The notes under the pieces: model-generated
What the model saw: the letters and a program-made list of their open reading frames with translations, nothing else
Database searches by the model: none
Told to the model about the DNA's origin: nothing
Part shown: positions 1 to 64,000 of the stretch, piece after piece
Numbering within the stretch: the first letter of the stretch is position 1
How the letters are laid out: the number at the start of each line of letters is the position of its first letter
Translations under genes and position numbers: made by a program
DNA from: Escherichia coli
GTDB taxonomy: Bacteria; Pseudomonadota; Gammaproteobacteria; Enterobacterales; Enterobacteriaceae
Length of the DNA stretch: 64,000 nt
Reading direction: 5' to 3' (one strand)
NCBI RefSeq assembly: GCF_024502345.1
Contig: NZ_JALDNN010000001.1

Positions 1-13912: not shown

Positions 13913-15130
13913 ATGCCCGAACCCGTAGCCGAACCCGCGCTAAACGGATTGCGCCTGAATTTGCGCATTGTCTCTATAGTCATGTTTAACTTCGCCAGCT
14001 ACCTCACCATCGGGTTGCCGCTCGCTGTATTACCGGGCTATGTCCATGATGTGATGGGCTTTAGCGCCTTCTGGGCAGGATTGGTTATCAGCCTGCAATA
14101 TTTCGCCACCTTGCTGAGCCGCCCTCATGCCGGACGTTACGCCGATTTGCTGGGACCCAAAAAGATTGTCGTCTTCGGTTTATGCGGCTGCTTTTTGAGC
14201 GGTCTGGGATATCTGACGGCAGGATTAACCGCCAGTCTGCCCGTCATCAGCCTGTTATTACTTTGCCTGGGACGCGTGATCCTTGGGATTGGGCAAAGTT
14301 TTGCCGGAACGGGATCGACCCTGTGGGGTGTTGGCGTGGTTGGCTCGCTGCATATCGGGCGGGTGATTTCGTGGAACGGTATTGTCACTTACGGGGCGAT
14401 GGCGATGGGTGCGCCGTTAGGCGTCGTGTTTTATCACTGGGGCGGCTTGCAGGCGTTAGCGTTAATCATTATGGGCGTGGCGCTGGTGGCCATTTTGTTG
14501 GCGCTCCCGCGTCCGACGGTAAAAGCCAGTAAAGGCAAACCGCTGCCGTTTCGCGCGGTGCTTGGGCGCGTCTGGCTGTACGGTATGGCGCTGGCACTGG
14601 CTTCCGCCGGATTTGGCGTCATCGCCACCTTTATCACGCTGTTTTATGACGCTAAAGGTTGGGACGGTGCGGCTTTCGCGCTGACGCTGTTTAGCTGTGC
14701 GTTTGTCGGTACGCGTTTGTTATTCCCTAACGGCATTAACCGTATCGGCGGCTTAAACGTAGCGATGATTTGCTTTAGCGTTGAGATAATCGGCCTGCTA
14801 CTGGTTGGCGTGGCGACTATGCCGTGGATGGCGAAAATCGGCGTCTTACTGGCGGGGGCCGGGTTTTCGCTGGTGTTCCCGGCATTGGGTGTAGTGGCGG
14901 TAAAAGCGGTTCCGCAGCAAAATCAGGGGGCGGCGCTGGCAACTTACACCGTATTTATGGATTTATCGCTTGGCGTGACTGGACCACTGGCTGGGCTGGT
15001 GATGAGCTGGGCGGGCGTACCGGTGATTTATCTGGCGGCGGCGGGACTGGTCGCAATCGCGTTATTACTGACGTGGCGATTAAAAAAACGGCCTCCGGAA
15101 CACGTCCCTGAGGCCGTCTCATCATCTTAA
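13913..15130 (+). CDS. yhhS: MFS transporter YhhS
   Basis: Track ORF starts at 13871; internal ATG at 13913 (MPEPVAEP...) gives the 405-aa K-12 length; polytopic membrane protein. Confidence 0.88.
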   Translation: MPEPVAEPALNGLRLNLRIVSIVMFNFASYLTIGLPLAVLPGYVHDVMGFSAFWAGLVISLQYFATLLSRPHAGRYADLLGPKKIVVFGLCGCFLSGLGYLTAGLTASLPVISLLLLCLGRVILGIGQSFAGTGSTLWGVGVVGSLHIGRVISWNGIVTYGAMAMGAPLGVVFYHWGGLQALALIIMGVALVAILLALPRPTVKASKGKPLPFRAVLGRVWLYGMALALASAGFGVIATFITLFYDAKGWDGAAFALTLFSCAFVGTRLLFPNGINRIGGLNVAMICFSVEIIGLLLVGVATMPWMAKIGVLLAGAGFSLVFPALGVVAVKAVPQQNQGAALATYTVFMDLSLGVTGPLAGLVMSWAGVPVIYLAAAGLVAIALLLTWRLKKRPPEHVPEAVSSS

Positions 15131-15133
15131 AAC

Positions 15134-15691
15134 TTACTGAATAACCAGCGTATTAATGATGTTTTCTGCAGTGGTCTGCGCTTTTTGCTGATCGTCAGCG
15201 GGCAGAGTAATTTGCATGGTCAGCAGTTGATTACCCACGTTACCCAGAATAACGGAAGAGTACGCCGTCTGGCCTTTCGCGGAGATAATACTGTCTAACT
15301 GCTGCATTTTGTGACCTTTCAGCTCAATGGCTTTATTGGTTACCACTTGCAGCTGCGGATCGCGGCTACGTTGCTGATCTTCAAGACGCTTCGCCAACAC
15401 CGCCAGATCTTCTTTCGGATCATCGCCCATGATGACGATGACTGCTTTCTGCCCGGTGGCGTCGGACCAGACATGCATGTTATTGGCCTGCGTTCCCAGC
15501 TTACCGCTCTGGTCGGTCATATCCGCTGGCAGCGAGAAACTTAACTTGCCATCAAGCAGGTTGACGGGATTCCCGGTAGCGTTACTTTCCGCGACCGAAC
15601 CCTGCGCCGTAGCGTTAGTGTCTTTATCATCACAGGCCGCAAGCCCCATAACCAGCAGGCCAATTCCGACATATTTAACCAGATTGCGCAT
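15134..15691 (-). CDS. dcrB: Periplasmic lipoprotein DcrB
   Basis: Track ORF 15134..15745; start chosen at [20 protein letters not shown] (lipobox LAAC) giving 185 aa. Confidence 0.88.
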
Positions 15692-15763
15692 TGACTTCTT
15701 CCTTTCGATAAACGGCCATAACGGCTCATTCATCCATCTTATCACAACTCTGATAACGAACCT

Positions 15764-16429
15764 TTAACTCGCCTGCAAAGCGTTGATTTCGGATTTATCT
15801 GCCAGTCTTTTCAACAGCATATTGAGTAATACGCCATACATTGGCAGGAAGAAAACGATACTGATTAACACTTTGAAACAGTAATCGACCAGCGCGATTT
15901 CCATCCAGTGTTCAGCCATAAAGGCATCCGGGCTACGCCAGAAGGCAATGAAGAAAAAGGCCAGCGTGTCGCTGACGTTACCGAACAGTGTGGACGCTGT
16001 CGGTGCCAGCCACCAGCGGCGACTCTGACGCAGGCGGTTAAAAACGTGCACGTCGAGGATCTGTCCCAGCGCGTAGGCCATGAAACTGGCGGTGGCGATA
16101 CGGGCGACAAACAGGTTGAAGTGGGCGAGTGCGCCGAATCCCTGCCATGAACCCATATAGAATAGCGACGAGATGACGTAGGAGATCAGCAATGCCGGGA
16201 TCATCACCGCAAAGATGATACGACGGGCCAGCGGTGCGCCAAAAATACGTACGGTCAGGTCGGTAGCGAGAAAGATAAACGGAAAGCTAAACGCGCCCCA
16301 GGTGGTATGGAAACCAAAAATGGAGACGGGAAGCTGAACCAGATAGTTACTGGAGGTGATCACCAGAAGATGAAATAACGATAACCAGAACAACGCCTTA
16401 TAGCGTTGCGTTTGCGAGAAAACGTTCAT
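15764..16429 (-). CDS. yhhQ: Queuosine-precursor transporter YhhQ
   Basis: 221 aa polytopic membrane protein; matches K-12 YhhQ. Confidence 0.9.
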   Translation of the reverse strand: MNVFSQTQRYKALFWLSLFHLLVITSSNYLVQLPVSIFGFHTTWGAFSFPFIFLATDLTVRIFGAPLARRIIFAVMIPALLISYVISSLFYMGSWQGFGALAHFNLFVARIATASFMAYALGQILDVHVFNRLRQSRRWWLAPTASTLFGNVSDTLAFFFIAFWRSPDAFMAEHWMEIALVDYCFKVLISIVFFLPMYGVLLNMLLKRLADKSEINALQAS

Positions 16430-16649
16430 ATTGTACCTTTTTGATTAACCATTGGGGTGAGGGAACCCAATACGTACGACACGTCTGTTACCTTAACATA
16501 ATAACGTGCTTACCCTTTTTTCGAGCCGCCGCATGATACTGCTTTACGTTGACAATGCAATGGTTAATTTTCACGCAATCGTTAACCTGGTTTGCTTACG
16601 GACTCACAGGGCGTAAACTAGCGCCGTTTTTTTATGTGATGAGAAGAAA

Positions 16650-16895
16650 ATGACCGATCTCTTTTCCAGCCCTGACCACACACTCGACGCACTTGGCCTG
16701 CGCTGCCCGGAACCAGTCATGATGGTGCGCAAAACAGTGCGCAATATGCAGCCAGGTGAAACGTTGCTGATTATTGCTGACGATCCGGCGACGACCCGCG
16801 ATATTCCTGGGTTTTGTACCTTTATGGAACACGAACTGGTTGCTAAAGAGACGGATGGACTGCCTTATCGTTATTTGATTCGTAAAGGCGGTTGA
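16650..16895 (+). CDS. tusA: Sulfur carrier protein TusA
   Basis: 81 aa; CPxP motif (LRCPEPVM); matches K-12 TusA. Confidence 0.95.
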
Positions 16896-16896
16896 T

Positions 16897-16990
16897 GGGG
16901 AAAGATTGGCTTCGATGCCGCCTTTTCCCCTCACCCTAACCCTCTCCCCAGAGGAGCGAGGGGACCGATCGCGCTCAATGTTGCGATCGG
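16897..16990. repeat. Structured intergenic region between convergent tusA and zntA: nested inverted repeats, probably a bidirectional terminator or small repeat element
   Basis: GGGGAAAG...CTTTTCCCC; CCCTCTCCCC...GAGGGG; perfect 9-bp stem ACCGATCGC-N9-GCGATCGGT at 16964-16990. Confidence 0.4.
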
Positions 16991-16996
16991 TTTGCC

Positions 16997-19195
16997 TTAT
17001 CTCCTGCGCAACAATCTTAACGCATTCGCTGTCACCAGCACCGTCGCACCCGTATCTGCCAGCACCGCCAGCCATAGTCCGGTCATTCCTAACAGCGTGG
17101 TGACGAGGAAGATCCCTTTCAGCCCCAGCGCAATAGTGATGTTCTGGCGGATATTGGCGTGAGTGGCGCGTGCCAGTTCGATCATTTGCACCAGACCGCG
17201 CAGGTGGTTATGGGTTAATGCTGCGTCGGCGGTTTCCAGCGCCACGTCTGTGCCGCTGCCCATTGCAATCCCGATGGCGGCAGCTTTCATCGCTGGCGCG
17301 TCGTTAATACCGTCACCGACCATCGCCAGCGGCGCATGTTGATTCAGCTCGGTCACCGCTTTGACTTTATCTTCCGGCAACAGGCCCGCTTTAAACTCCA
17401 GCCCCAGCTCCCCGGCAATTGCCGCCGCTGCGCGTGGATTATCGCCGGTGAGGATCACCCCTTTGACGCCCAGCGCGTTCAGTTCACTGATGGCAGTTGC
17501 AGCATCGGCGCGCAGGGTATCCTGTAACGCAATGACACCAAGCACGTCATCGTTACGTACTACCAGCACTACCGTTTGCCCGGCGCTTTCCAGTTCGTTA
17601 ATTAAACCAGCAAATGCATCAGCGGGATGTTTCCCGGCAGCGCAAATCAATACGCGCTCACCGTTAACCTGCGCTTCAATGCCAGACCCGACCAGCGCCC
17701 GCTGTGATTCGGCGGCGGGAATGGCGAGTGCAGCAACCTGTGCTTCGCGCACGATGGCCTGCGCCAGTGGATGCGTCGCGCCTTGCTCGACCGCCGCCGC
17801 CAGTGTCAGCAGTTCAGATTCACTAATACCCGTTGCCGGATGAATCGCGGTAACGCGCGGTTTACCGACGGTCAGCGTACCGGTTTTATCAAACGCCACC
17901 TGTGTAACACGACCTAGCTGCTCCAGCGCCGCACCGCCTTTAATTAACGCCCCACGACGTGCCGCTGCTGCCAGCCCGGAGGTAATCGCCGCGGGCGTGG
18001 AGATAACTAACGCACACGGGCAGCCAATCAGCAGCAGCGTCAGCCCTTTATAAATCCACTCTTGCCAGCTGGCGGCAAATAGCAGCGGCGGCACCAGCGT
18101 TACCAGCAGGGCGACGGCCATAATTGCTGGCGTATAAATACGGCTGAAACGGTCGATAAACCGCTCAATGGGGGCGCGGCGCTCTTCGGCTTCTTCGATC
18201 AGTTTCAGAATCCGGTCAATGGCGCTGGCACCCGGTTCTGACAGCACTTCCAGCGTTACCAGACGGTCTACGCTGGTGGCTCCTGCAGGAACTTTATCGC
18301 CCGTCGCGCGCTCCACCGGAATGGATTCTCCGGTCAGGGCGCTTTCATCAAAACTGGCAAACGGTGAGAGCAGTTTACCGTCGGCAGGCAAACGCCCACC
18401 TGCGGCGACTTCAATCACATCGCCAGGCCGCAGGCTGTTAATCGCCACCTCTTCCCGCTCACCGTTACGCAGGCGCGTGGCGGTTTCTGGTTTCAGCGCC
18501 ATTAACGCGCTAACGCCCTGACGCGCGCGGCTGGCGGCCCAGCCTTCCAGTCGTTCACCAATCAAAAACAGCAGCAACACCATCGCAGCTTCAGCCGTTG
18601 CGCCAATAAACAGTGCACCAATAGCGGCTACGCTCATTAAGGTTTCAATGGCGAAGTAGCTGCCGGATTTGATCAGCCGTAATGCCTGACGAGCAATCGG
18701 GTACAGCCCAACCAGCGTGGTCGCGATAAACGCCAGTTGCCCAAACGGATGATTAAATTGCTCCAGACCCCAGCTGATTGCCATCATCACGATTAGCGTA
18801 ATCAGCGGCAGATTCTCTTTCAGGCGCGATGCTTGTGGCTCGTCGGCGGCCTGCTCATCGCGCAGGGAATAGCCCGCTTTTTGCACCGCAGATTCAACCT
18901 GGGCACGGATGTCATTGTCGGCATCGACCACCAGTTTTTCGGTGGCGAACAGTACCTGCACCTGATTCACACCTGCAAGCTGGCGCACGGCATTTTCTAC
19001 CTTGCGCGCACAGGCGGCGCAGTCCATGCCGCTGACTTTCCAGCTATAGCGGGTGCCGGAGACGTTTTCAGAGAGCGTTGGCGAGCTGGAACATGCGCCG
19101 TCGCAGCAACAGTCGTTGGCGTTCTGTACCGTGGTTAGCGGTTTGAACGCAGCAAATTGAGGGGCTTTCTTGCCGTGATTGTCAGGAGTCGACAT
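16997..19195 (-). CDS. zntA: Zn/Cd/Pb-translocating P-type ATPase ZntA
   Basis: 732 aa; N-terminal CCCDGAC and GMDCAAC metal-binding motifs, CPC, DKTGT phosphorylation motif. Confidence 0.96.
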   Translation of the reverse strand: MSTPDNHGKKAPQFAAFKPLTTVQNANDCCCDGACSSSPTLSENVSGTRYSWKVSGMDCAACARKVENAVRQLAGVNQVQVLFATEKLVVDADNDIRAQVESAVQKAGYSLRDEQAADEPQASRLKENLPLITLIVMMAISWGLEQFNHPFGQLAFIATTLVGLYPIARQALRLIKSGSYFAIETLMSVAAIGALFIGATAEAAMVLLLFLIGERLEGWAASRARQGVSALMALKPETATRLRNGEREEVAINSLRPGDVIEVAAGGRLPADGKLLSPFASFDESALTGESIPVERATGDKVPAGATSVDRLVTLEVLSEPGASAIDRILKLIEEAEERRAPIERFIDRFSRIYTPAIMAVALLVTLVPPLLFAASWQEWIYKGLTLLLIGCPCALVISTPAAITSGLAAAARRGALIKGGAALEQLGRVTQVAFDKTGTLTVGKPRVTAIHPATGISESELLTLAAAVEQGATHPLAQAIVREAQVAALAIPAAESQRALVGSGIEAQVNGERVLICAAGKHPADAFAGLINELESAGQTVVLVVRNDDVLGVIALQDTLRADAATAISELNALGVKGVILTGDNPRAAAAIAGELGLEFKAGLLPEDKVKAVTELNQHAPLAMVGDGINDAPAMKAAAIGIAMGSGTDVALETADAALTHNHLRGLVQMIELARATHANIRQNITIALGLKGIFLVTTLLGMTGLWLAVLADTGATVLVTANALRLLRRR

Positions 19196-19237
19196 GGCAT
19201 CCTCCGGTTAAGTTTTTTCTCATTAACCGAAGGATAC

Positions 19238-19259
19238 ACTCTGGAGTCGACTCCAGAGT
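19238..19259 (-). promoter_or_regulatory. ZntR (MerR-type) operator in the zntA promoter
   Basis: Perfect 22-bp palindrome ACTCTGGAGTCGACTCCAGAGT 43 bp upstream of the zntA start, between -35-like and -10-like elements. Confidence 0.8.
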
Positions 19260-19268
19260 CAAGTTTTA

Positions 19269-19895
19269 TCAGAGATACAGCGAGCGGACGATGAGGAAAT
19301 GACCGGCAAAGTAGCAGGCCGCAGCAATCGCGTTATCTGCCCGGAAGCGGCGGCGATAGTGGCTACCCAGCCAGACAAAGTTACTGATAAACAGCAATGA
19401 AGCGCCAACAAACGCAGAGAGTGCCGGAGCGGTCGGACGGAAGAACCACAGTTCACCTGCCAGCCACACCATCACCAGCGTCATGCCGATAAACGTGCAG
19501 ATAGGCCAACGATACTCTTCCAGCCGCGTCCAGATAATCGCCAGTAACAGCGCGCCCAGAACCAGCAACACCAGTGGCAGAGGCCAGAAGAAAGAGAGCG
19601 TCATCTGACTGGCGAAATAGATGGTGTACAGCAGGTGCGAGAGGAAAAACGCGCCGATGGCGTACATCAGACGTTGACGTGGCAACAGGGTTAGCGCATC
19701 GCCCAGCAGTGAGGCGCACAGCCCTGCCAGCACCAGATAGCTAATGGCGTCGAACATCGGCGCTTGCCAGGCCAGTAACAGCAGGAGAAGAAGGGTTAAC
19801 GGTTTAAACACCCAGCGTTGCCAGGTTGGCCCACGATACGATGCATCCACAGATAGCCATGCGGAAAGACAGACAGCGATAAACGACCAAAGCAT
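19269..19895 (-). CDS. yhhN: Inner-membrane protein YhhN
   Basis: 208 aa hydrophobic protein; matches K-12 YhhN. Confidence 0.88.
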
Positions 19896-20035
19896 CTTAG
19901 TTCCTTGAATTCGTTATTTTTTCGTAAGCGGAATGCCTACGGTCTTGCTTCCAGTTTAGTGGCGAGGGTGGACGGATGACAACACCATAACTGGCAGGGT
20001 ATGCTTATTTCCGCATTTTCCGATGAGGGATAAAG

Positions 20036-20395
20036 ATGAGCAAACCACCTCTTTTCTTTATTGTTATCATTGGCTTAATTGTCGTCGCCGCATCGTTTCG
20101 TTTTATGCAACAGCGACGGGAAAAAGCTGATAATGATATGGCTCCGCTCCAGCAAAAGCTGGTGGTGGTGAGCAACAAGCGGGAAAAACCGATTAACGAT
20201 CGCCGTTCGCGCCAGCAGGAAGTGACTCCGGCAGGCACCAGTATGCGCTATGAGGCAAGCTTCAAACCGCAAAGCGGAGGAATGGAGCAGACGTTTCGCC
20301 TCGACGCCCAGCAGTACCACGCCCTGACAGTGGGCGATAAAGGTACGCTGAGCTATAAAGGAACGCGCTTTGTTAGCTTTGTTGGCGAACAATAA
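20036..20395 (+). CDS. yhhM: DUF2500-family protein YhhM
   Basis: 119 aa with N-terminal TM helix; matches K-12 YhhM. Confidence 0.88.
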   Translation: MSKPPLFFIVIIGLIVVAASFRFMQQRREKADNDMAPLQQKLVVVSNKREKPINDRRSRQQEVTPAGTSMRYEASFKPQSGGMEQTFRLDAQQYHALTVGDKGTLSYKGTRFVSFVGEQ

Positions 20396-20397
20396 GG

Positions 20398-20667
20398 TTA
20401 TTTTTTAACTTTAAATTTCTTCTGCCAGACCAGCAGTTCAAACACGCCGAAAAGGAAAATCCGCACCTTTTCGGCGGTGGTCATCTGCGGGCCATCTTTC
20501 GGTAAAGTGGATTTCAATAGCGCCAGCTGCATACCATGCATCAGCACGGTAAAAATCAGCGCCACGTTAACGAAAATATTCAGCGGGCGCGGGAAGGGAT
20601 GCACCAGATTGAGGATTAAAAATCCCCAAACGCAGAGCATTAACAAACGACCAATATTAATCAGCAT
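20398..20667 (-). CDS. yhhL: Small inner-membrane protein YhhL
   Basis: Track ORF 20398..20790; internal ATG at 20667 (MLINIGRLLM...) gives the 89-aa K-12 protein; overlaps the rsmD stop. Confidence 0.8.
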   Translation of the reverse strand: MLINIGRLLMLCVWGFLILNLVHPFPRPLNIFVNVALIFTVLMHGMQLALLKSTLPKDGPQMTTAEKVRIFLFGVFELLVWQKKFKVKK

Positions 20668-21253
20668 CACTTTCTCCTTGTGCTTCGCGTTGATACAGCC
20701 GATAAGCCACCTGACCCGCCACTTTTTCCCGATGTAATGACCAGTTTGCCGGAACAGTGGGCAGACCGTTTTCGACTTCGCTTTCGACATAAATCAGGGC
20801 TTCGTCAGCCAGCCAGCCGTTATCTTCCAGTAAATTTATCGTCTCTTCTAACAAGCCACGGCGGAACGGTGGATCGACAAACACGATATTATGCGGTGTG
20901 CCTTTTTGCGCCAGGAATGACATTGCGTTGCTGTTCACCACGCGTGCATTGCCTGCTTTTAGTGTCGCCAGATTCTTAATTAACTGCTGAGAAACCGCGC
21001 GATCCATCTCAATCAACGTTGCCCCCGCAGCATAGCGCGACAACGCTTCCAGCCCCAGCGCGCCGCTTCCGGCGAAGCAATCCAGACATTGGGCGTCAAC
21101 AATGACCGGAGCCAGCCAGTTAAACAACGTTTCGCGTACGCGGTCGGTGGTGGGGCGCAGACCTGGGCTATCAGGAACCGGGAGTTTACGGCCTCGCCAC
21201 TGCCCGCCAATAATGCGGATTTGGCCGCTGCCGGAATGATTCGGTTTTTTCAT
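20657..21253 (-). CDS. rsmD: 16S rRNA m2G966 methyltransferase RsmD
   Basis: 198 aa; SAM-binding motif (LDCFAGSGALGLEALSR) and DPPF motif. Confidence 0.93.
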   Translation of the reverse strand: MKKPNHSGSGQIRIIGGQWRGRKLPVPDSPGLRPTTDRVRETLFNWLAPVIVDAQCLDCFAGSGALGLEALSRYAAGATLIEMDRAVSQQLIKNLATLKAGNARVVNSNAMSFLAQKGTPHNIVFVDPPFRRGLLEETINLLEDNGWLADEALIYVESEVENGLPTVPANWSLHREKVAGQVAYRLYQREAQGESDAD

Positions 21254-21402
21254 GATAAATTGCTCAATCCGCCAGATAACACATACTTGCAGGCGGTGAT
21301 GTGAATTAAGTTAAGTGATAGACTATTTCATCATTTTTTTAGCTGCTATGTACATAGCGTTAACGCTGTGCCATGAAGCAACAGCGAGGAGTGTAGTCGC
21401 AA

Positions 21403-22899
21403 ATGGCGAAAGAAAAAAAACGTGGCTTTTTTTCCTGGCTGGGCTTTGGTCAAAAAGAGCAGACCCCGGAAAAAGAGACAGAAGTTCAGAATGAACAACC
21501 GGTTGTAGAAGAAATCGTTCAGGCGCAAGAGCCTGTGAAGGCTTCGGAACAAGCCGTTGAAGAGCAGCCGCAGGCGCATACTGAAGCCGAGGCGGAAACT
21601 TTTGCTGCCGACGTTGTGGAAGTCACTGAACAGGTAGCTGAAAGTGAAAAAGCGCAGCCTGAAGCGGAAGTCGTTGCACAGCCGGAACCGGTCGTAGAAG
21701 AAACGCCGGAGCCAGTGGCTATCGAACGTGAAGAACTGCCGTTGCCGGAAGACGTCAACGCCGAAGAGGTTTCGCCAGAAGAGTGGCAGGCTGAAGCGGA
21801 AACCGTAGAGATTGTCGAAGCGGCGGAAGAAGAAGCGGCTAAAGAAGAAATCACCGACGAAGAGCTGGAAACACAGGCGCTGGCTGCCGAAGCGGCAGAA
21901 GAGGCGGTGATGGTGGTTCCTCCGGCAGAAGAAGAGCAGCCGGTGGAAGAAATCGCTCAGGAGCAGGAAAAACCGACCAAAGAAGGTTTTTTCGCGCGCC
22001 TGAAACGCAGCCTGTTAAAAACCAAAGAAAATCTCGGTTCCGGATTTATCAGCCTGTTCCGCGGTAAAAAAATCGACGATGATCTGTTTGAAGAGCTGGA
22101 AGAGCAGCTGTTGATCGCCGATGTGGGCGTGGAAACCACACGTAAAATAATCACCAATCTGACGGAAGGCGCATCCCGCAAGCAGCTTCGTGATGCCGAG
22201 GCGCTCTATGGCCTGCTGAAAGAAGAGATGGGCGAGATTCTGGCGAAAGTCGATGAGCCGCTGAATGTTGAAGGCAAAGCGCCGTTTGTGATCCTGATGG
22301 TGGGCGTCAACGGTGTGGGTAAAACCACGACGATTGGTAAGCTGGCACGTCAGTTTGAGCAGCAGGGTAAATCGGTGATGCTGGCGGCGGGCGATACTTT
22401 CCGTGCAGCAGCGGTTGAACAGCTTCAGGTCTGGGGTCAGCGCAACAATATTCCGGTGATTGCCCAGCATACCGGTGCGGATTCCGCCTCTGTTATCTTC
22501 GACGCCATTCAGGCAGCTAAAGCGCGTAATATCGACGTCCTGATTGCCGATACCGCCGGACGTCTGCAGAACAAATCGCATCTGATGGAAGAGTTGAAGA
22601 AAATCGTCCGCGTGATGAAGAAACTCGACGTTGAAGCGCCGCATGAAGTTATGCTGACTATTGATGCCAGCACCGGGCAGAACGCGGTAAGCCAGGCCAA
22701 ACTGTTCCACGAAGCTGTTGGTTTAACCGGCATCACGCTAACGAAACTGGACGGCACGGCGAAAGGCGGGGTAATTTTCTCGGTGGCTGACCAGTTTGGT
22801 ATCCCTATCCGCTACATTGGTGTCGGCGAACGTATTGAGGATTTGCGTCCGTTTAAGGCGGACGACTTTATAGAGGCACTTTTTGCCCGAGAGGATTAA
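21403..22899 (+). CDS. ftsY: Signal-recognition-particle receptor FtsY
   Basis: 498 aa; acidic Glu/Ala-rich N-terminal A domain and SRP-GTPase NG domain (GVNGVGKTTT, DTAGR). Confidence 0.95.
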   Translation: MAKEKKRGFFSWLGFGQKEQTPEKETEVQNEQPVVEEIVQAQEPVKASEQAVEEQPQAHTEAEAETFAADVVEVTEQVAESEKAQPEAEVVAQPEPVVEETPEPVAIEREELPLPEDVNAEEVSPEEWQAEAETVEIVEAAEEEAAKEEITDEELETQALAAEAAEEAVMVVPPAEEEQPVEEIAQEQEKPTKEGFFARLKRSLLKTKENLGSGFISLFRGKKIDDDLFEELEEQLLIADVGVETTRKIITNLTEGASRKQLRDAEALYGLLKEEMGEILAKVDEPLNVEGKAPFVILMVGVNGVGKTTTIGKLARQFEQQGKSVMLAAGDTFRAAAVEQLQVWGQRNNIPVIAQHTGADSASVIFDAIQAAKARNIDVLIADTAGRLQNKSHLMEELKKIVRVMKKLDVEAPHEVMLTIDASTGQNAVSQAKLFHEAVGLTGITLTKLDGTAKGGVIFSVADQFGIPIRYIGVGERIEDLRPFKADDFIEALFARED

Positions 22900-22901
22900 C
22901 A

Positions 22902-23570
22902 ATGATTCGCTTTGAACATGTCAGCAAGGCTTATCTCGGTGGGAGACAGGCGCTGCAGGGCGTTACGTTCCATATGCAGCCGGGTGAGATGGCGTTTCTG
23001 ACCGGTCATTCCGGCGCAGGGAAAAGTACCCTCCTGAAGCTGATCTGTGGGATTGAGCGGCCCAGCGCCGGGAAAATCTGGTTTAGCGGCCATGACATCA
23101 CGCGTCTGAAAAACCGTGAAGTTCCGTTTCTGCGCCGCCAGATTGGCATGATTTTCCAGGATCACCATCTACTGATGGACCGTACTGTCTACGATAACGT
23201 GGCGATCCCGCTGATTATCGCTGGTGCCAGCGGTGACGATATTCGTCGCCGGGTGTCGGCGGCACTGGATAAAGTCGGGCTACTGGACAAAGCGAAGAAC
23301 TTCCCTATTCAGCTTTCCGGCGGTGAACAACAGCGTGTTGGCATTGCCCGCGCGGTGGTGAATAAGCCCGCGGTACTGCTGGCGGACGAACCGACCGGTA
23401 ACCTGGACGACGCGTTGTCGGAAGGGATTCTACGTCTGTTTGAAGAGTTTAACCGCGTTGGGGTAACCGTATTGATGGCAACGCACGACATCAACCTGAT
23501 TTCACGGCGTTCCTATCGCATGCTCACCCTGAGCGATGGTCACTTGCATGGAGGCGTGGGCCATGAATAA
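22902..23570 (+). CDS. ftsE: Cell-division ABC ATPase FtsE
   Basis: 222 aa; Walker [18 protein letters not shown] signature. Confidence 0.95.
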
Positions 23571-24621
23571 GCGCGATGCAATCAATCATATTCGGCAGTT
23601 TGGTGGGCGTCTGGATCGCTTCCGTAAATCGGTCGGCGGCTCAGGCGACGGCGGTCGTAACGCACCGAAACGCGCGAAATCCTCGCCAAAACCGGTAAAT
23701 CGCAAAACCAACGTTTTCAACGAACAGGTGCGCTATGCCTTCCACGGCGCATTGCAGGATCTGAAAAGCAAACCGTTCGCCACGTTTTTAACGGTGATGG
23801 TTATCGCCATCTCCCTGACGCTGCCCAGCGTCTGTTATATGGTGTACAAAAACGTTAATCAGGCGGCGACGCAGTATTATCCGTCACCGCAAATCACTGT
23901 TTACTTGCAAAAAACGCTGGACGATGACGCCGCTGCGGGCGTGGTGGCACAGTTGCAGGCCGAGCAAGGCGTGGAGAAAGTGAACTATCTTTCTCGTGAA
24001 GACGCACTGGGCGAGTTCCGTAACTGGTCTGGTTTTGGTGGTGCGCTGGATATGCTGGAAGAAAACCCGCTTCCGGCAGTGGCGGTGGTGATCCCGAAAC
24101 TCGATTTTCAGGGGACGGAATCACTCAATACGCTGCGTGATCGTATCACGCAGATTAACGGCATTGACGAAGTGCGGATGGATGACAGCTGGTTTGCCCG
24201 TCTGGCGGCGTTGACCGGGCTGGTCGGGCGCGTTTCGGCGATGATCGGCGTGTTGATGGTGGCGGCAGTGTTCCTCGTCATCGGCAACAGCGTACGTCTG
24301 AGCATCTTTGCTCGCCGTGACTCCATCAACGTGCAGAAACTGATTGGTGCGACGGATGGTTTCATCCTTCGCCCGTTCCTGTATGGTGGCGCACTGCTGG
24401 GATTTTCTGGCGCATTGTTGTCATTAATTTTGTCAGAAATTCTGGTGCTGCGATTGTCATCGGCGGTTGCGGAAGTGGCACAGGTTTTCGGAACGAAGTT
24501 TGATATCAATGGTTTATCGTTCGATGAATGCCTGCTATTGCTGCTGGTATGCTCGATGATTGGCTGGGTGGCAGCGTGGCTTGCCACGGTACAACATTTA
24601 CGCCACTTTACGCCTGAATAA
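23563..24621 (+). CDS. ftsX: Cell-division ABC permease-like protein FtsX
   Basis: Track ORF starts at 23536; ATG at 23563 (MNKRDAINH...) overlapping the ftsE stop gives 352 aa. Confidence 0.92.
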
Positions 24622-24636
24622 TAAAAGCGTGTTATA

Positions 24637-24673
24637 CTCTTTCCCTGCAATGGGTTCCGTAGCAGGGAAAGAG
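24637..24673 (+). other. Perfect 11-bp stem hairpin downstream of ftsX (possible terminator or RNA processing structure)
   Basis: CTCTTTCCCTG-N15-CAGGGAAAGAG; no strong T-tract follows. Confidence 0.4.
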
Positions 24674-24745
24674 ATCCCGTTGTCTCTTCCCGGTATTTCA
24701 TCTCTATGTCACATTTTGTGCGTAATTTATTCACAAGCTTGCATT

Positions 24746-24772
24746 GAACTTGTGGATAAAATCACGGTCTGA
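24746..24772 (+). promoter_or_regulatory. rpoH sigma-E-dependent promoter (P3) overlapping a DnaA-box-like 9-mer
   Basis: GAACTT -35 and TCTGA -10 with 16-bp spacer; spacer contains TGTGGATAA, the reverse complement of the DnaA box TTATCCACA. Confidence 0.6.
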
Positions 24773-24865
24773 TAAAACAGTGAATGATAACCTCGTTGCT
24801 CTTAAGCTCTGGCACAGTTGTTGCTACCACTGAAGCGCCAGAAGATATCGATTGAGAGGATTTGA

Positions 24866-25720
24866 ATGACTGACAAAATGCAAAGTTTAGCTTTAGCCCC
24901 AGTTGGCAACCTGGATTCCTACATCCGGGCAGCTAACGCGTGGCCGATGTTGTCGGCTGACGAGGAGCGGGCGCTGGCTGAAAAGCTGCATTACCATGGC
25001 GATCTGGAAGCAGCTAAAACGCTGATCCTGTCTCACCTGCGGTTTGTTGTTCATATTGCTCGTAATTATGCGGGCTATGGCCTGCCACAGGCGGATTTGA
25101 TTCAGGAAGGTAACATCGGCCTGATGAAAGCAGTGCGCCGTTTCAACCCGGAAGTGGGTGTGCGCCTGGTCTCCTTCGCCGTTCACTGGATCAAAGCAGA
25201 GATCCACGAATACGTTCTGCGTAACTGGCGTATCGTCAAAGTTGCGACCACCAAAGCGCAGCGCAAACTGTTCTTCAACCTGCGTAAAACCAAGCAGCGT
25301 CTGGGCTGGTTTAACCAGGATGAAGTCGAAATGGTGGCCCGTGAACTGGGCGTAACCAGCAAAGACGTTCGTGAGATGGAATCACGTATGGCGGCACAGG
25401 ACATGACCTTTGACCTGTCTTCCGACGACGATTCCGACAGCCAGCCGATGGCACCGGTGCTCTATCTGCAGGATAAATCATCTAACTTTGCCGACGGCAT
25501 CGAAGATGATAACTGGGAAGAGCAGGCGGCAAACCGTCTGACCGACGCGATGCAAGGTCTGGACGAGCGTAGCCAGGACATCATCCGCGCGCGCTGGCTG
25601 GACGAAGACAACAAGTCCACGTTGCAGGAACTGGCTGACCGTTACGGCGTTTCCGCTGAGCGTGTGCGCCAGCTGGAAAAGAACGCGATGAAAAAATTGC
25701 GTGCTGCTATAGAAGCGTAA
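24866..25720 (+). CDS. rpoH: RNA polymerase heat-shock sigma factor sigma-32
   Basis: 284 aa; sigma-70 family regions 2 and 4; matches K-12 RpoH. Confidence 0.97.
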
Positions 25721-25741
25721 TTTCCGCTATTAAGCAGAGAA

Positions 25742-25773
25742 CCCTGGATGCGAGTCCGGGGTTTTTGTTTTTT
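25742..25773 (+). terminator. Rho-independent terminator of rpoH
   Basis: CCCTGG-atgcgagt-CCGGGG stem-loop followed by TTTTTGTTTTTT. Confidence 0.75.
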
Positions 25774-25990
25774 GGGCCTCTGTAATAATCAATTTCCCCT
25801 CCGGCAAAACGCCAATCCCCACGCAGATTGTTAATAAACTGTCAAAATAGCTATTCCAATATCATAAAAATCGGGTATGTTTTAGCAGAGTATGCTGCTA
25901 AAGCACGGGTAGTCATGCATAAAACGAAATAAAGTGCTGAACAACAACATCACAACACACGTAATAACCAGAAGAATGGGGATTCTCAGG

Positions 25991-27094
25991 ATGAACATAA
26001 AGGGTAAAGCGTTACTGGCAGGATGTATCGCGCTGGCATTCAGCAATATGGCTCTGGCAGAAGATATTAAAGTCGCGGTCGTGGGCGCAATGTCCGGTCC
26101 GGTTGCGCAGTACGGTGACCAGGAGTTTACCGGCGCAGAGCAGGCGGTTGCGGATATCAACGCTAAAGGCGGCATTAAAGGCAACAAACTGCAAATAGTA
26201 AAATATGACGATGCCTGTGACCCGAAACAGGCGGTTGCGGTGGCGAACAAAGTCGTTAACGACGGCATTAAATATGTGATTGGTCACCTCTGTTCTTCAT
26301 CAACGCAGCCTGCGTCTGACATCTACGAAGACGAAGGCATTTTAATGATCACCCCAGCGGCAACCGCGCCGGAGCTGACCGCCCGTGGCTATCAGCTGAT
26401 CCTGCGCACCACCGGCCTGGACTCCGACCAGGGGCCGACGGCGGCGAAATATATTCTTGAGAAAGTGAAACCGCAGCGTATTGCTATCGTTCACGACAAA
26501 CAGCAATACGGCGAAGGTCTGGCGCGAGCGGTGCAGGACGGCCTGAAGAAAGGCAATGCTAACGTGGTGTTCTTTGATGGTATCACCGCCGGGGAAAAAG
26601 ATTTCTCAACGCTGGTGGCGCGTCTGAAAAAAGAGAATATCGACTTCGTTTACTACGGCGGTTATCACCCGGAAATGGGGCAAATCCTGCGTCAGGCACG
26701 CGCGGCAGGGTTGAAAACTCAGTTTATGGGGCCGGAAGGCGTGGCTAACGTCTCGCTGTCTAACATTGCGGGCGAATCAGCGGAAGGGCTGCTGGTGACC
26801 AAGCCGAAGAACTACGATCAGGTTCCGGCGAACAAACCCATTGTTGACGCCATCAAAGCGAAAAAACAGGATCCAAGTGGCGCGTTCGTCTGGACCACCT
26901 ACGCCGCGCTGCAATCTTTGCAGGCGGGCCTGAATCAGTCTGACGATCCGGCTGAGATCGCCAAATACCTGAAAGCGAACTCGGTTGATACCGTGATGGG
27001 TCCGCTGACGTGGGATGAGAAAGGTGATCTGAAAGGCTTTGAGTTCGGTGTGTTTGACTGGCACGCCAACGGCACGGCGACCGATGCGAAGTAA
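25991..27094 (+). CDS. livJ: Leu/Ile/Val-binding periplasmic protein LivJ
   Basis: Track ORF starts at 25934; ATG at 25991 ([12 protein letters not shown]...) gives 367 aa; signal peptide plus type-I PBP. Confidence 0.93.
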
Positions 27095-27151
27095 TCATTA
27101 ATCGGCAACTTTGGGTTGCCGCCAAATTGCTAATATCGAGTACGTTGCTTC

Positions 27152-27254
<103 letters not shown>

Positions 27255-27292
27255 TTTCTCGTTGGTCATCACTTTTGAAATCAACTTGACGA

Positions 27293-27676
27293 TTAACGCT
27301 TCTCCCAGCCGCCCTGTTGCGCCGTAAACCCCAGCGCCTGCATAAACGCCGTCATCACACCGCGATCTTCCAAGCCTGCATCCGCCATCCACCAGCATGA
27401 AACGGCAGGATTGTTACGCAAAACCTCTTCCAGCAGATATTGCCCCACACCGCGACGGCGGGTGACTTCCCGCACGCGCAGGGAATCCAGTGCTCCCTCG
27501 GTGCCGCTTAAGGTTACCCGCACGGCCGCTAGCAGGCGCTCGTTAAAACGCGCGGCGTAGATGCGGTGGTTATCGTCAACCTGTAAAGAGGAAGGGGAAT
27601 ACTCCGGCCAGATCTTTTGCAGGTCAATCCGGTCCTGGTCGCTAAAGTTTTCTAATCGAATGATGGTCAGCTTCAT
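27293..27676 (-). CDS. panZ: PanD maturation factor PanZ (PanM)
   Basis: 127 aa GNAT-fold protein; matches K-12 PanZ/YhhK; between livJ and livK. Confidence 0.9.
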   Translation of the reverse strand: MKLTIIRLENFSDQDRIDLQKIWPEYSPSSLQVDDNHRIYAARFNERLLAAVRVTLSGTEGALDSLRVREVTRRRGVGQYLLEEVLRNNPAVSCWWMADAGLEDRGVMTAFMQALGFTAQQGGWEKR

Positions 27677-27865
27677 GGGTAACCCGTGTAAATCACAAAA
27701 GTGGAACCAGTGTAGCGAAATAATTTAATCGGAGGCTTTCTCTTTTTTATTTCTTTTGGCAGGTGATTAATTTTTTAACAGCAATAATTACAAAGTTAAA
27801 ACATTATAGAATGAAAAATACCCAGCATAATCCCCTGAATGATAGTGAATTATTCCGCCCTTTGT

Positions 27866-27898
27866 GCCGTTATTTTATGCTGACAACGGCGCTTTTTT
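27866..27898 (+). terminator. Attenuator-like hairpin with T-tract in the livK leader region
   Basis: GCCGTT-N13-AACGGC stem followed by GCTTTTTTCT, inside the AT-rich divergent panZ/livK regulatory region. Confidence 0.35.
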
Positions 27899-28099
27899 CT
27901 GTTTATCTATCAATAAATTCAGAATATTATCTGTTCTTAATCGACTGAAAAATAGGGATTTTAATCGCTATTATCACAAAATACTGCGCTAAACCCTTAA
28001 TCAGACAGGCAAAAACAGTGCAGTATAAAAAAAGAACAGTCTGATTTGTTAACACATAAAAACAAAGCAACACAACATCACGAATGGGGATTTTTGACT

Positions 28100-29209
28100 A
28101 TGAAACGGAATGCGAAAACTATCATCGCAGGGATGATTGCACTGGCAATTTCACACACCGCTTTAGCCGACGATATTAAAGTCGCCGTTGTCGGCGCGAT
28201 GTCCGGCCCGATTGCCCAGTGGGGCGATATGGAATTTAACGGCGCGCGTCAGGCGATTAAAGACATTAATGCCAAAGGGGGAATTAAGGGCGACAAGCTG
28301 GTGGGCGTGGAATATGACGACGCCTGCGACCCGAAACAAGCCGTTGCGGTCGCCAACAAAATCGTTAACGACGGCATTAAATACGTTATTGGTCATCTGT
28401 GTTCTTCTTCTACCCAGCCTGCGTCAGATATCTATGAAGATGAAGGTATTCTGATGATCTCGCCGGGAGCGACCAACCCGGAGCTGACCCAACGCGGTTA
28501 TCAACATATCATGCGTACTGCCGGGCTGGACTCTTCCCAGGGGCCAACGGCGGCAAAATACATTCTTGAGACGGTGAAGCCCCAGCGCATCGCCATCATT
28601 CACGACAAACAACAGTATGGCGAAGGGCTGGCACGTTCGGTGCAGGACGGGCTGAAAGCGGCTAACGCCAACGTCGTCTTCTTCGACGGCATTACCGCTG
28701 GCGAGAAAGATTTCTCCGCGCTGATCGCCCGCCTGAAAAAAGAAAACATCGACTTCGTTTACTACGGCGGTTACTACCCGGAAATGGGGCAGATGCTGCG
28801 CCAGGCCCGTTCCGTTGGCCTGAAAACCCAGTTTATGGGGCCGGAAGGTGTGGGTAATGCGTCGTTGTCGAATATTGCTGGCGATGCTGCCGAAGGCATG
28901 TTGGTCACCATGCCAAAACGCTATGACCAGGATCCGGCAAACCAGGGCATCGTTGATGCGCTGAAAGCAGACAAGAAAGATCCATCCGGGCCTTATGTCT
29001 GGATCACCTACGCGGCGGTGCAATCTCTGGCAACTGCCCTTGAGCGTACCGGCAGCGATGAGCCGCTGGCGCTGGTGAAAGATTTAAAAGCAAACGGTGC
29101 AAACACCGTGATTGGGCCGCTGAACTGGGATGAAAAAGGCGATCTTAAGGGATTTGATTTTGGTGTCTTCCAGTGGCACGCCGACGGTTCATCCACGGCA
29201 GCCAAGTGA
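28100..29209 (+). CDS. livK: Leucine-specific binding protein LivK
   Basis: Track ORF starts at 28046; ATG at 28100 ([11 protein letters not shown]...) gives 369 aa; paralog of livJ. Confidence 0.93.
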
Positions 29210-29256
29210 AAATCCCACCGCCCGTGAAATGCGGGCGGGTTTAGAAAGGTTACCTT

Positions 29257-30183
29257 ATGTCTGAGCAGTTTTTATATTTCTTGCAGCAGATGTTTAACGG
29301 CGTCACGCTGGGCAGTACCTACGCGCTGATAGCCATCGGCTACACCATGGTTTACGGCATTATCGGCATGATCAACTTCGCCCACGGCGAGGTTTATATG
29401 ATTGGCAGCTACGTCTCCTTTATGATCATCGCCGCACTGATGATGATGGGCATTGATACCGGCTGGCTGCTGGTGGCGGCGGGATTCGTCGGCGCAATCG
29501 TCATTGCCAGCGCCTACGGCTGGAGTATCGAACGGGTGGCTTACCGCCCGGTGCGTAACTCTAAGCGCCTGATTGCGCTCATCTCGGCAATCGGTATGTC
29601 CATCTTCCTGCAAAACTACGTCAGCCTGACCGAAGGTTCGCGCGACGTGGCGCTGCCGAGCCTGTTTAACGGTCAGTGGGTGGTGGGCCATAGCGAAAAC
29701 TTCTCTGCCTCTATTACCACCATGCAGGCGGTGATCTGGATTGTCACCTTCCTCGCCATGCTGGCGCTGACGATTTTCATTCGCTATTCCCGTATGGGGC
29801 GCGCGTGTCGTGCCTGCGCGGAAGATCTGAAAATGGCGAGCCTGCTTGGCATTAACACCGACCGGGTGATTGCGCTGACCTTTGTGATTGGCGCGGCGAT
29901 GGCGGCGGTGGCAGGTGTGCTGCTCGGTCAGTTCTACGGCGTAATTAACCCCTACATCGGCTTTATGGCCGGGATGAAAGCCTTTACCGCTGCGGTGCTC
30001 GGTGGGATTGGCAGCATTCCGGGAGCGATGATTGGCGGGCTGATTCTGGGGATTGCGGAGGCGCTCTCTTCTGCCTATCTGAGTACGGAATATAAAGATG
30101 TGGTCTCATTCGCCCTGCTGATTCTGGTGCTGCTGGTGATGCCGACCGGTATTCTGGGTCGCCCGGAGGTAGAGAAAGTATGA
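29257..30183 (+). CDS. livH: Branched-chain amino acid ABC permease LivH
   Basis: 308 aa hydrophobic permease; operon position. Confidence 0.94.
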
Positions 30184-31457
30184 AACCGATGCATATTGCA
30201 ATGGCGCTGCTCTCTGCCGCGATGTTTTTTGTCCTGGCGGGCGTCTTTATGGGCGTGCAACTGGAGCTGGATGGCACCAAACTGGTGGTCGATAGCGCTT
30301 CAGATGTCCGTTGGGAATGGGTGTTTATCGGCACGGCGGTGGTCTTTTTCTTCCAGATTTTGCGACCTGCTTTCCAGAAAGGGTTGAAAAGCGTTTCCGG
30401 GCCGAAGTTTATTCTGCCCGCGATTGATGGCTCCACGGTGAAGCAGAAACTGTTCCTCGTGGCGCTGTTGGTGCTTGCGGTGGCGTGGCCGTTTATGGTT
30501 TCACGCGGGACGGTGGATATCGCCACCCTGACCATGATCTACATTATCCTTGGTCTCGGGCTGAACGTGGTGGTAGGGCTTTCCGGCCTGCTGGTGCTGG
30601 GGTACGGCGGTTTTTACGCCATCGGCGCTTACACTTTTGCGCTGCTCAATCACTATTACGGCTTGGGCTTCTGGACCTGTCTGCCGATTGCCGGGTTAAT
30701 GGCAGCGGCGGCGGGCTTCCTGCTCGGCTTCCCGGTGCTGCGTTTGCGTGGTGATTATCTGGCGATCGTTACCCTCGGCTTCGGCGAAATTGTGCGCATA
30801 TTGCTGCTTAATAACACCGAAATTACCGGCGGCCCGAACGGTATCAGTCAGATCCCGAAACCGACTTTCTTCGGCATGGAGTTCAGCCGTACCGCCCGTG
30901 AAGGCGGTTGGGACACGTTCAGTAATTTCTTTGGACTGAAATACGATCCCTCCGATCGTGTCATCTTCCTCTACCTGGTGGCGTTGCTGCTGGTGGTATT
31001 AAGCCTGTTTGTTATTAACCGCCTGCTGCGGATGCCGCTGGGGCGTGCGTGGGAAGCATTGCGTGAAGATGAAATTGCCTGCCGTTCGCTGGGCTTAAGC
31101 CCGCGTCGTATCAAGCTGACTGCCTTTACCATCAGCGCCGCGTTTGCCGGTTTTGCCGGAACGCTGTTTGCTGCGCGCCAGGGCTTTGTCAGCCCGGAAT
31201 CCTTCACCTTTGCCGAATCGGCGTTTGTGCTGGCGATAGTGGTGCTCGGCGGTATGGGCTCGCAATTTGCGGTGATTCTGGCGGCAATTCTGTTGGTGGT
31301 GTCGCGCGAATTAATGCGTGATTTCAACGAATACAGCATGTTAATGCTCGGTGGTTTAATGGTGCTGATGATGATCTGGCGTCCGCAGGGCTTGCTGCCC
31401 ATGACGCGCCCGCAACTGAAGCTGAAAAACGGCGCAGCGAAAGGAGAGCAGGCATGA
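30180..31457 (+). CDS. livM: Branched-chain amino acid ABC permease LivM
   Basis: 425 aa hydrophobic permease; 4-bp overlap with livH. Confidence 0.94.
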
Positions 31458-32221
31458 GTCAGCCATTATTATCTGTTAACGGCCTGATGATGCGCTTCGG
31501 TGGCCTGCTGGCGGTGAACAACGTCAATCTTGAACTGTACCCGCAGGAAATCGTCTCGTTAATCGGTCCTAACGGTGCCGGAAAAACCACGGTCTTTAAC
31601 TGCCTGACCGGATTCTACAAACCCACCGGAGGCACCATTTTACTGCGCGATCAGCATCTGGAAGGTTTGCCGGGGCAGCAAATTGCCCGCATGGGCGTGG
31701 TGCGCACCTTCCAGCATGTGCGTCTGTTCCGTGAAATGACGGTGATTGAAAACCTGCTGGTGGCGCAGCATCAGCAACTGAAAACCGGGCTGTTCTCTGG
31801 CCTGTTGAAAACGCCATCCTTCCGTCGCGCCCAGAGTGAAGCGCTCGACCGCGCCGCCACCTGGCTTGAGCGTATTGGTTTGCTGGAACACGCCAACCGT
31901 CAGGCGAGTAACCTGGCCTATGGTGACCAACGCCGTCTTGAGATCGCCCGCTGCATGGTGACGCAGCCGGAGATTTTAATGCTCGACGAACCTGCGGCAG
32001 GTCTTAATCCGAAAGAGACGAAAGAGCTGGATGAGCTGATTGCCGAACTGCGTAACCATCACAACACCACTATCTTATTGATTGAACACGATATGAAGCT
32101 GGTGATGGGGATTTCAGACAGAATTTACGTGGTCAATCAGGGTATGCCGCTGGCAAACGGTACGCCGGAGCAAATTCGTAATAATCCGGACGTGATCCGT
32201 GCCTATTTAGGTGAGGCATAA
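31454..32221 (+). CDS. livG: Branched-chain amino acid ABC ATPase LivG
   Basis: 255 aa; Walker [10 protein letters not shown]. Confidence 0.94.
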
Positions 32222-32222
32222 G

Positions 32223-32936
32223 ATGGAAAAAGTCATGTTGTCCTTTGACAAAGTCAGCGCCCACTACGGCAAAATCCAGGCGCTGCATGAGGTGAGCCTG
32301 CATATCAATCAGGGCGAGATTGTCACGCTGATTGGCGCGAACGGGGCGGGGAAAACCACCTTGCTCGGCACGTTATGCGGCGATCCGCGCGCCACCAGCG
32401 GGCGAATTGTGTTTGATGATAAAGACATTACCGACTGGCAGACGGCGAAAATCATGCGCGAAGCGGTAGCGATTGTCCCGGAAGGGCGTCGCGTCTTCTC
32501 GCGGATGACGGTGGAAGAGAACCTGGCGATGGGCGGCTTTTTTGCCGAACGTGACCAGTTTCAGGAGCGCATAAAGTGGGTGTATGAGCTGTTTCCACGT
32601 CTTCATGAGCGTCGTGTTCAGCGGGCGGGCACCATGTCCGGCGGTGAGCAACAAATGCTGGCGATTGGTCGCGCGCTGATGAGCAACCCGCGTTTGCTGC
32701 TACTTGATGAGCCATCGCTCGGTCTTGCGCCGATTATCATCCAGCAAATTTTCGACACCATCGAGCAGCTGCGCGAGCAGGGGATGACTATCTTCCTCGT
32801 CGAGCAGAACGCCAACCAGGCGCTAAAGCTGGCGGATCGCGGCTACGTGCTGGAAAACGGCCATGTGGTGCTCTCCGATACCGGCGACGCGCTGCTGGCG
32901 AACGAAGCAGTGAGAAGTGCGTATTTAGGCGGGTAA
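32223..32936 (+). CDS. livF: Branched-chain amino acid ABC ATPase LivF
   Basis: Track ORF starts at 32211 (GTG); ATG at 32223 (MEKVMLSF...) gives 237 aa; Walker A GANGAGKTT. Confidence 0.92.
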   Translation: MEKVMLSFDKVSAHYGKIQALHEVSLHINQGEIVTLIGANGAGKTTLLGTLCGDPRATSGRIVFDDKDITDWQTAKIMREAVAIVPEGRRVFSRMTVEENLAMGGFFAERDQFQERIKWVYELFPRLHERRVQRAGTMSGGEQQMLAIGRALMSNPRLLLLDEPSLGLAPIIIQQIFDTIEQLREQGMTIFLVEQNANQALKLADRGYVLENGHVVLSDTGDALLANEAVRSAYLGG

Positions 32937-32997
32937 TAACACGTTGATTGATAAGGAGTCAAAAGACTCCTTTGAGACAGGTGACAAATGTAAAATT

Positions 32998-33096
32998 GCC
33001 TGATGCGCTGCGCTTATCAGGCCTACTGGGTGAGTTGCAATATATTGAATTTGCACGATCTTGTAGGCCGGATAAGGCGTTTACGCCGCATCTGGC
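32998..33096. repeat. REP/BIME element downstream of livF
   Basis: GCCTGATGCGCTGCGCTTATCAGGCCTAC and inverted GTAGGCCGGATAAGGCGTTTACGCCGCATC. Confidence 0.8.
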
Positions 33097-33196
33097 ATGA
33101 AACGATGAGTAATCTGTAGAGTTTGATTCAGACCTTCTATTTTTCCGCTTATCCGTGCCCCATCTCCCATTTTCCCTCACCCACGCCGTCACCGCC

Positions 33197-33214
33197 TTGT
33201 CATCTTTCTGACAC
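33197..33214 (+). promoter_or_regulatory. Putative Pho box in the ugpB promoter region
   Basis: TTGTCAT-cttt-CTGACAC resembles the PhoB direct-repeat consensus CTGTCAT-N4-CTGTCAT; a second similar element lies at about 33252-33277. Confidence 0.45.
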
Positions 33215-33332
33215 CTTACTATCTTACAAATGTAACAAAAAAGTTATTTTTCTGTAATTCGAGCATGTCATGTTACCCCGCGAGCATAAAACGCGTGAAT
33301 TCGCGCATTCGGTACAACAAGAGAGATAAACG

Positions 33333-34649
33333 ATGAAACCGTTACATTATACAGCTTCAGCACTGGCGCTCGGACTGGCGTTAATGGGGAATGCACAGGC
33401 AGTGACGACCATTCCGTTCTGGCATTCTATGGAAGGGGAACTGGGTAAAGAGGTGGATTCTCTGGCCCAACGTTTTAACGCCGAAAATCCGGATTACAAA
33501 ATTGTACCGACCTATAAAGGCAACTACGAACAGAATTTAAGCGCGGGGATTGCCGCATTTCGTACCGGCAACGCTCCGGCTATTTTGCAGGTTTATGAAG
33601 TTGGCACCGCCACCATGATGGCATCGAAAGCCATTAAACCGGTATATGACGTGTTTAAAGAGGCGGGGATTCAATTCGATGAGTCGCAGTTTGTGCCGAC
33701 GGTTTCCGGTTACTACTCCGACAGCAAAACGGGCCACTTACTCTCCCAGCCATTCAACAGCTCGACCCCCGTTCTCTATTACAACAAAGACGCCTTCAAG
33801 AAAGCAGGATTAGACCCGGAACAACCGCCGAAAACCTGGCAGGATCTGGCGGACTATGCCGCGAAACTGAAAGCCTCCGGTATGAAGTGCGGCTACGCCA
33901 GCGGCTGGCAGGGCTGGATCCAACTGGAAAACTTTAGCGCCTGGAACGGTCTGCCGTTTGCCAGCAAAAACAACGGCTTTGACGGCACGGACGCGGTGCT
34001 GGAGTTCAACAAGCCGGAGCAGGTGAAACACATCGCCATGCTCGAGGAGATGAACAAGAAGGGCGACTTCAGCTACGTCGGTCGTAAGGATGAATCCACC
34101 GAGAAGTTCTATAACGGTGATTGCGCGATGACCACCGCCTCTTCCGGTTCTCTTGCCAACATTCGCGAGTACGCCAAATTTAACTACGGCGTAGGCATGA
34201 TGCCTTACGACGCCGATGCGAAAGATGCGCCACAAAACGCTATTATCGGCGGAGCCAGCCTGTGGGTGATGCAGGGTAAAGATAAAGAAACGTATACCGG
34301 TGTGGCGAAGTTCCTCGATTTCCTCGCGAAGCCAGAAAACGCTGCCGAGTGGCATCAGAAAACCGGTTATCTGCCAATCACCAAAGCAGCGTATGACCTG
34401 ACCCGTGAGCAGGGCTTTTATGAGAAAAACCCAGGGGCGGATACCGCGACGCGTCAGATGCTGAATAAGCCGCCGTTGCCGTTCACCAAAGGGCTGCGTC
34501 TGGGCAACATGCCGCAGATCCGCGTGATTGTGGATGAAGAGCTGGAGAGCGTGTGGACCGGTAAGAAGACACCACAGCAGGCACTGGATACCGCCGTTGA
34601 GCGTGGAAATCAGTTGCTGCGCCGCTTTGAGAAATCGACGAAGTCTTAA
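33333..34649 (+). CDS. ugpB: sn-Glycerol-3-phosphate-binding periplasmic protein UgpB
   Basis: 438 aa; signal peptide; matches K-12 UgpB. Confidence 0.95.
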
Positions 34650-34657
34650 TCAGTGTA

Positions 34658-34726
34658 ATGTCGGATGCGTTTCGCTTATCTGACCTGGCATCGCGTGTAG
34701 GCCGGATAAGCGAAGCGCATCCGGCA
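34658..34726. repeat. REP element(s) between ugpB and ugpA
   Basis: GTGTAGGCCGGATAAGCGAAGCGCATCCGGCA preceded by a partial inverted REP-like copy. Confidence 0.7.
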
Positions 34727-34746
34727 CAGTTCAGGAATTAACCGTA

Positions 34747-35634
34747 ATGTCATCATCCCGTCCGGTGTTCCGCTCGCGCTGGCTGCCTTATCTGCTGGTC
34801 GCGCCGCAGCTCATCATCACCGTTATCTTTTTTATCTGGCCTGCGGGCGAAGCGTTGTGGTACTCGCTACAAAGCGTCGATCCGTTTGGTTTCTCCAGCC
34901 AGTTTGTCGGCCTGGATAACTTCGTCACGCTGTTCCATGACAGCTACTATCTCGACTCCTTCTGGACGACGATAAAATTCAGCACCTTTGTCACCGTCAG
35001 CGGTTTGCTGGTATCGCTGTTCTTTGCGGCGCTGGTGGAGTACATCGTGCGCGGCAGCCGTTTCTATCAAACCTTAATGTTGCTGCCTTACGCCGTGGCT
35101 CCCGCCGTTGCCGCCGTATTGTGGATCTTCCTGTTTAACCCCGGTCGCGGGCTGATCACCCATTTTCTCGCGGAGTTCGGCTACGACTGGAACCACGCGC
35201 AAAACAGCGGTCAGGCAATGTTTCTGGTGGTGTTTGCCTCAGTATGGAAGCAAATCAGCTACAACTTCCTGTTCTTCTATGCCGCGCTGCAATCCATTCC
35301 CCGTTCGTTGATCGAAGCCGCAGCCATCGACGGTGCAGGGCCGATTCGCCGCTTCTTTAAGATTGCGCTGCCGCTTATCGCCCCGGTGAGTTTCTTCCTG
35401 CTGGTAGTGAACCTGGTGTATGCCTTCTTCGACACCTTCCCGGTGATCGACGCCGCCACGTCCGGCGGGCCGGTTCAGGCCACCACGACGCTGATTTATA
35501 AGATCTACCGCGAAGGTTTTACCGGACTGGATCTGGCTTCGTCTGCCGCACAGTCGGTGGTGTTGATGTTCCTCGTCATCGTGCTGACGGTGGTGCAATT
35601 CCGCTATGTAGAAAGCAAGGTACGTTACCAATGA
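34747..35634 (+). CDS. ugpA: sn-Glycerol-3-phosphate ABC permease UgpA
   Basis: 295 aa permease. Confidence 0.94.
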
Positions 35635-36476
35635 TTGAGAACCGTCCGTGGCTGACGATATTCAGCCATACCATGCTGATCCTCGGGATCGCGGTGATCC
35701 TCTTCCCGCTGTACGTGGCGTTTGTCGCGGCGACGCTGGATAAACAAGCCGTCTACGCCGCGCCGATGACGCTAATCCCCGGCACGCATCTGCTGGAAAA
35801 CATCCACAACATCTGGGTAAACGGGGTAGGCACAAATAGTGCGCCGTTCTGGCGGATGTTGCTTAACAGCTTCGTGATGGCGTTCAGCATTACGCTCGGC
35901 AAAATTACCGTCTCGATGCTCTCGGCATTCGCCATTGTCTGGTTTCGTTTTCCGCTGCGTAACCTCTTTTTCTGGATGATTTTTATCACCCTGATGTTGC
36001 CGGTTGAAGTACGTATCTTCCCGACGGTGGAAGTCATCGCCAACCTGAAGATGCTCGACAGCTACGCAGGTTTAACGCTGCCGCTGATGGCCTCGGCGAC
36101 CGCGACGTTTCTTTTCCGCCAGTTCTTTATGACCCTACCGGATGAACTGGTGGAAGCCGCGCGGATCGACGGCGCGTCGCCAATGCGCTTCTTTTGCGAC
36201 ATCGTTTTTCCGTTGTCCAAAACTAATCTGGCGGCGCTGTTTGTGATCACCTTTATTTACGGCTGGAACCAGTATTTGTGGCCGTTGTTGATTATTACCG
36301 ACGTGGATCTCGGCACCACCGTGGCAGGGATCAAAGGGATGATCGCCACTGGCGAAGGCACCACGGAATGGAACTCAGTGATGGCGGCGATGTTGTTAAC
36401 CCTGATCCCACCAGTAGTGATTGTTTTAGTGATGCAGCGTGCCTTCGTGCGCGGCCTGGTCGATAGTGAGAAATAA
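35631..36476 (+). CDS. ugpE: sn-Glycerol-3-phosphate ABC permease UgpE
   Basis: 281 aa permease; 4-bp overlap with ugpA. Confidence 0.94.
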
Positions 36477-36477
36477 G

Positions 36478-37548
36478 ATGGCAGGACTGAAATTACAGGC
36501 AGTAACCAAAAGCTGGGATGGCAAAACCCAGGTGATTAAACCGCTGACCCTTGATGTGGCGGATGGCGAATTTATCGTGATGGTCGGGCCGTCAGGCTGC
36601 GGGAAATCGACGCTGCTGCGCATGGTTGCCGGGCTGGAGCGGGTGACGGAAGGCGATATCTGGATCAACGACCAGCGGGTGACCGAAATGGAGCCGAAAG
36701 ATCGCGGGATTGCGATGGTGTTCCAGAACTACGCGCTTTATCCGCATATGAGTGTTGAAGAAAACATGGCGTGGGGGCTGAAAATTCGCGGCATGGGCAA
36801 GCAGCAAATTGCCGAGCGCGTTAAAGAAGCAGCGCGCATTCTGGAACTGGACGGTCTGCTTAAGCGCCGCCCGCGCGAGCTTTCCGGCGGTCAGCGTCAG
36901 CGTGTGGCGATGGGTCGCGCGATTGTGCGCGATCCGGCGGTGTTCCTGTTTGATGAGCCGCTCTCTAACCTCGATGCCAAGCTGCGCGTGCAGATGCGCC
37001 TTGAGCTGCAACAGCTGCACCGTCGCCTGAAAACGACTTCACTCTACGTTACTCACGATCAGGTTGAAGCGATGACGCTCGCCCAGCGAGTAATGGTGAT
37101 GAACGGCGGCGTTGCCGAACAGATTGGCACACCAGTTGAAGTCTACGAAAAGCCCGCCAGCCTGTTTGTAGCGAGTTTTATCGGCAGTCCGGCGATGAAC
37201 CTGCTGACAGGCCGCGTGAATAACGAAGGCACGCATTTCGAACTGGACGGCGGTATTGAGCTGCCGCTAAACGGTGGCTACCGTCAGTATGCCGGGCGTA
37301 AAATGACTCTCGGCATTCGCCCGGAACATATTGCGCTAAGCTCGCAGGCAGAAGGCGGCGTACCGCTGGTGATGGACACGCTGGAGATCCTCGGCGCAGA
37401 TAACCTGGCGCACGGACGCTGGGGCGAGCAGAAGCTGGTGGTGCGACTGGCGCATCAGGAGCGCCCGACGGCAGGCAGCACGCTGTGGCTGCATCTGGCG
37501 GAAAATCAGCTGCATCTTTTTGATGGTGAAACAGGACAACGAGTATGA
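36478..37548 (+). CDS. ugpC: sn-Glycerol-3-phosphate ABC ATPase UgpC
   Basis: Track ORF starts at 36439; ATG at 36478 ([11 protein letters not shown]...) gives 356 aa; Walker [10 protein letters not shown]. Confidence 0.93.
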
Positions 37549-38288
37549 GTAACTGGCCTTATCCCCGCATCGTCGCTCATCGTGGCGGCGGTAAGCTGGC
37601 CCCGGAAAACACCCTGGCGGCAATCGACGTCGGGGCAAAATACGGTCATAAGATGATCGAATTTGACGCGAAGTTATCGAAAGATGGCGAGATCTTCCTG
37701 CTCCATGACGACAATCTCGAACGCACCAGCAACGGCTGGGGCGTCGCGGGTGAACTGAACTGGCAGGATTTACTGCGCGTGGATGCGGGCAGTTGGTACA
37801 GCAAAGCGTTTAAAGGTGAGCCGCTGCCGTTGCTTTCGCAGGTGGCGGAACGCTGTCGCGAACACGGGATGATGGCGAATATCGAAATCAAACCCACCAC
37901 TGGCACTGGACCATTAACGGGCAAAATGGTGGCGCTGGCGGCACGCCAACTGTGGGCCGGTATGACGCCGCCGCTGCTGTCATCGTTTGAGATTGATGCT
38001 TTAGAAGCTGCACAGCTGGCGGCACCGGAACTGCCGCGTGGTTTATTGCTTGATGAGTGGCGCGACGACTGGCGCGAACTGACCGCGCGGCTGGGCTGCG
38101 TCTCTATTCATCTCAATCATAAGTTACTCGATAAAGTGCGAGTGATGCAGTTGAAAGACGCCGGACTGCGGATTCTGGTTTATACCGTCAATAAACCCCA
38201 GCGCGCGGCAGAGTTGCTGCGCTGGGGCGTGGATTGCATCTGTACCGATGCGATTGACGTGATTGGTCCGAACTTTACGGCCCAATAG
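37545..38288 (+). CDS. ugpQ: Glycerophosphodiester phosphodiesterase UgpQ
   Basis: 247 aa; GDPD-family motifs (HRGG, EFD, LHDD). Confidence 0.94.
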
Positions 38289-38715
38289 TTTTCAACGGAA
38301 TGTCAGGCTGCGGCGTGCTGGGCTGATTCAGCATGTCGCCGTTTCTCCTCTCCGGCAGCATATGCTGCTGATTCAACGAACTATCCGGATTACGGTTGCT
38401 GTTTAACATCCCGCCGTTGGTGTTGGGCAGCATTTGCTGCCGGGCGGGATTTCGCTCCCCCGGCTGTGACTGCAACACCCGCTGAGAATTATTGTTTATC
38501 TGGTTTTCTAAATGCTGCTGTTGCAACTGAGTTTGCGTTTTCAGTTGCTGATTCAGCATCCCTTTTTGCTGGATTTGCTGAGTCTGCATCTGGGTTTGCA
38601 TCCGCTGCTGGCTGGGTATCTGATACCCCGGCTGGTTAGGGTTGTTCAGAGTATTAATGGGCTGTGCAAAGCCGACAAACGGCAGGAGTGCCGTAAGAAT
38701 CAGAAGTCGTTTCAT
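38275..38715 (-). CDS. yhhA: Secreted Gln-rich protein YhhA (DUF2756)
   Basis: 146 aa; signal peptide then a low-complexity Q-rich region; convergent 14-bp overlap with the ugpQ 3' end. Confidence 0.85.
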
Positions 38716-38834
38716 CGCGTATCCTCCTCTGAAGATATCCTTTAAGTTTACTCGCTTCCCGACAAAACGATGATTAATTCAGAGTTATATACCAGGCTTA
38801 GCTGGGGTTGCCCCTTAATCTCTGGAGAATAACG

Positions 38835-40577
38835 ATGATAAAACCGACGTTTTTACGCCGGGTGGCCATTGCTGCTCTGCTCTCAGGAAGTTGTTTTAGC
38901 GCCGCCGCCGCGCCTCCTGCGCCGCCCGTCTCGTATGGTGTGGAGGAAGATGTCTTCCACCCGGTACGCGCGAAACAGGGAATGGTAGCGTCTGTGGACG
39001 CCACTGCCACTCAGGTGGGGGTGGATATTCTCAAGGAGGGCGGGAATGCCGTTGATGCCGCCGTGGCGGTGGGCTACGCGCTGGCGGTAACGCATCCGCA
39101 GGCAGGGAATCTGGGCGGTGGTGGTTTTATGTTAATCCGCTCGAAAAATGGCAATACCACGGCTATCGATTTCCGCGAAATGGCACCCGCCAAAGCGACC
39201 CGCGATATGTTCCTCGATGATCAGGGCAACCCGGACAGCAAAAAATCACTCACTTCGCATCTGGCTTCCGGCACACCGGGTACGGTAGCAGGTTTCTCGC
39301 TGGCGCTGGATAAATACGGCACCATGCCGCTGAACAAAGTCGTGCAGCCCGCGTTTAAACTGGCACGCGATGGTTTTATCGTTAACGACGCGCTGGCTGA
39401 CGATCTCAAAACCTACGGTAGCGAAGTGTTGCCGAATCACGAAAACAGTAAAGCTATCTTCTGGAAAGAGGGCGAGCCGCTGAAAAAGGGCGACACGCTG
39501 GTGCAGGCGAACCTGGCAAAGAGCCTGGAGATGATTGCTGAAAACGGCCCGGACGAATTCTATAAAGGCACGATTGCGGAACAGATCGCCCAGGAGATGC
39601 AGAAAAACGGTGGCTTGATCACTAAAGAAGATTTAGCGGCCTATAAAGCGGTCGAACGCACTCCGATAAGCGGCGATTATCGCGGGTATCAGGTTTACTC
39701 CATGCCACCGCCATCCTCCGGCGGGATCCATATCGTACAAATCCTCAATATTCTGGAAAACTTCGATATGAAGAAATACGGCTTTGGCAGCGCCGATGCG
39801 ATGCAAATCATGGCAGAAGCGGAGAAACACGCCTACGCCGACCGCTCGGAATATCTTGGCGACCCGGATTTTGTCAAAGTCCCGTGGCAGGCACTGACCA
39901 ATAAAGCCTATGCCAAATCCATTGCCGATCAAATTGATATCAACAAAGCGAAGCCGTCCAGTGAGATTCGCCCTGGCAAGCTTGCGCCTTATGAGAGTAA
40001 TCAAACTACCCATTACTCAGTGGTGGATAAAGATGGTAACGCGGTGGCGGTGACCTATACGCTGAACACCACCTTCGGTACGGGCATTGTCGCGGGCGAG
40101 AGCGGTATTCTGCTTAATAATCAGATGGATGATTTCTCCGCTAAACCGGGCGTACCGAACGTTTACGGGCTGGTGGGCGGTGATGCCAACGCCGTCGGGC
40201 CGAATAAACGTCCGCTGTCGTCAATGTCACCAACGATTGTGGTGAAAGACGGTAAAACCTGGCTGGTCACCGGTAGCCCTGGCGGGAGCCGGATCATCAC
40301 TACAGTGCTGCAAATGGTGGTGAATAGCATCGATTATGGCATGAACGTCGCCGAAGCGACCAATGCGCCGCGTTTCCACCATCAGTGGTTGCCGGACGAG
40401 CTGCGTGTCGAAAAAGGGTTTAGCCCGGATACGCTCAAGCTGCTGGAAGCAAAAGGTCAGAAAGTGGCGCTGAAAGAGGCGATGGGCAGTACACAAAGCA
40501 TTATGGTTGGGCCGGACGGTGAGTTGTACGGCGCATCCGACCCGCGCTCGGTGGATGATTTAACGGCGGGGTACTAA
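38835..40577 (+). CDS. ggt: Gamma-glutamyltranspeptidase Ggt
   Basis: Track ORF starts at 38808; ATG at 38835 (MIKPTFLRR...) gives 580 aa; autoprocessing-site Thr in the TTHYSVVD region. Confidence 0.95.
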   Translation: MIKPTFLRRVAIAALLSGSCFSAAAAPPAPPVSYGVEEDVFHPVRAKQGMVASVDATATQVGVDILKEGGNAVDAAVAVGYALAVTHPQAGNLGGGGFMLIRSKNGNTTAIDFREMAPAKATRDMFLDDQGNPDSKKSLTSHLASGTPGTVAGFSLALDKYGTMPLNKVVQPAFKLARDGFIVNDALADDLKTYGSEVLPNHENSKAIFWKEGEPLKKGDTLVQANLAKSLEMIAENGPDEFYKGTIAEQIAQEMQKNGGLITKEDLAAYKAVERTPISGDYRGYQVYSMPPPSSGGIHIVQILNILENFDMKKYGFGSADAMQIMAEAEKHAYADRSEYLGDPDFVKVPWQALTNKAYAKSIADQIDINKAKPSSEIRPGKLAPYESNQTTHYSVVDKDGNAVAVTYTLNTTFGTGIVAGESGILLNNQMDDFSAKPGVPNVYGLVGGDANAVGPNKRPLSSMSPTIVVKDGKTWLVTGSPGGSRIITTVLQMVVNSIDYGMNVAEATNAPRFHHQWLPDELRVEKGFSPDTLKLLEAKGQKVALKEAMGSTQSIMVGPDGELYGASDPRSVDDLTAGY

Positions 40578-40614
40578 GGTTAGCGGCCCTCTTCGTGGGA
40601 AGAGGGCTATTTTG

Positions 40615-40899
40615 TCAGGGCAAGCCGAAGGTAGCCTTTTTTATTTCGTAATCCTGTAGATATTCTTCCAGCGGCTTTGCCGTTCCCAGAGAATGAATTT
40701 CACCACTGTCTTTATCAATAATAAAAGGTGCGTTACCAGCTAAGCGCGCGGCCTCATCTCCAGTTTCGAGAAATTCTCGTGCTTCGAAACAGAAATACCA
40801 GCCCTGGCTAAAGCGTCCATGTAGAGTAATGACGACCGGGAGATCTGCATCATCAAGGTAATGGTTCGCTTTCGCGAATGCGTCGTGATAAGTAATCAT
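40615..40899 (-). CDS. yrhB: YrhB, small stable protein; putative immunity-like protein of the yhhZ cluster
   Basis: 94 aa; matches recalled K-12 YrhB. Confidence 0.85.
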   Translation of the reverse strand: MITYHDAFAKANHYLDDADLPVVITLHGRFSQGWYFCFEAREFLETGDEAARLAGNAPFIIDKDSGEIHSLGTAKPLEEYLQDYEIKKATFGLP

Positions 40900-41098
40900 A
40901 ATTATAATAAATATTATTGTTGAGTGTTATATTATTATTCCTGTGTGATACATTGAGCAAAGACGCGTTCATCTTCGTCAAAGATATTATTAAATGCTGG
41001 TTTTGAAAAAAGTTCATCGGATAAGATATAGTCACGAAATAAGTATCTGCTAATATTTTATGATTTCTTTTTCAGAACGTCGAACGGGATTTTCTTAT

Positions 41099-41254
41099 TT
41101 AAGATATCAGAATCTTATGATTCGGGTAAAATTCTAAATAAATCAACATGTCATTAAAATCATCATAGCCATTAGCTATTTCGGCTAAAATAGAGACTAC
41201 ATGTCTTCGGTCCATCTCACTTAAGGAGTGTAGTTCCGTTGTAAGTTTTTCCAT
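41099..41254 (-). CDS. Small 51-aa ORF between yrhB and yrhA (possibly the K-12 small protein YrhD)
   Basis: Not in the ORF track (below the length cut-off); ATG...TAA translating to MEKLTTELHSLSEMDRRHVVSILAEIANGYDDFNDMLIYLEFYPNHKILIS; same strand as yrhA/yrhB. Confidence 0.4.
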   Translation of the reverse strand: MEKLTTELHSLSEMDRRHVVSILAEIANGYDDFNDMLIYLEFYPNHKILIS

Positions 41255-41348
41255 AGCTTGCACTGCTAAATTTCGAACAAGGAATTTTCTGCTGGTAATC
41301 TCTAAAAAGATGGCATGGTTTACAATGATTTTTGTTTCCTTTTGATTA

Positions 41349-41843
41349 TTATGAACAACTGTCCATGATTTCGTTTAAGAATGAAGAGAAATCACTAAAC
41401 GAACTGAATATATTTTCTGTGCCAATATTATCTCTAATTTCAAAAAAGTTACTTTTAATGTCATAAGTAAATATTGAAATGCTATCATCCCCGATCACTA
41501 ACCGTTCTTGTAGATCAGGGTTTATGAAATCATCATTATTTCTATAAAATTCATTTACGGCAAAAAGGTTTTTAACTGAAGGTTCTGGAATCGAGAGGCT
41601 AAATAATCGTAATCCATTAACTTCGAATCCATCCATTGCTCTTAAAAAAGTAAGATAATCAGGTTGATTCTTAAAAAGAATACTAACTTCATTACATAAC
41701 TTCTCCAGGCAATTAGTTGAATTAGAATTAAATTCTATTTGGATTATACTTTCAATAAATGATTCCTTGAGCGGAGCTTCAAATGGATAGTCTAAATCAT
41801 TCATCATTTTTATTAATTTATTTATTTGGGTTTTAGTCATCAT
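41349..41843 (-). CDS. yrhA: YrhA, putative immunity protein for the YhhZ nuclease domain; intact here
   Basis: 164 aa; start overlaps the yhhZ stop (ATGA); no IS1 interruption in this window. Confidence 0.75.
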   Translation of the reverse strand: MMTKTQINKLIKMMNDLDYPFEAPLKESFIESIIQIEFNSNSTNCLEKLCNEVSILFKNQPDYLTFLRAMDGFEVNGLRLFSLSIPEPSVKNLFAVNEFYRNNDDFINPDLQERLVIGDDSISIFTYDIKSNFFEIRDNIGTENIFSSFSDFSSFLNEIMDSCS

Positions 41844-43018
41844 TTTGTGTGGTCCATAATATTTTTCATGGGAGGATAAATTGAGCCAGATGGAATGGCC
41901 CAGGGAGTGATTTTGCTTTCACCTACTAATATTCCCTTAGCTATTCGTGATTGCATGTTAGTAAAAACTTTATGATATGGTTCGTTTTCGATTAATACTA
42001 AATTTTCGAAATCATTAGTACCACCATCATCTAGAGATAGTTTATGGTGAACATTATAATTTAGAGGAGCATTGCCCTTTCTCATTCTTAAAAGGTCTTC
42101 GGCGTTGAATCTTCCAGATGCTTCGGAGGTTTTTGCAAGTTTGATAAGAAAATTTTTTCTTACAGTTTTATTAAACTCCTTTCGTAAGTTAGCTAAGTCT
42201 TTTGAAGGTCTCTTAATGTATATTATTTCTATTATGTCTATACCATCAAGAAGTTTTTGTTGACCTCTAAGTTTGCCTAAGTAACTATTTATTTCTGTAT
42301 ATGTATCAACATTAGAACGCTTTGTTAAAAGAATAGATGCTGTTGCTATCGCTATGCCCGCTGTTTTTTCATTTAGTATTTGATCATAGCCTTTTATTGC
42401 ATCTCCACCCAGTTTTTCCGCAGTATCTCTGAATCCTTCAATGTTCCCATTGTATACGCCACCAGCAGCAAGTAGCCTGCCAATAGCTTTGCTGTTTAAC
42501 GTTTTGAAACGATTATTTGTTTGGTTTTTTGAATTTGGTAAAAACAAACGGTTATAATTTTCAGGGAGTGCCAAATAGCTGAACTCGGTATTTGCGATAA
42601 GATGTTGACAGAGGATAAATTCATAACTAATAGTTATTGTTTCTGTATCCAGTTGGTTTTCAATGATCTGGTGATGAATAGCCGATAAAAAAGCGCCTCT
42701 TAGTTGTATATAATAATACTTTTCCAATCTACCAAATCTATTTATTCGATAGAAGTCAAATCCCATAAATAATTGTTCATTATTGTTAATGGAATTAATA
42801 AATAATGGAGTGCTTTTATCAATTAATTTACAAAATGTTATACCATGGAACTGTGAACCAAGCCCCGTATTATTAATATTATTTAAGAGTGAGAATGTAA
42901 ATATTTCATCCTCATGCCCGCTCTGCCAACGATTACCTGTAGACTCAGAAGTCCCACAACCTGCGGAGATGCTTCCTTGTTGTTCTCCCGTTACTGTCAG
43001 GTAAACAATATTACTCAT
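41840..43018 (-). CDS. yhhZ: YhhZ, Hcp-like N-terminal domain fused to a C-terminal HNH-type nuclease domain
   Basis: 392 aa; N-terminal VYLTVTGEQQGSI... Hcp-like pattern; C-terminal NYNVHHKLSLDDGGTNDFENLVLIENEPYH HNH motif; low-GC sequence. Confidence 0.85.
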   Translation of the reverse strand: MSNIVYLTVTGEQQGSISAGCGTSESTGNRWQSGHEDEIFTFSLLNNINNTGLGSQFHGITFCKLIDKSTPLFINSINNNEQLFMGFDFYRINRFGRLEKYYYIQLRGAFLSAIHHQIIENQLDTETITISYEFILCQHLIANTEFSYLALPENYNRLFLPNSKNQTNNRFKTLNSKAIGRLLAAGGVYNGNIEGFRDTAEKLGGDAIKGYDQILNEKTAGIAIATASILLTKRSNVDTYTEINSYLGKLRGQQKLLDGIDIIEIIYIKRPSKDLANLRKEFNKTVRKNFLIKLAKTSEASGRFNAEDLLRMRKGNAPLNYNVHHKLSLDDGGTNDFENLVLIENEPYHKVFTNMQSRIAKGILVGESKITPWAIPSGSIYPPMKNIMDHTK

Positions 43019-43250
43019 CCCTGAAAAGTCCTTTTATGGCATGCTATTTTATCAATGGCAATATTATGCTTGTTAATTGTTATTTATTTACTCCAGGAAA
43101 TTGTAGGCGTATATATTAAAAAAATATTACACTTTAGGAAGTAATTATGAGTTAAATCTCAATATATGTATTGGGCAAATAAATACCTTAAAGGAAGGTA
43201 TGTCGATTTTGAATGACACCCTTTTTCCATCTCAGAAAAAGGGCACTATC

Positions 43251-43739
43251 TTACTTCACCCGCGCCATATAATATGCATCGACATATTCACCATTACGCA
43301 ATGCGTACTTCTTACCAGTCCCTTCAATTTCAAAGCCGTATTTTTTATAGACCTTAATTGCCGGGGCGTTATCGACAAACACGGTTAGTTCAATGCGATC
43401 TACCCGCAACCAGTTGTCGCACATTTCAATCATCTCTCGCATCAGGGCGCTGGCGACGCCGCGGTTCTTCCAACGAGAGTCGACACAGATACCAAAATCG
43501 GCAACATGACTGCGGCGTGGGCGCTGTTGCACGTCAATGGTGAGATGGCCCACGACGTCTCCATCAATACAGGCGACGAGTTGCTTGATGCCGGGACGAT
43601 CGGCGAGTCGCTCCTGCCACATATGATCGGAAGGATGAGGCACCTGTAGTGTGTTGCAATACACCTCCGGCTGGGCGTGAATCTGCCTGATGGCCTCGTA
43701 ATCCCGTGTTTCTGCGTGGCGTATTACTATCTCACTCAT
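43251..43739 (-). CDS. yhhY: GNAT-family N-acetyltransferase YhhY
   Basis: Track ORF 43251..43817; internal ATG at 43739 (MSEIVIRHAETRDY...) gives 162 aa. Confidence 0.88.
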   Translation of the reverse strand: MSEIVIRHAETRDYEAIRQIHAQPEVYCNTLQVPHPSDHMWQERLADRPGIKQLVACIDGDVVGHLTIDVQQRPRRSHVADFGICVDSRWKNRGVASALMREMIEMCDNWLRVDRIELTVFVDNAPAIKVYKKYGFEIEGTGKKYALRNGEYVDAYYMARVK

Positions 43740-43833
43740 TCCTTTGTCCTCTTTGGGGTAAATGTCCCTTTCAACATCATTGACTTTCAAATGCGAGTCA
43801 AATGCATTTTTTTGCAAAAAGTGTTGGACAAGT

Positions 43834-43856
43834 GCGAATGAGAATGATTATTATTG
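43834..43856 (+). promoter_or_regulatory. Fur box overlapping the ryhB promoter
   Basis: GCGAATGAGAATGATTATTATTG resembles the Fur consensus GATAATGATAATCATTATC; lies immediately upstream of the RyhB 5' end. Confidence 0.8.
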
Positions 43857-43860
43857 TCTC

Positions 43861-43955
43861 GCGATCAGGAAGACCCTCGCGGAGAACCTGAAAGCACGAC
43901 ATTGCTCACATTGCTTCCAGTATTACTTAGCCAGCCGGGTGCTGGCTTTTTTTTT
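43861..43955 (+). ncRNA. ryhB: Fur-regulated small RNA RyhB
   Basis: GCGATCAGGAAGACCCTCGCGGAGAACCTGAAAGCACGACATTGCTCACATTGCTTCCAGTATTACTTAGCCAGCCGGGTGCTGGCTTTTTTTTT matches recalled RyhB, including the terminator hairpin and poly-U; sits between yhhY and yhhX as in K-12. Confidence 0.92.
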
Positions 43956-44071
43956 GATCTTTCGTTCTCAATTTATCCACGGGAGTGCTTGTGTTCGTTA
44001 TGCGCACTCCAGTAGGAACCACGTCCGCTTTGCGCTAAGGTGTAAATAACCACCTTAAAAAGGACGAAATC

Positions 44072-45109
44072 ATGGTCATCAACTGCGCCTTTATTGGCTT
44101 CGGCAAAAGCACCACCCGTTACCATCTGCCGTATGTACTTAACCGCAAGGATAGCTGGCATGTCGCGCATATTTTTCGTCGCCATGCGAAGCCGGAAGAA
44201 CAGGCTCCCATTTATTCCCATATCCATTTCACCAGCGATCTCGACGAAGTACTAAACGATCCCGATGTTAAGCTGGTTGTTGTCTGCACCCACGCGGACA
44301 GCCATTTCGAGTACGCGAAACGCGCGCTGGAAGCCGGGAAAAATGTGCTGGTCGAAAAACCGTTCACTCCGACACTTGCGCAGGCGAAAGAGCTGTTTGC
44401 ACTGGCGAAAAGCAAAGGGCTGACCGTCACGCCATATCAGAATCGTCGCTTTGATTCCTGCTTCCTGACGGCGAAAAAAGCGATTGAAAGCGGCAAGCTG
44501 GGAGAGATTGTCGAAGTGGAAAGCCATTTTGACTATTACCGCCCGGTGGCAGAAACCAAACCTGGACTGCCGCAGGATGGCGCGTTCTATGGCCTTGGTG
44601 TGCATACGATGGACCAGATTATTTCTCTGTTCGGTCGCCCGGATCACGTCGCTTATGACATCCGCAGCCTGCGTAATACAGCCAATCCTGACGACACCTT
44701 TGAAGCGCAACTGTTTTATGGCGACCTGAAAGCCATCGTCAAAACCAGCCATCTGGTGAAAATCGATTATCCGAAATTTATCGTTCACGGTAAGAAAGGT
44801 TCGTTTATTAAATACGGTATCGACCAGCAGGAAACCAGCCTGAAGGCTAATATTATGCCGGGCGAACCGGGATTCGCAGCGGATGATTCGGTCGGTGTGC
44901 TGGAGTATGTCAATGACGAGGGCGTGACGGTCAGAGAAGAGATGAAGCCGGAGATGGGCGATTACGGGCGCGTTTATGATGCGTTGTATCAAACCATCAC
45001 CCACGGTGCGCCAAATTACGTCAAGGAATCTGAAGTTCTTACCAATCTGGAAATCTTTGAACGCGGATTTGAGCAAGCCTCTCCCTCCACAGTAACTCTC
45101 GCTAAGTAA
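44072..45109 (+). CDS. yhhX: Gfo/Idh/MocA-family oxidoreductase YhhX
   Basis: 345 aa; N-terminal Rossmann motif (AFIGFGKS); matches K-12 YhhX. Confidence 0.92.
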   Translation: MVINCAFIGFGKSTTRYHLPYVLNRKDSWHVAHIFRRHAKPEEQAPIYSHIHFTSDLDEVLNDPDVKLVVVCTHADSHFEYAKRALEAGKNVLVEKPFTPTLAQAKELFALAKSKGLTVTPYQNRRFDSCFLTAKKAIESGKLGEIVEVESHFDYYRPVAETKPGLPQDGAFYGLGVHTMDQIISLFGRPDHVAYDIRSLRNTANPDDTFEAQLFYGDLKAIVKTSHLVKIDYPKFIVHGKKGSFIKYGIDQQETSLKANIMPGEPGFAADDSVGVLEYVNDEGVTVREEMKPEMGDYGRVYDALYQTITHGAPNYVKESEVLTNLEIFERGFEQASPSTVTLAK

Positions 45110-45231
45110 GTTTGATGGCCCCTCGAATAGTTCAATTTTTTTGAACAGAGGGGTCAATTTTCACCCTCTATCATCCCAGGCAGATCGGGTCCACACTAAG
45201 CCCATCGAAATCATTCAGGGGGCGAATACAA

Positions 45232-45927
45232 ATGATCTACTTACGCAAAGCAAATGAACGTGGTCATGCAAATCATGGCTGGCTGGACTCCTGGCATACT
45301 TTCTCTTTTGCCAACTATTACGATCCGAACTTTATGGGCTTCTCCGCGCTGCGCGTGATTAACGACGACGTGATTGAAGCAGGGCAGGGCTTCGGCACTC
45401 ACCCGCATAAAGATATGGAAATTTTGACCTACGTGCTGGAAGGTACTGTTGAGCATCAGGACAGCATGGGCAATAAAGAGCAGGTTCCGGCGGGTGAGTT
45501 CCAGATTATGAGTGCGGGTACGGGTATTCGTCACTCAGAGTACAACCCAAACAGCACCGAGCGTCTGCATCTGTATCAGATCTGGATCATGCCTGAAGAA
45601 AATGGCATTACGCCGCGTTATGAACAGCGTCGCTTCGATGCCGTGCAGGGCAAACAGCTGGTGCTCTCGCCGGATGCGCGAGATGGTTCGCTGAAAGTGC
45701 ATCAGGATATGGAACTGTATCGTTGGGCGTTGCTGAAAGATGAGCAGTCGGTGCATCAGATTGCCGCTGAACGCCGCGTCTGGATCCAGGTGGTGAAAGG
45801 CAATGTCACCATTAACAGCGTGAAAGCCTCGACCAGCGATGGTCTGGCAATCTGGGATGAGCAGGCAATTTCCATCCATGCGGATAGCGACAGCGAAGTG
45901 TTACTGTTCGATCTGCCGCCGGTTTAA
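45232..45927 (+). CDS. yhhW: Pirin-like quercetin 2,3-dioxygenase YhhW
   Basis: 231 aa; cupin metal-ligand histidines (HPH...E...H); matches K-12 YhhW. Confidence 0.92.
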   Translation: MIYLRKANERGHANHGWLDSWHTFSFANYYDPNFMGFSALRVINDDVIEAGQGFGTHPHKDMEILTYVLEGTVEHQDSMGNKEQVPAGEFQIMSAGTGIRHSEYNPNSTERLHLYQIWIMPEENGITPRYEQRRFDAVQGKQLVLSPDARDGSLKVHQDMELYRWALLKDEQSVHQIAAERRVWIQVVKGNVTINSVKASTSDGLAIWDEQAISIHADSDSEVLLFDLPPV

Positions 45928-46150
45928 AGCTCCACGGCATTTTTGAAGCCTGCCTTTTTGCAGGCTTCCTCGCTCGCTCCGGTCGCGTGCTGATGCACGC
46001 TTCCGGGGTTTTGCCGCGTCGTTAGCACAATGCGATGCAATTGATTTAGTGTATATCTAATAATTGTAAACAAGCACTGTTTTCCCCGGGAAGGTTCTGA
46101 TGCGTCCGTGTTAAACTAAGAGAATCTATCTCTTTTGTACCTTCAGGACG

Positions 46151-47146
46151 ATGAAAAAGAAAAGACCCGTACTTCAGGATGTGGCTGACCGTGTAGGCGT
46201 GACCAAAATGACGGTCAGCCGTTTTTTACGCAACCCGGAGCAGGTTTCCGTCGCTCTACGCGGCAAGATTGCCGCCGCTCTTGATGAACTGGGCTATATT
46301 CCCAATCGTGCGCCCGATATCCTCTCTAACGCTACCAGCCGGGCGATTGGCGTCCTGTTACCTTCTCTCACCAACCAGGTTTTCGCGGAAGTATTACGCG
46401 GAATCGAAAGCGTCACCGACGCGCACGGTTATCAAACCATGCTGGCGCACTACGGTTATAAACCGGAAATGGAGCAAGAACGCCTCGAATCCATGCTCTC
46501 ATGGAATATCGATGGACTGATCCTCACCGAACGTACCCACACGCCGCGCACCTTAAAGATGATTGAAGTGGCGGGGATCCCGGTGGTGGAACTCATGGAC
46601 AGCCAGTCGCCGTGCCTCGATATCGCCGTCGGTTTTGATAACTTTGAAGCGGCACGCCAGATGACCACCGCCATTATTGCTCGCGGGCATTGCCACATTG
46701 CCTATCTCGGCGCGCGTCTCGACGAACGTACTATCATCAAACAGAAGGGATACGAACAGGCGATGCTGGATGCAGGTCTGGTGCCGTATAGCGTGATGGT
46801 TGAGCAATCTTCTTCTTACTCTTCCGGTATTGAACTGATTCGCCAGGCGCGGCGGGAATATCCGCAGCTGGATGGCGTGTTCTGTACCAACGATGACCTG
46901 GCGGTCGGCGCGGCGTTTGAATGTCAGCGTCTGGGATTGAAGGTTCCTGACGATATGGCGATTGCCGGTTTCCACGGTCATGACATTGGCCAGGTGATGG
47001 AGCCGCGGTTAGCGAGCGTGCTGACGCCGCGTGAGCGGATGGGCAGTATTGGCGCTGAACGCCTGCTGGCGCGTATTCGTGGCGAATCTGTGACACCGAA
47101 AATGTTAGATTTAGGTTTCACCTTGTCACCGGGCGGATCTATTTAA
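46151..47146 (+). CDS. gntR: Gluconate repressor GntR (LacI family)
   Basis: 331 aa; N-terminal HTH (VTKMTVSRFL) and periplasmic-binding-fold effector domain. Confidence 0.95.
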   Translation: MKKKRPVLQDVADRVGVTKMTVSRFLRNPEQVSVALRGKIAAALDELGYIPNRAPDILSNATSRAIGVLLPSLTNQVFAEVLRGIESVTDAHGYQTMLAHYGYKPEMEQERLESMLSWNIDGLILTERTHTPRTLKMIEVAGIPVVELMDSQSPCLDIAVGFDNFEAARQMTTAIIARGHCHIAYLGARLDERTIIKQKGYEQAMLDAGLVPYSVMVEQSSSYSSGIELIRQARREYPQLDGVFCTNDDLAVGAAFECQRLGLKVPDDMAIAGFHGHDIGQVMEPRLASVLTPRERMGSIGAERLLARIRGESVTPKMLDLGFTLSPGGSI

Positions 47147-47224
47147 GCCTACAAATTTGAAGTAGCTCACACTTATACACTTAAGGCACGGATGGATATT
47201 GCTTCTGATATTGTCCGGCTGGAC

Positions 47225-47256
47225 AATGTTACCGATAACAGTTACCCGTAACATTT
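47225..47256 (+). promoter_or_regulatory. Two adjacent GntR operator sites in the gntK promoter
   Basis: AATGTTACCGATAACA and AGTTACCCGTAACATT, each a near-palindromic GntR box. Confidence 0.75.
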
Positions 47257-47284
47257 TTAATTCTTGTATTGTGGGGGCACCACT

Positions 47285-47812
47285 TTGAGCACGACTAACC
47301 ATGATCACCACATTTACGTCTTGATGGGCGTATCGGGCAGCGGCAAATCTGCGGTCGCCAGTGAAGTGGCGCATCAACTTCATGCCGCGTTTCTTGATGG
47401 CGATTTCCTCCATCCACGGCGCAATATCGAAAAAATGGCGTCTGGCGAACCGCTGAATGATGACGATCGCAAACCGTGGCTGCAGGCGCTGAACGACGCC
47501 GCGTTTGCTATGCAGCGCACCAATAAAGTGTCGCTGATCGTCTGTTCTGCACTGAAAAAGCACTATCGCGACTTGCTGCGTGAAGGTAATCCGAATCTCT
47601 CTTTCATCTACCTGAAAGGCGATTTTGATGTGATTGAAAGTCGCTTGAAAGCGCGCAAAGGCCATTTCTTTAAAACCCAAATGTTGGTGACGCAGTTTGA
47701 AACGCTGCAGGAGCCGGGTGCGGACGAAACCGATGTGCTGGTGGTGGATATCGATCAACCGCTGGAAGGTGTTGTGGCAAGCACCATTGAGGTTATTAAA
47801 AAAGGCAAATAA
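47285..47812 (+). CDS. gntK: Thermoresistant gluconokinase GntK
   Basis: Track ORF starts at 47264; start chosen at the TTG at 47285 (LSTTNHDHH... read as M) giving 175 aa; P-loop GVSGSGKS. Confidence 0.88.
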   Translation: MSTTNHDHHIYVLMGVSGSGKSAVASEVAHQLHAAFLDGDFLHPRRNIEKMASGEPLNDDDRKPWLQALNDAAFAMQRTNKVSLIVCSALKKHYRDLLREGNPNLSFIYLKGDFDVIESRLKARKGHFFKTQMLVTQFETLQEPGADETDVLVVDIDQPLEGVVASTIEVIKKGK

Positions 47813-47815
47813 GTA

Positions 47816-49156
47816 GTGACTACATTAACGCTTGTTTTAACAGCAGTAGGGTCTGTTTTACTGCTGCTGTTTTTAGTCATGAAGGCGCGTATGCACGCTT
47901 TCCTGGCTTTGATGGTGGTGTCCATGGGGGCTGGCCTTTTTTCCGGTATGCCGCTCGATAAAATCGCAGCGACGATGGAAAAAGGGATGGGAGGCACCCT
48001 CGGCTTCCTGGCGGTGGTTGTCGCCCTGGGAGCTATGTTTGGCAAGATCTTACATGAAACCGGCGCAGTCGATCAGATTGCCGTCAAAATGCTCAAATCC
48101 TTCGGTCACAGCCGCGCGCATTATGCCATCGGCCTTGCGGGGTTGGTCTGTGCGCTACCGCTGTTCTTTGAAGTGGCGATAGTTCTGCTGATTAGCGTTG
48201 CTTTCTCAATGGCGCGCCACACCGGTACGAACCTGGTGAAGCTGGTAATCCCATTATTCGCAGGCGTGGCGGCAGCGGCGGCGTTCCTGGTGCCAGGGCC
48301 AGCGCCAATGCTGCTGGCATCGCAGATGAACGCCGATTTTGGCTGGATGATCCTGATTGGCCTGTGTGCGGCAATTCCGGGAATGATTATTGCCGGGCCG
48401 CTGTGGGGTAATTTCATCAGCCGCTACGTGGAGTTGCATATTCCTGACGACATCAGCGAACCGCATCTCGGCGAAGGCAAAATGCCATCTTTCGGATTCA
48501 GCCTGTCGCTGATCCTGTTGCCGCTGGTGCTGGTGGGGCTGAAAACCATTGCCGCGCGTTTTGTGCCAGAAGGCTCTACCGCTTACGAATGGTTCGAGTT
48601 TATTGGTCATCCGTTTACCGCGATTCTGGTTGCTTGTCTGGTAGCGATTTATGGCCTGGCAATGCGTCAGGGCATGCCAAAAGACAAAGTGATGGAGATT
48701 TGCGGTCACGCGCTGCAACCGGCGGGGATCATTCTGCTGGTGATTGGTGCAGGCGGCGTGTTCAAACAGGTGCTGGTTGACTCTGGCGTAGGTCCGGCAC
48801 TGGGCGAAGCGTTAACTGGCATGGGCCTGCCGATTGCTATCACCTGCTTCGTGCTGGCAGCTGCAGTGCGCATCATTCAGGGTTCTGCCACCGTAGCCTG
48901 TTTAACGGCGGTAGGACTGGTGATGCCGGTTATTGAACAACTGAACTACTCCGGTGCGCAAATGGCGGCGCTGTCGATTTGTATCGCTGGTGGTTCGATT
49001 GTTGTCAGCCACGTTAACGACGCCGGTTTCTGGTTGTTCGGTAAATTTACCGGCGCGACCGAAGCCGAAACGCTGAAAACCTGGACCATGATGGAAACCA
49101 TCCTCGGCACTGTCGGTGCCATCGTTGGGATGATTGCGTTCCAGCTGTTGAGTTAA
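47816..49156 (+). CDS. gntU: Low-affinity gluconate transporter GntU
   Basis: 446 aa GntP-family membrane protein; GTG start 3 bp after the gntK stop. Confidence 0.92.
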   Translation: MTTLTLVLTAVGSVLLLLFLVMKARMHAFLALMVVSMGAGLFSGMPLDKIAATMEKGMGGTLGFLAVVVALGAMFGKILHETGAVDQIAVKMLKSFGHSRAHYAIGLAGLVCALPLFFEVAIVLLISVAFSMARHTGTNLVKLVIPLFAGVAAAAAFLVPGPAPMLLASQMNADFGWMILIGLCAAIPGMIIAGPLWGNFISRYVELHIPDDISEPHLGEGKMPSFGFSLSLILLPLVLVGLKTIAARFVPEGSTAYEWFEFIGHPFTAILVACLVAIYGLAMRQGMPKDKVMEICGHALQPAGIILLVIGAGGVFKQVLVDSGVGPALGEALTGMGLPIAITCFVLAAAVRIIQGSATVACLTAVGLVMPVIEQLNYSGAQMAALSICIAGGSIVVSHVNDAGFWLFGKFTGATEAETLKTWTMMETILGTVGAIVGMIAFQLLS

Positions 49157-49165
49157 GTTTGTTCG

Positions 49166-49196
49166 CCCGGTAGTTGTGACACTACCGGGTTCTTTT
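49166..49196. terminator. Rho-independent terminator between convergent gntU and yhgN
   Basis: CCCGGTAG-ttgtgaca-CTACCGGG stem-loop followed by TTCTTTT. Confidence 0.75.
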
Positions 49197-49212
49197 CGAA
49201 AAACTCTCCTCG

Positions 49213-49806
49213 TTACCCCTTCATCCACATTCGAATGCCGTCGAGGAACATCTGGGTTGCCATCATCACCAGAATCAATCCCATCAGGCGTTCAAGTGCG
49301 TTCACCCCTTTCTCGCCCAGCAGACGTAAAAATAGCGAAGACTGTAGCAGGATGACAAAGGTGCCGCCCCAGGCCAGCAGCAGAGCAATCACCAGATGTC
49401 CCATCTGATTCGGGTACTGATGAGACAACAACATCAGCGTGGCGAGAATAGTCGGCCCGGCGACTAACGGAATTGCCAACGGCACGATAAATGGCTCTTC
49501 ACCTGCCGGAAGCCCGCTGCTATTTCCTGAAGCGCTGGGGAAAATCATCTTAATGGCGATTAGAAACAGAATGATGCCGCCAGAAATGGAGACGGTTTCT
49601 GCTCGCAGGCTGAGAAATGCCAGAATTTTCTCACCCGCAAACAGGAACACCAGCATCACCAGGAGAGCAATAAGCAACTCTCGCACCATGATTGCCCGCC
49701 GTCTTTTCGGTTCAGTATGTTTCAGTACGGACATGAAAATAGGCAGGTTTCCGAGCGGATCCATAATCAGGATCAATAAAACTGCTGCAGAAATGATTTC
49801 ATTCAT
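49213..49806 (-). CDS. yhgN: MarC-family inner-membrane protein YhgN
   Basis: 197 aa hydrophobic protein; matches K-12 YhgN. Confidence 0.9.
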   Translation of the reverse strand: MNEIISAAVLLILIMDPLGNLPIFMSVLKHTEPKRRRAIMVRELLIALLVMLVFLFAGEKILAFLSLRAETVSISGGIILFLIAIKMIFPSASGNSSGLPAGEEPFIVPLAIPLVAGPTILATLMLLSHQYPNQMGHLVIALLLAWGGTFVILLQSSLFLRLLGEKGVNALERLMGLILVMMATQMFLDGIRMWMKG

Positions 49807-49997
49807 AACTCAAATTCCCTGATAATTGCCGCGGACTTTCTGCGTGCTAACAAAGCAGGATAAGTCGCATTACTGATGGCTTCGCTATCATTGATTAATT
49901 TCACTTGCGACTTTGGCTGCTTTTTGTATGGTGAAAGATGTGCCAAGAGGAGACCGGCACATTTATACAGCACACATCTTTGCAGGAAAAAACGCTT

Positions 49998-51101
49998 ATG
50001 AAAAATGTTGGTTTTATCGGCTGGCGCGGTATGGTCGGCTCCGTTCTCATGCAACGCATGGTTGAAGAGCGCGACTTCGACGCCATTCGCCCTGTCTTCT
50101 TTTCTACTTCTCAGCTTGGCCAGGCTGCGCCGTCTTTTGGCGGAACCACTGGCACACTTCAGGATGCCTTTGATCTGGAGGCGCTAAAGGCCCTCGATAT
50201 CATTGTGACCTGTCAGGGCGGCGATTATACCAACGAAATCTATCCAAAGCTTCGTGAAAGCGGATGGCAAGGTTACTGGATTGACGCAGCATCGTCTCTG
50301 CGCATGAAAGATGACGCCATCATCATTCTTGACCCCGTCAATCAGGACGTCATTACCGACGGATTAAATAATGGCATCAGGACTTTTGTTGGCGGTAACT
50401 GTACCGTAAGCCTGATGTTGATGTCGTTGGGTGGTTTATTCGCCAATGATCTTGTTGATTGGGTGTCCGTTGCAACCTACCAGGCCGCTTCCGGCGGTGG
50501 TGCGCGACATATGCGTGAGTTATTAACCCAGATGGGCCATCTGTATGGCCATGTGGCAGATGAACTCGCGACCCCGTCCTCTGCTATTCTCGATATCGAA
50601 CGCAAAGTCACAACCTTAACCCGTAGCGGTGAGCTGCCGGTGGATAACTTTGGCGTGCCGCTGGCGGGTAGCCTGATTCCGTGGATCGACAAACAGCTCG
50701 ATAACGGTCAGAGCCGCGAAGAGTGGAAAGGGCAGGCGGAAACCAACAAGATCCTCAACACATCTTCCGTAATTCCGGTAGATGGTTTATGTGTGCGTGT
50801 CGGGGCATTGCGCTGCCACAGCCAGGCATTCACTATTAAATTGAAAAAAGATGTGTCTATTCCGACCGTGGAAGAACTGCTGGCTGCGCACAATCCGTGG
50901 GCGAAAGTCGTTCCGAACGATCGGGAAATCACTATGCGTGAGCTAACCCCAGCTGCCGTTACCGGCACGCTGACCACGCCGGTAGGCCGCCTGCGTAAGC
51001 TGAATATGGGACCAGAGTTCCTGTCAGCCTTTACAGTGGGCGACCAGCTGCTGTGGGGGGCCGCGGAGCCGCTGCGTCGGATGCTTCGTCAACTGGCGTA
51101 A
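49998..51101 (+). CDS. asd: Aspartate-semialdehyde dehydrogenase
   Basis: Track ORF starts at 49938; ATG at 49998 ([14 protein letters not shown]...) gives 367 aa. Confidence 0.95.
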
Positions 51102-51373
51102 TCTTTATTCATTAAATCTGGGGCGCGATGCCGCCCCTGTTAGTGCGTAATACAGGAGTAAGCGCAGATGTTTCATGATTTACCGGGAGTTAAATAGAGC
51201 ATTGGCTATTCTTTAAGGGTGGCTGAATACATGAGTATTCACAGCCTTACCTGAAGTGAGGACGACGCAGAGAGGATGCACAGAGTGCTGCGCCGTTCAG
51301 GTCAAAAAAATGTCACAACCAGAAGTCAAAAATCCAATTGGATGGGGTGACACAATAAAACAGGAAGACAAGC

Positions 51374-53560
51374 ATGTCCGATCGTATCGATAGAGACGTG
51401 ATTAACGCGCTAATTGCAGGCCATTTTGCGGATCCTTTTTCCGTACTGGGAATGCATAAAACCACCGCGGGACTGGAAGTCCGTGCCCTTTTACCCGACG
51501 CTACCGATGTGTGGGTGATTGAACCGAAAACCGGGCGCAAACTCGCAAAACTGGAGTGTCTCGACTCACGGGGATTCTTTAGCGGCGTCATTCCGCGACG
51601 TAAGAATTTTTTCCGCTATCAGTTGGCTGTTGTCTGGCATGGTCAGCAAAACCTGATTGATGATCCTTACCGTTTTGGTCCGCTAATCCAGGAAATGGAT
51701 GCCTGGCTATTATCTGAAGGTACTCACCTGCGCCCGTATGAAACCTTAGGCGCGCATGCAGATACTATGGATGGCGTCACAGGTACGCGTTTCTCTGTCT
51801 GGGCTCCAAACGCCCGTCGGGTCTCGGTGGTTGGGCAATTCAACTACTGGGACGGTCGCCGTCACCCGATGCGCCTGCGTAAAGAGAGCGGCATCTGGGA
51901 ACTGTTTATCCCTGGGGCGCATAACGGTCAGCTCTATAAATACGAGATCATTGATGCCAATGGCAACTTGCGTCTGAAGTCCGACCCTTATGCCTTCGAA
52001 GCGCAAATGCGCCCGGAAACCGCGTCTCTTATTTGCGGGCTGCCGGAAAAGGTTGTACAGACTGAAGAGCGCAAAAAAGCGAATCAGTTTGATGCGCCAA
52101 TCTCTATTTATGAAGTTCACCTGGGTTCCTGGCGTCGCCACACCGACAACAATTTCTGGTTGAGCTACCGCGAGCTGGCCGATCAACTGGTGCCTTATGC
52201 TAAATGGATGGGCTTTACCCACCTCGAACTACTGCCCATTAACGAGCATCCCTTCGATGGCAGTTGGGGTTATCAGCCAACCGGCCTGTATGCACCAACC
52301 CGCCGTTTTGGTACTCGCGACGACTTCCGTTATTTCATTGATGCCGCACACGCAGCTGGTCTGAACGTGATTCTCGACTGGGTGCCAGGCCACTTCCCGA
52401 CTGATGACTTTGCGCTTGCCGAATTTGATGGCACGAACTTGTATGAACACAGCGATCCGCGTGAAGGCTATCATCAGGACTGGAACACGCTGATCTACAA
52501 CTATGGTCGCCGTGAAGTCAGTAACTTCCTCGTCGGTAACGCGCTTTACTGGATTGAACGTTTTGGTATTGATGCGCTGCGCGTCGATGCGGTGGCGTCA
52601 ATGATTTATCGCGACTACAGCCGTAAAGAGGGGGAGTGGATCCCGAACGAATTTGGCGGGCGCGAGAATCTTGAAGCGATTGAATTCTTGCGTAATACCA
52701 ACCGTATTCTTGGTGAGCAGGTTTCCGGTGCGGTGACAATGGCTGAGGAGTCTACCGATTTCCCTGGCGTTTCTCGTCCGCAGGATATGGGCGGTCTGGG
52801 CTTCTGGTACAAGTGGAACCTCGGCTGGATGCATGACACCCTGGACTACATGAAGCTCGACCCGGTTTATCGTCAGTATCATCACGATAAACTGACCTTC
52901 GGGATTCTCTACAACTACACTGAAAACTTCGTCCTGCCGTTGTCGCATGATGAAGTGGTCCACGGTAAAAAATCGATTCTCGACCGCATGCCGGGCGACG
53001 CATGGCAGAAATTCGCGAACCTGCGCGCCTACTATGGCTGGATGTGGGCATTCCCGGGCAAGAAACTGCTGTTCATGGGGAACGAATTTGCCCAGGGCCG
53101 CGAGTGGAACCATGACGCCAGCCTCGACTGGCATCTGTTGGAAGGCGGCGATAACTGGCACCACGGTGTCCAGCGTCTGGTGCGCGATCTGAACCTCACC
53201 TACCGCCACCATAAAGCGATGCATGAACTGGATTTTGACCCGTACGGCTTTGAATGGCTGGTGGTGGATGACAAAGAACGCTCGGTGCTGATCTTTGTGC
53301 GTCGCGATAAAGAGGGTAACGAAATCATCGTTGCCAGTAACTTTACGCCGGTGCCGCGTCATGATTATCGCTTCGGCATTAATCAGCCAGGCAAATGGCG
53401 TGAGATCCTCAATACCGATTCCATGCACTATCACGGCAGTAATGCAGGTAATGGCGGCACGGTACACAGTGATGAGATTGCCAGCCACGGTCGTCAGCAT
53501 TCACTAAGCCTGACACTACCACCGCTGGCCACTATCTGGCTGGTTCGGGAGGCAGAATGA
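51374..53560 (+). CDS. glgB: 1,4-alpha-glucan branching enzyme GlgB
   Basis: 728 aa; GH13 catalytic motifs; first gene of the glg cluster. Confidence 0.96.
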
Positions 53561-55530
53561 CACAACTCGCCATTGGCAAACCCGCTCCCCTCGGCGCGCA
53601 TTACGACGGTCAGGGCGTCAACTTCACACTTTTCTCCGCTCATGCCGAGCGGGTAGAGCTGTGTGTCTTTGACGCTAATGGCCAGGAACATCGCTATGAC
53701 TTGCCAGGGCACAGTGGCGACATTTGGCATGGTTATCTGCCGGATGCGCGCCCGGGTTTGCGTTATGGTTATCGCGTTCATGGCCCCTGGCAACCTGCCG
53801 AGGGGCATCGCTTTAACCCGGCGAAGTTGTTGATTGATCCTTGCGCGCGGCAAATTGACGGGGAGTTTAAAGATAACCCGCTGCTGCACGCCGGTCATAA
53901 TGAACCTGACTATCGCGACAACGCCGCCATTGCGCCGAAATGCGTAGTGGTGGTTGATCACTATGACTGGGAAGATGATGCCCCGCCGCGCACGCCGTGG
54001 GGCAGCACCATCATTTATGAAGCCCATGTCAAAGGATTAACGTACCTGCACCCGGAGATCCCGGTCGAGATCCGTGGCACTTATAAAGCCCTCGGGCATC
54101 CGGTGATGATCAACTATTTGAAACAGTTGGGCATTACCGCGCTGGAACTGCTGCCAGTGGCGCAGTTTGCCAGTGAACCACGTCTGCAACGCATGGGGCT
54201 AAGTAACTACTGGGGTTACAACCCGGTGGCGATGTTTGCGCTGCATCCGGCGTATGCCTGCTCGCCAGAAACGGCGCTGCATGAGTTTCGCGATGCAATC
54301 AAAGCACTGCATAAAGCGGGTATCGAAGTCATTCTTGATATCGTGCTCAACCATAGTGCGGAACTGGACCTCGACGGCCCGTTATTCTCGCTGCGTGGGA
54401 TCGACAACCGTAGCTATTATTGGATAAGAGAAGACGGCGATTATCACAACTGGACCGGTTGTGGCAACACGCTCAATTTGAGTCACCCGGCGGTGGTGGA
54501 TTATGCCAGCGCCTGCCTGCGTTATTGGGTAGAAACCTGCCACGTCGATGGTTTCCGCTTTGATCTGGCGGCAGTCATGGGCCGTACGCCAGAGTTCCGT
54601 CAGGATGCGCCGTTGTTTACCGCTATCCAGAACTGCCCGGTGCTCTCGCAGGTGAAGTTAATTGCTGAACCGTGGGATATCGCTCCTGGTGGTTATCAGG
54701 TGGGAAATTTCCCGCCGCTGTTTGCCGAGTGGAACGATCATTTCCGCGATGCTGCCCGTCGTTTCTGGCTGCATTATGATTTGCCTCTGGGGGCGTTTGC
54801 CGGGCGTTTTGCTGCCTCCAGCGATGTTTTTAAACGTAATGGTCGTCTGCCGAGTGCCGCGATTAATCTCGTCACCGCACATGACGGTTTTACGCTTCGC
54901 GACTGCGTTTGCTTCAACCATAAACACAATGAAGCAAACGGAGAAGAAAATCGCGACGGGACCAACAACAATTACAGTAACAATCATGGTAAAGAAGGGT
55001 TAGGCGGTACTCTTGATCTGGTTGAACGGCGGCGCGACAGCATTCATGCCCTGTTAACAACGTTGTTGCTCTCCCAGGGCACGCCGATGTTACTGGCCGG
55101 TGACGAACATGGTCACAGCCAGCATGGCAATAACAATGCCTACTGTCAGGATAACCAATTAACCTGGTTGGACTGGTCGCAGGCAAGCAGTGGTTTAACC
55201 GCATTTACCGCCGCGTTAATCCATCTGCGCAAGCGTATTCCCGCTTTGGTGGAGAATCGCTGGTGGGAAGAAGGCGACGGCAATGTCCGTTGGCTAAATC
55301 GATATGCTCAACCTTTAAGCACGGATGAGTGGCAAAACGGGCCGAAACAGCTGCAAATTCTGCTCTCGGATCGCTTTTTGATCGCAATTAACGCCACGCT
55401 TGAGGTAACAGAGATTGTTTTACCTGCTGGGGAGTGGCACGCCATTCCCCCATTCGCTGGAGAGGATAACCCAGTGATTACGGCTGTCTGGCAGGGACCT
55501 GCACACGGATTGTGTGTGTTCCAGAGATGA
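53557..55530 (+). CDS. glgX: Glycogen debranching enzyme GlgX
   Basis: 657 aa; GH13; 4-bp overlap with glgB. Confidence 0.96.
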
Positions 55531-55547
55531 TAAAAAAGGAGTTAGTC

Positions 55548-56843
55548 ATGGTTAGTTTAGAGAAGAACGATCACTTAATGTTGGCGCGCCAGCTGCCATT
55601 GAAATCTGTTGCCCTGATACTGGCGGGAGGACGTGGTACCCGCCTGAAGGATTTAACCAATAAGCGAGCAAAACCGGCCGTACACTTCGGCGGTAAGTTC
55701 CGCATTATCGACTTTGCGCTGTCTAACTGCATCAACTCCGGGATCCGTCGTATGGGCGTGATCACCCAGTACCAGTCCCACACTCTGGTGCAGCACATTC
55801 AGCGCGGCTGGTCATTCTTTAATGAAGAAATGAACGAGTTTGTCGATCTGCTGCCAGCGCAGCAGAGAATGAAAGGGGAAAACTGGTATCGCGGCACCGC
55901 AGATGCGGTCACCCAAAACCTCGATATTATCCGCCGTTATAAAGCGGAATACGTGGTGATCCTGGCGGGCGACCATATCTACAAGCAAGATTACTCGCGT
56001 ATGCTTATCGATCACGTCGAAAAAGGCGCACGTTGCACCGTTGCTTGTATGCCAGTACCGATTGAAGAAGCCTCCGCATTTGGCGTTATGGCGGTTGATG
56101 AGAACGATAAAATTATCGAATTCGTTGAAAAACCTGCTAACCCACCGTCAATGCCGAACGATCCGAGCAAATCTCTGGCGAGTATGGGTATCTACGTCTT
56201 TGACGCCGACTATCTGTATGAACTGCTGGAAGAAGACGATCGTGATGAGAACTCCAGCCACGACTTTGGCAAAGATTTGATTCCCAAGATCACCGAAGCC
56301 GGTCTGGCCTATGCGCACCCGTTCCCGCTCTCTTGCGTACAATCCGACCCGGATGCCGAGCCGTACTGGCGCGATGTGGGTACGCTGGAAGCTTACTGGA
56401 AAGCGAACCTCGATCTGGCCTCTGTGGTGCCGGAACTGGATATGTACGATCGCAATTGGCCAATTCGCACCTACAATGAATCATTACCGCCAGCGAAATT
56501 CGTGCAGGATCGCTCCGGTAGCCACGGGATGACCCTTAACTCACTGGTATCCGGCGGCTGTGTGATCTCCGGTTCGGTGGTGGTGCAGTCCGTTCTGTTC
56601 TCGCGCGTTCGCGTGAATTCATTCTGCAACATTGATTCCGCCGTATTGTTACCGGAAGTATGGGTAGGTCGCTCGTGCCGTCTGCGCCGCTGCGTCATCG
56701 ATCGTGCTTGTGTTATTCCGGAAGGCATGGTGATTGGTGAAAACGCAGAGGAAGATGCACGTCGTTTCTATCGTTCAGAAGAAGGCATCGTGCTGGTAAC
56801 GCGCGAAATGCTACGGAAGTTAGGGCATAAACAGGAGCGATAA
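55548..56843 (+). CDS. glgC: Glucose-1-phosphate adenylyltransferase GlgC
   Basis: Track ORF starts at 55512; ATG at 55548 ([11 protein letters not shown]...) gives 431 aa. Confidence 0.95.
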
Positions 56844-58276
56844 TGCAGGTTTTACATGTATGTTCAGAGATGTTCCCGCTGCTTAAAACCGGCGGTCTGG
56901 CTGATGTTATTGGGGCATTACCCGCAGCACAAATCGCAGACGGCGTTGACGCTCGCGTACTGTTGCCTGCATTTCCCGATATTCGCCGTGGCGTGACCGA
57001 TGTGCAGGTAGTATCCCGTCGTGATACCTTCGCCGGACATATCACGCTGTTGTTCGGTCATTACAACGGGGTTGGCATATACCTGATTGACGCGCCGCAT
57101 CTCTATGATCGTCCGGGAAGCCCGTATCACGATACCAACTTATTTGCCTATACCGACAACGTATTGCGTTTTGCGCTGCTGGGGTGGGTTGGGGCAGAAA
57201 TGGCCAGCGGGCTTGACCCATTCTGGCGTCCTGATGTGGTGCATGCGCACGACTGGCATGCAGGCCTTGCGCCTGCGTATCTGGCGGCGCGCGGGCGTCC
57301 GGCGAAGTCGGTGTTTACTGTGCACAACTTGGCCTATCAAGGCATGTTTTATGCACATCACATGAATGACATCCAATTGCCATGGTCATTCTTTAATATT
57401 CATGGGCTGGAATTCAACGGACAAATCTCTTTCCTGAAGGCCGGTCTGTACTATGCCGATCACATTACGGCGGTCAGTCCAACCTACGCTCGCGAGATCA
57501 CCGAACCGCAGTTTGCCTACGGTATGGAAGGTCTGTTGCAACAGCGTCACCGTGAAGGGCGTCTTTCCGGCGTACTGAACGGCGTGGACGAGAAAATCTG
57601 GAGTCCAGAGACGGACTTACTGTTGGCCTCGCGTTACACCCGCGATACGTTGGAAGATAAAGCGGAAAATAAGCGCCAGTTACAAATCGCAATGGGGCTT
57701 AAGGTTGACGATAAAGTGCCGCTTTTTGCAGTGGTGAGCCGTCTGACCAGCCAGAAAGGTCTCGACCTGGTGCTGGAAGCCTTACCGGGTCTTCTGGAGC
57801 AGGGCGGGCAGCTGGCGCTACTCGGCGCGGGTGATCCGGTGCTGCAGGAAGGTTTCCTTGCGGCGGCAGCGGAATACCCCGGCCAGGTGGGCGTTCAGAT
57901 TGGCTATCACGAAGCATTTTCGCATCGCATTATGGGCGGCGCGGACGTCATTCTGGTGCCCAGCCGTTTTGAACCGTGCGGCTTAACGCAACTTTATGGA
58001 TTGAAGTACGGTACGCTGCCGTTAGTGCGGCGCACCGGTGGGCTTGCTGATACGGTTTCTGACTGTTCTCTTGAGAACCTTGCAGATGGCGTCGCCAGTG
58101 GGTTTGTCTTTGAAGATAGTAATGCCTGGTCGCTGTTACGGGCTATTCGACGTGCTTTTGTACTGTGGTCCCGTCCTTCACTGTGGCGGTTTGTGCAACG
58201 TCAGGCTATGGCAATGGATTTTAGCTGGCAGGTCGCGGCGAAGTCGTACCGTGAGCTTTACTATCGCTTGAAATAG
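56843..58276 (+). CDS. glgA: Glycogen synthase GlgA
   Basis: 477 aa; start overlaps the glgC stop (TAATG); KTGGL motif. Confidence 0.96.
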
Positions 58277-60742
<2,466 letters not shown>

Positions 60743-60758
60743 GTTCACCAATAAATAG

Positions 60759-60790
60759 AACGGGGCCAAAGGGTCCCGTTTTTTTCCGCC
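60759..60790 (+). terminator. Rho-independent terminator of the glg operon
   Basis: AACGGGGCC-aaa-GGGTCCCGTT stem-loop followed by TTTTTTT. Confidence 0.75.
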
Positions 60791-60858
60791 ATCATTTCGG
60801 AAAAGTGTCCAGAAGGGGCAAGGGGACTCGGGGAGTATAATTTCACCATTCAAAAAGA

Positions 60859-62376
60859 ATGGAAAGAATAATGCAAAACAGAAAATGGATTTTGTCCTCG
60901 CTGGTAATGACTTTTTTCGGCATCCCCATACTGACGCAATTTTTGGCGGCGGTTGTTGCTATGCTGGGTGTCGGACTTGCCGGTATTATTGAAGTTTGTA
61001 ATATCCTTATCACGCCAACAAGTTACCTTCTGCTCAACATTTTTATGCTGGCGCTGGGCGCATTAATGCTATTTTTCTCGGGGCGAGTATGGGCAGGCGA
61101 TAGTGCACCAGAAAAAAGAGAAATAGCCGTCTGGCGACAATGTCTTTTTTTAGTACCCGGTTTATTAATCCTGGTTGGCTGGATAATCGCGCTGCATCTG
61201 GCAGATTATCAATTTCACCAGATGGGATCGGGTTGGTTGGCTGATCTTATGCTCCCCTGGCTGGGCGTTTTGTTAGTCTCAGTAGTCGGAGGTGAGTACT
61301 GGTGGATAGTCATTATACCCGTTGGCGCGCATATCAGTTTTTCGCTGGGGTACGGCCGGCCAACCAGACATCCTTTAACCGGTACATCCGGGCTACGTTG
61401 CCGTAATTCCCTCCTGTTTATCCTTCTCATGCTTGGTTTTGTCGCTGGTTATCAGGGTTATTTATATAAACAGCTCAATCCCGGCGTCGGTGTGCGCGAA
61501 AATATTGATACCTGGGCCTGGCGACCCGATAAACTCAATAATCAACTGACACCACTGCGTGGTAAACCGCAAATTCAGTTTACGCAAAACTGGCCGCGAC
61601 TCGATGGTGCTACGGCGGCGTACCCAATTTATGCCTCTGCATTTTATGCTTTAAGCGTTATACCGGAAGATTTTCACACCAGGGAATATCTGGAGAGCTC
61701 TCGTACCCCCGATGCGTATAACAGGATTGTTAAAGGTGATGCTGATAGTATTTTTGTGGCGCAACCTTCCGGTGGGCAGAAAAAACGCGCTGAGGAATCG
61801 GGCGTTACTTTGCTGTACACGCCTTTTGCCCGTGAAGCGTTTGTTTTCATCGTCAATGCGGATAATCCGGTTAATTCCCTGACTGAACAACAGGTGCGTG
61901 ACATCTTCAGTGGTGCAATTACCAACTGGCGTACTGTTGGCGGTAACGATCAGGAGATCCAGACCTGGCAACGCCCGGAAGACTCTGGTAGCCAGACGGT
62001 GATGCAATCCCAGGTCATGAAAAATGTCCGCATGATCTCGCCGCAGGAAACAGAAGTGGCAAGTATGATGGAGGGAATGATTAAAGTCGTTGCCGAATAC
62101 CGTAATACAAACAACTCAATAGGTTACACCTTCCGTTATTACGCAACACAAATGAACGCCGATAAAAATATAAAACTGCTAGCGATTAACGGTATTGCAC
62201 CGACTGCCGAAAACATTCGCAACGGCAAATATCCCTATATCGTCGATGCCTTTATGGTAACGCGGGAAAATACGATGTCAGAGACACAAAAATTGTTGGA
62301 GTGGTTTTTAACGCCGCAGGGACAGAGTTTGGTGGAAGATGTAGGTTATGTCCCGATGTATAAGACGCTACCTTAA
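60859..62376 (+). CDS. Membrane-anchored PstS-like (PBP_like_2) substrate-binding protein; likely the intact form of the gene that survives in K-12 as the yzgL remnant
   Basis: 505 aa; about 190 aa of N-terminal TM segments, then a C-terminal phosphate-binding-protein-like domain (NSLTEQQVRDIFSGAITNWRTVGG, RPEDSGSQ). Confidence 0.7.
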   Translation: MERIMQNRKWILSSLVMTFFGIPILTQFLAAVVAMLGVGLAGIIEVCNILITPTSYLLLNIFMLALGALMLFFSGRVWAGDSAPEKREIAVWRQCLFLVPGLLILVGWIIALHLADYQFHQMGSGWLADLMLPWLGVLLVSVVGGEYWWIVIIPVGAHISFSLGYGRPTRHPLTGTSGLRCRNSLLFILLMLGFVAGYQGYLYKQLNPGVGVRENIDTWAWRPDKLNNQLTPLRGKPQIQFTQNWPRLDGATAAYPIYASAFYALSVIPEDFHTREYLESSRTPDAYNRIVKGDADSIFVAQPSGGQKKRAEESGVTLLYTPFAREAFVFIVNADNPVNSLTEQQVRDIFSGAITNWRTVGGNDQEIQTWQRPEDSGSQTVMQSQVMKNVRMISPQETEVASMMEGMIKVVAEYRNTNNSIGYTFRYYATQMNADKNIKLLAINGIAPTAENIRNGKYPYIVDAFMVTRENTMSETQKLLEWFLTPQGQSLVEDVGYVPMYKTLP

Positions 62377-62391
62377 AGCTGGATAATAAAA

Positions 62392-64000: not shown

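Follow-up and report, generated by a model that had tools for sequence, protein, structure and literature searches.

The tusA-zntA gap and its dyads

The window, by which is meant the whole 64-kb stretch of DNA that was analysed, comes from Escherichia coli and carries tusA and zntA with a gap of 101 nt between them. The list of open reading frames and the RefSeq gene names place the two genes in convergent orientation, as claimed in the original prediction. On the MG1655 chromosome, zntA ends at 3,608,649 and tusA at 3,608,751, which makes this the same gap as that of the catalogued element TMECO no. 16. The features of the gap and its neighbors, including those of the repeat named BoxC that is described below, are the following.

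16650-16895, plus strand: tusA coding sequence, 81 aa, with the stop codon TGA at 16893-16895; annotated by RefSeq as 'sulfurtransferase TusA' under the BLAST matches
16997-19195, minus strand: zntA coding sequence, 732 aa, with the stop codon TAA as the complement of 16997-16999
16897-16904, no strand assigned: left arm of dyad 1a, GGGGAAAG, locus-specific and paired with the outer BoxC block
16900-16987, minus strand: full extent of BoxC similarity (5' tail, three-block core and 3' flank), from nhmmer and the alignment of 21 copies
16927-16962, minus strand: BoxC core of 36 nt, CCCTCGCTCC-TCT-GGGGAGAGGG-TTA-GGGTGAGGGG (Holder 2015 Table 1; Kaplan 2016 table)
16953-16962, minus strand: C-block of the core
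16940-16949, minus strand: G-block 1 of the core
16937-16939, minus strand: TTA loop of the core
16927-16936, minus strand: G-block 2 of the core
16963-16982, minus strand: BoxC 5' tail, AACATTGAGCGCGATCGGTC, from the tail consensus in 21 copies and with high nhmmer posterior probability
16983-16991, no strand assigned: right arm of hairpin 3, GCGATCGGT, locus-specific, adjoining the zntA stop codon and present once per genome

The three dyads reported for the gap were all recovered at their positions by an inverted-repeat search. The first consists of two overlapping parts. Dyad 1a pairs GGGGAAA with TTTCCCC (16897-16903 and 16924-16930) over a perfect 7 bp, and dyad 1b pairs AAAGGCGG with CCGCCTTT (16884-16891 and 16918-16925) over a perfect 8 bp, with the last tusA codons as its left arm. 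The left arm of dyad 1a is strain-variable, reading AGGGGCTG in K-12 and GGGGGAAG in ST131. The second dyad is the C-rich pair, in which CCCTCTCCCC (16940-16949) faces GGAGCGAGGG (16953-16962) with Watson-Crick pairs at 8 of 10 positions on the plus strand; an alternative pairing joins TCCCCTC to GAGGGGA (16926-16932 and 16958-16964). The third, referred to here as hairpin 3, is a perfect 9-bp stem of ACCGATCGC and GCGATCGGT (16964-16972 and 16983-16991) with a loop of 10 nt. Directly after its right arm the plus strand reads TTGCCTTATCT, a weak U-tract for tusA transcripts. Each arm of hairpin 3 also holds a GATC, the site of Dam methylation, within a CGATCG palindrome (16967-16970 and 16985-16988, 18 bp apart). 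Nested is not quite an apt term for these repeats, as the hairpins stand next to one another and each of the outer two borrows one arm from the central repeat.

Folding of both strands, a check proposed with the original prediction, was carried out on the 131 nt from 16880 to 17010 with dinucleotide shuffles as the background. The plus strand folds at -57.4 kcal/mol (z = -3.82; 1 of 200 shuffles as good) and the minus strand at -54.2 kcal/mol (z = -3.09; 0 of 200). Because both strands are more stable than their shuffles, the dyad structure in the gap is real and exceeds chance. For hairpin 3 alone the energies are -20.1 kcal/mol (plus strand, z = -3.6) and -16.9 kcal/mol (minus strand, z = -3.2), and for the BoxC core -24.4 kcal/mol (minus strand) and -17.5 kcal/mol (plus strand).

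A separate terminator-like hairpin, GGCGTAAACTAGCGCC followed by GTTTTTTTAT, lies on the plus strand at 16610-16635, in the divergent region between yhhQ and tusA and 15-25 nt before the tusA start codon. An upstream transcript could end there, or the hairpin could act as a leader or attenuator.

Identity of the repeat

BoxC is a GC-rich short repeat that is scattered intergenically in E. coli and its relatives and has no established function in the literature. Bergler et al. 1992 were the first to note it, downstream of envM/fabI, and the original GenBank entry for E. coli K-12 annotates 33 copies of 51-59 bp. Hoyne et al. 2000 came upon the repeat again and described it as a 'potential intrastrand triplex' (PIT) element, for which Holder et al. 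2015 (NAR 43:10126) later introduced the name TMECO. An nhmmer profile was made from 19 K-12 BoxC copies, with the tusA-zntA locus excluded, and searched against the 64-kb window. The sole hit of the profile is on the minus strand, from 16987 to 16900 (E = 6.4e-21, 69.3 bits), and because the hit spans these positions, BoxC fills ∼88 of the 101 intergenic bases. Alignment to other BoxC copies, whose repeat unit is ∼56 bp long, was tried as a means of overturning this assignment, and the window copy does align. The suggestion that the gap might hold a small intergenic repeat element was thus correct, the C-rich motif being BoxC.

The aligned set comprises 21 anchored BoxC copies, among them 15 other K-12 loci, taken from the Holder coordinates, and one from another strain. 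Conservation in these copies extends beyond the 36-nt core by ∼20 nt on the 5' side of the G-strand (AAAaa.G.GC.CGgtCgGTC) and by ∼13 nt on the 3' side (GAAcAGgcCnGCA). The window copy has the same conserved tail and flank as, for example, the copy between fabI and ycjD (L009); it differs from the other copies in that its ends are complementary to both flanks, and nothing essential differs. Each of the 15 other K-12 loci retrieved is intergenic, like the window copy. A BLAST search of the gap against 5426 complete E. coli genomes, which bears on whether the C-rich motif recurs elsewhere in the genome, returned 61,719 places spread over 5425 of them, the median genome having 12, and the extra places cover the central 39 nt of the gap.

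The cluster of hairpins is very probably one BoxC copy and not three independent signals, with a core that most likely has no locus-specific regulatory role. The middle dyad is BoxC's own C-block/G-block hairpin. In hairpin 3, the BoxC 5' tail supplies the left arm (16964-16972) and the loop (16973-16982) and pairs with a locus-specific 9-mer beside the zntA stop, only the right arm being local. In dyad 1, the right arm (16918-16930) is the complement of the outer G-block together with the BoxC 3' flank, and the left arm is the tusA stop region. Dyads 1 and 3 therefore exist because the sequences that flank the repeat complement its two ends.

Hairpin 3 was also considered as a general feature of BoxC and rejected. 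When the longest stem beside the C-block was compared with that in shuffled upstream sequence across the 21 copies, the tail stem was significant in the window copy alone (9 bp, p = 0.003), the others having stems of 3-6 bp with p = 0.05-1.0. The 39-nt segment that holds hairpin 3 is typically found at one place in a genome (the median), and 4570 of the 5426 genomes have it in full.

Dyad 1 might be what is left of a second, inverted BoxC that was truncated, such as the five inverted pairs of K-12 contain; the sequence is suggestive, although the support for such an origin is uneven. The 52 nt after the core were aligned with the spacers of inverted pairs. None of 500 shuffles aligned as well with the spacer of L019 and 3 of 500 with that of L020; the match to the L018 spacer is weak (78 of 500 shuffles as good), and there is no alignment with that of L022. 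Part of this signal is the ordinary BoxC 3' flank. A different arrangement is seen in the yjdP-phnP gap of K-12 (L014), where a type-A BoxC and a truncated type-B-like copy, CACCCCAATGGGGAGAGGGAGAAAAC, stand tail-to-tail; the five inverted pairs of Holder 2015 are joined G-end-to-G-end.

No other copy of BoxC or of the C-rich motif was found in the 64-kb window. Lone GGGTGAGGG 9-mers, each equal to a single BoxC G-block, lie at 16455-16463 (plus strand) and 33174-33182 (minus strand) with no other repeat features nearby. Their number is at chance level, as the 10-mer with one mismatch allowed gives 4 matches against 2.3 expected. Two open reading frames run through the repeat, one of 65 aa at 16906-17103 (plus strand) and one of 147 aa at 16632-17075 (minus strand), with peptides such as PFPLTLTLSPEERGD. 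Both are of the spurious type that BoxC copies can yield in automatic annotation.

The element and this exact locus are already known under the names BoxC, PIT, TMECO no. 16, and HPGQ no. 40, and the finding is an ordinary one. TMECO no. 16 is listed in Holder 2015 Table 1 as type A mm at MG1655 3,608,684-3,608,719. HPGQ no. 40 is a member of the HPG1 G-quadruplex family of Kaplan et al. 2016 (NAR 44:9083), where its entry reads zntA >>> 48 nt, midpoint 3,608,708, 32 nt <<< tusA. The window copy has the locus of TMECO no. 16, its position 35 nt after the zntA stop, its type A, the TTA second loop, and the G.A mismatch in the stem, and the tusA-zntA locus shows local variability as the authors of TMECO describe.

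The core in the window differs from that of K-12 by one base, GGAGCG in place of GGGGCG, with A instead of G at 16955 on the plus strand. Read as CCCTCGCTC against the CCCTCGCCC of TMECO no. 16, this is a single C-to-T change in the C-block. Because of this substitution, the strict TMECO pattern CCCTCNCCC-N3-6-GGGNGAGGG-N3-GGGNGAGGG, searched as a regular expression, fails on both window strands and passes on the K-12 orthologue. The window copy therefore counts as an orthologue of TMECO no. 16 that carries a mutation, and it does not qualify as a strict TMECO. The type A signature GGGAGAGGG-TTA-GGGTGAGGG is present at 16928-16948 on the minus strand with both G-blocks intact. The HPG1 motif GGGG-AGA-GGG-TTA-GGG-TGA-GGGG is also intact, with four G-tracts, the TTA second loop, and a C-rich region ∼3 nt upstream. 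The 43-nt core segment with the window variant is matched exactly in about half of all complete E. coli genomes, on a count of 2725 among 5266 records (≥99% identity over 43 nt).

REP/BIME elements are likewise short, structured intergenic repeats that favor the 3' ends of genes, and they occupy the same gap in Citrobacter and in long E. coli alleles. They belong to a different sequence family, and BoxC is without a known binding protein or transposase. In a pattern search, the REP consensus GCC(G/T)GATG.CG(G/A)CG... was absent from the gap of the window, where the sole REP-like match lies at 27154.

Alleles and history of the gap

The gap is polymorphic in E. coli. The short form with an intact hairpin 3 is present in 4570 of 5426 genomes (84%), and ∼11% of genomes have only the left arm and loop of the hairpin. 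Longer alleles with REP elements and an open reading frame of 102 aa are found in E. albertii and in ∼11-16% of E. coli, some of them with a decayed BoxC or none. Examples are given below by added length.

Alleles L003 and L016, +167 bp: three REPs after a mutated BoxC
Allele L004, +384 bp: one REP and the 102-aa reading frame; BoxC without its outer block
Allele L005, +454 bp: REPs and the reading frame; BoxC core absent and tail kept

Outgroups were sampled by a TusA-based scan with one genome per species. In E. albertii the gap contains a degenerate BoxC, then ACCGATCGC..17 nt..GCAATCGGT, a REP, and the same 102-aa reading frame, which the GTDB representative of E. coli also carries in its gap. 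A Pseudocitrobacter genome has a full type-A BoxC and a 7-bp version of the hairpin 3 stem, and variants of the right arm of hairpin 3 are seen both there and in E. albertii. REPs fill the tusA-zntA gap in Citrobacter species, and many genera have a gap of 0-50 nt with one simple hairpin.

The 102-aa reading frame encodes a hydrophobic hypothetical protein, MDYLIPVCLGLLGL... (WP_000385059.1 / WP_000385056.1). It occurs at 740-1048 of L004 and 811-1119 of L005, both on the plus strand, and also in L023 and L024; it is conserved, has its own hairpin terminator, and is present in a minority of E. coli and in E. albertii, but deleted from the allele in the window. A Pfam search of the protein gave no family. 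Several Enterobacter species (L025, L026, L028, and L030), E. soli (L027), and L085 have type-B BoxC or half hairpins just after the tusA stop. The half hairpin, CCCTCTCCC-ACA-GGGAGAGGG, is the sole content of the 38-nt tusA-zntA gap in E. soli. As they are found there in several Enterobacter species, BoxC-type repeats occur at the 3' end of tusA in more than one genus.

Parsimony suggests that the compact form in the window is a deletion derivative of a longer allele. A point against this is that the direction from long to short depends on parsimony and a small set of outgroups, two at the level of Escherichia and one distant genus. Three events may have been involved. A large deletion would have removed the sequence between CGGTTTG and TTATYTCC; a 7-nt slippage between two TTGC repeats would have shortened the loop from 17 to 10 nt; and an A-to-G change would have turned a stem with 8 of 9 pairs into a perfect 9-bp stem. 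Slippage and one substitution thus probably made the perfect stem of hairpin 3. Among short alleles the 9-bp stem is near-invariant (4918 of 5150 matches at ≥99% identity), which could mean selection for function or simply recent common ancestry.

Possible roles and significance

On the most likely reading, the BoxC core would be a passenger repeat. REPs stabilise upstream mRNA. By analogy, stacked hairpins in the shared 3' UTR may block 3'-to-5' exonucleases and so set the half-lives of tusA mRNA, zntA mRNA, or both. Such a role as an RNA stability element is possible but rather unlikely. Stable folds would be transcribed within either 3' UTR, REPs hold the same position in Citrobacter and in long E. 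coli alleles, and hairpin 3 hardly varies among short alleles. On the other hand, the alleles differ in ways that weaken pairing: position 16955 may hold an A, the dyad 1a arm reads AGGGGCTG in K-12, and L003 and L016 have cores that have decayed. That the arm of dyad 1a and the core vary in this manner in E. coli argues against strong structural selection on both, and the tail hairpin is not a feature of the BoxC family.

Action at the level of DNA is doubtful as well. Under this proposal (Holder 2015; Kaplan 2016), the G-rich strand would form an intrastrand triplex or switch between G-quadruplex and hairpin, stall polymerases, and leave the locus prone to deletion and rearrangement. The motif does have three matching blocks and four G-tracts, and the isolated G-strand folds as a G-quadruplex at -12.6 kcal/mol in ViennaRNA. 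Holder 2015 demonstrated the triplex in vitro for oligonucleotides of the TMECO consensus, reported TMECO loci to be more variable than control sites, and linked the motif statistically to local sequence variability. The allele series at tusA-zntA, with at least five structural alleles in which BoxC is intact, truncated, or lost, fits that picture, although the long alleles also carry REPs, which alone could explain the variability. The same study found no triplex footprint in vivo by DMS, and the duplex wins when the complementary strand is present. In the window, moreover, the C-block has a second imperfect position and the copy fails the strict triplex pattern. The hairpin at -24.4 kcal/mol outcompetes the G-quadruplex in ViennaRNA once the C-block is present. 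For HPGQ no. 40, the regulatory switch of the HPG1 family has only been proposed, and in silico the hairpin with the C-block is far more stable than the quadruplex. An RNA G-quadruplex in the zntA 3' UTR was considered separately and rejected, as the hairpin wins in context.

The original prediction favored a bidirectional terminator, that is, an intrinsic terminator that stops both tusA and zntA in the gap. This is improbable. The genes are convergent and 101 nt apart, stable hairpins form on both strands, and in other genera the same gap holds a single hairpin or REP. Among the 10 single type-A copies of BoxC that were retrieved, 6 have convergent genes on their two sides, as do 6 of 16 HPG1 members (Kaplan 2016). 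Nevertheless, the minus strand, which is that of zntA, has no U-tract after any of the three hairpins, and on the plus strand only hairpin 3 has a tail, UUUGCCUU, which is weak. A scan of 16400-17400 for a GC-rich stem, a loop of 3-8 nt, and then at least 5 U in 8 calls no site in the gap; hairpin 3 lies outside this consensus, its loop being 10 nt long and its plus-strand tail having U at 4 of the first 8 positions. Hairpin 3 resembles a Rho-independent terminator in its GC-rich, perfect 9-bp stem followed by UUUGCCUUAUCU on the plus strand. It differs in the length of the loop, in the interrupted U-tract, in the lack of any such tract on the other strand, and in having no mapped 3' end.

Mapped transcript ends, the experimental check proposed for a terminator, were looked for in published tables. 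The complete curated Term-seq table of Adams 2021 calls no 3' end at MG1655 3,6085xx-3,6087xx and never names tusA, with the proviso that weak expression of tusA and zntA could hide ends, and the TERMITe supplements contain no entries for the tusA-zntA gap. According to Holder 2015, the work of Hoyne & Maher 2002 on these PIT/BoxC elements revealed neither promoter nor terminator activity, and polymerase was not blocked in vivo.

For tusA, what the structure leaves is a smaller role. Hairpin 3 with its weak U-tract would provide a leaky intrinsic stop or a block to 3' exonucleases, and it is plausible, if somewhat less than evenly so, that it serves tusA mRNA at most as such a leaky stop or as a 3' protective stem. 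Transcripts of zntA, with no intrinsic terminator in the gap, would either read into the hairpins and antisense to tusA or be stopped by Rho; zntA probably relies on Rho or on read-through.

A more elaborate history combines these roles with the changes in the gap. After the loss of the REPs, the 102-aa reading frame, and its terminator, selection might have reshaped the flanks of BoxC, through the 7-nt slippage and the A-to-G change that let both ends of the repeat pair with their neighbors, into a compact three-hairpin 3'-UTR module that replaces the REPs as a terminator or exonuclease barrier for both mRNAs. We regard this as quite unlikely; if true, it would be a case of a co-opted 'junk' repeat. 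An independent small RNA or small protein encoded in the gap is very improbable. No family in Rfam 15 reaches its gathering threshold; the best match, to Hrs13 (16914-16997, plus strand, 19.7 bits, E = 0.046), is weak, lies far under the 52 bits at which that family is gathered, and owes its score to the terminator-like stem. The interval 16400-17400 has no promoter-like site, and the reading frames of 65 aa (plus strand) and 147 aa (minus strand) that cross the gap are antisense to tusA or zntA and are translations of the repeat.

As a discovery, the BoxC copy between tusA and zntA carries little weight, both element and locus being in the literature under four names. It does provide a caution for scans of this kind, as dense dyad symmetry in the 3' gaps of enterobacterial genes is often one dispersed repeat and not a set of stacked signals. 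The locus may also be a possible test bed for the function of BoxC, as its alleles form a natural series in which BoxC is intact, point-mutated, truncated, or absent, and in which REPs and the small open reading frame may or may not accompany it.

What the first reader, a model, noticed from the sequence alone, without database searches (positions are those of the whole stretch)
24622..24865. rpoH upstream region: sigma-E promoter overlapping a DnaA-box-like 9-mer, preceded by an 11-bp perfect-stem hairpin
GAACTT-N16-TCTGA fits the sigma-E promoter architecture, and TGTGGATAA (reverse complement of TTATCCACA) lies in its spacer. A long perfect hairpin follows the ftsX stop. This is consistent with the known multi-promoter control of rpoH.
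Basis: partly seen in the sequence, partly recalled or inferred. Interest (0 to 1): 0.2.

Follow-up and report, generated by a model that had tools for sequence, protein, structure and literature searches.

The report
Known rpoH promoter region of E. coli

Summary
The window is E. coli ftsYEX-rpoH-livJ, and 24622-24865 is the whole 244-bp ftsX-rpoH spacer. It differs from K-12 at one base.

All three observations hold:
- **Sigma-E promoter.** GAACTT (24746-51), N16, TCTGA (24768-72) occurs once in 64 kb, against 0.05 expected.
- **DnaA box.** TGTGGATAA (24751-59) is the reverse complement of TTATCCACA and lies in that spacer.
- **Hairpin.** A perfect hairpin starts 15 nt after the ftsX stop, but its stem is 12 bp (24637-48/24662-73), not 11.

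The first two are the textbook rpoH P3 promoter and the DnaA box shown to bind DnaA in vivo.

In about 114 Enterobacterales species:
- The sigma-E promoter is kept in 112.
- The DnaA box is exact in 66 of 69 Enterobacteriaceae and Erwiniaceae, and in 0 of 40 Yersinia-, Serratia- or Pectobacterium-type species.
- The hairpin is kept with compensatory changes in 11 of 12 pairs and a sense-strand U·G bias.

The hairpin has no U-tract. A C-rich tract follows it, and it overlaps an invariant TGnTATAnT, the likely P1 extended -10 element. I read it as the 3' stem-loop of ftsYEX mRNA (inferred). P1 would then start inside its 5' arm.

Verdict: already known, low interest.

The parts
24619..24621 (+). 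ftsX stop codon (TAA), followed by a second in-frame TAA
   Evidence: ORF 23536-24621 is FtsX.
24630..24638 (+). TGtTATACT: extended -10 element, most likely that of the distal rpoH promoter P1. The predicted start is about 24645-24647, roughly 220 nt before the ATG.
   Evidence: T, G, T, A, T, A and T of TGnTATAnT are invariant in 69 of 69 aligned species. The motif was found in 110 of 114 loci. Assignment to P1 is inferred from position, since P1 is known from memory as a distal sigma-70 promoter more than 200 nt upstream. No mapped start site could be read here.
24637..24673 (+). Hairpin: 12-bp perfect stem (24637-48 with 24662-73), 4 inner pairs and a 3-nt loop. Read as the 3' stem-loop of ftsYEX mRNA.
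   Evidence: dG about -26 kcal/mol, z about -5; 90.1% of cells paired, 11 of 12 pairs with compensatory changes, 0 of 500 shuffles as good; consensus structure found without prompting. U·G outnumbers C·A by 45 to about 5.
24674..24745 (+). C-rich, G-poor tract after the hairpin (18 C, 10 G), a possible Rho-utilisation region
   Evidence: C exceeds G in 85 of 92 species. A Rho termination region is reported at MG1655 3600870(-), which is window 24779.
24717..24725 (-). DnaA-box-like 9-mer TTACGCACA (one mismatch to TTATNCACA)
   Evidence: kept at the same position in most Enterobacteriaceae.
24727..24735 (+). DnaA box TTATTCACA (exact TTATNCACA)
24746..24751 (+). -35 hexamer GAACTT of the sigma-E promoter rpoH P3
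24751..24759 (-). DnaA box TTATCCACA (exact, high-affinity type) in the P3 spacer
   Evidence: ChIP-seq box. Clade-specific conservation.
24768..24772 (+). -10 element TCTGA of rpoH P3. The predicted start is about 24778-24780, roughly 87 nt before the ATG.
   Evidence: The start position is inferred from the usual 6-7 nt spacing, not read from a mapped data set.
24866..24868 (+). rpoH start codon

Best explanation
The interval is the complete ftsX-rpoH intergenic region of E. coli and holds the known multi-promoter control region of rpoH. GAACTT-N16-TCTGA is promoter P3. RNA polymerase carrying sigma-E (RpoE) binds it and starts about 87 nt upstream of the ATG. This links envelope stress and extreme heat to sigma-32 synthesis. 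The TTATCCACA box in the P3 spacer, together with the boxes 16-34 bp upstream, binds DnaA. Bound there, DnaA covers the -35 and spacer region and represses the proximal promoters. The hairpin is an RNA structure formed in sense transcripts that arrive from ftsX. It has no U-tract and a C-rich tract follows it. It therefore most likely acts as the 3' stem-loop of the ftsYEX message. Polymerases would be stopped, probably by Rho, roughly 100 nt further on, and exonucleases would trim the RNA back to the stem. The stem overlaps the last two bases of an invariant extended -10 element (TGnTATAnT) that I assign to the distal promoter P1. P1 transcripts would then begin inside the 5' arm, lack the full hairpin and pass through it. 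Shown here: the motifs, their statistics, their conservation and the RNA covariation. Taken from literature: sigma-E dependence, DnaA occupancy and DnaA repression. Inferred: the hairpin's role, the P1 assignment and both start positions.
For: Identity of the locus. P3: a single match against 0.05 expected. GAACTT-N16-TCnnA with at most one mismatch and an invariant 16-nt spacer is present in 112 of 114 Enterobacterales loci. Literature use of rpoH P3 as a sigma-E-specific promoter. RpoE SELEX peak. DnaA: the exact consensus box and a ChIP-seq peak naming this sequence. Repression is cited. The box is exact in 58 of 60 Enterobacteriaceae and 8 of 9 Erwiniaceae but in 0 of 40 Yersinia-, Serratia- or Pectobacterium-type loci that keep the sigma-E promoter. 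It is therefore constrained separately from the promoter. Hairpin. These give 90.1% pairing against 46-60% when the partner columns are slid, compensatory changes in 11 of 12 pairs, and 45 U·G or G·U pairs against about 5 C·A or A·C. No U-tract. C exceeds G downstream in 85 of 92 species. This matches the class of U-less protective stem-loops at the ends of Rho-dependent transcripts. Rho termination region at window 24779. Invariant TGnTATAnT abutting the stem.
Against: I could not read a mapped transcription start for P1 or P3 from any held paper, so both start positions are predictions. No Term-seq 3' end is listed at the base of the hairpin in the one data set I could search. That data set lists only dominant peaks, and ftsYEX is weakly expressed. 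The Rho score at 3600870 is modest (1.92). It could instead reflect termination within P1 transcripts, or induction of rpoH by bicyclomycin. A few lineages (the Sodalis/Acerihabitans type, Brenneria salicis and B. izbisi, Serratia marcescens and Symbiopectobacterium) lack the hairpin.
Confidence: 0.85

Rival explanations
1. The hairpin is a canonical Rho-independent (intrinsic) terminator of ftsYEX that releases polymerase directly at its 3' edge.
For: It is a stable GC-rich stem-loop 15 nt after the stop codon. A few species have 4-6 T right after the stem, namely Kluyvera, Cedecea and isolates RIT691 and RIT693.
Against: The terminator scan found none. Only 3 of the 8 bases after the stem are T in the window. 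The mean is 2.6 of 8 across 92 species, and only 4 of those species have 5 or more.
Confidence: 0.2
2. The hairpin belongs to the P1 mRNA as a 5'-terminal stem-loop that stabilises the rpoH message, with P1 starting upstream of 24637.
For: Covariation shows a sense-strand RNA structure. RNase III and PNPase affect rpoH mRNA stability.
Against: The only conserved -10-like element is TGnTATAnT, whose last two bases are already in the stem. A start 6-9 nt downstream falls at stem positions 8-11. No conserved -10 lies further upstream, where the sequence is the ftsX stop codon followed by a T-run or A-run.
Confidence: 0.07
3. The inverted repeat is a DNA operator for a dimeric protein that sits on the P1 start site.
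For: It is a perfect palindrome centred just downstream of a -10 element.
Against: The arms change together while keeping complementarity. The mismatches are 45 U·G or G·U against about 5 C·A or A·C, an asymmetry expected only for RNA read from the + strand. Loop length also varies from 8 to 18 nt.
Confidence: 0.05
4. The sigma-E-like motif and the DnaA 9-mer are chance matches with no function.
For: Short motifs do occur by chance. About 1.9 TTATNCACA sites are expected per window.
Against: Only 0.05 matches to the sigma-E pattern are expected. The motif is conserved across the order with a fixed spacer. Published sigma-E and DnaA binding data exist for this very site.
Confidence: 0.01

Closest known systems
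rpoH P3, the sigma-E (RpoE) dependent promoter of E. coli K-12 (Erickson & Gross 1989; Wang & Kaguni 1989, cited)
   Same: The sequence is identical. The window differs from MG1655 at only one base of the spacer (24675), outside every motif. It has the same -35, 16-nt spacer and -10 architecture.
   Different: Nothing differs. This is the same element in another E. coli strain.
DnaA boxes of the rpoH regulatory region (Wang & Kaguni 1989 J Biol Chem; ChIP-seq in PMC11317965)
   Same: It is the same TTATCCACA 9-mer named in the ChIP-seq table, and the upstream TTATTCACA box is present.
   Different: None in E. coli. My comparison adds that the box extends to Erwiniaceae and is absent from Yersinia-, Serratia- and Pectobacterium-type species. 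From memory, Ramirez-Santos et al. 2001 reached a similar conclusion with far fewer species. I could not read that paper here.
U-less protective 3' stem-loops of Rho-dependent transcripts (Dar & Sorek 2018, PMC6061677)
   Same: A stable stem-loop just after the stop codon, no U-tract, C exceeding G downstream, and a reported Rho region about 105 nt further on.
   Different: No steady-state 3' end at the stem base was found in the tables I could search. Unusually, the 5' arm overlaps the -10 element and start region of the next promoter.
Intrinsic (Rho-independent) terminators
   Same: A GC-rich stem-loop of terminator-like size and energy.
   Different: It lacks the defining U-tract.

Membership tests
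Sigma-E (RpoE) dependent promoter | -35 element (G)GAACTT | tested here: met
   GAACTT at 24746-51. All six positions are 83-100% conserved in both clade groups.
Sigma-E (RpoE) dependent promoter | Spacer of 16 ±1 nt and a -10 element TCnnA with invariant C | tested here: met
   The spacer is 16 nt and the -10 is TCTGA at 24768-72. The spacer is 16 nt in all 112 conserved cases. The -10 variants TCTGA, TCGAA, TCAAA and TCTAA all keep T, C and A.
Sigma-E (RpoE) dependent promoter | Transcription start 6-7 nt downstream that depends on rpoE | not testable with these tools
   Literature only. P3 is described as exclusively sigma-E transcribed. An rpoHP3::lacZ fusion rises 3.8-fold in a delta-rseA strain. 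P3 is used as the in-vitro control for sigma-E holoenzyme. There is an RpoE SELEX peak.
DnaA box (TTATNCACA) acting as a repressor site | 9-mer matching TTATNCACA | tested here: met
   TTATCCACA at 24751-59 (- strand) and TTATTCACA at 24727-35 (+ strand).
DnaA box (TTATNCACA) acting as a repressor site | DnaA occupancy in vivo | not testable with these tools
   Literature: a ChIP-seq peak at MG1655 3600944 (window about 24705) that lists this box.
DnaA box (TTATNCACA) acting as a repressor site | Sequence constraint beyond what the overlapping promoter needs | tested here: met
   The box is exact in 66 of 69 Enterobacteriaceae and Erwiniaceae loci. Species of the other families keep the sigma-E promoter with unrelated spacers, 0 of 40 having the box.
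Intrinsic terminator | GC-rich stem-loop | tested here: met
Intrinsic terminator | U-tract of about 7-8 nt directly after the stem | tested here: not met
   The bases after the stem are ATCCCGTT. The scan found no terminator. The mean is 2.6 T in 8 nt over 92 species.
Protective 3' stem-loop of a Rho-dependent transcript | Stable stem-loop without a U-tract, followed by C exceeding G | tested here: met
   The class is defined.
Protective 3' stem-loop of a Rho-dependent transcript | Steady-state 3' end at the stem base, and read-through when Rho is inhibited | tested here: inconclusive
   A Rho region lies at 3600870(-) with score 1.92 and p = 1e-11. No Term-seq 3' end is listed between 3600900 and 3601099.
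Conserved structured RNA (sense strand) | Base pairs kept through compensatory changes beyond controls | tested here: met
   11 of 12 pairs, 85 cells changed on both sides against 20 ±10 in shuffles, 0 of 500 shuffles as high. Slid controls give 46-60% paired against 90.1% observed.
Rfam families | Match to any curated covariance model | tested here: not met
   No hit at E ≤ 1 in 24300-25800.

The most novel reading that the evidence does not exclude
The invariant overlap of the ftsYEX stem-loop with the P1 -10 and start region, kept across four families of Enterobacterales, is a functional coupling device rather than mere compaction. In one version, traffic from the cell-division operon and initiation at P1 interfere with each other. 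In another, the C-rich 220-nt P1 leader is subject to regulated Rho-dependent attenuation. Either would add an undescribed layer to rpoH control.
Probability: 0.12. Interest if true: 0.4.

Novelty: already known. Interest (0 to 1): 0.1.

Why it matters
It matters little as a discovery. rpoH P3 is the reference sigma-E promoter, and DnaA control of rpoH has been known since 1989. The check is still useful in three ways. It confirms that the first-stage reader can recognise real regulatory elements from sequence alone. It shows on about 114 species that the sigma-E promoter is ancient in Enterobacterales, whereas the DnaA box is a later addition confined to Enterobacteriaceae and Erwiniaceae. 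It also documents that the ftsX-proximal hairpin is a covarying sense-strand RNA structure interlocked with the P1 -10 element. That arrangement may deserve a simple 3'/5' end-mapping experiment.

Tried and rejected
- **Rfam.** A scan of 24300-25800 at E ≤ 1 found nothing.
- **Sigma-70 promoter and terminator scan.** It found no terminator and none of the known weak rpoH promoters. It is uninformative for P1, P4 and P5.
- **Alternative pairing of the 3' arm.** I tested whether the 3' arm (GGGAAAGAG) pairs with the downstream CTCTTCCC copy (24683-91, repeat I4) to form a 5' hairpin in P1 RNA. Only 6.5% of 92 species beat composition-matched shuffles at p ≤ 0.05, which is chance level. Rejected.
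- **DNA operator reading of the palindrome.** Rejected on the wobble asymmetry.
- **Mapped start and end sites from published tables.**
  - The Thomason 2015, Ramirez-Santos 2001, Wang & Kaguni 1989 and Zahrl 2006 papers are not held.
  - The Conway 2014 and Dar & Sorek 2018 supplements are not held as text.
  - The Kim 2012 E. coli table is cut before 3.6 Mb.
- **Full-text search for the P3 sequence string.** No hits.
- **First pass at locating the ftsX stop.** An ORF-length rule picked spurious frames. I replaced it with alignment to the FtsX C-terminus.

Full report
**Locus.** ORFs around the finding translate to FtsY, FtsE, FtsX (23536-24621), RpoH (24866-25720) and LivJ. A 341-nt query across the finding matches 5425 of 5426 complete E. 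coli genomes, always under ftsX and rpoH. In MG1655 the same order is annotated. The window aligns without gaps to MG1655, with record coordinate = 3625649 minus window coordinate. Only one substitution falls in the 244-bp spacer (24675, T here and C in K-12), and it lies outside every motif.

**Checking the observation.** All three elements are present.
- GAACTT (24746-51), 16 nt, TCTGA (24768-72) is the only such match on either strand of the window, against 0.05 expected.
- TGTGGATAA (24751-59) is TTATCCACA on the minus strand. It begins at the last T of the -35 hexamer.
- The hairpin has a 12-bp perfect stem (24637-48 with 24662-73), not 11. Four inner pairs and a 3-nt loop complete it. 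Free energy is about -26 kcal/mol, z is -4.5 to -5.2, and no shuffle folds as well.
The two exact boxes form the arms of an inverted repeat.

**What the sigma-E motif and DnaA box are.** These are the known rpoH P3 promoter and its DnaA boxes.
- Papers I could read describe P3 as "exclusively transcribed by sigma-E".
- P3 serves as the control promoter for in-vitro transcription by sigma-E holoenzyme.
- An rpoHP3::lacZ fusion rises 3.8-fold without the anti-sigma factor RseA.
- Genomic SELEX with RpoE holoenzyme gives one of its strongest peaks (37.4) in the rpoH/ftsX spacer.
- DnaA ChIP-seq reports an rpoH peak at 3600944 (window about 24705). It names the box tTTATCCACAagTTCAATGCAa, the reverse complement of window 24740-60.
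- Repression of rpoH by DnaA is credited to Wang & Kaguni 1989.
- EcoCyc-based summaries list RpoD, RpoE, RpoN and RpoS promoters at rpoH, with DnaA, CRP, CytR, CpxR, IHF and ZraR as regulators.

**Comparative test.** I anchored a degenerate DNA pattern on RpoH codons 19-29, not on the promoter. It retrieved 120 Enterobacterales loci. I located the rpoH ATG and the ftsX stop in each by homology.
- GAACTT-N16-TCnnA, with at most one mismatch and always a 16-nt spacer, is present in 112 of 114 evaluable loci. The -10 varies within the sigma-E consensus: TCTGA in Enterobacteriaceae and Pectobacterium, TCGAA in Yersinia, TCAAA in Serratia, TCTAA in Dickeya and Lonsdalea.
- The DnaA box is exact in 58 of 60 Enterobacteriaceae and 8 of 9 Erwiniaceae. 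It is absent from all 40 Yersinia-, Serratia-, Pectobacterium- or Brenneria-type loci, whose spacers are unrelated.
- The box is therefore not needed for sigma-E promoter function and is constrained separately in one clade.
- This agrees with my memory of Ramirez-Santos et al. 2001 (NAR 29:380), which I could not open.
- Within E. coli, an ST131 variant differs at 24654 (hairpin loop), 24675, 24699 and 24737. None of these touches a stem, a hexamer or a box.

**The hairpin.** It is conserved far beyond E. coli.
- 87 of 100 distinct sequences have a contiguous stem of 9 bp or more at the same place. About 4% of shuffles reach that length.
- On a MAFFT alignment of 69 species (A1), RNAalifold recovers the stem unprompted.
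- 90.1% of cells are paired, against 46-60% when the partner columns are slid. Compensatory changes occur in 11 of 12 pairs. None of 500 shuffles reaches any of the five measures.
- Non-Watson-Crick cells are 45 U·G or G·U against about 5 C·A or A·C. Both arise by transitions, so this asymmetry indicates selection on RNA read from the + strand. It argues against a DNA operator.
- The stem is not followed by a U-tract. Three of the next 8 bases are T in the window, the mean is 2.6 over 92 species, and only 4 species have 5 or more.
- The next 70 nt have more C than G in 85 of 92 species, with 18 C to 10 G in the window.
- This profile matches the U-less protective stem-loops at the steady-state ends of Rho-dependent transcripts.
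- A bicyclomycin-sensitive Rho termination region is reported at 3600870(-), which is window 24779, about 105 nt downstream.
- Against this reading, the same study's Term-seq tables list no 3' end at the stem base. The Rho signal could also come from P1 transcripts or from rpoH induction.

**Interlock with P1.** Directly 5' of the stem lies TGnTATAnT (24630-38). Its seven specified bases are invariant in all 69 aligned species, and its last two bases are the first two of the stem. This is an extended -10 element with no good -35. It sits where the distal sigma-70 promoter P1 is known to lie, more than 200 nt upstream by my recollection. A start 6-9 nt downstream (24644-47, about 220 nt before the ATG) falls inside the 5' arm. 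P1 RNA would then lack the hairpin, and only transcripts coming from ftsX could form it. This step is inferred, because I could not obtain a mapped P1 start.

**Rejected ideas.** A switch in which the 3' arm pairs with a downstream CTCTTCCC copy is no better than chance. There is no Rfam match.

**Verdict.** The elements are already known, and interest is low. The only mildly new material is the clade limits of the DnaA box and the covariation evidence for the ftsX-proximal hairpin and its overlap with the P1 -10 element.

Noticed in passing
window 24845-24847 (MG1655 3600804/3600802, - strand): Published Term-seq data list a very strong RNA 3' end 19-21 nt upstream of the rpoH start codon in two growth conditions. 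It is flagged as lying in a Rho termination region. A short RNA ending inside the rpoH 5' UTR is not part of the classical promoter picture.
   Followed up: partly
window ~24779 (MG1655 3600870, - strand): A bicyclomycin-sensitive 'Rho termination region' (score 1.92, p = 1e-11) is centred almost exactly on the predicted P3 start. Its source is open: end of ftsYEX read-through, attenuation of the long P1 leader, or rpoH induction by the drug.
   Followed up: partly
window 24717-24735: Two more DnaA-type 9-mers lie head to head, 1 bp apart: TTACGCACA (- strand) and TTATTCACA (+ strand). Both are kept at fixed distance from the P3 box in most Enterobacteriaceae.
   Followed up: yes
loci L007, L032, L060, L072, L101 (Acerihabitans, Sodalis and related MAGs): These lineages keep TGTTATAMT after ftsX but replace the hairpin with an unrelated conserved sequence (…GACCGCAC[ATG]AGCTGATC…). 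Their sigma-E-like motif reads GAACTA-N16-TCTTA.
   Followed up: no
locus L072 (NZ_SZPQ01000006.1): The record is titled Martelella alba, an alphaproteobacterial name. It carries an Enterobacterales-type ftsX-rpoH locus that resembles the Sodalis group, so the assembly may be mislabelled or contaminated.
   Followed up: no
window 24675: The window has T where K-12 and most E. coli genomes have C, two bases after the stem. Only 989 of 5425 genomes are at least 99% identical to the window over 24619-24700.
   Followed up: partly
window 24568-24595: An imperfect inverted repeat (13-nt arms, 77% complementary) lies inside the last codons of ftsX. It is probably chance.
   Followed up: no
window 24771-24779, and the matching sites 81-109 nt before the ATG in other loci: A one-mismatch DnaA-like 9-mer (TCATTCACA or TCATCCACA, - strand) recurs just downstream of the P3 -10 in E. 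albertii, Enterobacter, Yokenella and Pseudescherichia, but not in the window itself.
   Followed up: no

Follow-up and report, generated by a model that had tools for sequence, protein, structure and literature searches.

A hairpin upstream of livK in Escherichia coli as a probable by-product of an Lrp-type site in promoter DNA

The panZ-livK spacer and its hairpin

We analyzed the DNA between panZ and livK in a 64,000-nucleotide stretch of Escherichia coli (hereafter the window; positions are counted from its first letter unless K-12 coordinates are given). The stretch is a segment of the E. coli chromosome with the gene order rpoH-livJ-panZ-livKHMGF. The original prediction described a long AT-rich divergent control region between panZ and livK, and this description is accurate: the two genes are divergent, and 100-nt windows of the spacer have 28-38% GC versus 50-67% in the flanking genes. 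Within the spacer, a stem-loop is followed directly by a T-rich tract. The features at the center of this analysis are as follows.

27293-27676, minus strand: panZ, divergent from livK
27677-28099: panZ-livK divergent intergenic control region, 423 bp, 33% GC
27864-27892, plus strand: stem-loop with an 8-bp stem, arms GUGCCGUU (27864-27871) and AACGGCGC (27885-27892), and a 13-nt loop
27893-27904, plus strand: T-rich tract UUUUUUCUGUUU (= TTTTTTCTGTTT), directly 3' of the stem and including TTTTTT
28100 (ATG) to 29209 (stop), plus strand: livK, followed by livH (ATG at 29257) and then livM

The region is nearly universal in the species: among 5,426 complete E. coli genomes, 5,424 match a 601-bp query over the hairpin region at 95-99% identity, and the genes annotated under the match are panM/panZ and livK. 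Window positions (w) convert to K-12 MG1655 coordinates as K12 = 3597560 + (28100 - w), the intergenic region having no net indel; the K-12 RefSeq annotation has no feature between panZ and livK. For comparison with relatives, we used 75 distinct panZ-livK spacers obtained from the panZ loci of 80 Enterobacterales species. The spacer measures about 388-471 bp, for the most part 395-445, across over 70 Enterobacterales species, although sequence turnover near panZ is high; Escherichia, Pantoea, Erwinia, and more distant genera all stay at roughly 390-445 bp. The steady length argues for a constrained protein-DNA architecture.

The GC stem followed by a T-tract in the livK orientation, originally placed at 27866-27898, is present and falls within 27864-27904. 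The stem-loop folds at -11.6 kcal/mol, with z-scores of -2.6 (56-nt context) and -3.0 (41-nt context) against dinucleotide shuffles. In this strain it has the stem and U-tract of an intrinsic terminator, although its 13-nt loop is long for one. A generic terminator scan of 27000-28600 returned 2 terminator-like sites versus 2.1 +/- 1.5 in shuffles, so a single such site is at chance level. A known RNA family at the hairpin was rejected: an Rfam scan of 27000-28600 gave no meaningful family for it, and the overlapping matches are chance-level hits (E above 1) to weak eukaryotic or unrelated models. Elsewhere, in the livJ-panZ convergent spacer, Rfam matches of the naRNA4/REP type at 27129-27184 and 27227-27294 are sub-threshold (best 40.4 bits, E 2.6e-5, gathering score 59.5); the K-12 livJ 3' end, at about window position 27268, lies beyond these matches.

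Conservation of the hairpin in E. coli and relatives

The perfect stem is a minority allele of E. coli. The exact 81-bp sequence at 27850-27930 occurs in 180 of the 5,239 matching complete E. coli genomes (about 3%), and the K-12 allele, with the right arm AAAGGCAC, is found exactly in 2,821 of 5,228. For the K-12 allele the folding energy is -8.3 to -8.6 kcal/mol, with z between -1.5 and -1.8, a stability matched by 16-20 of 200 shuffles. Since the majority allele retains a 5-bp GC-rich basal stem right before the U-tract, some terminator potential persists in E. coli. Outside the species, the homologous segment of E. albertii, E. whittamii, and another divergent Escherichia lineage folds at only -1.3 to -1.9 kcal/mol. 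Among the 75 orthologous regions the mean folding z is -0.10; only 2 have z below -2, only 6 retain 7 or all 8 of the homologous pairs, and in many species the hairpin is absent (0 to -2 kcal/mol) beside a perfectly conserved T-tract.

Covariation gives the same picture. When 30 Enterobacteriaceae sequences are aligned without gaps, the paired cells amount to 70.4%, versus 70.0 +/- 1.0% with shuffled 3' partners, and the covariation score is 0.170 versus 0.177 in shuffles. Of the two central stem pairs, one is broken in 21 of these sequences and the other in 15. RNAalifold on the aligned relatives returned 0 consensus pairs. Neither conservation nor compensatory change maintains the stem in relatives. 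Within Enterobacteriaceae, the left arm with the loop (CCGTTATTTTATGCTG) and the T-tract (GCTTTTTTTTGTTTATCT) are near-invariant, and the right arm drifts without compensating changes. The T-tract is kept there as DNA sequence and is absent in Pantoea/Erwinia. As read from the alignment, a fixed left arm, loop, and T-tract together with a drifting right arm are characteristic of elements that act at the DNA level and not of an RNA helix.

Promoters, transcript ends, and Lrp-type dyads

We next consider where transcripts of this region start and end.

27702-27714, minus strand: panZ promoter, with a -10 element TACACT at 27709-27714 and a transcription start site (TSS) at 27702, -26 from the panZ ATG
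27984-28001, plus strand: conserved block CTGCGCTAAACCCTTAAT, the inferred livK start region (about 27990-27996)

Pyrosequencing-based (454) TSS mapping places the yhhK (panZ) start at -26, with the -10 box GCTACACT, and a livJ start, marked as known, at -101 (Mendoza-Vargas 2009, PMC2760140). The CAGTGTA of the panZ -10 is conserved in our alignment. The only mapped TSS that we retrieved within the spacer is that of panZ, on the strand opposite to livK (PMC2760140). The read for this start is also labelled 'livK -398' in the table of PMC2760140; it is strand-ambiguous there and could mislead a search for a far-upstream livK promoter. The searchable published TSS tables, which are partly incomplete and carry no livK TSS of any kind, list no livK-strand TSS upstream of the hairpin.

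The mapped promoter of the paralog livJ offers a guide to the livK start. Part of the sequence upstream of livJ is homologous to that upstream of livK, and the livJ +1 (25890) aligns to about 27990-27996 of livK. By this analogy we infer a livK TSS at about 27990-27996, about 95 nt 3' of the T-tract. A start at this position implies a 5' UTR of about 100-105 nt (101 nt for livJ); relative to it, the hairpin would span about -130 to -95, in upstream-activator territory. The original prediction had named a livK start downstream of the hairpin as the result that would speak against it, and by analogy with livJ this is probably where livK transcription begins. The livJ promoter itself (TTCCAA-16-TATGTT, TSS 25890, window 25854-25897) is almost invariant in 40 species.

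A sigma-70 PWM scan gave its best matches at TATTAT (27969-27974), which occurs in E. coli only, and at the conserved TATTAT (27925-27930) and TATGCT (27876-27881). The scan is not decisive, because its best matches coincide with transcription factor-like dyads, a control scan put the known livJ promoter no higher than second, and the mapped panZ -10 was not among the top matches. The well-ranked candidates all lie 3' of the U-tract, with two exceptions: TATGCT at 27876-27881, whose transcript would begin within the hairpin, and CATAAT at 27826-27831, a weak match. A candidate sigma-54 promoter at about 28008-28021 (GGCA-N-GTGCA, GG-N10-GC) was rejected as a chance match, its spacing and GC element being lost in Enterobacter/Klebsiella.

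Published transcript 3' ends were available from Term-seq of K-12 in LB at OD 0.4, LB at OD 2.0, and M63 glucose (Adams et al. 2021, PMC7815308). Term-seq had been put forward as a check of the hairpin, and in the uncut table for these three conditions K-12, which carries the weaker allele, has no 3' end at 35977xx, the hairpin lying at K-12 3597796-3597757. The M63 data do contain 3' ends in the liv locus at 3596418 (after livK), 3597520 (inside livK), and 3598392 (beyond livJ). Therefore, livK transcripts are present and their ends detectable in M63, yet none falls at the hairpin.

The 15-bp consensus string of Lrp, known from SELEX work, is YAGHAWATTWTDCTR. The following elements of the spacer resemble it or are conserved near it.

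27823-27837: Lrp-consensus-like dyad A, CAGCATAATCCCCTG (CAG-N9-CTG), a consensus match
27843-27857, plus strand: Lrp-consensus-like site TAGTGAATTATTCCG, with two mismatches
27868-27882, plus strand: Lrp-consensus-like site B, CGTTATTTTATGCTG, with 3 mismatches to YAGHAWATTWTDCTR, making up the hairpin left arm and loop
27920-27933: near-palindrome CAGAATATTATCTG, almost invariant in Enterobacteriaceae
27936-27957, plus strand: block CTTAATCGACTGAAAAATAGGG, conserved to Pantoea/Erwinia

The 423-bp spacer contains 7 matches to the Lrp consensus at up to 3 mismatches versus 1.9 +/- 1.3 in dinucleotide shuffles, and only 2 of 1000 shuffles reach 7. Several of these sites are kept in orthologs. 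In 71 of 75 species site B has no more than three mismatches, and its Pantoea form, CAGTGTATTATGCTG, is a near-perfect dyad with one mismatch to the consensus. Dyad A has at most 3 mismatches in 52 of 75 species and at most 4 in 72 of 75, its dyad ends persisting to Pantoea and Erwinia; the site at 27843-27857 is within 3 mismatches in 41 of 75. The near-palindrome CAGAATATTATCTG, a putative transcription factor site, resembles an Lrp site one base short, and Pantoea keeps its CAG...CTG ends with a changed center. The block CTTAATCGACTGAAAAATAGGG is a probable promoter-proximal regulatory element. The motif TTAAT-N3-CTG-N-AAAATAG is common to this part of the livK upstream region (27936-27957) and to the livJ upstream region at 25830-25851 (GTTAATAAACTGTCAAAATAGC, just 5' of the livJ -35). 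Near the livJ +1, TAGCAGAGTATGCTG has two mismatches to the Lrp consensus and has TATGCTG in common with the livK site at 27868-27882. An IHF-like sequence, TATCAATAAATTC at 27908-27920, was set aside as confined to Escherichia.

These observations agree with published work on Lrp. The Lrp motif is a 15-bp dyad with an AT-rich center, and Lrp prefers AT-rich DNA (Kroner et al., bioRxiv 10.1101/276808). The RegulonDB Lrp matrix scored the 16-mer CCGTTATTTTATGCTG at 10.86 (supplement of Mendoza-Vargas et al. 2009, PMC2760140). The suggestion of nucleoid-protein control, with Lrp as the regulator of liv genes, is supported by a PlivK-lacZ fusion, in which Lrp activates this classic Lrp/leucine-regulated gene when leucine is absent and the gene is repressed when leucine is present (PMC2374795), by the excess of consensus sites, and by published ChIP-seq. 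The ChIP-seq data, a check named in advance, have locus-level resolution and show persistent high Lrp occupancy at livKHMGF-livJ in minimal and LIV media (PMC10127797). In leucine medium, livK-livJ is the one locus that keeps Lrp bound (Ziegler & Freddolino, PMC10127797). The spacer therefore combines the marks of an Lrp-regulated promoter region, namely locus occupancy and leucine-dependent expression, a cluster of sites above expectation, and sites kept in orthologs. Lrp would bind at these particular predicted sites; the consensus itself is degenerate and AT-rich.

The livK region also resembles other Lrp promoter regions (ilvIH, gltBDF, dadAX, and livJ) in having AT-rich upstream DNA with several degenerate 15-bp dyads of the YAGHAWATTWTDCTR type and, for the livK locus, published in vivo Lrp occupancy and leucine-modulated expression. 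Unlike the Lrp sites of ilvIH, which have a phasing of about 30 bp, the best-conserved livK dyads are spaced by about 45 and 52 bp.

Taking these data together, we consider it quite probable that the hairpin is a chance by-product of a conserved Lrp site beside a T-rich tract and that the spacer is an ordinary Lrp-controlled promoter region. The 423-bp spacer would then be a DNA-level control region and not an RNA leader. At its left end would lie the minus-strand panZ promoter with its start at 27702, followed by an array of conserved Lrp-type dyads (about 27823-27933) and, at the right end, by a livK promoter that is weak and depends on an activator, with a GcvB target in the 5' UTR of about 100 nt. 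Oligomeric Lrp would bind the dyad array and wrap or bridge the DNA, activating livK when leucine is absent and repressing it when leucine is present. The hairpin would be accidental: the best-conserved Lrp site, CGTTATTTTATGCTG, supplies the left arm and loop, and the GC-rich segment after it, which is variable, is by chance complementary to the left arm in this allele and abuts the T-tract. The T-tract may have a role in such a region, and the Lrp model alone does not account for how strongly this tract is conserved in Enterobacteriaceae. Both the AT-rich divergent spacer and its connection with Lrp are genuine and were known before, and the regulation of livK and livJ by Lrp, leucine, and GcvB is textbook knowledge. 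The hairpin adds no new regulatory layer under this explanation and has little import beyond annotation tidying. A more general lesson is that a stem and T-tract in AT-rich promoter DNA do not make an attenuator without evidence of transcription and conservation.

Among the alternatives, the one that survives best, while still unlikely, is that the conserved TTATGCTG (27875-27882) reflects a promoter, with TATGCT (27876-27881) as its -10 and TTCCGC (27853-27858) as its -35, from which a livK transcript with a long leader, or else a short RNA, would start at about 27888, inside the hairpin. When sigma-70 scores are averaged over the phylogeny, this -35/-10 pair ranks second in the region (mean 4.5, median 5.6), but such an averaged score favors any conserved AT-rich block. 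The layout, TATTCCGC-N17-TATGCT, echoes the mapped livJ promoter, TATTCCAA-N16-TATGTT (TATTCC...TATGTT). However, Pantoea/Erwinia lack the -35-like part and keep the CAG...CTG ends, which fits a transcription factor site, and the retrievable data sets have no TSS there (PMC2760140).

Two further readings, taken together, are a slimmer prospect. In the first, the fixed-length array of three Lrp-type dyads and the livJ-shared block, kept from Escherichia to Pantoea/Erwinia, would be a defined nucleoprotein architecture. If so, it might explain why Lrp stays bound in leucine solely at livK-livJ. We know of no site-by-site dissection of such an array at livK. In the second, which we consider the less likely of the two, the hairpin and T-tract of the perfect-stem E. 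coli strains (about 3%) may be a recently acquired intrinsic terminator of an unmapped upstream or pervasive plus-strand transcript, with strain-specific insulation or attenuation of livK as the consequence.

Slightly less probable again is an insulator terminator, in which the hairpin and T-tract would halt pervasive or divergent transcription that begins in the AT-rich DNA close to the panZ promoter and so keep it from the livK promoter. The stem would be free to drift, with a strength that varies by lineage. A T-tract following a variable GC-rich segment is indeed conserved in Enterobacteriaceae, and Buttiauxella L027 (-9.8 kcal/mol) and Enterobacter species (-7 to -8 kcal/mol) have moderately stable hairpins of their own ending at or near it. 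Against this idea are the mean z near zero, the many species with an intact T-tract and no hairpin next to it, the missing 3' end in K-12 Term-seq, and a count of terminator-like sites that does not exceed shuffles.

Finally, the leader-level attenuator first proposed at 27866-27898 fares worst. It would need a livK promoter 5' of 27864, with the hairpin and U-tract tuning read-through into livK, possibly in response to leucine, and we regard it as very improbable: a stem and U-tract on the livK strand (-11.6 kcal/mol, z about -3), weaker forms of it in most E. coli, and the modest promoter-like CATAAT upstream (27826-27831) are outweighed by an unconserved stem without covariation, the lack of a K-12 Term-seq end even in M63, where livK transcripts are detected, the lack of an upstream same-strand TSS in the retrievable data (PMC2760140), and the lack of a conserved leader ORF or alternative structure. 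Two ORFs cross the hairpin, one of 61 aa from GTG 27763 (about 45 aa from an internal ATG) and one of 42 aa from GTG 27864. We rejected both as a leader peptide or small protein, as they are unconserved (the ATG of the 45-aa form becomes TCG in Enterobacter and is lost in other genera too) and have no run of Leu codons. A search for an alternative antiterminator structure at the hairpin found none. The livK hairpin resembles the leu, ilvGMEDA, and thr attenuators in that, on the sense strand, a GC-containing stem leads directly into a U-tract ahead of an amino-acid-related operon. Unlike them, it has no leader peptide with regulatory codons, alternative structure, conserved stem, or mapped 3' end, and it most likely lies upstream of the TSS.

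Leader-level control of livK downstream of the hairpin

Signals of the kind originally sought are found nearer to livK and within it.

28070-28081, plus strand: C/A-rich element ACACAACATCAC in the livK 5' UTR
28086-28089, plus strand: Shine-Dalgarno sequence GGGG, 3' of the C/A-rich element
28121-28140, plus strand: 6-bp hairpin AUCAUC-GCAGG-GAUGAU in livK codons 8-13, -9.7 kcal/mol, z -1.6

From the sequence of GcvB R1, we take ACACAACATCAC at 28070-28081 to be the likely GcvB pairing site. A strong K-12 M63 3' end at 3597520 corresponds to window position 28140, 40 nt into livK and 3 nt after the 6-bp hairpin, with no U-tract. This end may be a true premature termination site or a processing site of the livK leader transcript. 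Williamson and Oxender reportedly described prematurely terminated livK transcripts in 1992, which fits the end at 28140. The gene is a target of GcvB R1, verified in Salmonella and conserved in E. coli (PMC9299463). GcvB targeting and early livK 3' ends thus constitute the leader-level control of livK that the original prediction looked for, about 170-270 nt 3' of the hairpin and without the element at 27864-27904.

A separate hairpin lies between livK and livH. Its arms CCGCCCGU/GCGGGCGG, at 29218-29242 between the livK stop (29209) and the livH ATG (29257), fold at -16.8 kcal/mol and are followed by UUU. The Term-seq 3' end at 3596418 corresponds to window position 29242, exactly on the U-tract of this hairpin. 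The livK-livH hairpin is an intra-operon terminator, and it would uncouple expression of the binding protein from that of the permease.

Follow-up and report, generated by a model that had tools for sequence, protein, structure and literature searches.

[quoted passage not shown] Among these, Hcp-ET1/ETI1 (Ma et al. 2017, Virulence 8:1189) is described in secondary sources as an HNH DNase with its immunity protein, delivered by T6SS-2 and neutralised by the downstream ETI1. The same sources name E. coli STEC004, 55989 and O104:H4 C227-11 as carriers of Hcp-ET1, and speak of its 'predicted HNH-DNase activity'. The window analysed here, a 64,000-nucleotide stretch of E. coli DNA, carries intact yhhZ, yrhA, yrhD and yrhB genes on the minus strand between ggt and yhhY (Table 1). 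At the same yhhY-ggt site, E. coli 55989 encodes a 392-aa protein and YrhA, to which YhhZ and YrhA of the window are identical at 390 of 392 and 163 of 164 positions. The two substitutions in YhhZ are A300T and A317V, YrhA has a single one, and otherwise there is no real difference from Hcp-ET1/ETI1. The equation of YhhZ with Hcp-ET1 (Ma et al. 2017, PMC5711352) rests on the secondary sources together with the 99% identity to the 55989 protein. As far as these sources describe it, the island is the already known Hcp-ET1/ETI1 cassette, and the original prediction of an Hcp effector with its immunity gene is supported but not new. The experiment that it proposed, on the toxicity of the YhhZ C-terminal domain and its neutralisation by YrhA, has according to secondary sources already been done on the 99%-identical protein. 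Taken as a whole, the island very probably combines the Hcp-ET1/ETI1 effector-immunity pair of E. coli with one orphan immunity gene, yrhB. Most E. coli genomes have this cassette as a routine, annotated feature, and its toxin-immunity function was, according to secondary sources, demonstrated by experiment in 2017. What is added here is the placement of YrhA as a divergent SUKH protein, the predicted colicin/pyocin DNase fold of the toxin, the assignment of yrhB as a putative orphan Imm35 gene, and the mosaic structure of the central segment.

The island (2.67 kb) has a GC content of 0.338 as compared to 0.524 in the whole window, and the GC profile falls to 0.30-0.35 over 40800-43400 between flanks of 0.50-0.60. 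GC3 is 0.26 for yhhZ, 0.24 for yrhA, 0.33 for yrhD and 0.41 for yrhB, in contrast to 0.63 for ggt and 0.57 for yhhY, and yrhB also has a higher overall GC (0.46) than yhhZ and yrhA (0.29-0.34). The island is foreign in composition, and both the profile and the per-gene GC3 bear out the earlier impression that it is lower in GC than its flanks. When the window is aligned to an ST131 genome in which the site is empty, homology is lost at 40577 (ggt stop) and returns at 43252 (yhhY stop); therefore the limits first proposed, 40580-43250, match the true indel within 2 bases. The O157:H7 allele keeps the terminator-like hairpin, its homology extending to 40613, and the promoter and terminator scans as such gave no more sites than in shuffled sequence. 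As noted earlier, the window holds no T6SS structural genes, the Hcp domain itself being the sole exception, and its gene content runs from yhiI, rbbA, nik and zntA to the glg genes.

Table 1. Features of the ggt-yhhY island (positions in the window)
Feature	Coordinates	Strand	Basis
Variable AT-rich island	40578..43250	.	Between ggt stop and yhhY stop; GC and empty-site alignment
GC-rich terminator-like hairpin between convergent ggt and yrhB	40585..40608	.	10-pair stem, 6 GC pairs (terminator scan)
yrhB, 94 aa, Imm35, orphan immunity gene (predicted)	40615..40899	-	Pfam PF15567
Displaced central segment (linker end, HNH end, yrhA, yrhD, spacer)	40904..42361	-	No E. fergusonii counterpart (blastn)
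yrhD, 51-aa ORF	41099..41254	-	ATG at 41254; identical to K-12 YrhD
yrhA (= ETI1 orthologue), 164 aa, SUKH-superfamily immunity protein (predicted)	41349..41843	-	ATGA overlap, NF038335, fold model
yhhZ (= Hcp-ET1 orthologue), 392 aa, Hcp carrier, linker and HNH DNase toxin (predicted)	41840..43018	-	390/392 identity to E. coli 55989 protein
HNH (His-Me finger) toxin domain, colicin/pyocin DNase type, residues ~245-385	41864..42286	-	AF2 model, Foldseek, profile vs PDB
HNH motif H324-H325 ... N335/N339 ... H349	41972..42049	-	Conservation in 38 homologues
Conserved linker module, residues ~172-235 (KTLNSKAIGRLLAAGGVYNGNIEGFR...TAGIAIATASILL)	42314..42505	-	Column conservation across carrier types
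Hcp (TssD) tube-protein domain, residues 1-147	42578..43018	-	NCBIfam TIGR03344, Pfam PF05638, PDB matches

YhhZ is labelled tssD/Hcp1-family effector in RefSeq; its exact sequence is found on 64 contigs in public collections, and its cluster has 13190 members. Its N-terminal domain matches the NCBIfam model TIGR03344 well above the cutoff (118 bits vs 58.9, E 3.8e-34, profile positions 1-161 of 167), residues 27-139 match Pfam T6SS_HCP (PF05638, E 2.5e-11), and the Hcp chains 3he1, 6a2v and 5mxn in the PDB match at E 2e-11 to 3e-9. YhhZ has the complete N-terminal Hcp/TssD domain of an Hcp-ET, and its HNH motif and predicted colicin-DNase fold supply the C-terminal toxin extension. The proposed fusion of Hcp to an HNH nuclease is borne out by the two Hcp family models, the conservation of the HNH motif and the DNase fold.

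In Pfam, the toxin domain gives only weak matches, to HNH (residues 322-343, E 0.015) and to Col-Pyo_DNase (E 0.36), and an older paper called the domain 'degenerate'. A profile of the toxin family, searched against the PDB, reaches pyocin S2 at E 0.0036 and ColE7 at E 0.008-0.011. In the AF2 model of YhhZ, pLDDT is 83-96 across residues 260-380; only this C-terminal domain was used, since unrelated N-terminal domains in the alignment brought the Hcp half to a pLDDT below 50. Foldseek matches the modelled domain at a probability of 1.00 to the DNase domains of pyocins S2 and AP41 and colicins E7 and E9 (4qko, 4uhp, 1mz8 and 1fsj), with an rmsd of 2.5-2.9 over ~80 columns. Across 38 homologues of 37-97% identity, H325 and H349 are invariant and H324, N335 and N339 are kept in at least 90%; the HNH segment aligns with the pyocin S2 core '...IHHKVRIADGGGVYNMGNLV', and motifs before and within the HH...N...H core are common to YhhZ and the colicin/pyocin DNases. 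With this core and this likeness of fold, the toxin end of YhhZ has, as modelled, the colicin/pyocin DNase fold and would belong to the colicin-DNase branch of the His-Me finger nucleases. It differs from the colicins and pyocins in that its carrier is Hcp and not receptor-binding and translocation domains, in that a lysis gene is missing, and in that T353 takes the position of the second His in the HxxxH pair of colicins. The immunity partners also differ, YrhA being a 164-aa protein of predicted SUKH type whereas colicins and pyocins have an 85-aa four-helix Im protein. The Hcp N-terminus, the SUKH-type immunity and the lack of any further gene in the operon do not fit a colicin/pyocin-type bacteriocin.

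The yrhA ATG overlaps the yhhZ TGA in ATGA (4 nt), in line with the coupling of the two genes noted earlier. In K-12 derivatives, IS1 inside yrhA leaves a 138-aa fragment next to an intact yhhZ; yrhA is uninterrupted in the window, and the comparison agrees with the original prediction of an intact cassette here. YrhA belongs to its own NCBIfam family (NF038335, E 1.5e-36), but matches no Pfam model, those for SUKH included, and its sequence retrieves only noise from the PDB. The YrhA profile retrieves 77 relatives, of which 30 match SMI1_KNR4 (at E<=0.001), 21 SUKH_6 and 16 SUKH_5. The YrhA model (pLDDT 91) has 2icg, 2prv (two chains) and 3d5p as its top four PDB matches, at a probability of 1.0 and TM 0.44-0.58, and thus shares its predicted alpha+beta fold with B. 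subtilis YobK (2prv) and the SMI1/KNR4 family (3d5p, 2icg). Like SUKH immunity genes, yrhA directly follows a (predicted) nuclease toxin gene. Judged by this profile link and the modelled fold, YrhA is a divergent member of the SUKH-superfamily immunity proteins. YrhA-type partners that are 59-68% identical lie 3' of the toxin in Citrobacter and Enterobacter; the toxin end and its YrhA-family neighbour are attached to an Hcp carrier at the same site in C. koseri and to a DUF8093 carrier at another site in Enterobacter. In every lineage examined, a YrhA-family gene follows the toxin end regardless of the N-terminal carrier, which supports the view of yrhA as an immunity gene; in E. coli, C. koseri and Enterobacter this gene is directly downstream, as in other Hcp-ETs.

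The genes downstream of yhhZ were originally taken as one uninterrupted set. They are indeed uninterrupted, but they do not form a single unit, as yrhB is predicted to serve a different toxin and yrhD is an ORF found only in E. coli, with common truncated alleles. YrhD matches nothing in Pfam, NCBIfam or PADLOC, and none of the loci compared in Citrobacter, Enterobacter and E. fergusonii has it. Alleles truncated to 38 aa and to 41 aa are both common (at least 1000 contigs for each), and the annotation of strain MS 69-1 lists yrhD as a pseudogene. YrhB matches the full length of Imm35 (PF15567, E 4.6e-23, profile positions 1-85 of 85) and no NCBIfam model, and the sources consulted on K-12 yrhB call it uncharacterised or a chaperone. 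The literature pairs Imm35 with Tox-PL1. In E. fergusonii and C. portucalensis, homologues of yrhB (83% and 73% identical, respectively) stand directly 3' of an Hcp-Gln_amidase gene at this chromosomal site, and a Pectobacterium homologue (70%) follows CdiA with a Gln_amidase end. In the window, yrhB is instead preceded by yrhD and a spacer of ~200 bp, and no Gln_amidase remnant was found. Since homologues of 70-83% identity adjoin a Gln_amidase and yrhB of the window does not, its sequence relationships make yrhB an orphan Imm35 immunity gene, the presumed target being a papain-fold Gln_amidase (Tox-PL1) toxin. E. fergusonii and Citrobacter would then still have the cognate Hcp-Gln_amidase toxin at this site. 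Such assignments could be of use for annotating orphan immunity genes and for predicting the resistance of strains to T6SS toxins.

The E. fergusonii allele (locus L022) outlines the mosaic structure of the island. By blastn, window positions 43082-42362 match L022 435-1155 (93.6%) and 40903-40302 match L022 1645-2247 (90.9%); between these blocks lie 1458 bp in the window and 489 bp, the Gln_amidase end, in L022, with sharp junctions. Thus, both alleles have the 5' end (Hcp and linker) and the 3' end (yrhB) in common, and the centre alone differs. The E. fergusonii toxin protein is 86% identical to YhhZ over residues 1-235 (93.6% at the DNA level over codons 1-219), and in both E. fergusonii and C. 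portucalensis (L016) the cassette occupies the same chromosomal site with yrhB likewise beside ggt. These Hcp-Gln_amidase/Imm35 cassettes differ in that the toxin is a papain-fold glutamine deamidase (PF15644) to which yrhB is directly coupled, whereas the window has the HNH end, yrhA and yrhD in this place. Their class is probably the one that Ma et al. list as 'Hcp-ET5 papain-like', as far as it is described in secondary sources. A blastn search of complete E. coli genomes with the Gln_amidase-end DNA returned 11 divergent yrhB matches and no toxin. The arrangement resembles C-terminal displacement in Rhs and CdiA proteins in its conserved 5' carrier, the sharp switch to a variable toxin and immunity gene, and an older immunity gene downstream. 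In contrast to these, the carrier is a 150-residue Hcp and not a large Rhs shell or CdiA filament, and an orphan toxin fragment is absent. The locus is a compact case of toxin-end displacement on an Hcp carrier.

The full cassette is present in 3757 of 5426 complete E. coli genomes, and the ggt-yhhY site has at least four states in this species: full cassette (69%), empty (18%), DUF4225 cassette (6%) and a remainder of about 6% that includes yrhB-only sites, as in H22. The IS1 insertion of K-12 is an exception among E. coli. Over 25 kb, the best match to the window among the 5426 complete genomes is 99.1% identical. In the O157:H7 allele, a search for a yrhB remnant gave one 44-bp match of 75% and nothing at the protein level.

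From what secondary sources report for Hcp-ET1, we propose that, in a strain with a compatible system (reportedly T6SS-2), the YhhZ fusion would be assembled into the Hcp tube and injected into an adjacent bacterium, where the nuclease would degrade DNA, and that the producer and its kin would be shielded by cytoplasmic YrhA, which presumably binds and blocks the nuclease. An older Hcp-Gln_amidase/yrhB cassette may have stood at the ggt-yhhY site; its toxin-encoding 3' end would have been swapped for the AT-rich module of HNH end and yrhA, possibly with yrhD, via recombination in the conserved hcp/linker sequence. In that event yrhB would have stayed behind on the downstream side, and it may still give protection from competitors armed with a Gln_amidase. 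The direction of replacement, from Gln_amidase to HNH, is suggested by the orphan position of yrhB in an unrooted comparison.

Carriage in 69% of genomes, including that of the T6SS-less K-12, a harmless-looking truncation of yrhA and binding by H-NS imply that the cassette may be silent or undeliverable in many strains. It is possible, although somewhat doubtful, that in most carriers, and perhaps in the strain of the window, the cassette is a relic kept mainly for defence, its toxin being unexpressed (H-NS) or undeliverable (no compatible T6SS), and that it persists by drift or because YrhA and YrhB protect against the Hcp-HNH and Gln_amidase toxins of other E. coli. This would fit K-12, which according to a secondary source lacks a T6SS and retains an intact yhhZ with a truncated yrhA, and the H-NS-bound 'promoter islands' reported for both genes in K-12, as well as the lack of T6SS genes nearby in the window and the yrhB-only sites, whose existence means that immunity genes can persist without a toxin. 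However, full-length yhhZ with intact catalytic residues in thousands of genomes argues for selection on the toxin, and secondary sources report T6SS-2-dependent killing for the 99%-identical protein. Silence in many strains would complement an active effector cassette more than exclude it.

The presence of an orphan cassette in T6SS-less strains could also be taken to mean that YhhZ-YrhA acts independently of T6SS, either as an intracellular module of the toxin-antitoxin or abortive-infection type or as a factor in biofilms or stress, with Hcp as a scaffold, a role suggested for 'evolved Hcps' in 2009. This is very unlikely considering that the Hcp domain is complete and scores above the TssD family cutoff, that the toxin end is borne by other N-terminal domains as in polymorphic secreted toxins, that K-12 tolerates a truncated yrhA, and that T6SS-2-dependent delivery is reported in secondary sources. 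Furthermore, none of the four proteins has a PADLOC match at E<=0.1, and therefore a reading as a defence system is unsupported. Equally, the weak Pfam HNH score, T353 in place of the second metal-binding His of colicins, and the wording 'predicted' for the activity in secondary sources would suit a C-terminal domain that is not a DNase but an inactive or re-purposed His-Me finger, such as an RNase or a DNA-binding module, with YrhA in another role. We regard this as highly improbable, since the five core residues are invariant or nearly so across the 38 homologues, every fold match is a colicin/pyocin DNase, and nuclease toxins typically have a SUKH partner in close linkage. Many active enzymes of the His-Me finger family have a single His after the Asn.

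Between the Hcp and toxin domains of YhhZ lies a linker of ~60 residues whose columns show little or no variation from N175 to L230 when Hcp-HNH, DUF8093-HNH and Hcp-Gln_amidase proteins and two other N-terminal types are compared. The module is present also in loci L008, L009-L011, L016 and L017; it is not found in Pectobacterium CdiA, and a Pfam search with it gave no match. A clear transmembrane helix was rejected, as peak hydropathy (1.18) is too low. With regard to the DUF8093 carrier, the Enterobacter and Pantoea relatives bear PF26362, the Enterobacter entries examined in the PIX dataset are different 354-aa proteins, and neither accessions nor genus entries in the part of that dataset covered support identity of DUF8093 with the PIX domain. 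Considering that the linker is conserved with Hcp, DUF8093 and at least two other carriers and precedes two unrelated toxins (HNH and Gln_amidase), we speculate, as an unlikely idea, that it may be an undescribed functional domain for release of the toxin from the tube or for crossing the target inner membrane. It might double as a platform for homologous recombination in toxin/immunity swaps at ggt-yhhY in Escherichia and Citrobacter, in which case T6SS-less strains would keep the cassette through selection on immunity and not on attack.

The island between the ggt and yhhY stop codons (window 40578-43250) has a GC content of 0.338, compared with 0.524 for the whole window. The GC profile lies at 0.30-0.35 over about 40.8-43.4 kb and at 0.50-0.60 in both flanks. 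Third-position GC is likewise low in yhhZ, yrhA, and yrhD (0.24-0.33) and 0.41 in yrhB, compared with 0.57-0.63 in ggt and yhhY. In alignment with the ST131 genome, in which the site is empty (L004), homology stops at 40577, the ggt stop, and resumes at 43252, the yhhY stop. Thus, the AT-rich island originally predicted at 40580-43250 is borne out by both composition and alignment, and its limits correspond to a real insertion/deletion polymorphism. The window otherwise contains core genes only (yhiI, rbbA, nik, zntA ... liv, ugp, ggt ... gnt, asd, glg), and, as predicted, type VI secretion (T6SS) structural genes are absent from it.

Open reading frames of the cassette between yhhY and ggt (window positions)
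Gene	Position	Strand	ORF
yhhZ	41840-43018	-	392 aa
yrhA	41349-41843	-	164 aa
yrhD	ATG at 41254	-	51 aa
yrhB	40615-40899	-	94 aa

YhhZ had been proposed to be an Hcp-HNH fusion, and both halves of this proposal hold. The Hcp/TssD domain is complete and spans residues 1-147: it scores 118 bits with NCBIfam TIGR03344 (cutoff 58.9) and E 2.5e-11 with Pfam, and it matches PDB Hcp chains at E as low as 2e-11. At the other end the Pfam HNH match is weak (E 0.015). However, His325 and His349 are invariant, and His324, Asn335, and Asn339 at least 90% conserved, among 38 homologues of 37-97% identity. Residues ~250-385 were modelled by AlphaFold2 with pLDDT 83-96, whereas the N-terminal half of the model, for which the alignment had mixed unrelated N-terminal domains, was unreliable and was not used. 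In PDB, the toxin-domain model is closest to the DNase domains of colicins E7 and E9 and of pyocins S2 and AP41, all at probability 1.00 and with an rmsd of 2.5-2.9 across ~80 columns. The toxin family profile also matches pyocin S2 (E 0.0036), and pairwise alignment places the colicin-type motifs in register ahead of and across the HH...N core. Residue conservation, fold model, and profile match therefore agree, despite the weak Pfam match, on a predicted HNH toxin end of the colicin/pyocin DNase fold. Unlike colicins, which have the second His of HxxxH, YhhZ has Thr353 at that position.

Between the two domains lies a linker (residues ~172-235, window 42314-42505; KTLNSKAIGRLLAAGGVYNGNIEGFR...GY.Q.LNEKT.G..IA.AS.L) that belongs to no Pfam family. 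It is common to Hcp, DUF8093, and two more types of N-terminal carrier, and the toxin that comes after it is either HNH or Gln_amidase.

The predicted translational coupling of yhhZ to yrhA is seen as an ATGA in which the yhhZ stop overlaps the yrhA start. YrhA has no Pfam match and falls in NCBIfam NF038335 ('YrhA family'); a search of 1.84 billion proteins with a profile of this family yielded 117 representatives. Among 77 aligned relatives, 30 match SMI1_KNR4 (SUKH-1), 21 SUKH_6, and 16 SUKH_5, each at E<=0.001. The YrhA model (pLDDT 91) has PDB matches at probability 1.0 to 2icg, to B. subtilis YobK (2prv), and to 3d5p, of the SMI1/KNR4 family. Together these matches place YrhA, as a predicted divergent member, in the SUKH immunity superfamily.

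Homologues of the toxin end, at 60-70% identity, occur in Enterobacter, Leclercia, Pantoea, Erwinia, and Serratia, where PF26362/DUF8093 or other N-terminal domains take the place of Hcp. In Enterobacter, a YrhA-family protein 59% identical to that of the window is encoded directly downstream of the toxin. Citrobacter koseri carries an Hcp-HNH protein (73%) and YrhA (68%) at the yhhY-ggt site, without yrhD or yrhB. A partner that tracks the toxin end whatever the carrier is the hallmark of a polymorphic toxin paired with its immunity protein. The assignment of yrhA as the putative immunity gene is upheld by this neighbourhood, which is kept with both the Hcp and the DUF8093 carrier. The HNH toxin end is shared by three Enterobacter loci (L009-L011:8001-9146) and by the proteins P0175, P0217, P0226, and P0236-P0240. 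In E. cloacae and Pantoea, its carriers are PF26362 (DUF8093) and two or more further N-terminal domains unrelated to it, and all of these loci are orphan two-gene modules. For an identity of DUF8093 with the published PIX delivery domain, no confirmation was obtained.

This effector/immunity pair is already known. YhhZ is included in a 2009 list of 'evolved Hcp' and was placed in His-Me finger group 32 in 2017. Reviews and a preprint place Hcp-ET1 (Ma et al. 2017) in STEC004, O104:H4 C227-11, and 55989. In these secondary sources, Hcp-ET1 is reported to kill bacteria through DNA degradation, to be delivered by T6SS-2 and not T6SS-1, and to be neutralised by the downstream ETI1 (Ma et al. 2017). 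The one gene pair of this kind found in E. coli 55989 lies at yhhY-ggt, with 390/392 residues of YhhZ and 163/164 of YrhA identical to the window. In our homology search, every E. coli relative of the toxin end falls in this one family. Hcp-ET1 thus appears to be YhhZ at yhhY-ggt, with a small doubt remaining about the exact locus tag. The original interpretation is right, and the feature is very common. The present analysis adds two fold assignments (SUKH and colicin-DNase), the conserved linker module, the frequencies of the site states, and a reading of yrhB as an orphan Imm35 with mosaic junctions mapped; these are refinements and not a new kind of system.

By megablast, the full cassette, labelled in RefSeq as tssD/Hcp1-family effector, yrhA, yrhD, and yrhB, is present in 3757 of 5426 complete E. 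coli genomes. An empty site with a 61-bp junction is found in 986, and a DUF4225 gene cassette of the O157:H7 type in 343; H22 and the locus L020 have yrhB only. In K-12 derivatives, the match is split in two around IS1, leaving a YrhA fragment of 138 aa. Hence the intact state, correctly predicted for the window, is the common one. All four window proteins occur in exactly identical sequence in public data. The 51-aa yrhD ORF had no match in Pfam, NCBIfam, or PADLOC and was not found at related loci of other species. Shortened alleles (38 and 41 aa) are widespread, one lineage has it annotated as a pseudogene, and it is probably, but not certainly, non-functional.

The alternative cassette of O157:H7 (L003:6215-8033) encodes a 303-aa DUF4225 protein; in strain OkiPb01695 this gene is frameshifted and an additional 138-aa hypothetical ORF is annotated. 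A divergent cassette in the MS 69-1 lineage (L018:2855-4030) shows 93.9% identity to the window in YhhZ, 98.2% in YrhA, and 96.8% in YrhB, the toxin gene varying more than its immunity gene. Across 25 kb (window 30000-54999), the best match among the 5426 genomes is 99.1%, whereas the 3-kb island region by itself reaches 99.9% to a bovine isolate, so either the collection lacks the strain or this stretch is a mosaic.

The main alternative shading is that the cassette would be a silent relic retained for immunity. In K-12, yhhZ and yrhA each have H-NS-bound 'promoter islands', which are tied to foreign DNA, and a recent study describes promoters upstream of yhhZ and an operon without a terminator throughout. 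These data fit the tolerance of a truncated yrhA in K-12.

YrhB belongs to Pfam Imm35 (E 4.6e-23), which has been linked to the papain-fold toxin Tox-PL1 (Zhang et al. 2012). In Pectobacterium, a YrhB homologue (70%) comes directly after a CdiA with PF15644 Gln_amidase at its C-terminal end. In both Escherichia fergusonii (83%) and Citrobacter portucalensis (73%), the homologue lies directly after an Hcp-Gln_amidase fusion at the yhhY-ggt site. The E. fergusonii allele aligns in two blocks: window 43082-42362 (93.6% at the DNA level), from 64 nt upstream of yhhZ to codon 219, and window 40903-40302 (90.9%), which starts 4 nt ahead of yrhB and extends into ggt. Between them, the window has 1458 bp (the remainder of the linker, the HNH end, yrhA, and yrhD) and E. 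fergusonii 489 bp (Gln_amidase end), and the recombination junction falls within the linker. The GC content of yrhB is 0.46, compared with 0.29-0.34 for yhhZ and yrhA. No Gln_amidase remnant was found in the window, and no Gln_amidase-end DNA in the complete E. coli genomes. In the simplest reading, the toxin end would have been displaced on a conserved Hcp/linker carrier, which would have stranded yrhB as an orphan immunity gene; we infer the direction of this change.

The C. portucalensis locus (L016) has two extra genes, neither with a Pfam match on record. One (L016:3686-4570) is located between yhhY and the gene for Hcp; its 294-aa product has a hydrophobic N-terminus (VKKLFPLVLLASLSPAFA...) that resembles a signal peptide by eye. 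The other (L016:6302-6553; 83 aa) lies past the Imm35 gene. Two Enterobacter loci (L014:6001-6273 and L015:6001-6273) carry a lone yrhB/Imm35 homologue with no adjoining toxin, flanked by nitrate-reductase-type genes and an epimerase gene; this is a further orphan immunity gene, here from another genus.

Follow-up and report, generated by a model that had tools for sequence, protein, structure and literature searches.

Between yrhA and yrhB of Escherichia coli lie 449 bp (positions 40900–41348 of the window, by which we mean the whole 64-kb stretch of DNA that was analyzed) that hold yrhD, a minus-strand frame of 51 codons running from an ATG at 41254 to a TAA at 41101–41099. The question that this locus raises is whether the frame (41099–41254) encodes a small protein in its own right or is what is left of something longer. 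We put the probability at about three in four that an orphan immunity gene of ~84 codons is decaying here and that the 51 codons are its 3′ two-thirds, with the 51-aa gene model likely an annotation artifact. Judged from the sequence comparisons that follow, the E. coli copy is probably non-functional, and likely a fossil rather than a working small protein. While yrhD has long been annotated, its origin and the uncurated toxin–immunity family to which that origin leads are new.

The annotated frame and its island

The locus lies in the E. coli chromosomal neighborhood of ggt. In gene order, ugpQ (plus strand), yhhA (minus strand) and ggt (plus strand, ending at 40577) are followed by yrhB (40615–40899, minus strand), which matches Pfam Imm35 (4e-23) and is the last gene of an island read from the minus strand. 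Beyond the stretch under study come yrhA (41349–41843; 164 aa, intact in the window and matching the NCBIfam YrhA family NF038335 at 1.5e-36) and the head of the island, yhhZ (41840–43018), which directly precedes yrhA; yhhY (minus strand) and then yhhX (plus strand) lie past it. The yhhZ product carries a Pfam T6SS_HCP match (1.6e-11), a TIGR03344 match (3.8e-34) and weak HNH and colicin-DNase matches, and has been described as Hcp fused to a C-terminal HNH/His-Me nuclease domain (PMC5714182). It is an orphan T6SS polymorphic toxin, and the yrhA product is presumed to be its immunity protein. The island spans 2.4 kb at 28–34% GC between flanks of 50–55% GC, apart from yrhB, which has 46%. Its layout (yhhZ, yrhA, yrhD relic, yrhB) is that of a polyimmunity cluster trailing an orphan T6SS toxin. 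From the yrhD stop to the yrhB start runs an AT-rich spacer of 199 bp (40900–41098, minus strand; 28% GC), presumably the upstream region of yrhB, in which no repeat or RNA-structure signal was found.

That the 51-codon frame is yrhD, as the preliminary description of this DNA had proposed from its length and its shared orientation with yrhA and yrhB, is borne out by comparison with K-12. The whole stretch is 100% identical there, and the frame is annotated as “yrhD: protein YrhD” (b4612, UniProt P58037, WP_001307436.1) with the same 51-aa sequence as in the window. The stretch was found in 3808 of 5426 complete E. coli genomes, on the chromosome in every case. In the literature searched, no expression, translation, proteomics or function data were found for yrhD (b4612). 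One paper that appeared to tie yhhZ-yrhAB to the conversion of methionine to cysteine (PMC3309015) concerns same-named genes of Bacillus subtilis and was set aside.

The length of the frame carries no weight in this identification. Among 2000 dinucleotide-preserving shuffles of 40900–41380, 400 (20%) contained an ATG-initiated ORF of at least 51 codons, and we therefore rejected ORF length as evidence for yrhD; the feature is real because of its homology instead. Searches with the 51 aa alone returned relatives from E. coli exclusively, shortened variants included. Two sequences that had stood out as a “divergent homologue” at 76% identity (P0013 and P0015) were discarded, as they differ by C-to-T changes alone and thus derive from an assembly of bisulfite reads. 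Neither yrhD, nor the longer 84-aa frame described below, nor the members of its family, nor the toxin domain found beside them matched any Pfam or NCBIfam model.

A four-helix family beyond the annotated start

The homology that identifies yrhD extends well upstream of its annotated start. The frame is open from its stop codon back to 41374, i.e., for 91 codons from stop to stop (41102–41374, minus strand), and when this translation was searched with phmmer against 1.84 billion representative proteins, it recovered proteins of 79–83 aa from outside E. coli that share 37–39% identity and cover the part upstream of the annotated ATG. With these proteins, 84 codons of the frame (41353 down to 41102), beginning at the yrhA stop codon, align from first residue through last, FLE and E35 being identical throughout; together with the stop codon they occupy 41099–41353 on the minus strand, and they align end to end with a family of 80–87 aa. 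The 33 in-frame codons upstream of the annotated start (41255–41353, minus strand) are homologous to helix 1 of that family, which bears an FLEF motif, and to the first half of helix 2. Conversely, the 51-aa frame covers the second half of helix 2 and helices 3 and 4, and the annotated ATG falls midway along helix 2, in a column where the family has an internal Met or Leu (M37 in the numbering of family member P0033).

We built a family HMM exclusively from members outside E. coli and scored it against the window. The open frame at 41102–41374 (minus strand) was its sole match in the 64 kb, at 54 bits (E 7e-16). Each half of the frame contributes, with 20.4 bits for the 40 aa upstream of the ATG alone and 22.5 bits for the 51 annotated residues alone; none of 1000 shuffles of either half reached those scores, the maximum being 7.3 bits. 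These alignments show yrhD to be the C-terminal 51 codons of a homologous unit of ~84 codons whose first codon lies at the yrhA stop; by itself it would not be a complete gene. K-12 YrhD is thus annotated as a stand-alone protein of unknown function, whereas the same residues appear here as the C-terminal part of something longer. The single 84-aa query, run against genome contigs, matched at one locus; this contig is E. coli DNA that had been mis-binned into a Flavihumibacter MAG. No orthologue with an intact start was found in another species. In one assembly yrhA and yrhD are fused in frame, the two frames being one nucleotide apart.

Profile searches recovered about 50 full-length members of the family, all of 77–97 aa, from Citrobacter, Iodobacter, Sphingomonas, Labrys and many metagenomes. 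Their invariant or near-invariant residues (P0033 numbering) are F19, L20, E21, F22, D31, E38, L44, F73 and G82, and they share a C-terminal motif, FV..LP..LG(L/I). An AF2 model of the family (pLDDT 95) has four helices, at residues 3–22, 30–44, 49–65 and 69–80. The family matched no Pfam Imm*, SUKH/SMI1, colicin immunity or NCBIfam model; a sequence search of the PDB returned nothing, and Foldseek found no significant match to the model in the PDB (best E 0.63).

What such proteins do is suggested by where they are encoded. We examined genomic context at 12 independent family loci. At five of these (one each in Citrobacter and Labrys and three in metagenomes), the member lies directly downstream of a gene ending in one shared toxin domain, and the two genes either overlap or are separated by no more than about 10 nt. 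Five other loci lie inside CdiA orphan toxin/immunity arrays (in Iodobacter, in a metagenome with an Endonuclease_NS CdiA, in a metagenome beside a SUKH-type immunity gene, and on Rahnella and Pantoea megaplasmids), and at the remaining two the member stands alone among housekeeping genes. Because members adjoin the toxin domain or lie in CdiA arrays, we infer, with gene neighborhood as our basis, that this is very probably an immunity family cognate to the shared toxin domain. The ancestral gene would then have encoded an 80–87-aa four-helix protein right after, and often overlapping, a CdiA or Rhs C-terminal toxin domain, and proteins of this kind would bind and neutralize that toxin in the producing cell.

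The partner domain comprises ~125 aa and is found at the C-terminus of CdiA, Rhs and orphan carriers; copies from CdiA proteins, from a CdiA orphan fragment and from an Rhs C-terminus share 59–62% identity. Most of its homologues are fragments labeled “filamentous hemagglutinin” or have a pre-toxin module, PT-HINT or PT-TG, and they occur in Citrobacter, Enterobacter, Photorhabdus, an unclassified Enterobacteriaceae isolate, Xanthomonas oryzae, Achromobacter and Ralstonia. No Pfam model covers the domain, no Tox-REase match was obtained, and HMMER found no relative among PDB sequences. F53-D54-G55 and D63-R64-K65 are among its invariant or near-invariant residues; the two lie on neighboring predicted strands, with a conserved helix after them. 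FDG and DRK so placed form a PD-(D/E)xK-like arrangement, which leads to a nuclease-like reading. The best PDB matches by Foldseek are all weak (E 0.035–0.5). Foremost among them are chains of the TseT–TsiT complex, without indication of which chain (PDB 7dym and 9oz0; E 0.035, probability 0.99, TMq 0.63; TMq 0.50), with BstYI a further, weak structural match. TseT is a PD-(D/E)xK effector (PMC9635880). From its motifs and predicted fold the partner toxin may accordingly be described as a putative PD-(D/E)xK-like nuclease, an assignment that we word with caution because the matched chain could be either the effector or the immunity protein.

The partner resembles the Pseudomonas aeruginosa T6SS pair TseT/TsiT (effector and immunity protein) in its best structural match and in having an invariant FDG...DRK like the D...(D/E)xK of such nucleases, but it has no sequence similarity to that pair by HMMER against PDB sequences or by Pfam. 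Together, the ~125-aa domain and the four-helix protein appear to constitute a toxin–immunity family without a Pfam, NCBIfam or PDB representative.

These findings bear on the preliminary description in two ways. Its suggestion that the frame might be immunity-like holds for the ancestry, in that the family adjoins CdiA/Rhs toxin domains; it fails for the 51 aa themselves, which are incomplete and start within helix 2. An immunity function directed at YhhZ, in turn, finds no support: the partner of the family is a toxin domain different from that of YhhZ, and this domain has no match anywhere in the 64-kb window. Lacking its toxin there, the copy in E. coli is an orphan.

The frame within E. 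coli

At the column where the family has its start Met, E. coli has a CAT codon (41351–41353, minus strand) that overlaps the yrhA stop (41349–41351), and it does so in nine of the nine lineages that we compared. The 33 upstream codons contain no ATG or TTG. The sole canonical start among them is a GTG at 41263, three codons before the annotated ATG, and both it and the ATG fall in the middle of helix 2. The copy has lost its start codon where it abuts yrhA, and the ATG now annotated as a start is a conserved internal residue of helix 2.

The frame is also broken, in more than one way, in lineages that diverge from the window. Those with 92–93% identity carry TAA for TTA at codon 56 of 84, and their annotated ATG has become ATA or GTG; in those with 95–96% identity the frame is cut by another stop, at codon 72. 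In both, yrhD is classed as a pseudogene by PGAP. At 97.5% identity the 51-codon ORF is whole, with CAT again in the start-Met column. The neighboring genes have fared differently: yrhA, yrhB and yhhZ are whole in five of six genomes sampled from the 92–93% and 95–96% lineages, the sixth (EC1) having frameshifts in yrhA and yhhZ. Divergence itself is concentrated here, with 480 genomes falling below 95% identity over the stretch and a single genome doing so over yhhZ and yrhA. The ORF is intact in 2785 genomes with at least 99% identity, a number that says little about selection because this clade is so uniform.

Codon-level comparison points in the same direction. Over the 84-codon frame, synonymous and non-synonymous codon differences from the window stand at 2:15 and 1:6–8, vs. 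82:4 for ggt, 22:2 for yhhY and 10:5 for yrhB; within the 51 annotated codons there are no synonymous and 4–8 non-synonymous differences. Across nine lineages, and as raw counts rather than a fitted dN/dS model, variable sites at codon positions 1, 2 and 3 number 14, 9 and 8 in the 84-codon frame, as against 5, 4 and 12 in yrhB, 5, 5 and 14 in yrhA, 7, 6 and 40 in yhhY, and 8, 2 and 80 in ggt. By these counts the E. coli frame is evolving as non-coding DNA would, the signature expected of lost protein constraint. Conservation of the reading frame across strains, which the preliminary description had named as a check on its small protein, is contradicted by the two different nonsense codons, by the loss of the ATG in one lineage and by this even spread over codon positions.

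The substitutions also reach residues conserved in the family. The window copy has F19I, D28N and G82L at positions where every, or almost every, other member has the same residue; in P0033 numbering, E. coli keeps the F, L and E of the motif together with E38 and L44, whereas F22 is replaced by I, D31 by N, F73 by Y and G82 by L.

Orphan immunity and polyimmunity loci are a familiar feature of polymorphic toxin systems, e.g., the orphan cdiA-CT/cdiI modules of CDI systems, the orphan arrays of Rhs systems and heterogeneous immunity clusters. The E. coli copy sits toxin-less between yrhA and yrhB in the AT-rich island of yhhZ (Hcp–HNH), a placement that fits such a locus: yrhD is small and lies in a toxin/immunity island (yhhZ, yrhA, yrhB) without a toxin of its own, and members of its family directly follow CdiA-CT or Rhs-CT domains or sit in orphan arrays, as orphan modules do. 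Unlike maintained orphan immunity genes, however, E. coli yrhD has no start codon and shows a neutral type of evolution, as would a fossil; and unlike curated immunity families, its own is not represented by any Pfam Imm, SUKH or NCBIfam model. With the YrhA family (NF038335) and the Imm35 protein YrhB it shares island, orientation and general role class, without any sequence relationship; yrhA and yrhB differ from it in showing a third-position excess and in having frames that are whole in the six divergent genomes, save yrhA of EC1.

If this account is right, a K-12 “y-gene” of unknown function gains an origin and is better labeled a pseudogene or relic than a small protein, a label that would correct the gene model and spare effort in small-protein screens. 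The locus would then illustrate the decay of a polyimmunity island, in which the toxin-less gene rots and yrhA and yrhB stay intact in most genomes examined. The uncurated pair (a ~125-aa PD-(D/E)xK-like domain and a partner of ~83 aa, carried across CdiA, Rhs, PT-HINT and PT-TG proteins in Proteobacteria) could join the catalogues of polymorphic toxins.

Alternative readings of the stretch

The alternative that survives best, unlikely as we consider it, is that K-12-type strains still make an orphan immunity protein of ~75–84 aa against the PD-(D/E)xK-like CdiA/Rhs toxin of competing Enterobacterales, either from a non-canonical start or through a frameshift or coupling where the yrhA stop overlaps the frame. 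In all lineages compared, the 33 upstream codons still form an open, in-frame stretch, and the in-frame yrhA::yrhD fusion, with its two frames one nucleotide apart, would be in keeping with such coupling. An AAGGA at 41337–41341 (minus strand) has the best anti-Shine–Dalgarno energy of the 449 bp (−5.6 kcal/mol), comparable to those of yhhZ, yhhY and yhhX, and is followed after 7 nt by an in-frame ATC (41327–41329) and then an ATT (41324–41326), the whole element spanning 41324–41341. This is, speculatively, the only plausible non-canonical initiation site, and it would yield a product of ~75 aa; a good AAGGA upstream of ATC/ATT makes a low-level, near-full-length product of that size conceivable in K-12-type strains. 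Citrobacter, Enterobacter, Photorhabdus and an unclassified Enterobacteriaceae isolate, all of which have the toxin domain, would be plausible competitors. If true, such a reading would make yrhD a non-AUG-initiated defense gene.

However, initiation at AUC or AUU is very inefficient in E. coli. A third-position excess is absent from the 84 codons, two lineages carry nonsense mutations in them, and conserved family positions have been replaced (F19I, D28N, G82L). Even the openness of the frame is just marginally unusual, in that 58 of 2000 shuffles of 40900–41380 (2.9%) contained an open frame of at least 91 codons from stop to stop. That a ~75-aa product started at this ATC or ATT serves K-12-type strains as orphan immunity against the PD-(D/E)xK-like toxin of other Enterobacterales is, taken by itself, a doubtful proposition.

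We regard as improbable the current annotation, in which yrhD is a genuine 51-aa small protein read from its ATG, with an immunity-like or regulatory role in the yhhZ cluster as the preliminary description had it. Annotations of K-12 and of most E. coli genomes include the ORF, which is whole in about 2800 of these genomes and co-oriented with yrhA and yrhB. Upstream of it, an RNA-polymerase site (TAGAGA-18-TATATT) is listed by genomic SELEX with RpoD, along with binding by H-NS (PMC3946193); the site falls at 41407–41436 (minus strand), within the 3′ end of yrhA. Genomic SELEX with RpoS lists a weak site between yrhD and yrhB (PMC5493296). The number of promoter-like matches in the region is at chance level (6 vs. 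5.6 expected), and no terminator was found inside the stretch.

A translation signal at the annotated ATG, the other check that had been proposed, did not materialize in the sequence: there is no Shine–Dalgarno match (anti-SD energy +0.1 kcal/mol), vs. −5.3 to −6.4 kcal/mol for yhhZ, yhhY, yhhX and ggt. Since yrhB likewise has no Shine–Dalgarno sequence and is conserved, this is weak evidence when taken alone. Against the annotated protein stand, in addition, the helix 1 and the invariant FLEF and D motifs that it would miss, the change of its ATG to ATA or GTG in one lineage together with the two independent nonsense codons, the excess of non-synonymous over synonymous differences within its 51 codons, the ease with which shuffled sequence produces an ORF of its length, and the restriction of its relatives to E. 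coli.

Last, it is most improbable that the stretch matters now chiefly as non-coding DNA (a promoter or leader of yrhB, an H-NS-bound spacer, an IS1 target) with the ORF incidental: a GC content of 28–33%, the H-NS, RpoD and RpoS sites listed by SELEX and the IS1 events described below would accord with it, but there is no doubt that the frame is homologous to a protein family, the region yielded no RNA structure (fold z = −0.32), no repeats and no above-threshold Rfam match, and the proposal is compatible with a relic of an immunity gene and so not a true alternative to it. A role as RNA had been considered separately and was rejected, the Rfam hits being sub-threshold snoRNA noise.

The position of IS1 in this region differs from what the preliminary description had stated, namely that K-12 carries the element in place of this stretch. 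K-12 has yrhD and all 449 bp uninterrupted. Its IS1E has been located “within the uncharacterized yrhA gene” (PMC12428005), and it sits at the equivalent of window positions 41451–41462, ~100 bp outside the stretch, so that yrhA is split in K-12 and whole in the window. Strain F11 does carry an IS1 inside the stretch, at 41306–41314, and strain PKF8 lacks the DNA from 40971 through yhhZ, in a deletion flanked by IS1. With insertions or IS1-flanked deletions in three strains, IS1 has struck this AT-rich island repeatedly.

The toxin domain partnered with the YrhD family

Where genes of the YrhD family lie directly 3' of a toxin-domain gene, in Citrobacter (L010), Labrys (L015) and three metagenomic loci (L016, L024 and L026), the upstream gene ends in a C-terminal toxin domain of about 125 aa (alignment A4), marked by the motifs WVDEN, YNDSAxGARSN, RFDGVDG, DRK, RQS and GRWEVP and found on CdiA, Rhs, PT-HINT and PT-TG carrier proteins. 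No Pfam model matched this domain and a search by sequence found no PDB relative; we predict that it is likely a PD-(D/E)xK nuclease.

The yrhA–yrhD junction in the E. coli island

In the E. coli island, yrhA (41349-41843) and the yrhD relic (41099-41353) are joined in frame in P0024, a 246-aa yrhA::yrhD fusion protein encoded in one assembly, which shows that only one nucleotide separates the two frames where yrhA stops. A similar adjacency, though in reversed order, occurs in one metagenomic CdiA array (L023 4274-4690), where an immunity gene of the SUKH_5/SMI1_KNR4 type comes immediately after a member of the YrhD family.

Composition and divergence of the island

By GC content the island looks like a mosaic, with yrhB (Imm35, 40615-40899) at 46% against 28–34% for yhhZ, yrhA, the yrhD relic and their spacers (40900-43018). 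The gene is also found in 4068 genomes, as compared with about 3810 for the remaining island, and its origin may be separate from that of the other island genes.

Among E. coli lineages, synonymous and non-synonymous codon differences in the Hcp-HNH toxin gene yhhZ (41840-43018) stand at 3:16, 11:21 and 13:20, the latter outnumbering the former in all three comparisons, which suggests diversifying or relaxed selection on this orphan T6SS effector in strains that, like K-12, have no T6SS.

Independent IS1 events have affected the AT-rich island in at least three strains (loci L001, L002 and L005). K-12 carries IS1E inside yrhA (window equivalent 41451-41462); F11 has IS1 between yrhA and the yrhD ATG (41306-41314); and in PKF8 an IS1-flanked deletion that runs from window 40971 has removed yrhD, yrhA, yhhZ and part of yhhY.

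Artefacts and probably mislabelled records

Two Logan-assembly proteins (P0013 and P0015) were rejected as divergent YrhD homologues: because every difference from E. coli is of the C-to-T type (L→F, H→Y, R→W, A→V, P→L and S→F), they are assemblies of bisulfite-converted reads and not true variants. A 4-kb contig with 99.7% identity to the E. coli yhhZ–yrhD region (L022, CABHOW010000200.1), placed in an “uncultured Flavihumibacter sp.” MAG, is probably bin contamination. Finally, a 279–300-nt ORF at the extreme end of a cdiA gene on a Rahnella aquatilis plasmid (L027 686-985; CP042359.1), labelled “OXA-678 beta-lactamase, identity 100%” by PLSDB/RGI, looks like a spurious resistance-gene call and is more likely a CdiI-type gene.

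Follow-up and report, generated by a model that had tools for sequence, protein, structure and literature searches.

The element at positions 43834-43955 of the 64-kb stretch of E. coli DNA analysed here (the window) is almost certainly the chromosomal ryhB gene, encoding the Hfq-dependent, trans-acting small RNA (sRNA) that drives the iron-sparing response of E. coli. The gene is already known; RyhB is a textbook sRNA central to iron homeostasis in enterobacteria, and there is nothing new in the element itself. No observation speaks against the identification. The value of the result is quality control and not discovery: a textbook sRNA and its regulatory site were recognised from raw sequence, with exact boundaries. 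The original discovery of RyhB is said to be that of Masse and Gottesman in 2002. The features of the locus, in window coordinates, are as follows.

43251-43739, minus strand: yhhY, GNAT acetyltransferase, with 0 amino-acid differences from K-12.
43825-43830, plus strand: -35-like hexamer TGGACA, at -36 to -31 from the annotated 5' end, found by the sigma-70-like scan and invariant in nine E. coli sequences.
43834-43852, no strand assigned: upstream, overlapping Fur-box-like 19-mer GCGAATGAGAATGATTATT, scoring 14/19 against the consensus and invariant in the nine sequences.
43840-43858, no strand assigned: main Fur box GAGAATGATTATTATTGTC, at -21 to -3, scoring 16/19 against the consensus GATAATGATAATCATTATC when read on the minus strand.
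43849-43854, plus strand: -10 hexamer TATTAT, at -12 to -7, found by the sigma-70-like scan.
43861-43955, plus strand: ryhB, the 95-nt RyhB small regulatory RNA, assigned by K-12 identity and Rfam RF00057 and invariant in the nine sequences.
43888-43928, plus strand: target-pairing region, RyhB nt 28-68 (C28-U68), the region taken for target prediction in PMC4666370.
43929-43955, plus strand: Rho-independent terminator and U9 tail, from the terminator scan, the MFE fold and the Rfam consensus hairpin.
44072-45109, plus strand: yhhX, Gfo/Idh/MocA oxidoreductase (Pfam PF01408 and PF02894), with 2 amino-acid differences from K-12.

A sequence-only reading of the window had placed RyhB, as a known element, in the yhhY-yhhX intergenic region and described a match along its length. 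Its location was confirmed by the two flanking genes listed above, and the arrangement yhhY(-)/ryhB(+)/yhhX(+) is the mirror image of that in K-12. Window positions 43861-43955 (+) share 95 of 95 bases with K-12 ryhB (b4451), which the curated MG1655 record annotates as a 95-nt ncRNA feature at NC_000913.3 3580922-3581016, complement; position 43955, the end claimed for the element, falls on the final T of that feature. The whole yhhY-yhhX spacer, 332 nt at 43740-44071, matches K-12 exactly. The Rfam 15 covariance-model search found RF00057 (RyhB) at 43890-43954 (+), with 83.1 bits against a gathering threshold of 55 (E = 3.6e-14) and an alignment taking in model positions 1-67 of 67. Both checks that had been proposed, the Rfam search and the alignment to K-12 ryhB, therefore came out in favour of the match. 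The RF00057 model represents the conserved 3' two-thirds of RyhB, and the 5' 29 nt (43861-43889), which lie outside it, were assigned solely by K-12 identity. The ryhB product is reported as 95 nt (PMC4509938). K-12 RyhB (also SraI) has the same sequence throughout, beginning at the -35 hexamer and ending with the final U of the terminator, with the same flanking genes, Fur box position and terminator; no difference was found within the element of this non-K-12 strain.

The promoter and terminator scans were made by simple consensus matching. TGGACA and TATTAT, separated by an 18-nt spacer, match the consensus at 10 of 12 positions and form the sole sigma-70-like site on either strand of 43650-44150. 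For Fur, every 19-mer of the window was scored on both strands against the classical 19-bp consensus GATAATGATAATCATTATC. The main Fur box received the best score of all, and with up to three mismatches the pattern occurred once in the 64 kb (both strands) and in 0 of 100 dinucleotide-preserving shuffles; it overlaps the -10 hexamer, and the Fur box that had been noticed over the promoter is thus real by this measure. The upstream Fur-like site is offset from the main box by 6 bp and begins at 43834, the start coordinate of the sequence-only reading; its score of 14/19 is also reached by five other 19-mers in the window. Jointly the two overlapping matches span -27 to -3 and cover the -10 hexamer. 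Clustered overlapping Fur sites, the strongest of 25.2 bits, were described 15 bp upstream of K-12 ryhB by Chen et al. (2007), and Fur binding there was confirmed by gel shift (PMC2189734). The sequence used in that gel shift is identical to the one in the window, and the two putative sites 6 bp apart fit the reported cluster.

The 3' end of the gene is formed by a hairpin at 43929-43947, with stem AGCCAGC/GCUGGCU (7 pairs, 5 of them G-C) and a 5-nt loop, and by nine consecutive T's (43947-43955) that close ryhB, as the hairpin and poly-U tail of the earlier description had it. The same hairpin is present in the MFE fold and in the Rfam consensus. Directly upstream of it, at 43920-43928, is the A/U-rich sequence GUAUUACUU, and these three parts (A/U-rich stretch, hairpin and U9) are the Hfq-binding module, Hfq binding itself being taken from PMC4509938, where the terminator hairpin and the 3'-terminal poly-U are reported as needed for RyhB-Hfq binding and the role of the 9-U tail is described.

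Within the target-pairing region, the predicted partner of RyhB nt 38-46 (43898-43906, GACAUUGCU) is a sodB segment that includes the start codon. In a dimer co-fold with K-12 sodB -60 to +40, a continuous 9-bp duplex was predicted between RyhB 38-46 and sodB -4 to +5, and the predicted pairing continues, discontinuously, into the Shine-Dalgarno region. The predicted ddG was -12.3 kcal/mol; shuffled RyhB gave -5.2 +/- 2.8, and 5 of 200 shuffles reached the value of the real RNA. The RyhB-sodB pairing was reportedly found by Geissmann and Touati (2004) as predicted here. Six genes of the window were checked for known RyhB targets, and none of them is mentioned in the Ribo-seq target study.

In K-12, the iron-sparing role of RyhB and its mechanism through Hfq and RNase E have been described (PMC4666370), together with its induction under iron limitation and the silencing of its targets (PMC4666370; PMC8896160). 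Because every base from -36 to +95 equals K-12, we infer that the same Fur-RyhB circuit operates in this strain, which would then have the standard circuit with an intact ryhB. In the circuit published for K-12, Fe2+-Fur on the box blocks the ryhB promoter as long as iron is plentiful, and iron starvation derepresses the gene. Hfq on the terminator/poly-U module stabilises RyhB, and the central single-stranded region (about nt 28-68) pairs with the translation-initiation regions of mRNAs for non-essential iron proteins, the targets being sodB, sdhCDAB, acnA and roughly 50 more. The pairing leads to a block of translation and to RNase E-dependent decay of mRNA and sRNA alike, and a few targets are instead activated.

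When 43700-44100 was used as a megablast query on the complete RefSeq E. coli genomes, all of them, the ryhB locus was found in 5424 of 5426, always on the chromosome and never on a plasmid, with a median of one copy per genome and with flanking genes annotated as yhhY and yhhX. A nine-way alignment was composed of the window and eight divergent strains, sampled at even steps from the lower-ranked records of the matches; seven of the eight records were 97.3-99.0% identical to the 401-nt query, and the eighth was a partial match to 85% of it. No variation was found at -36 to -2 or in the 95-nt RNA. The changes from -81 to +95 were G/A at -71, T/C at -66, an indel in the T-run at -54 to -48 and C/T at -1, the last (43860, between the Fur box and the transcription start) being the sole polymorphism in -36 to +95. 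The other substitutions and small indels sit at the yhhY end, farther upstream and in the ryhB-yhhX spacer. Such invariance is consistent with constraint and is not proof of it, the comparison being of nine sequences of one species at low divergence.

RyhB-1 and RyhB-2/IsrE of Salmonella and ryhB and ryhB-2 of Klebsiella belong to the same Rfam family and are likewise Fur-repressed sRNAs, and the Klebsiella ryhB orthologue is also located between yhhX and yhhY (PMC3415461). Unlike E. coli, those species have a second RyhB copy at another locus; scans of the 64 kb at gathering level and with permissive settings gave no second RyhB-like match.

In one of the aligned strains, E. coli S1-CAM-01-A (L012, 476-1500), an IS903B element lies at the equivalent of window position ~43761, upstream of ryhB by about 100 bp from its 5' end. 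In this strain yhhY, yhhZ and yrhA are missing and yrhD abuts the IS; ryhB itself is intact, as are its promoter and Fur box.

The 95-nt RNA was no more stable than its shuffles (MFE z = -0.67), and folding energy was dropped as support for RyhB. An sRNA with a long single-stranded seed usually folds no better than shuffled sequence. This is the sole weak point that could speak for a chance resemblance or for a decayed, non-functional remnant of ryhB, and we give that reading almost no credence, considering the 100% identity from promoter to terminator with an experimentally studied K-12 gene, the Rfam E-value, the near-universal presence of the locus and an RNA that is unvarying across the sampled strains whereas its flanks vary. 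Equally improbable is that the region encodes a small protein, instead of or besides the sRNA. Two candidate ORFs, 43762-44049 (+, 95 aa) and 43854-44015 (+, 53 aa), are listed in the six-frame translation, but neither has a Pfam match, both pass through the ryhB terminator, and ORFs like these are expected by chance in any spacer. The longer one begins upstream of the ryhB promoter; the shorter one has a TTG start inside the -10/Fur box, ahead of the transcript 5' end; and there is no AUG inside the 95-nt RyhB.

More serious is the proposal that ryhB is, in addition, the first part of a longer transcript extending into yhhX, a leaky terminator making yhhX iron- and Fur-regulated, in the manner of sgrS-setA. 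Here yhhX lies 116 nt 3' of ryhB on the same strand, and the spacer offers the ryhB promoter as its only sigma-70-like site, although the promoter scan is crude and a weak or alternative-sigma yhhX promoter is possible. On plasmid constructs, read-through at the ryhB terminator came to about 20% (Morita et al. 2015; PMC4509938). Iron limitation raises yhhX mRNA in wild type but not in a ryhB deletion that lacks the promoter too; the 2022 study puts the missing rise down to the promoter having been removed (PMC8896160). On the other side, the terminator is canonical and most transcripts end there, iron depletion makes ryhB termination more efficient, which opposes strong yhhX induction, and the read-through products lose Hfq binding (PMC4509938); a second weak hairpin is also present in the ryhB-yhhX spacer, at 43978-43993. 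In the known case for comparison, sgrS-setA, the gene of an Hfq-dependent sRNA shares a transcript with the protein gene downstream of it, and like ryhB-yhhX it has a leaky intrinsic terminator followed by a protein gene on the same strand (PMC4509938). The reported read-through is about 20% for ryhB and about 50% for sgrS, and co-transcription of ryhB and yhhX was only suggested by Morita et al. (2015), being experimentally undemonstrated as of that paper (PMC4509938). On balance we regard a longer transcript as possible, with the odds leaning against it. Somewhat more doubtful is the fuller claim that regulated read-through joins ryhB and yhhX into one functional, iron-regulated unit, with YhhX under Fur control; if true, the locus would give a protein output besides its RNA output. 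The idea of such a unit is already in print (PMC4509938, PMC8896160).

The 43978-43993 (+) hairpin is terminator-like, with 6 pairs and a T-poor tail, and an A insertion in its loop is polymorphic among E. coli strains. Together with the ryhB terminator it makes two terminator-like sites in the 501 nt scanned, against 0.5 expected. It could modulate yhhX read-through, or it could be chance.

The sequence-only reading had also supported ryhB as the only RNA gene of the window, and within the curated families and annotation this holds. RF00057 was the sole Rfam 15 family at its gathering threshold in the 64 kb, ARAGORN found 0 tRNA or tmRNA genes there, and ryhB is the only ncRNA in the curated K-12 annotation of the syntenic ~65 kb. 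The permissive Rfam scan gave two sub-threshold naRNA4 matches, with 40.4 and 36.6 bits against a gathering threshold of 59.5, and one ES036 match. They fall in intergenic repeats:

27147-27184, minus strand, and 33019-33103: naRNA4/ES036 sub-threshold matches.

These repeats cross-match other K-12 intergenic sites with 83-86% identity, and we read them as putative REP/BIME-type elements rather than dedicated sRNA genes. A snoRNA match with E = 0.52 was discarded as noise.

Among the annotations compared, only the curated K-12 record lists ryhB. The feature is absent in all nine RefSeq E. coli records with PGAP annotation that were examined (L002, L005-L012), which show yhhY and yhhX and no ncRNA at this position; therefore a widely conserved sRNA is missed beyond ORF tracks, and what had rightly been said of the ORF track, that it does not reveal the gene, extends to these records. 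Genes such as ryhB escape both ORF-based views and the PGAP RefSeq records examined.

The window aligns colinearly, in reverse orientation, with K-12 3.56-3.63 Mb, at 98-99% identity and with several insertion/deletion differences. Between yhhJ and nikR (5835-6650) there is a segment of about 0.8 kb with a HicA/HicB type II toxin-antitoxin pair, according to the annotation of matching genomes; K-12 has at this position a block of roughly 6.7 kb, rhsB-yhhH-yrhC-yhhI. The full yhhJ-HicA/HicB-nikR arrangement was found in 1489 of 5426 genomes.

Downstream of glgP (60859-64000) the window contains an island where K-12 has only a yzgL remnant. It opens with a 505-aa membrane-anchored PstS-family protein (60859-62376), and in E. 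coli E110019 the same island is composed of four genes between glgP and glpD. In the window, an IS903-family element interrupts the gene that follows the PstS-like one; the transposase of this element (62526-63494, -) shares 98% identity with an annotated IS903B transposase.

Closer to ryhB, the IS1E that splits yrhA in K-12 is missing (window 41349-41843, junction 41454-41462). The K-12 alignment skips the 768-bp IS1E with a 9-bp overlap, which we read as a putative target-site duplication, and an uninterrupted 164-aa ORF, probably yrhA, spans the site. The ungapped K-12 comparison loses register at ~43124, therefore a small indel is placed in the yhhZ-yhhY spacer. The neighbouring gene yhhZ (41840-43018, -) is annotated as "putative endonuclease" in K-12, and PGAP calls it "Hcp1 family T6SS effector". 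Its product has an Hcp domain (PF05638) in the N-terminal part, with E = 1.6e-11, and weakly matches HNH in the C-terminal part, with E = 0.0055, which suggests an Hcp-nuclease fusion.

Follow-up and report, generated by a model that had tools for sequence, protein, structure and literature searches.

The yhhW gene of Escherichia coli is followed by two stable hairpins, and the question that this locus raises is whether they are signals dedicated to the end of the yhhW transcript or have some other origin. On the + strand of the window (the whole 64-kb stretch of DNA that was analysed) the gene order is ryhB, yhhX, yhhW, gntR, gntK, gntU, and both hairpins lie inside the yhhW-gntR spacer, which is 223 nt long in the window. 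Among database matches to the query, E. coli E2865 was the best, with 100% identity, and K-12 was 98% identical. The yhhW stop codon ends at 45927; downstream of it a first-pass annotation had placed two hairpins, and both are present in the sequence, at 45945-45968 and 45985-46000. The genes and the hairpins are positioned as follows.

45232-45927, + strand: yhhW (quercetin 2,3-dioxygenase / pirin-like) coding sequence, from the list of open reading frames and from RefSeq-annotated E. coli loci that are identical or nearly so.
45945-45968, + strand: hairpin 1 (HP1), a perfect 9-bp stem with a 6-nt loop.
45976-46009, + strand: hairpin 2 (HP2), a 6-bp core (45985-46000) and a 7-bp outer stem, with a 2x2 internal loop between them.
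46151-47146, + strand: gntR (gluconate repressor), the downstream gene, from the list of open reading frames and RefSeq-annotated E. coli loci.

HP1 reads GAAGCCTGC-CTTTTT-GCAGGCTTC and, folded alone, is worth -15.9 kcal/mol (z -4.9). HP2 has the core GCGTGC-TGAT-GCACGC, which is extended outward by GCUCCGG/CCGGGGU around the internal loop; the extended hairpin reaches about -26 kcal/mol (-25.9; z -3.6). The 106-nt stretch from 45925 to 46030 folds at -48.9 kcal/mol with a z of -4.8, and none of 200 shuffled sequences was as good, so that the folding-energy calculation asked of this region places it beyond chance. The minus strand of the hairpin region folds equally well, which is expected of DNA palindromes. 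Perfect 9-bp stems with loops of 3-8 nt were found at seven loci in the 64-kb window, versus approximately two expected under a first-order Markov model; HP1 alone is therefore non-random, yet not extraordinary. The other six such hairpins are located at 6596-6620, 19238-19259, 24133-24153, 40586-40607, 43219-43243 and 49166-49189. The hairpin at 43219-43243 lies just past the yhhY stop codon and that at 49166-49189 just past the gntU stop codon, and because of this placement both are probably terminators.

The filled form of the spacer (223 nt) was observed in 4348 of 5426 complete E. coli genomes, while ca. 1060 others match the window only from 46087 onward. In empty E. coli alleles (JJ1886, A13) the distance between yhhW and gntR is 92 nt. 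A spacer of 90-106 nt is found in the great majority of 80 species-level genomes that encode YhhW beside GntR, and the short spacer also occurs in E. albertii and other Escherichia lineages. Judged from the short spacers of most relatives, both hairpins lie in an insertion of ca. 131 nt relative to the ancestral arrangement. The same site is filled in Citrobacter braakii (L016), Klebsiella (L020 and L023), Salmonella enterica subsp. arizonae and diarizonae (L031 and L034), the enterobacterium L071 and one other Escherichia species (L005). The homology of all these inserts to that of E. coli is evident by eye, and in their central part they resemble the ERIC core.

The insert was compared with the ERIC/IRU/RU-1 repeat family, with the 127-nt E. 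coli ERIC/RU-1 consensus and the Salmonella SeRU-1 sequence (Delihas 2007, PMC2759123, Table 1a) as references. A profile search with nhmmer, local alignment and a colinear MAFFT alignment delimit the following element.

45929-46055, + strand: 127-nt ERIC/IRU/RU-1 element, oriented like the published consensus.

The nhmmer profile, built from the two published consensus sequences only, matched 45934-46055 (+) over model positions 6-127 with an E value of 4e-4 and 15.9 bits; there was no other nhmmer match with E below 1 in the 64-kb window, and no second ERIC copy was seen there. In shuffle-controlled local alignment against the consensus, the window spacer gave a z of about 10, on the + strand only. 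With stringent scoring (match +2, mismatch -3) z is only about 3, the relationship being clearer with gentler scoring, with the profile search and with intermediates. The window copy is strongly diverged, at 53% identity to the consensus. This direct similarity is modest, and in a whole-genome search 15.9 bits would be borderline; the identification leans on the same-site intermediates. The C. braakii insert aligns with consensus positions 2-126 at 80% identity (z of about 49), the inserts of L071 and L020 give z values of about 30, and the bridging same-site copies are 70-80% identical to the consensus. Repeat-free and REP-containing spacers, compared with the consensus in the same way, give a z of about 0. 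In a MAFFT alignment, the consensus, the window copy and the same-site copies are colinear end to end.

The ends of the element were also examined. Its length is exactly that of the ERIC unit (ca. 127 bp), and the difference between the filled and the empty spacer (223 versus 92 nt) is 131 nt. The right terminus, GTGTATA, matches the GGGTATA of the consensus, and the left terminus, GCTCCACGG as compared to TATACCCGT, is degenerate; the same-site copy of S. arizonae retains TATAC...GTGTAT. Short terminal inverted repeats and a 5'-TA-3' target duplication are a trait of ERICs (PMC2229807, Table 1), and TA stands next to both ends of the window copy, in the TAA stop codon of yhhW, which ends one base ahead of the repeat, and at 46054-46055. 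On these alignments, we consider it very probable that HP1 and HP2 are parts of one decayed 127-nt copy of ERIC, a miniature inverted-repeat element, in the yhhW 3' UTR. The wider reading, a decayed ERIC copy that was imported and has a passive role, is the best explanation overall, and we put its probability at roughly 0.8, a figure that mainly reflects the identity of the element.

HP2 corresponds to consensus positions 48-81, which form the conserved central palindrome, or apex, of the repeat, and HP1 to positions 17-40, the left arm folded on itself. When the consensus, SeRU-1 and the same-site copies are compared, 89% of the cells in the HP2 helix are paired, and three pairs are changed on both sides, in the compensatory series ACTTAC/GTAAGC, GCGTAC/GTACGC, GCGTGC/GCACGC. 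HP1 is paired in 64% of cells across ERIC copies and is well formed in the Escherichia copies only. The first-pass annotation had named conservation across genomes as a check: the HP2 helix is kept, HP1 is Escherichia-specific, and the element is missing in ca. 20% of E. coli. In the fold of the consensus, as in that of the C. braakii copy, there is a single long, imperfect hairpin with the equivalent of HP2 at its tip; the minimum free energy structure of the window copy consists of local hairpins with no long arm-to-arm stem. For the window copy, the arm-to-arm duplex is worth -14.6 kcal/mol (z +0.7), and for the consensus -31.1 kcal/mol (z -4.5). The left arm folds on itself as HP1 because the right arm is too diverged to pair with it. 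We read the missing long palindrome as the decay of an old copy and, since membership rests on descent, file the element as a degenerate member of the family despite the loss of the long stem. The hairpins would thus be present through descent from a palindromic mobile element, with no signal having evolved at the site.

Compared with the ERIC family as a whole, the window copy has the same length, colinearity over positions 6-127, a central palindrome, an intergenic position in a transcribed 3' UTR, a filled/empty polymorphism, a matching right terminus and TA at or near both ends. It differs in its low identity to the consensus, in the loss of the long stem, in a left arm that makes a perfect hairpin of its own, in a degenerate left terminus, and in that it seems to have been spread by whole-allele recombination and not by transposition. 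These results also bear on the notion that the hairpins arose by chance in an ordinary intergenic spacer. While approximately two perfect 9-bp hairpins are expected per 64 kb, two adjacent stable hairpins with a z of about -4.8 are not accounted for in this way, the apex helix is conserved across genera, and the homology to a known palindromic repeat refutes the notion, to which we attach next to no credence.

The ERIC consensus was placed at 63,097 positions. These are distributed over 5425 of the 5426 E. coli genomes, and the median genome has 13 of them. RefSeq carries no annotated features under the E. coli consensus matches, and nothing is annotated in the K-12 spacer. Because ERICs are unannotated in RefSeq E. 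coli, their hairpins keep being rediscovered as possible signals; recognizing a decayed ERIC prevents such over-interpretation, and has little significance beyond annotation. The element is of a known kind: the repeat family to which it belongs as a degenerate copy was described long ago, and no bacterial genome is better studied. A search of the literature for yhhW together with ERIC or IRU found no paper. Two other identities were considered and rejected. The first, a dispersed repeat detectable by BLAST, was discarded when the 168-nt insert proved to be single-copy per genome even in the 'distant' mode; the family link is seen only through the same-site copies of other genera and the published consensus. 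The second, a REP/BIME element, was discarded for lack of similarity, and REP-like GCCGGATAAGACGC... inserts occur in Citrobacter spacers instead. REP/BIME (PU) elements do resemble the window element in being GC-rich extragenic hairpins in 3' UTRs, without U-tracts, that can stabilize the upstream mRNA against exonucleases, and inserts of the REP type are present in the yhhW-gntR spacer of several Citrobacter; the window element, however, bears no resemblance in sequence to the REP consensus; it is a member of another family, with a length of 127 nt and one copy at the locus.

To follow the history of the filled allele, it was compared with empty alleles along the flanking genes. Per 60 nt of yhhX, yhhW and gntR, filled and empty E. 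coli alleles differ at 0-5 positions, an ordinary level of divergence; only in the last 60 nt of yhhW does the number rise to 10-13. Over the last 63 nt of yhhW the filled allele departs from JJ1886 at 11 positions and from S. arizonae at 8, mostly within the final 35 nt. The divergence profile and an alignment of gene tails define a patch that accompanies the repeat.

45894-45924, + strand: 3'-end patch of yhhW, travelling with the repeat.

The patch has 9 differences in 31 nt from repeat-free E. coli and is Salmonella/Citrobacter-like, including an Ile to Val change, and not like the other Escherichia. The element seems not to have transposed recently within E. coli; same-site copies are present in some Citrobacter, Klebsiella and Salmonella. 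Given these copies elsewhere and the Salmonella/Citrobacter-like last ca. 35 nt of yhhW, the most likely way for the filled allele to have entered E. coli is homologous recombination of a cassette from about 45894 to about 46096 (ca. 200 bp), an event to which we give roughly even odds. Instead of import, an ancestral polymorphism with repeated loss is possible. If the allele was imported, it would have replaced the short ancestral spacer and destroyed a conserved hairpin in it.

That ancestral hairpin is evident in the empty spacers. Its consensus is AACCTTCCC-loop-GGGAAGGTT, often extended by GCGC/GCGC. In 62 repeat-free spacers the hairpin covaries, both partners being changed in 7 of 10 predicted pairs, and it folds at about -22 kcal/mol. 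It is directly followed by the near-invariant sequence GTCCGTG(A/G/T)TAAACT. In one example (L001, 3971-4020) the hairpin abuts the invariant GTCCGTGnTAAACT block, and there is no U-tract in Escherichia. It may be a yhhW terminator or may take part in the control of the gntR promoter. Two features of the window were defined by comparison with the repeat-free spacers, the second also with all filled alleles.

46056-46096, + strand: remnant of the ancestral yhhW-gntR spacer.
46104-46117, + strand: GTCCGTGTTAAACT block, near-invariant in Enterobacteriaceae.

In the remnant, the left arm of the ancestral hairpin is gone, with a T-rich run in its place, and the right arm, GGGAAGGTT, is kept (46088-46096). 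From its sequence, we infer that the GTCCGTGTTAAACT block is the gntR extended -10 promoter element (TGnTAAACT), which would lie downstream of the repeat and be unaltered by it.

To determine whether transcripts end at the hairpins, published K-12 Term-seq 3' ends were used (Adams 2021, PMC7815308, supplementary file 1), window position x corresponding to K-12 position 3578950-(x-45927) on the minus strand. No sense-strand 3' end was found within the element (35788xx-35789xx, minus strand) in this dataset, which is the outcome that the first-pass annotation had named as refuting its reading; this absence is weak evidence, because yhhW expression may be too low under the conditions used. A strong end at 3578650(-) lies inside gntR and was classed as ORF-internal (Adams 2021, PMC7815308). 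A terminator-like hairpin, TGACCAAAATGACGGTCA followed by GCCGTTTTTT, is located at 46200-46227 (+), 50-77 nt into the gntR coding sequence, and coincides with this end; it looks like a site of premature termination within gntR. Two further ends, 3578999(+) and 3579057(+), are antisense to the 3' part of yhhW (window positions ca. 45878 and 45820, minus strand; PMC7815308), and imply a transcript of the opposite strand through the ERIC.

The possibility of termination rests on the sequence that follows the hairpins. Downstream of HP1 stands CUCGCUCG, with no U-tract, and there the earlier statement that the hairpins lack a U-run holds. It has to be amended for HP2, whose extended stem abuts a run of four U.

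46009-46012, + strand: UUUU run directly after the extended HP2, read from the sequence; the ERIC consensus has AUUC here.

With the U4 following it, the further suggestion that the hairpins are something other than terminators is not secure for HP2. The run could be a weak intrinsic-terminator tail. In a TransTermHP-style scoring of tails, HP2 obtained -3.6 to -4.1, HP1 -2.05 and the ERIC consensus -2.5, with -7.1 for an all-U tail; a terminator scan with a stricter criterion, 5 or more T in 8, flagged neither HP1 nor HP2. HP2 shares with intrinsic (Rho-independent) terminators a GC-rich stem with U residues at once after it, and departs from them in having four U only, an internal loop and no published Term-seq 3' end; HP1 departs from them in having no U-tract.

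It could be argued that HP2 and the UUUU make up an intrinsic terminator of yhhW, which stops a fraction of transcripts, insulates the gntR promoter and replaces the ancestral hairpin. HP2, at about -26 kcal/mol, does abut the U4, its tail scores better than that of the consensus, and the ancestral hairpin stood in an equivalent place and is absent from the filled alleles. The U4 tail is short, however, and the site was left unflagged by the terminator scan; there is no Term-seq end near K-12 3578865(-), and the strong end at 3578650(-) is 215 nt downstream; and in Escherichia sp. L005 the run is U3 and the stem is broken. We regard a terminator in this full sense as rather unlikely.

ERICs are often co-transcribed at the 3' ends of genes (reviews PMC2229807, PMC3184786, PMC10969869), and, as the same reviews relate from De Gregorio 2005, Yersinia ERICs alter the stability of upstream mRNAs through an RNase E site, in an orientation-dependent manner. 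Such a precedent suggests a dedicated element of RNA stability or processing, in which the ERIC would change the decay of yhhW mRNA, for example by way of an RNase E site within the AU-rich sequence at its 3' end or by a REP-like block to exonucleases. Like the 3'-end ERICs of Yersinia enterocolitica (De Gregorio et al. 2005, as summarized in the reviews), the window copy lies in a 3' UTR, directly behind a gene whose transcript would include it, and has an AU-rich right end, which is predicted to be weakly structured at 46040-46070. Both of its hairpins are stable and, among the E. coli sampled, HP1 does not vary and the polymorphism in HP2 keeps pairing, although so few variants cannot demonstrate selection. 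In the reviews' account, on the other hand, the Yersinia effect depends on orientation and on an intact long hairpin that masks or unmasks the RNase E site, and it is this hairpin that has decayed in the window copy. No 3' end or processing site was called in the element in K-12 Term-seq, and ca. 20% of E. coli and most relatives do without the element. We consider a dedicated role of this kind unlikely. The first-pass annotation, which had suggested stability or processing elements, is supported in part: its suggestion coincides with the sole function that experiments, in Yersinia, have led others to propose for the family, and it had missed the identity of the repeat.

We return to the decayed, imported ERIC copy with a passive role. 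When yhhW is transcribed, the hairpins would become a stable, structured 3' UTR. We tentatively propose, as a function that falls short of being probable, that they act as a passive barrier to 3'-to-5' exonucleases, with HP2 and the UUUU serving as a weak, leaky intrinsic terminator. HP2 and the UUUU would in that case partly make up for the loss of the ancestral hairpin. The locus offers a natural experiment, with 80% of alleles filled and 20% empty and carrying a different conserved hairpin, and the two kinds of allele could be used to probe the effects of ERIC structure on mRNA 3' ends, or on read-through into a regulator gene.

Variation among Escherichia alleles was inspected as well. HP1 is invariant in eight sampled E. 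coli alleles, and the lone polymorphism of HP2 in these alleles (C/T) exchanges a G-C for a G-U pair, so that pairing is kept. Escherichia sp. L005 has mismatches in both hairpins (including C to A in the HP1 stem), U3 in place of the four U, and a deletion in the right arm. In E. coli CUVET19 (L089), at the equivalent of window positions 46001-46002, TT is changed to GA, and the 2x2 internal loop of HP2 becomes two Watson-Crick pairs. Templated correction of quasi-palindromes is a route at the level of DNA by which perfect stems can arise without selection. The perfect stems at this locus may have been sharpened by such correction, and the change from TT to GA in CUVET19 looks like one case of it. 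Alternatively, the perfect 9/9 stem of HP1 and its invariance in the sampled E. coli could be due to selection. An extended form of this idea is that the spacer with the ERIC is an old allele common to several species, that the cassette moved between Salmonella/Citrobacter-like lineages and E. coli and that the ERIC hairpins were then selected as a replacement terminator or insulator before the gntR promoter, HP1 having become a perfect 9/9 stem and HP2 having gained G-C pairs and the U4 tail. Taken jointly, this series of events is, in our estimate, improbable; if true, it would supply a worked case of MITE domestication, with the element taking over from an earlier 3'-end signal.

Small RNAs were also considered. 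The ryhB small RNA gene (Rfam RF00057; 83 bits, E 2.5e-15) is located at 43890-43954 (+), with yhhY on one side and yhhX on the other, which is its expected position in K-12. RyhB was the sole Rfam match in 43000-47500 at E values up to 1, and no curated model matches the element. A consensus scan found no promoter-like site in the spacer, nor a terminator consensus, and a 49-aa ORF on the minus strand (45924-46073) gave only sub-threshold Pfam noise. That the spacer contains an unrecognised small RNA or a cis-regulatory gntR leader is, as we see it, highly improbable. Both strands are structured, and the antisense transcript crosses the region; against this stand the lack of Rfam matches other than RyhB and of a promoter-like site, the position of the conserved gntR -10 block downstream of the element, and the 20% of strains in which the element is absent.

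The ERIC at yhhW-gntR is dispensable, as is indicated by the ca. 20% of E. coli that lack it and by an insertion beside it in E. coli EC0430, where an IS5-family element directly follows the ERIC (L090, 579-920). Other insertions were observed in the spacer of related genera. REP/PU-like palindromes, GCCGGATAAGACGCG...CATCCGGC, stand in place of the ancestral hairpin in Citrobacter L012-L015, L017, L026 and L033. From these independent REP/PU-like and IS5-family inserts in the same spacer, the yhhW-gntR spacer appears to be a hot spot of insertion. Spacers of 291-302 nt in L023 (K. spallanzanii), L031 (S. arizonae) and L034 (S. diarizonae) contain an ERIC together with an extra palindromic segment of ca. 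70-80 nt, for example AATGAGGGACATCC..GTCCCTCA..., whose position in S. arizonae differs from that in the other two. Nested inserts of ca. 70 bp within ERICs were reportedly described by Wilson and Sharp in 2006.

Follow-up and report, generated by a model that had tools for sequence, protein, structure and literature searches.

Tandem GntR boxes and the TTG initiation codon of gntK in the gluconate control region of Escherichia coli

The control region of gntK raises two questions: whether the near-palindromic sequence in front of the gene represents two operators for the gluconate repressor GntR, and at which of two in-frame TTG codons the translation of gluconokinase begins. Both were addressed in a 64,000-nucleotide stretch of Escherichia coli DNA, hereafter the window, to which all coordinates refer unless another sequence is named. 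A preliminary description of this region had proposed two near-palindromic GntR operators lying side by side and a gntK reading frame beginning at a TTG, with the start given by the open reading frame track, 21 bp upstream, being probably wrong.

The genes gntR, gntK, and gntU all lie on the plus strand, between positions 46151 and 49156. The first of them (46151 to 47146) encodes a LacI-family gluconate repressor with the Pfam domains LacI HTH and Peripla_BP_1; it is annotated as gntR, and its 331-amino-acid product matched the NCBIfam equivalog NF011563 GntR over its full length (775 bits, compared with a cutoff of 433). The gntK coding sequence (47285 to 47812) specifies 175 amino acids from the initiation codon TTG at 47285 to 47287, and its product was identified by a full-length match to the gluconokinase equivalog NF008583 of NCBIfam (372 bits, compared with a cutoff of 265). 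It is followed by the cotranscribed gntU (47816 to 49156), which encodes a GntP-family gluconate transporter (Pfam GntP_permease, E = 2e-168) and has the same length as K-12 b4476. Given that gntU starts with a GTG 3 nt past the gntK stop codon, both genes of the operon begin with a non-ATG codon. Within the first ∼20 codons of gntU (in the stretch from 47816 to 47876), a hairpin of 11 pairs (47841 to 47866) followed by the T-run CTGTTTTTAG was also observed, a candidate internal attenuator of gntKU transcription. On the minus strand, a TTG-initiated open reading frame of 210 amino acids (47126 to 47758) covers the control region in full and the greater part of gntK; it carries no annotation in K-12 or in PGAP and showed no sign of being a gene.

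The 321 bases around the control region were present in 5,424 of 5,426 complete E. coli genomes, where the flanking genes are annotated as gntR and gntK. Between the −35 hexamer and the opening codons of gntK, both included, K-12 MG1655 was identical to the window, and the only two differences were single-base changes, both intergenic and upstream of the promoter elements. Even in the most divergent E. coli strain examined, the boxes, the Shine-Dalgarno sequence, and the TTG were intact, the changes, which included a 1-nt insertion, being confined to the promoter spacer and the leader. The control region is thus very probably the known gntKU promoter-operator of the E. coli GntI gluconate system, the same element as that of K-12. 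The gntK operators and the TTG start are already known, and the region is in this sense a well-characterised and ordinary one.

To locate the operators, the whole 64-kb window was searched with the motif ATGTTACCGGTAACAT, allowing up to 3 mismatches. Exactly two matches were obtained, compared with 0.15 expected by chance, and two or more matches appeared in only 2 of 100 shuffles. Box 1 (ATGTTACCGATAACAG, 2 mismatches) occupies positions 47226 to 47241, where it takes in the final 2 nt of the −10 hexamer together with the predicted +1, and box 2 (CAGTTACCCGTAACAT, 3 mismatches) occupies positions 47239 to 47254, with its centre 13 bp downstream of that of box 1; neither is assigned to a strand. 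An independent repeat finder returned a 13-nt direct repeat (47228 to 47240 and 47241 to 47253, with a spacing of 13) as well as inverted arms of 15 nt (47225 to 47239 and 47241 to 47255) that are 87% complementary and separated by 1 nt. Both boxes are thereby joined in a strandless 31-bp super-palindrome (47225 to 47255), centred on base 47240 and lying over the −10 hexamer and the predicted transcription start. The motif search and the repeat finder were therefore in agreement with the two near-palindromic operators of the preliminary description, although its "side by side" was only nearly right, the boxes overlapping by 3 bp as 16-mers and abutting only as 13-mers.

Each box is a 16-bp near-palindrome of the ATGTTACC|GGTAACAT type, as is characteristic of GntR operators, and both match the operator used experimentally for E. 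coli GntR (ATGTTACCCGTATCAT, from gntT). Their position is that of GntR sites as well: they lie on the promoter of a gluconate gene, gntK, 80 bp past the end of the adjoining gene of the cognate repressor, gntR.

For a comparison across species, one genome per species was taken, which rendered 80 loci from Enterobacteriaceae. The tandem core GTTAC-N3-TAAC-N-GTTAC-N3-TAAC was present in all 80 species, whereas the leader downstream of it was variable in sequence and ranged from 43 to 112 nt in length; the boxes are thus conserved while the flanking noncoding DNA drifts. Within the 25-nt core, variation was common only at base 47240, the centre of the super-palindrome (A in 48 species and T in 32). 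Together with the match to the experimental motif and the literature, which calls the sites functional, this invariance substantiates the identification of the boxes as GntR operators. As a separate observation, an insertion of ∼50 nt, missing from the window and from Escherichia, was found between box 2 and the Shine-Dalgarno sequence in Klebsiella, Raoultella, and related species (loci L025, L026, L029, L030, L033, L034, L040, L046, L047, L056, and L064, at positions ∼1915 to 1992). It folded into a hairpin of −13 to −24 kcal/mol, with compensatory changes at 5 of 15 consensus pairs.

The promoter hexamers were assigned by cross-species conservation, anchoring the 80 species on the boxes. 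The putative −35 hexamer, TTGCTT (47199 to 47204, plus strand), is weak, with 3 of 6 consensus bases, and lies within the sequence ATTGCTT, conserved in the 80 species; the −10 hexamer, GACAAT (47222 to 47227, plus strand), was invariant in the 80-species consensus. The spacer between them measures 17 bp, and its 3′ part (CCGGC) was conserved while its 5′ part was variable. A generic scan for consensus promoters failed to find the gntK promoter, its hexamers being too weak, which fits an activator-dependent promoter. From the spacing, transcription would start at approximately 47234 to 47235; relative to this predicted start, box 1 would lie over the end of the −10 hexamer and +1, and box 2 would extend from approximately +5 to +20.

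Upstream of this weak core promoter, a putative cAMP-CRP box with the consensus AA.TTTGAagTAGcTCACAC was located at 47153 to 47174 (no strand assigned), with the core TTTGAAGTAGCTCACA at 47156 to 47171. The core has a single mismatch to TGTGA-N6-TCACA and was the sole match in the window, yet 1.6 matches were expected by chance. Since the motif match alone was no better than chance, the assignment relies on position and conservation: the box was conserved in the 80-species consensus, and its centre lies ∼70.5 to 71.5 bp upstream of the transcription start predicted from spacing. Relative to that start, a site at −70.5 or −71.5 would correspond to a class I position.

The arrangement of the boxes admits a second interpretation, namely, that they form one composite palindromic operator of 31 bp, to which GntR would bind as one higher-order assembly or by alternating between two registers. 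The high complementarity of the 15-nt arms about one centre base is in accordance with it, as is the variability of that base alone within the core, which fits two operators equally. Furthermore, Ravcheev et al. find dimers 13 bp apart hard to square with known LacI-DNA structures, and the 13-bp tandem was specific to gntK among the four K-12 targets scanned. However, each box by itself fits the 16-bp motif, of which gntT, edd, and idnK have single, nonoverlapping copies, and the literature counts two sites. We consider the composite operator unlikely.

With regard to translation, the mechanically delimited open reading frame starts at the TTG at 47264 to 47266 (plus strand), the first start codon past the in-frame stop, and comprises 182 amino acids. 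The distance of 21 bp given in the preliminary description was correct, and it can be added that the upstream codon, which is not used, is itself a TTG. Alignment with the K-12 annotation, the check proposed in that description, placed the start of gntK at 47285 (NP_417894.2, 528 nt), and PGAP gives the same start in a strain whose 321-bp query region does not differ from the window. In agreement with this, the crystallised GntK of PDB entry 1KNQ (175 amino acids, MSTTNHDHH...), whose chain is a recombinant construct, aligned from residue 8 of the open reading frame, and the 175-amino-acid product showed no mismatch to it in the alignment shown, except for the initiator Met, read at the TTG. 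Similarly, positions 1 to 174 of the NF008583 profile aligned to residues 8 to 181. Since the annotated starts, the crystallised chain, and the profile are not fully independent, the boundary was tested by the species comparison.

The codon aligned to 47285 was TTG in 77 of the 80 species and ATG in the other 3 (Yokenella, Trabulsiella, and Buttiauxella); the positions compared were 47285 to 47287 of the window and 2001 to 2003 of loci L003 to L082 (142 to 144 in L015). Downstream of it, the mean column entropy at codon positions 1, 2, and 3 was 0.09, 0.04, and 0.75 bits, respectively, whereas upstream it amounted to 1.2 to 1.5 bits and the third position did not stand out, apart from a conserved G-rich block that corresponds to the Shine-Dalgarno sequence. 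Codon-periodic conservation thus starts exactly at the TTG at 47285. The Shine-Dalgarno sequence itself, GGGGG (47273 to 47277, plus strand), lies 7 nt before the TTG, with an anti-Shine-Dalgarno duplex of −8.4 kcal/mol against a window background with a mean of −2.2, in which 6% of the positions were at or below −6; pairing at or below −5.6 was obtained in all 80 species. Hence, the non-AUG codon at 47285 combines a Shine-Dalgarno sequence at a functional spacing with a boundary of coding conservation at the codon itself.

A later start at the ATG at 47324 was also considered and rejected; this codon is not preceded by a Shine-Dalgarno sequence (+1.2 kcal/mol), and initiation there would drop conserved N-terminal residues just before the nucleotide-binding loop GVSGSGKS. 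GntK is said to have been purified by Izu et al. (in FEBS Lett, 1996), with a reported N-terminal sequence in agreement with the gene.

The alternative that GntK is made as a 182-amino-acid form from the TTG at 47264, whether as the sole product or in addition to the 175-amino-acid proteoform, derives from the fact that this codon is the first start after the in-frame stop and that a start codon occurs at the same −21 offset in 14 of the 80 species. It is, however, very improbable. No Shine-Dalgarno sequence precedes 47264 (duplex of +0.6 kcal/mol), and the seven extra codons lack coding-type conservation, yielding 38 different translations among the 80 species, two of them with stops. Moreover, 36 of the 80 species lack any in-frame start from the preceding stop up to the aligned codon, the ATG of the three exceptional species sits at the codon equivalent to 47285, and 47285 is also the start in the curated annotation, in the PDB chain, and in the NCBIfam model. 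Taken together, the annotation, 1KNQ, NF008583, the 80-species boundary, and the Shine-Dalgarno sequence support the initiation of GntK translation at the TTG at 47285, as had been proposed, the TTG at 47264 being an in-frame codon that occurs in the leader by chance. The longest-ORF rule thus overextends gntK by 7 codons, which matters mainly for annotation, and the comparative data confirm the curated TTG start cleanly and independently.

Records of other kinds were also looked for. Neither N-terminal peptides of GntK nor start-site calls were found in the accessible N-terminomics supplements (TRAINSPOTTER and REPARATION), and no mapped gntK transcription start was found, the supplement of Kim 2012 being without gntK. 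Literature searches on the TTG start codon of gntK, and on gntK in combination with GntR, cAMP-CRP, and their binding sites, yielded no pertinent papers. The lack of N-terminal, initiation, and transcription-start records is unsurprising, given that gntK is repressed without gluconate.

The least credible alternative is that the palindrome works in RNA, as a 5′-leader hairpin or as a terminator of gntR read-through transcripts: although in E. coli TTTTTAATT stands after the inverted repeat, the segment from 47215 to 47275, at −8.7 kcal/mol, did not fold more stably than its shuffles (z = +0.67; 145 of 200 were at least as stable), the terminator scan gave no report of the palindrome, the T-run, unlike the boxes, was not conserved in other genera, the predicted transcription start would fall inside the first arm, and the leader from that start was less structured than shuffles (z = +1.56), so that an RNA-level role was rejected on the basis of the fold statistics, the unstructured leader, and the nonconserved T-run.

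With two overlapping GntR operators and initiation at the TTG at 47285, the control region could work as follows; the features, statistics, conservation, and coding boundary come from this analysis, and repression, release by gluconate, and activation by CRP come from the literature. The weak σ70 promoter (TTGCTT/GACAAT) would depend on cAMP-CRP bound ∼71 bp upstream of the predicted start. GntR, encoded directly upstream, would bind the two overlapping 16-bp boxes over the end of the −10 hexamer, the start, and the first ∼20 transcribed bases and, judging from this position, would block open-complex formation or promoter escape by steric occlusion. Gluconate would free GntR, relieving repression, and the short, unstructured leader, whose G-rich Shine-Dalgarno sequence precedes the TTG by 7 nt, would then direct the synthesis of the 175-amino-acid kinase.

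In line with these steps, the GntI genes gntK, gntU, and gntT are repressed by constitutively expressed GntR, which also recognises IdnR sites; gluconate abolishes GntR binding, and cAMP-CRP activates the gnt genes, according to the literature. In the passage of Ravcheev et al. (2014) that cites Tsunedomi et al. (2003), the overlapping GntR sites that precede gntKU, 13 bp apart, are called functional and conserved.

The retention of TTG in 77 of 80 species, with a switch only to ATG, suggests selection for a weak start rather than drift, although the species compared are phylogenetically nonindependent. The first base of the start codon, with its 77:3 split, had an entropy of ∼0.23 bit, compared with a mean of 0.75 at third positions. 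We would only tentatively go further and propose that the operators 13 bp apart are bound in a noncanonical manner, either by LacI-type dimers that share contacts or in one asymmetric 31-bp complex, and that a weak TTG has been selected to cap GntK synthesis; this combined proposal is possible but rather doubtful. Neither noncanonical binding nor selection on the TTG is new as a question, and the structural problem of how GntR sits on overlapping sites 13 bp apart has already been raised in the literature. The tandem operator itself belongs to the textbook account of E. coli gluconate regulation and is in use as a tight switch in synthetic biology.

The region can be compared directly with the gntKU promoter-operator of K-12 (Izu et al. 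1997 and Tsunedomi et al. 2003a, both cited in PMC4052901), which has the same gene order, gntR-gntK-gntU, and, according to the literature, the same two GntR sites 13 bp apart. The same motif was used to scan the K-12 loci of gntT, edd-eda, and idnD/idnK in addition to gntK. The gntT operators (Peekhaus and Conway 1998) have the same 16-bp GntR motif and the same logic of GntR plus cAMP-CRP, and the exact sequence ATGTTACCCGTATCAT, which is the operator of the cell-free biosensor paper, was found upstream of K-12 gntT. The boxes at gntT are, however, 141 bp apart (positions 1884 and 2025 of locus L083), compared with 13 bp at gntK. At edd, they are 222 bp apart (positions 3578 and 3800 of L084), one of them within the edd coding region. 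For its part, idnK (gntV) encodes a thermosensitive gluconokinase paralogue, a kinase of the GntK/IdnK type like GntK (TIGR01313), and a related box, ATGTTACGCATAACGT, lies between idnD and idnK (position 3007 of L085), where it was single even when up to 4 mismatches were allowed. The start of idnK is an ATG after AGGAG, whereas that of gntK is a TTG after GGGGG.

These promoters also differ in tightness. PgntK is strongly repressed by GntR in reporter assays and switched more than 1,000-fold in an inverter circuit, whereas PgntT was leakier than PgntK in the inverter assay, PidnK being leaky there as well.

Among the relatives of GntR, the operators of LacI and PurR and the double sites of RafR or ScrR resemble those of gntK in having a palindromic operator of 16 to 20 bp over the core promoter and a repressor that is released by sugar. 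Cooperative spacings in the LacI family are usually ∼21 to 22 or 32 bp, or long-range loops, and the 13-bp overlap, which precedes 110 operons and typifies the GntR orthologues, forms a class of its own (Ravcheev et al.).
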